8,237 nt of DNA. Source: Candidatus Odinarchaeia archaeon. GTDB taxonomy: Archaea; Asgardarchaeota; Odinarchaeia; Odinarchaeales; Odinarchaeaceae. Below are positions 1 to 8,237 of the stretch, one piece after another (position 1 is the stretch's first letter; the number at the start of each line of letters is the position of its first letter). The notes under the pieces were generated by a model. That model worked only from the letters and a program-made list of their open reading frames with translations. It had not been told where the DNA came from and ran no database searches. The stretch lies in NCBI GenBank assembly GCA_029856525.1, contig JAHQXC010000059.1, forward strand, positions 1 through 8,237. The letters run 5' to 3'. A program made the translations under genes and the position numbers.

Positions 1-177
1 GCTGATCTTTTAGAAGGTTTCTCAGGTAGGGATATAAAGGAAAAATTTCTTAAAGCACTTCTACATAAAGCTATAATCGCCAACCGGTCATTTATCGATT
101 CAAAAATGGTTATGGAACACTTGGAGAATTTAATCGCCTTTAAAAACGACCGTAAAGCTAAACAATTATACATGTAG
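1..177 (+). CDS. 3' end (partial) of an AAA+ ATPase, probably AMA/COG1223 (MJ1494-like) family
   Basis: Not in the ORF track. Frame 1 is open from base 1 to TAG at 175-177: ADLLEGFSGRDIKEKFLKALLHKAIIANRSFIDSKMVMEHLENLIAFKNDRKAKQLYM*. GFSGRDI is the AAA+ lid/sensor-2 motif, and the following KEK.LK..LHKAI is recalled as typical of COG1223. It ends in L-Y-M. Confidence 0.75.
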   Translation, partial: ADLLEGFSGRDIKEKFLKALLHKAIIANRSFIDSKMVMEHLENLIAFKNDRKAKQLYM

Positions 178-191
178 ACTTAGTGGTTTCC

Positions 192-755
192 ATGGTTAAA
201 ATAATCGGTTTAACAGGGATGCCAGGCTCAGGTAAGAACGCGGCTCACCAAGTAGCCAAGGAGTTAGGTATACCTGTAATTTCTATGGGTGACATTGTTA
301 GAAAAGAAGCTGAGCGCCTAGGTTTACCTTTAACCTGCGAGGTTTTAGGGGGGATCGCTTTATGTCTGAGAGCTGAAGGACAGGATGCTATCGCTAAGAG
401 AGCTCAGAGACAGATAGCTAAACTTCTCAAATTGAATCCTCCGCCTCCAGCGATTCTAATAGACGGTATTAGAAGTATCGAAGAATGGAAGTATTTTAGA
501 CGCGTCCATAAAAAAATCACGCTTGTCAGCATAGTCGCCTCTCCTAAAACAAGGTTTGAAAGACTTGTTAAACGTAAAAGATCAGATGACTACGATAACT
601 GGTCTTCTTTTGAAAACCGTGATTTAAGAGAGATTCTTCTAGGTATAGGAGGCGTTATAGCGCTAGCTGATTACACTATAGTGAATGAATCAACCCTAGA
701 AGATTTACATAACAATCTTCGCACAGTTTTCAAGAAAATACTTGAAGAAGAATAA
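192..755 (+). CDS. UPF0200 / dephospho-CoA-kinase-like P-loop NMP-kinase-fold protein (archaeal PRK01184-type)
   Basis: IIGLTGMPGSGK P-loop, SMGDIVR, IDGIRS, RFERL..R.RSDD lid and ADYTIVNE motifs. ATG at 192 is preferred over GTG at 183 because GTGGT (183-187) is an SD-like site just upstream and the P-loop strand begins directly after. Confidence 0.85.
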   Translation: MVKIIGLTGMPGSGKNAAHQVAKELGIPVISMGDIVRKEAERLGLPLTCEVLGGIALCLRAEGQDAIAKRAQRQIAKLLKLNPPPPAILIDGIRSIEEWKYFRRVHKKITLVSIVASPKTRFERLVKRKRSDDYDNWSSFENRDLREILLGIGGVIALADYTIVNESTLEDLHNNLRTVFKKILEEE

Positions 756-760
756 GGTGG
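756..760 (+). promoter_or_regulatory. Shine-Dalgarno-like GGTGG directly after the UPF0200 stop codon
   Basis: TAA-GGTGG-CCGGGAT-ACG: 7 nt upstream of ACG at 768 and 22 nt upstream of GTG at 783. Confidence 0.5.
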
Positions 761-767
761 CCGGGAT

Positions 768-1211
768 ACGGTTAGAATAGAGGTGCGCGCTAGGTTAAAC
801 CCTACGGAGAACCGTGACAAATTATACTCCGCTATAGCTAATATTATAGATTTTAAAACTAATATTGTAGATTTTTCAAGCGACGAGTTTTTAGCTTTCA
901 CATCAGAGGATGTTAATTCTCTTAAACCTCTTTTCGAAAAATTAAGAGAGCAAAAAATATTAGAAGCCGCGCGCTCTCTCCTTTTAAATGTTAAAACACC
1001 TCAAATGCTAATGTTTCACGTAAACCGGCAAGCAGCTTACGTTAATCGAATACATTTATGCGCGGAGGAGCGTGAATCCCCTTTAGGCCCTATCACCATT
1101 GTTGTACATTCTAAAAATATTGAAAAATTTATCGACTGGCTTACACCACCTACATTTAAAGGTCGTCCGATTAATCTTGATAAGGAACAACTATCTTTAG
1201 AAGATCTGTAG
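768..1211 (+). CDS. UPF0201 family protein (putative RNA-binding, L5-like fold); start uncertain (GTG 783 or non-canonical ACG 768)
   Basis: Motifs A.LNPTEN.DK, L..LFEKLREQKILEAAR, NRQAAYVNRI, ESPLGPITI and FIDWLTP. The frame is open upstream of 783 back to the TAA at 753-755 and encodes T-V-R-I-E-V-R-A. Stop TAG at 1209-1211. Confidence 0.85.
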   Translation, partial: TVRIEVRARLNPTENRDKLYSAIANIIDFKTNIVDFSSDEFLAFTSEDVNSLKPLFEKLREQKILEAARSLLLNVKTPQMLMFHVNRQAAYVNRIHLCAEERESPLGPITIVVHSKNIEKFIDWLTPPTFKGRPINLDKEQLSLEDL

Positions 1212-2085
1212 CTACTATCGTGTTATCGAAATATTTCTTAGCGTTTTCAAGCATCACACTAGTATCTGTGTAACGGGGGCTTATATGGAATAATACTAAT
1301 TTTTTAACTGAAGCTTGACGCGCTGTTTTAGCAGCTTCAACAGCTGTTGAATGCCCATACTCCTGGGCTTTATCATAATGCTCCTCATTGAAAGTGCTTT
1401 CATGAATTAGTATATCAGCTTCGAATGATAGTTCTTCTAGTTTAGGGTTAGGTCTCGTATCCCCTGTGTATACTATTTTAAGACCTTTACGCGGCGGTCC
1501 TAAAACTTGCTGAGGTGTAACTGTGATATCGTTGAGAACTATTTTCTCTCCGGCTTGAAGCCTCGACCATAATTCACCTTCAGGCACTCCTAATAAGGCG
1601 GCTTTCTCCGGGTCGAATCTTCCAGGTCTAGTTCCCTCCTCTAATATATAAGAGTAAGCTGGGATATCTTTATGAAACGCTTTAACCGCTGTTACTTTAA
1701 TCCTCTCTAACCGAACTTCTTCAATATCTTCTTTTAACTCTATTATTTGAATAGGATATGTGATACCGAGTTTAACCGTCTCCTTCAAGCATTGTATGAA
1801 TTTAAAAACTCCAATCGGGCCTATAATCCGTAAAGGTTTATTCTTATTAAGCAGTCCCATACTCATTAACAATCCAGGTAACCCTGCTATATGATCGCCG
1901 TGAAGGTGAGAAATTAAAATCGTCCTTATTTTAACTATGCTGAGACCTGCTTTCTGCATCTGGATTTGAGCGCTCTCCCCACAGTCTAAAAGGATTATAT
2001 CACCATTTTTTCTTAAAGCTACAGCTGGTCCCCCTCTTTCCACAGTCGGCATTCCGCCGGAGGTTCCTAGAAAAATTACTTCCAT
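1171..2085 (-). CDS. rnz: Ribonuclease Z (tRNA 3'-processing endonuclease, short form)
   Basis: FLGTSGGMPT..R, LLDCGE, metallo-beta-lactamase SHLHGDH, flexible exosite arm (GRFDPEKA..LGVPEG..WSRLQAG), YTGDT, HEST, GHST and HISPRY. GAGGAG SD at 2091-2096. Confidence 0.97.
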   Translation of the reverse strand: MEVIFLGTSGGMPTVERGGPAVALRKNGDIILLDCGESAQIQMQKAGLSIVKIRTILISHLHGDHIAGLPGLLMSMGLLNKNKPLRIIGPIGVFKFIQCLKETVKLGITYPIQIIELKEDIEEVRLERIKVTAVKAFHKDIPAYSYILEEGTRPGRFDPEKAALLGVPEGELWSRLQAGEKIVLNDITVTPQQVLGPPRKGLKIVYTGDTRPNPKLEELSFEADILIHESTFNEEHYDKAQEYGHSTAVEAAKTARQASVKKLVLFHISPRYTDTSVMLENAKKYFDNTIVATDLLKIVVPYQD

Positions 2086-2086
2086 A

Positions 2087-3109
2087 TTATCTCCTCAAAA
2101 CAGCTATTCGCCTTGTTAAACTTTTATGAACATAGATGTCGAATGCTTCAATGAGGGTAAGCTTTAAGCCTTTTAATATCGATTCTAATTTAATAGTTGA
2201 CGGAAATGCGAGTGTGAAATATCCTCCGGGTTTTATTGCTTGTTGAATATTCTTAAGAGTTTCCTTTATCAGTTGAGCTGTAGCCTCTCCGACAGTTGAA
2301 GTTGATATCCCGTATGGTGGGTCTGTTGCACCGCCGTCGAATTTAGTGAACGGTATACTTCGAGCGTCGCCTAACACTAGATCATATTTAACATTATAAT
2401 AATTAAGATTTTTTTGTGAAGCGTAGATCATTTTTTTCTTAATATCTAATCCTATAATTCGACATCCCTGAACACCCGCTTCTAAAGCTAAACCACCTGT
2501 TCCGATAAACGGCTCTATGAATAAATCCCCAGGTTTTACACGTGTAAGGTTAACCATAGCTCTAGCGATTCTAGGGTTTATCACCCCTGGTTGAAAATAA
2601 GGCCTGTATTTTCCAGCTCTTTTATCTATAGCCTTCCGATCTGTTCTCGCTAACAGTAAGCCTAAATAAATTTCGCCGCCTGATACTAATCCTATAAATT
2701 CATATCGTGGGGATTGGAGTTTAACTTTTAAACTGCCTGAATAAGCCTCTATTATTTTCTCACCCAAGTATTTTTCGATCTCAATCTTACTATATAATTC
2801 TTTATTATCTAAAACATGAACTCTTACAGAGAAAGTCTCTTTTCCGTCAAGATTCAAATCTTTTAAACCATGTAATTTAATATCTTCAAACGGCAGCCTC
2901 CACACCTCTATTAACCTGGAAACAGTATACGTGTAAGCTGCACGCTCTGCAACTATCTTCGCCGCTCTCTCATCAGCTTCTACAACTAAAAAACGTGAAG
3001 CTTCTTTTATTATATTATAGTTAATATTCTCAGCTTCCATTATAGCTTTACACTCGGCGGATGGGAGTGTTTCATGCTCTCCTGAAAAATAGAATAATAA
3101 CTTAACCAT
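2087..3109 (-). CDS. trm11: tRNA (guanine(10)-N2)-(di)methyltransferase Trm11/TrmG10 (THUMP + Rossmann methyltransferase)
   Basis: N-terminal SGEHETLP.AE, THUMP region (TFSVRV...EKYLG...VKL.SP), RPYFQPG...PR.ARAMVNL, motif I EPFIGTGG, amino-methyltransferase TDPPYG and C-terminal YVHKSLTRRI. Confidence 0.93.
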   Translation of the reverse strand: MVKLLFYFSGEHETLPSAECKAIMEAENINYNIIKEASRFLVVEADERAAKIVAERAAYTYTVSRLIEVWRLPFEDIKLHGLKDLNLDGKETFSVRVHVLDNKELYSKIEIEKYLGEKIIEAYSGSLKVKLQSPRYEFIGLVSGGEIYLGLLLARTDRKAIDKRAGKYRPYFQPGVINPRIARAMVNLTRVKPGDLFIEPFIGTGGLALEAGVQGCRIIGLDIKKKMIYASQKNLNYYNVKYDLVLGDARSIPFTKFDGGATDPPYGISTSTVGEATAQLIKETLKNIQQAIKPGGYFTLAFPSTIKLESILKGLKLTLIEAFDIYVHKSLTRRIAVLRR

Positions 3110-3110
3110 T

Positions 3111-3986
3111 TCACAATCCTTTAAATTGCTCTGCGATGAGGGGGGCTACTGAAACTAAACTGGTTTCTGAGGGTATGGTGTCTGTGCCTATAATTTCAGC
3201 GGCTCCGGCGGAGAGTATTTTAGATTTAGCTTCACCTATGAGGATTGTATGCGTGGCGGCAACGTAGACGCTTCCACCCCCTTGGTTTTTAATCATTTGA
3301 ATAGCTTTAATCATGGTCCCCCCTGTACTTATAATATCATCGACGATTACCGCATCACGTTTTTTAACATTAAGCTCTTTGTAATCCATTTTAATCTCGC
3401 CTGTATCTTTATCCCTGAATTTATCTAAGCTTACATATTCTGAATCTAGGATTTTAGCCACGGTTTCAGCTCTGTGAATAGCTCCATCATCAGGTGCGAT
3501 TACAAGGGGGTTTGACATTTTCTTCTTCTTGAAATAATCTCCGAAAAGAGGCATCGCACTTAAATCTTTAGCTTTAATCTTAAGATGGTTTAAAACCTTA
3601 GGCTCATGTATGTCGATTGTATATAATTCGTCAACTCCAAGTTTTTCTATTATTTCCTCGATAACTTTAATGCTTAAAGGCTCCCCTTTCTTAAACTGCT
3701 TATCCTGCCTGGCATAAGCTAAATACGGTACGACTACCCTCAATTTTTCAGGGTTCATTTGTTTAACAGCGTCTATTAAAAGAAATAATTGAATCAGGTT
3801 TTTATCCTGCGGGTTATATGTGGATTGAATTAATAAAACATCTCTGCCTTTTAAATCCGCATCGATTCTAACATATGTTTCCCCGTCGGGGAAATCTTTG
3901 AAGCTCACAGCAGCGACTTCACTGTTTAGTAGACGCGCTACTTTTACACCAAGTATTTGTGAGGCAGGTCCGGGTATGACTATCAT
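3111..3986 (-). CDS. prs: Ribose-phosphate pyrophosphokinase (PRPP synthetase, archaeal type)
   Basis: FPDGETYVRI, PYLAYARQDK.F..GE, IDIH, APDDGA, K.R...GEI and the PRPP-binding VDDIISTGGTM motif. Confidence 0.97.
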   Translation of the reverse strand: MIVIPGPASQILGVKVARLLNSEVAAVSFKDFPDGETYVRIDADLKGRDVLLIQSTYNPQDKNLIQLFLLIDAVKQMNPEKLRVVVPYLAYARQDKQFKKGEPLSIKVIEEIIEKLGVDELYTIDIHEPKVLNHLKIKAKDLSAMPLFGDYFKKKKMSNPLVIAPDDGAIHRAETVAKILDSEYVSLDKFRDKDTGEIKMDYKELNVKKRDAVIVDDIISTGGTMIKAIQMIKNQGGGSVYVAATHTILIGEAKSKILSAGAAEIIGTDTIPSETSLVSVAPLIAEQFKGL

Positions 3987-3990
3987 AAAC

Positions 3991-3996
3991 TCACCT
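3991..3996 (-). promoter_or_regulatory. Ribosome-binding site of prs (AGGTGA)
   Basis: The - strand reads AGGTGA-GTTT-ATG. Confidence 0.75.
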
Positions 3997-4063
3997 TAAC
4001 TAATTTATCATTTAAAGGAAAACTGTCCAGTCTTCGATTATAGAATTAACTTGTTTTAGCTGT

Positions 4064-4157
4064 GTGAACTACCCTCTCTATCGGATGGGGTTTCCTGTTT
4101 TAATGATGGAGCTTGCTGGTGTTTCGACCGATGGAGGCTCCGTCTCAGCAGGCGTCT
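4064..4157 (-). ncRNA. TnpB reRNA/omegaRNA-like scaffold (orphan, partly degenerate)
   Basis: ACGCCTGCTGAGACGGAGCCTCCATCGGTCGAAACACCAGCAAGCTCCATCATTAAAACAGGAAACCCCATCCGATAGAGAGGGTAGTTCAC. It contains nested CCTG/CAGG and GGAGC/GCTCC stems, a GGT-C-GAAA-C-ACC hairpin and a terminal hairpin, the layout expected for the RNA overlapping the tnpB 3' end. Confidence 0.6.
4078..4155 (-). pseudogene. tnpB: Last 25 codons plus stop of a deleted tnpB gene
   Basis: Translates as TPAETEPPSVETPASSIIKTGNPIR*, resembling the recalled archaeal TnpB tail TPVETEPL...ASSVVEAGSP.R*. Upstream in this frame there is no NAA.NI motif, no ATG, and a TGA at 4201-4203. Confidence 0.6.
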
Positions 4158-4181
4158 TTATTCTTTTTGAAGATTGGAAAC

Positions 4182-4196
4182 TATAAATACTTTTCG
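4182..4196 (-). promoter_or_regulatory. Putative archaeal BRE-TATA promoter (CGAAAA-G-TATTTATA)
   Basis: Purine-rich BRE immediately upstream of an 8-bp TATA-like box. Standard spacing predicts a start site at about 4155-4160. Confidence 0.55.
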
Positions 4197-4364
4197 ACTT
4201 TCACCCAGCCGATAAAGTTAAATAATTTTACCATGATAGAGGCTTCCCCAGCGGATCATCTCATCTACTCTTTCTCAAATTGAATTAGAGGTTTAAAGCT
4301 ATATCATCAATTATTAAATATAGGAGGCTACTTTACATAATAGTTATAATACTGGTGGTTTCAA

Positions 4365-5423
4365 GTGGTATATCTTGTGAATGGTAGAAGGGTTAAATTC
4401 GGTTTAGAGCTTCTTCCTAACGGCGATGTTAAAAAACCATATGAGTTAGTATTCGAATATGCTAGAATCGCTGATAAGTGGTTTGATAATATTTGGTTAA
4501 CTCATCACCCTTGGAATGCTGATCCTTTTACTACAGCCGGTTACATGGCTTCTATTACAAAATACACAACTATTGGTTTAGGAGCCACCAATCCTTTCGT
4601 GATACCCCCGGTATATATAGCTGAGACAAGCGGAACTTTATTTCGACTCTACTCTAAGAGATTTATTTTAGGAGTTGGAGCCGGGGACCCGGAGTCTTTA
4701 GACTATCTCGGAATTAAAAGACCCCCTAAATTAATTAAATATTTCAGGGAGGCGATATCCGAAATCCGGGATTTACTTTCAGGTAAACAGGTTCGCGGGA
4801 GAAGATTCTCTTGGATTCACTCTGAGGAGAATGGGGAATTTTTCAGCCCTAAAATTTTTATAGCTGCACAGGGGCCTATGATGCTACGGTTAGCAGGTGA
4901 AATAGGTGACGGTGTTTTAATCAATGCGTCTCACCCTCTTCAAATAAGAAAAGCTATAGAGAAAGTTGGGGAAGGGGCTAGTAGAGTCAACCGGGCTGCG
5001 CTCCCTGAAATAGTAGCCTACACCTGTTTTTCAATGGATGATAACGTTGAGAGAGCATTAGAGGCGTGTAAGCCGCCAGTAGCCTATATAGTTTCAGGAG
5101 CCAGCAACGAAATTCTAAGAGACTTCGATATCGATATGGAGAAAGTTGAGCGGATAAGATTATCTCTCAGGAGTAGGAGATTCGTTGAAGCGTTTAATTT
5201 AGTGGATGAGCGGATGATTGAATCTTTTTCTATTTCAGGTGACCCTGTTAATTGCCGCCGTAAAATAGAGGAGCTTGTTGAAATAGGTGTAGAACAGGTT
5301 GTTTTAGGATCTCCTTTAGGTGTTGAATCTGAGATGTTCTGGCGTGGTAGAGTTGTATATTCTAAGGAAACTATTCTAAGAAAAATTATAAAAAAGATAT
5401 TATGTAAATATCAGCGGGGATAG
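4365..5423 (+). CDS. F420-dependent luciferase-like oxidoreductase, Mer (methylene-H4MPT reductase)-like paralogue
   Basis: KFGLELLP, G..TNPF, LGVGAGD, IFIAAQGPMML..AGEIGDGVLINASHP, VAYTCFS and VLGSPLG closely follow Mer. GGTGGT SD at 4354-4359 precedes the GTG at 4365. The N-terminal substrate motif diverges, so no gene symbol is given. Confidence 0.8.
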   Translation: MVYLVNGRRVKFGLELLPNGDVKKPYELVFEYARIADKWFDNIWLTHHPWNADPFTTAGYMASITKYTTIGLGATNPFVIPPVYIAETSGTLFRLYSKRFILGVGAGDPESLDYLGIKRPPKLIKYFREAISEIRDLLSGKQVRGRRFSWIHSEENGEFFSPKIFIAAQGPMMLRLAGEIGDGVLINASHPLQIRKAIEKVGEGASRVNRAALPEIVAYTCFSMDDNVERALEACKPPVAYIVSGASNEILRDFDIDMEKVERIRLSLRSRRFVEAFNLVDERMIESFSISGDPVNCRRKIEELVEIGVEQVVLGSPLGVESEMFWRGRVVYSKETILRKIIKKILCKYQRG

Positions 5424-5431
5424 GTGTCTTC

Positions 5432-6532
5432 TTGAAGATTTTATTTTTCGATGAGAAAAAATCTAGGATGAAAATTAAAGTAGAATCTTTAGATGATTTA
5501 TGGACTCTTTACAATATTATCTCGAAAGATGATGTTGTTTACAGTAAAACCTTTAGGAGGGTTAAACAGAGCGAGGAGGCTATACGAGCTGATAAAGGTG
5601 AGCGTATCCCAGTATACTTAGGAATCAAGGTTGAAGAGACTTCTTTCCAAGGTTTCACTGATCGTCTTAGAATTAAAGGCCGTATAATCAGCGGACCTGA
5701 GGATTTAGTAAGTTTAGGTTCCTTTCACACTTTTAACGTGGAGCCGGATAGTCAAATAGAGATAGTTAAAGATAAATGGTCTAGGATCGATATTAAAAGA
5801 ATCGAGGATGCTTTAAAATCAACTTCAGCGCCTATTATAATTTTATGCGCGGTTGACAGTAATGAAGCGACTATTGCTTTAATGAGTAATTTTCAAACGA
5901 AGATTATCACGCGTATAACCGAGAATATTCCCGGTAAAAGATTATCTGATAGAGAGAACGCGGAGGCTTGCCAGCGTTTTTACGCATCTATTTTAAATGT
6001 GTTTGAGACTTTAATGTCAGCGAACAAAGTCGACTATGTGATTATCGCTGGGCCCGGTTTCGTTAAAGACTATCTTAGAGATTATATTCTTCACAGGAAG
6101 CCTGAGTTAAAGAATATGATTATCACAGATACTGTGAGTAGCGGGGATGTAACCGGTATCAACGAGATAATTAGGAGAGGAGCAGCCATATCAGTTTTAT
6201 CTAAGCTACGTGTAATAGAGCACTCTAATATAATAGAAGATGTTTTAAGACGGTTAGCTAAGAATACCGGTGATGTAGCTTACGGATTCAAGGATGTGAA
6301 GGAGGCTGCTGAGCGAGGTGCTGTTCAAACGCTGATAGTCATCGATGAACTAGTAAGAAGCTGGGATGAAACAGAGCGGAATAATGTCCACAATCTTATT
6401 GAGACTGTTGAAAATACAGGTGGCGTTATTAAAATTTTCAGTGTTCAAACCCCTCCAGGTGAACAATTAAAAGGTTTAGGCGGTGTAGCCGCTTTACTTC
6501 GTTTTAATCCGTTTAAAGATAATAGGACATGA
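5432..6532 (+). CDS. pelA: Pelota (aPelota/Dom34) ribosome-rescue and mRNA surveillance factor
   Basis: ESLDDLW.LYNII, T.RRV, RLRIKGRI, GSFHT..V, PGK, IAGPGF, VAYG..DV and LGGVAALLRF. TTG start with AGGTG SD at 5422-5426 overlapping the upstream stop. Confidence 0.96.
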   Translation: MKILFFDEKKSRMKIKVESLDDLWTLYNIISKDDVVYSKTFRRVKQSEEAIRADKGERIPVYLGIKVEETSFQGFTDRLRIKGRIISGPEDLVSLGSFHTFNVEPDSQIEIVKDKWSRIDIKRIEDALKSTSAPIIILCAVDSNEATIALMSNFQTKIITRITENIPGKRLSDRENAEACQRFYASILNVFETLMSANKVDYVIIAGPGFVKDYLRDYILHRKPELKNMIITDTVSSGDVTGINEIIRRGAAISVLSKLRVIEHSNIIEDVLRRLAKNTGDVAYGFKDVKEAAERGAVQTLIVIDELVRSWDETERNNVHNLIETVENTGGVIKIFSVQTPPGEQLKGLGGVAALLRFNPFKDNRT

Positions 6533-7595
6533 CTATGAATCTGTCATCTGTAGGGTATGATTTAACTATACCTGTTTTAATTTGAAATTTCTCAAGTTCG
6601 TTTTTAAGCTCTTCGACAATATACCAGGCGGTGTAAATCTCTCTTTTACTCCGGTTAACTTCTAGCATATTTTCAGGGACCTCGTATTCTTCAATTAGCA
6701 TATGCTTTACTTCATCGATTTCGTGATGTTCGTTTATTTGAATAAAACCTCTAATCAACAACCCTTCTTCATCCACTTCTTCATATAATTTCTTCACGTT
6801 TCTGGCGCGTCTTAGAAACCTGTTTTTAAGTTGGACGCCGTCTTTAATCCAGGTTGGACAGTAGTGGACTGATATTTTTTCAGTATTTCTACGACTCCAC
6901 TCCAGGATTTTTAAAGCAGTCTCCTCACTTCCTTCAACCGCTGCCACAGAATCTTTTTTAAGGTTTAACCCTCTTTTTTTAAGTTCGGTAGCGTTTGTTT
7001 CAGAAAATTCAAGTTCATTTATGTTAATGAAGTTAACTCCGGCTTCATCTAGAAGTGAGATTAATTTTTTAGTCTTCTCTTCTTCACCCGGAATAGATGG
7101 GATCTCGCATCCTATATTCACAGTTGATCCTTGAAATAATTTTATTTTATCCTTGAAGGCGCCTATAGGGTGAAATCTTATCTCGTCGAGGCCGCTTTTG
7201 ATAAGATCATCCGCTCGTTCACGGTTTAAATTATATCCTGTAGTATAAAGATGTATGTGGAATTTTGAACCGAAGCCTTCTTTCAAAAGCTTAATATATT
7301 TTAATGTAAGTTCGAATTCGAGGAGGGGATCTCCACCGGTTAATCCAGCTCCTTCAGCCTCTATAAGACGGGCTTCTCTCAGTATAGTTTCATCAGATTT
7401 AATTTCCAACTCGTCCACGTAGGGTATGTCACTGTTTTTTCTATTATCTGAAAGCGGGCAATAATAGCATTTAGCGAAGCATCTGCCTGTTACGAAAATC
7501 ACGATTTTAGAACCTTTCATGCAGTATTCGCATCCCTTTGGAAGGGAGCGGAGATAATATGAGCCGCCTATGCTTCGTTTAATATTATCTTTCAT
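6513..7595 (-). CDS. Archaeal radical SAM protein of unknown function (COG2108-like)
   Basis: LPKGCEYC..GSK...FVTG, CxxxCxxC (CFAKCYYC), GAGLTGGDPL, HIHLYT, LDEIRFHP, NINELEFSETN and VHYC. The start overlaps the upstream stop (ATGA, 7592-7595). Confidence 0.88.
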   Translation of the reverse strand: MKDNIKRSIGGSYYLRSLPKGCEYCMKGSKIVIFVTGRCFAKCYYCPLSDNRKNSDIPYVDELEIKSDETILREARLIEAEGAGLTGGDPLLEFELTLKYIKLLKEGFGSKFHIHLYTTGYNLNRERADDLIKSGLDEIRFHPIGAFKDKIKLFQGSTVNIGCEIPSIPGEEEKTKKLISLLDEAGVNFININELEFSETNATELKKRGLNLKKDSVAAVEGSEETALKILEWSRRNTEKISVHYCPTWIKDGVQLKNRFLRRARNVKKLYEEVDEEGLLIRGFIQINEHHEIDEVKHMLIEEYEVPENMLEVNRSKREIYTAWYIVEELKNELEKFQIKTGIVKSYPTDDRFIVMSYYL

Positions 7596-8237
7596 ATCCC
7601 ATCATCTAGGAATCTGCGTCTGACAGCCGGGTTTTCGTCAGCTATCTGTTTAAGAACCTCTTCAAATCCCTCGTCTGGGGCTAGCGTTCTGTTTAAAAAT
7701 ATCCCTGTTCGCCCGTAATGATCTCTTTTTAACAATACTGTTATCCTCTCTCTTATTATTGACGGTTCAACGTTAAGAATTTTACGCGCCCGCTCCTCTT
7801 GGTTGACGATCGGGAACTCTATATGCCCTTTATCCGTCGGCTGGATTAGCAATAATTTCTTATTAACACCGGGAACCCGTTTATTCGCTTCTAATTCCTG
7901 CAATGTGATTAATCCACCGAACTTATAGAATTCATATTCGCGATTACTATACCTTGCTAGAGGGAATGTGATAGTCGTCGACTCGTCTAAATGGATGTGG
8001 CCTTTTATACTATGGTTCGGGGTCGCTTGGATTATTTGCTTACTGTATACGCTGTAATTCTCTTGAATGATTAACTCTATTTTGTAGGATGGTATTCTTT
8101 GAAGTATAACGATGTCTATATCACTTTTAGGTTTAACATCTCCTCTAGCTAGACTACCGTGGATGAAAGACTCTATGTTATATGCTTTAAGCAATTCTAC
8201 TATTTTTCCAGCCTTCTCCCTAAGCTTGTAAAGTAGC
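7592..8237 (-). CDS. Pol-beta-superfamily nucleotidyltransferase (COG2413-like), 5'-partial
   Basis: HGSLARGDV...SDIDIV (hGS...DxD), QATP, REYEFY.FGG, RVPGVNKKL and R.R....RD..GRTG.FL. The frame stays open past the TTG at 8194 to the window edge (LLYKLREKAGKIVELLKAY), so the real start is probably outside the window. Confidence 0.85.
   Translation of the reverse strand, partial: LLYKLREKAGKIVELLKAYNIESFIHGSLARGDVKPKSDIDIVILQRIPSYKIELIIQENYSVYSKQIIQATPNHSIKGHIHLDESTTITFPLARYSNREYEFYKFGGLITLQELEANKRVPGVNKKLLLIQPTDKGHIEFPIVNQEERARKILNVEPSIIRERITVLLKRDHYGRTGIFLNRTLAPDEGFEEVLKQIADENPAVRRRFLDDGI

Follow-up and report, generated by a model that had tools for sequence, protein, structure and literature searches.

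The stretch of DNA analyzed here, 8,237 nucleotides of contig C109 from a Candidatus Odinarchaeia archaeon (hereafter the window), holds a structured repeat in the 378-bp intergenic gap between prs and a luciferase-like oxidoreductase gene, which raises the question of what this repeat is and whether it still works as a guide RNA. A preliminary description had taken positions 4064 to 4157 for a lone orphan TnpB right end with its omegaRNA scaffold and had seen in it the best candidate for an undescribed RNA-guided system. That right end with its scaffold is real, but it represents only the right-hand two thirds of an element that spans 4064 to 4217, and instead of a lone locus we found many copies of a PATE/MITE family that includes both ends of the transposon. 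The minus-strand element in the window is very probably a palindrome-associated transposable element (PATE), i.e. a protein-less deletion derivative of an IS200/IS605-family, tnpB-only (IS1341-like) transposon. Its parts and the adjoining genes are listed in Table 1.

Table 1. Positions of the element, its parts and its surroundings in the window.
Feature	Position	Strand	Basis or remark
Whole non-autonomous IS200/IS605-type element (PATE), family A	4064..4217	-	nhmmer match, family profile positions 1-184, C109:4222-4064
TTTAA target / transposon-adjacent motif (TAM)	4218..4222	-	directly 5' of left end; host DNA, outside element
Left-end remnant (CTTTATCGGC...GGGTGAAAGT)	4197..4217	-	alignment of 19 copies; same left-end layout upstream of intact tnpB
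BRE/TATA-like box (CGAAAAG-TATTTATA)	4182..4196	-	kept in nearly all copies; predicted native tnpB promoter
Remnant of last 25 tnpB codons	4081..4155	-	stop TAG 4080-4078; translation, BLASTP, tblastn; overlaps RNA scaffold
omegaRNA scaffold, four helices P1-P4	4072..4153	-	covariance model match 4064-4153, 94 bits (training sequence)
P1 (CCUG/CAGG)	4152-4149/4097-4094	-	
P2, 8-pair helix GACGGAGC/GCUCCAUC, GGAGC/GCUCC inside	4144-4137/4112-4105	-	
P3 hairpin, CGAAAC loop	4132-4115	-	
P4 terminal hairpin	4090-4072	-	
Right-end terminus UAGUUCAC	4064..4071	-	last scaffold bases before guide; right-end cleavage site; near-invariant among relatives
Putative guide (flanking DNA, ACAGCTAAAACAAGTTAATT)	4044..4063	-	predicted from known TnpB guide build
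prs (ribose-phosphate pyrophosphokinase)	3111-3986	-	
Luciferase-like oxidoreductase gene	4365-5423	+	aRF1 next after

Three genomes of the same genus keep the synteny of prs and the luciferase-like gene and have no element at this site. In one of them (G001) the sequence in minus orientation runs uninterrupted (...ATTATTTAA/ATAGTTAAAC...), while the window reads ...ATTATTTAA/4217..4064/ACAGCTAAAAC.... This comparison shows that the 154-bp element was inserted exactly 3' of TTTAA without target duplication; both of its ends are fixed by the empty site, and its sharp boundaries are common to 19 copies with unrelated flanks. Precise insertion without duplication of the target is a hallmark of peel-and-paste IS200/IS605 transposition. 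Neither BLAST nor a covariance model detected any family A copy in the three same-genus genomes, and among contigs of the source sample over positions 3600 to 4700 neither a joint across the element nor an empty-site contig was seen, a second run giving no coverage. Two other candidates at this locus were discarded. A 56-aa plus-strand ORF (4113-4283) was treated as spurious because it lacks a Pfam match and lies partly within the repeat, and a C/D-box small RNA (plus-strand ATGATGA) was rejected, the matching D box being absent by eye. A tRNA scan of the window found none, and an Rfam scan of the window at E values up to 10 matched no family.

The assembly from which the window comes (G000; 1.32 Mb, 127 contigs, 38% G+C, 93% completeness) contains 19 full-length and about 10 partial copies of family A, as determined by BLAST and profile searches, and the window stretch matches 20 or more further places in this genome with E values down to 1e-57. 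Copy number and differing flanks had been proposed as a check on the first reading of the locus, and the flanks of the copies are indeed unrelated. The full copies are 159 to 209 bp long and 70-93% identical, and all copies are intergenic; the single one that overlaps an ORF of at least 90 aa does so with an ORF that is probably spurious. TTTAA directly precedes 16 of the 19 copies, and the shared boundaries are TTTAA/CTTTATCGGC... at one end and ...GGGGTAGTTCAC at the other. Most copies carry a left-end hairpin (CCCCCTGC-GAAA-GCTGGGGG) about 17 nt inside the left end, and a right-end hairpin (CCCCATCC-GATA-GGGAGGGG) lies 8 nt inside the right end, a near-terminal layout that is typical of IS200/IS605 ends. 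No inverted termini were visible in family A (CTTTATCGGC... at one end and ...GTAGTTCAC at the other). The right end points toward a gene start in nine copies and toward a gene end in nine, i.e. there is no orientation bias.

Related cassettes were also seen elsewhere. Orphan copies without tnpB occur in other Asgard families (L033 1501-1715 in G007, L071 in G142, L099 in G018) and carry TTTAA, the left-end hairpin, the TATA box, the scaffold and UAGUUCAC; one of them lies in G007, downstream of the dihydroorotate dehydrogenase genes. In the sediment metagenome from which the genome derives (run X1), the summed contig depth over window positions 4081 to 4117 was about 70 times that of the single-copy flanks, a value that is not a copy number. 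This 37-nt stretch, the most conserved of the scaffold, is probably common to many elements and organisms of the source community.

The descent of the element from tnpB is evident at both ends. At the right end, the window aligns over about 90 nt to the 3' ends of tnpB genes, including Pfam-confirmed ones, and the TnpB-like DNA similarity begins at about 4153-4156, close to the limit of 4156 given in the preliminary description. The 25-codon peptide recognized there as a TnpB tail translates to TPAETEPPSVETPASSIIKTGNPIR and is a real tail. In BLASTP, the window frame is identical at 20 of 42 positions to residues 333-374 of the L102 TnpB, which comes from a Methanomethylicales MAG and is confirmed by Pfam (pairwise E=4e-7; pattern TPAETEP...PASSII.G.P). 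The right-end motif is likewise present as described, on the minus strand, its terminal ...GGGTAGTTCAC ending at 4064. In 30 of 400 genomes of the phylum, counting G000, as well as in further archaeal phyla, tnpB elements and orphan copies end in a near-invariant UAGUUCAC. With the right half of L051, one of the family A copies, as the BLAST query against these 400 genomes, the terminal module GCAGGAAGCCCC-hairpin-GGGGUAGUUCAC was found in 30 of them, again including our own, and in nine cases it closes an ORF of 343-491 aa, several of which are Pfam-confirmed TnpBs. An exact-pattern scan of 185,579 species genomes recovered the longer right-end motif in Bathyarchaeia, Methanomethylicia, Methanocellales, Thermoproteota and Asgard MAGs. 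Five of these matches are attached to ORFs of 376-386 aa, two of which Pfam confirms as TnpB (L102 and L103; L103 and L080 are the same contig). Relatives of the scaffold that are linked to tnpB were found, and their homology supports the earlier assignment of the locus to a TnpB right end with an omegaRNA scaffold. The search for a parent element in JGI metagenomes gave zero matches to the exact right-end pattern and seven matches to the left-end/promoter pattern, all by chance.

At the left end, the full-length relatives L115, L102 and L086 have, upstream of the tnpB start codon, TTTAA, ...CGGCGGGAAG, a hairpin, GATGAAAGCCGAAA and a TATA box, the latter lying between the left-end hairpin and the start codon. 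The order in the PATE is the same, and past the TATA box it continues with GGATAAAGATG, which in the full genes is tnpB coding sequence immediately behind the RuvC-III motif. Therefore, the element consists of a left end, tnpB promoter included, to which the 3' end of tnpB has been fused, in agreement with the internal deletion by which the nuclease was said to have been lost. In the window element the BRE/TATA-like box is found about 25 nt upstream of helix P1. This box is nearly palindromic, and the direction of the promoter and the strand of the RNA are predicted solely from homology to tnpB elements.

The stems named in the preliminary description, CCUG/CAGG, GGAGC/GCUCC and a hairpin with a CGAAAC loop, are all present on the minus strand. 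Taken alone, the window sequence proves little, as single-sequence folding was not more stable than that of shuffles (z=-1.08 for the minus and -1.32 for the plus strand) and no Rfam family matched, so that comparisons carry the argument for the stems. RNAalifold applied to the raw MAFFT alignment of all copies returned almost no consensus structure, and the structure was accordingly set by hand from a wider comparison. Applied to 21 sequences (15 own copies and, from other genomes, five orphan copies and one tnpB-linked end), the four-helix model has 78.7% of cells paired as compared with 30-46% in slid controls. Both sides have changed in 13 pairs, and covariation reaches a score of 0.195, the value in shuffles being 0.150±0.010. 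For P4, which is likely also the right-end hairpin bound by TnpA, 24 sequences from the phylum gave 93.2% of cells paired, five of eight pairs changed on both sides, and a covariation score of 0.401 versus 0.212. The helices are thus conserved, with the reservation that the model was drawn from the same sequences as those tested and that the copies are related. Counts of G.U against C.A (50 vs 60) did not discriminate the strand. A covariance model built from family A copies ends its match exactly at 4064 and assigns 60-98 bits to the copies, the window copy, a training row, being third best. Right ends that adjoin real tnpB genes and were not used for training (L102, L106, L100, L115, L095; L080 is a training row) scored 63-98 bits. 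The scaffold in the window resembles the omegaRNA, or reRNA, of IS200/IS605 elements of the ISDra2 type, reportedly described in 2021 by Karvelis and colleagues and by Altae-Tran and colleagues, in that it overlaps the tnpB 3' end and stops at the right-end boundary, with a guide that would be taken from the flank and a target motif equal to the insertion motif. It matched no Rfam model.

The putative 20-nt guide (4044..4063) has no other full match in its own genome, and TTTAA followed by this flank is the empty donor site. The same holds for the family: the 20-nt right flanks of 18 copies match only themselves, the 19th copy being too near a contig end. Guides that match nothing but their own flanks give no indication of retargeting as in TldR, a nuclease-dead TnpB with retargeted guides that was reportedly described by Wiegand and colleagues in 2024. 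The window element is like TldR loci in being a guide-RNA locus apart from transposition, but differs from them in that its guide matches nothing else in the genome and no protein gene is adjacent, and in family A both transposon ends are still recognizable. The suggestion that the locus is a stand-alone guide for a TldR-like protein is thus not borne out; the left-end hairpin is also lost from this copy. As the preliminary description had stated, there is neither tnpA nor tnpB, nor any TnpB-like gene, within the window, and any use of the scaffold would have to be in trans.

A partner for such use was sought in the same assembly. With five TnpBs of the matching clade as queries, tblastn matched only the tail relics of PATEs, and a TnpB of the cognate clade was not found, a negative result that holds for an assembly that is 93% complete and has a contig cut-off of about 2 kb. 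The shortest contig has 2,021 bp, and family A copies are cut off by the ends of three contigs, so a collapsed 1.4-kb parent element could be missing from the assembly. The partners that are resident comprise an IS605 element on C44 (tnpA and tnpB), a tnpB-only element at the end of contig C93 and a tnpB fragment on C121, and these TnpBs are 22-28% identical to other TnpBs with the terminal module. On the family model the C93 right end reached 23.5 bits and that of C44 gave no match. The C93 right end has a GGAAGC-hairpin-GUAGCUCAC terminal module in common with family A, and the C93 TnpB keeps RuvC-like D, E and D motifs (IDRG, VMENL, NRDLD) as judged by eye only. The C44 element follows TTTAA and has a left-end start similar to that of family A but a different right end.

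Several observations on the resident elements and their derivatives are recorded here in their own right. The C44 element (C44:8180-9899, L022) is the only IS605 of the genome with a Y1 tnpA. Its TnpB has Gly at the position of the expected RuvC-II glutamate (IVVGNL as compared with IQMEDL of a solved Cas12f-like protein), and from its sequence it may be nuclease-dead or have the catalytic residue relocated. A 209-bp family A copy (C119:677-885) is about 75% like the C44 IS605 left end (C44:8000-8180) in its left half, with a common TTTAA/CTTCAT... start and a common AGCTGATA.TCTTATAAAAGATAT block, while its right end is that of family A; by sequence it looks like a hybrid element. There is a second family of deletion derivatives (C125:1-230, C71:10583-10760, C29:3820-3970, C77:29807-29927 and C78:10429-10531) with C93:26009-27305 as the parent; the pieces show 90-100% protein identity to the C-terminal tail of the C93 TnpB, and the C125 piece is a fusion of the first 20 codons with the last 49. 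The right-end terminus ...GTAGCTCAC is exactly where contig C93 stops.

The TnpBs related to the window scaffold are short (376-401 aa) compared with the ISDra2 type. In those of 376-386 aa that own the scaffold (L100, L102, L103 = L080, L106, L115), the CxxC...CxxC zinc ribbon is apparently absent; L103, for example, reads ...RGTSQEYKHGKLDRDFNASLNI, and PF07282 is absent or truncated. These scaffold-owning proteins could be a compact clade spread over several archaeal phyla. The intact elements compared (L102, L106, L100, L115, L080/L103 and L095, from Methanomethylicia, Bathyarchaeia and Asgard MAGs) are like the window element in TTTAA, left-end layout, P1-P4 and the UAGUUCAC/UAGCUCAC end. 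They differ in that they encode TnpB, of which the window element has the last 25 codons only.

From these comparisons a course of events can be proposed, in which the element inserted by peel-and-paste 3' of TTTAA between prs and the luciferase-like gene, an internal deletion having joined the left end and its own tnpB promoter to the last ~25 tnpB codons. The tnpB tail region and the right end encode the omegaRNA scaffold, and a transcript, if made, would comprise the ~90-nt scaffold and, behind it, a guide copied from the flank. Together with a matching TnpB, such an omegaRNA would guide cleavage of the donor site once it is emptied (TTTAA plus flank), and recombination would then restore the element. 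Retention by donor cutting has already been shown for bacterial IS605 elements; for the window element, transcription, TnpB binding and cutting are predictions from homology.

The window copy itself has lost the left-end hairpin through a 25-nt deletion and also does not have the 5' hairpin (GGGG..CCC) that is present in longer variants and in full genes, while its P1-P4 are largely intact. This copy is most likely a stranded relic, because the left-end hairpin needed by TnpA is missing, no TnpB of the matching clade was found, and the guide has no target as long as the element is in place. That it works as a guide RNA now is, in our estimate, unlikely. A copy on C24 (C24:6326-6485) is 91% identical to that in the window and has both deletions in common with it, at a different TTTAA site. 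A deletion common to both copies is unexpected if the hairpin is needed for mobilization; mobilization without the hairpin, repeated microhomology deletion and gene conversion are possibilities.

Against the relic reading, the element could be an active stand-alone guide-RNA gene with its own promoter, loaded in trans by a TnpB encoded elsewhere (an unassembled cognate or that of C93) and thereby keeping the PATE family. Promoter, scaffold and right end are conserved over ~20 copies, the window copy is among the best scoring, the ~1.4-kb parent could have been dropped with the contigs under about 2 kb, as the three contigs ending inside copies also allow, and the C93 element offers both the RuvC-like motifs and the related terminal module; furthermore, omegaRNAs of PATEs are held in the published view to act with TnpB in trans (PMC10055086). 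However, the tblastn search found no cognate-clade TnpB, the resident right ends fit the family model poorly (C93) or not at all (C44), and the identity of 70-93% among copies with many broken pairs is as expected for neutral decay. Moreover, canonical excision is not open to the window copy, and a target for its guide would thus never arise. We therefore regard this explanation as unlikely.

It is considerably less probable that the element has been exapted as a promoter or leader, its outward promoter adding to prs transcription or yielding a TnpB-independent small RNA. The right end faces the prs 5' end at a distance of 78 nt in the same direction, and the AT-rich promoter regions of archaea often contain TTTAA targets. 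On the other hand, the even split of family right ends between gene starts and gene ends (9 vs 9) argues against such a role, a TATA-like box belonging to prs itself (TTTAAAT, about 4016-4010) still lies between its start codon and the element, and the same-genus relatives keep the synteny without an element there. Nothing in the family A copies points to retargeting of guides or to selection for promoter function. We give similarly little credence to a further scenario in which the parent TnpB clade is truly gone, the ~20 cassettes have been taken over by the distantly related C93 TnpB or as small RNAs or portable promoters, and the hairpin-less form has spread to two sites; if true, such spread (window and C24) would imply a mobilization route outside the IS608 model. 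Finally, that family A consists of structured repeats or small-RNA genes of non-transposon origin, with a chance likeness to TnpB right ends, can practically be dismissed, for while there was neither an Rfam match nor a single-sequence folding signal, this reading is contradicted by the unbroken homology with tnpB 3' ends in both DNA and peptide, the left-end homology to tnpB elements, the TTTAA-specific insertion without duplication and the covariance-model scores of tnpB-linked right ends.

As a decayed PATE, the window element belongs to a known class. PATEs were defined in Haloquadratum walsbyi as IS605-type derivatives without inverted repeats or duplications, with near-terminal palindromes, some of which arose by core deletion (Dyall-Smith et al., 2011; PMC3119063), and they have been seen in Geobacillus stearothermophilus (Meers et al., 2023; PMC10055086). 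According to the latter work, PATEs in many cases encode omegaRNAs for which TnpB must be supplied in trans. Family A is like them in its lack of terminal inverted repeats and of target duplication, in its near-terminal hairpins and many copies, in being too short for a transposase and an internal deletion of an IS605-type element, and in carrying the omegaRNA region, with TnpA and TnpB needed in trans. In contrast to known PATEs, family A resides in an Asgard archaeal host with a 1.3-Mb genome, its deletion leaves about 25 nt between its own BRE/TATA promoter and the scaffold, no TnpB of the matching clade was found in the assembly, and in the window copy the left-end hairpin is lost. As protein-less PATEs with a guide scaffold, and PATEs as omegaRNA carriers, are already published (PMC3119063; PMC10055086), the window locus is no new RNA-guided system, as it had first been taken to be.

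Taken together, the finding explains an intergenic repeat as a decayed mini-transposon. The fusion of promoter and scaffold is predicted to form a natural minimal omegaRNA expression cassette, and the ~90-nt scaffold and TTTAA are found together with compact TnpBs (~380 aa) across several archaeal phyla, some of them apparently thermophilic; such a compact TnpB/omegaRNA pair could be tried as a small genome-editing tool. For the organism itself, the copies represent a species-specific burst of TnpB-derived PATEs in a 1.3-Mb genome, absent from three genomes of the same genus.
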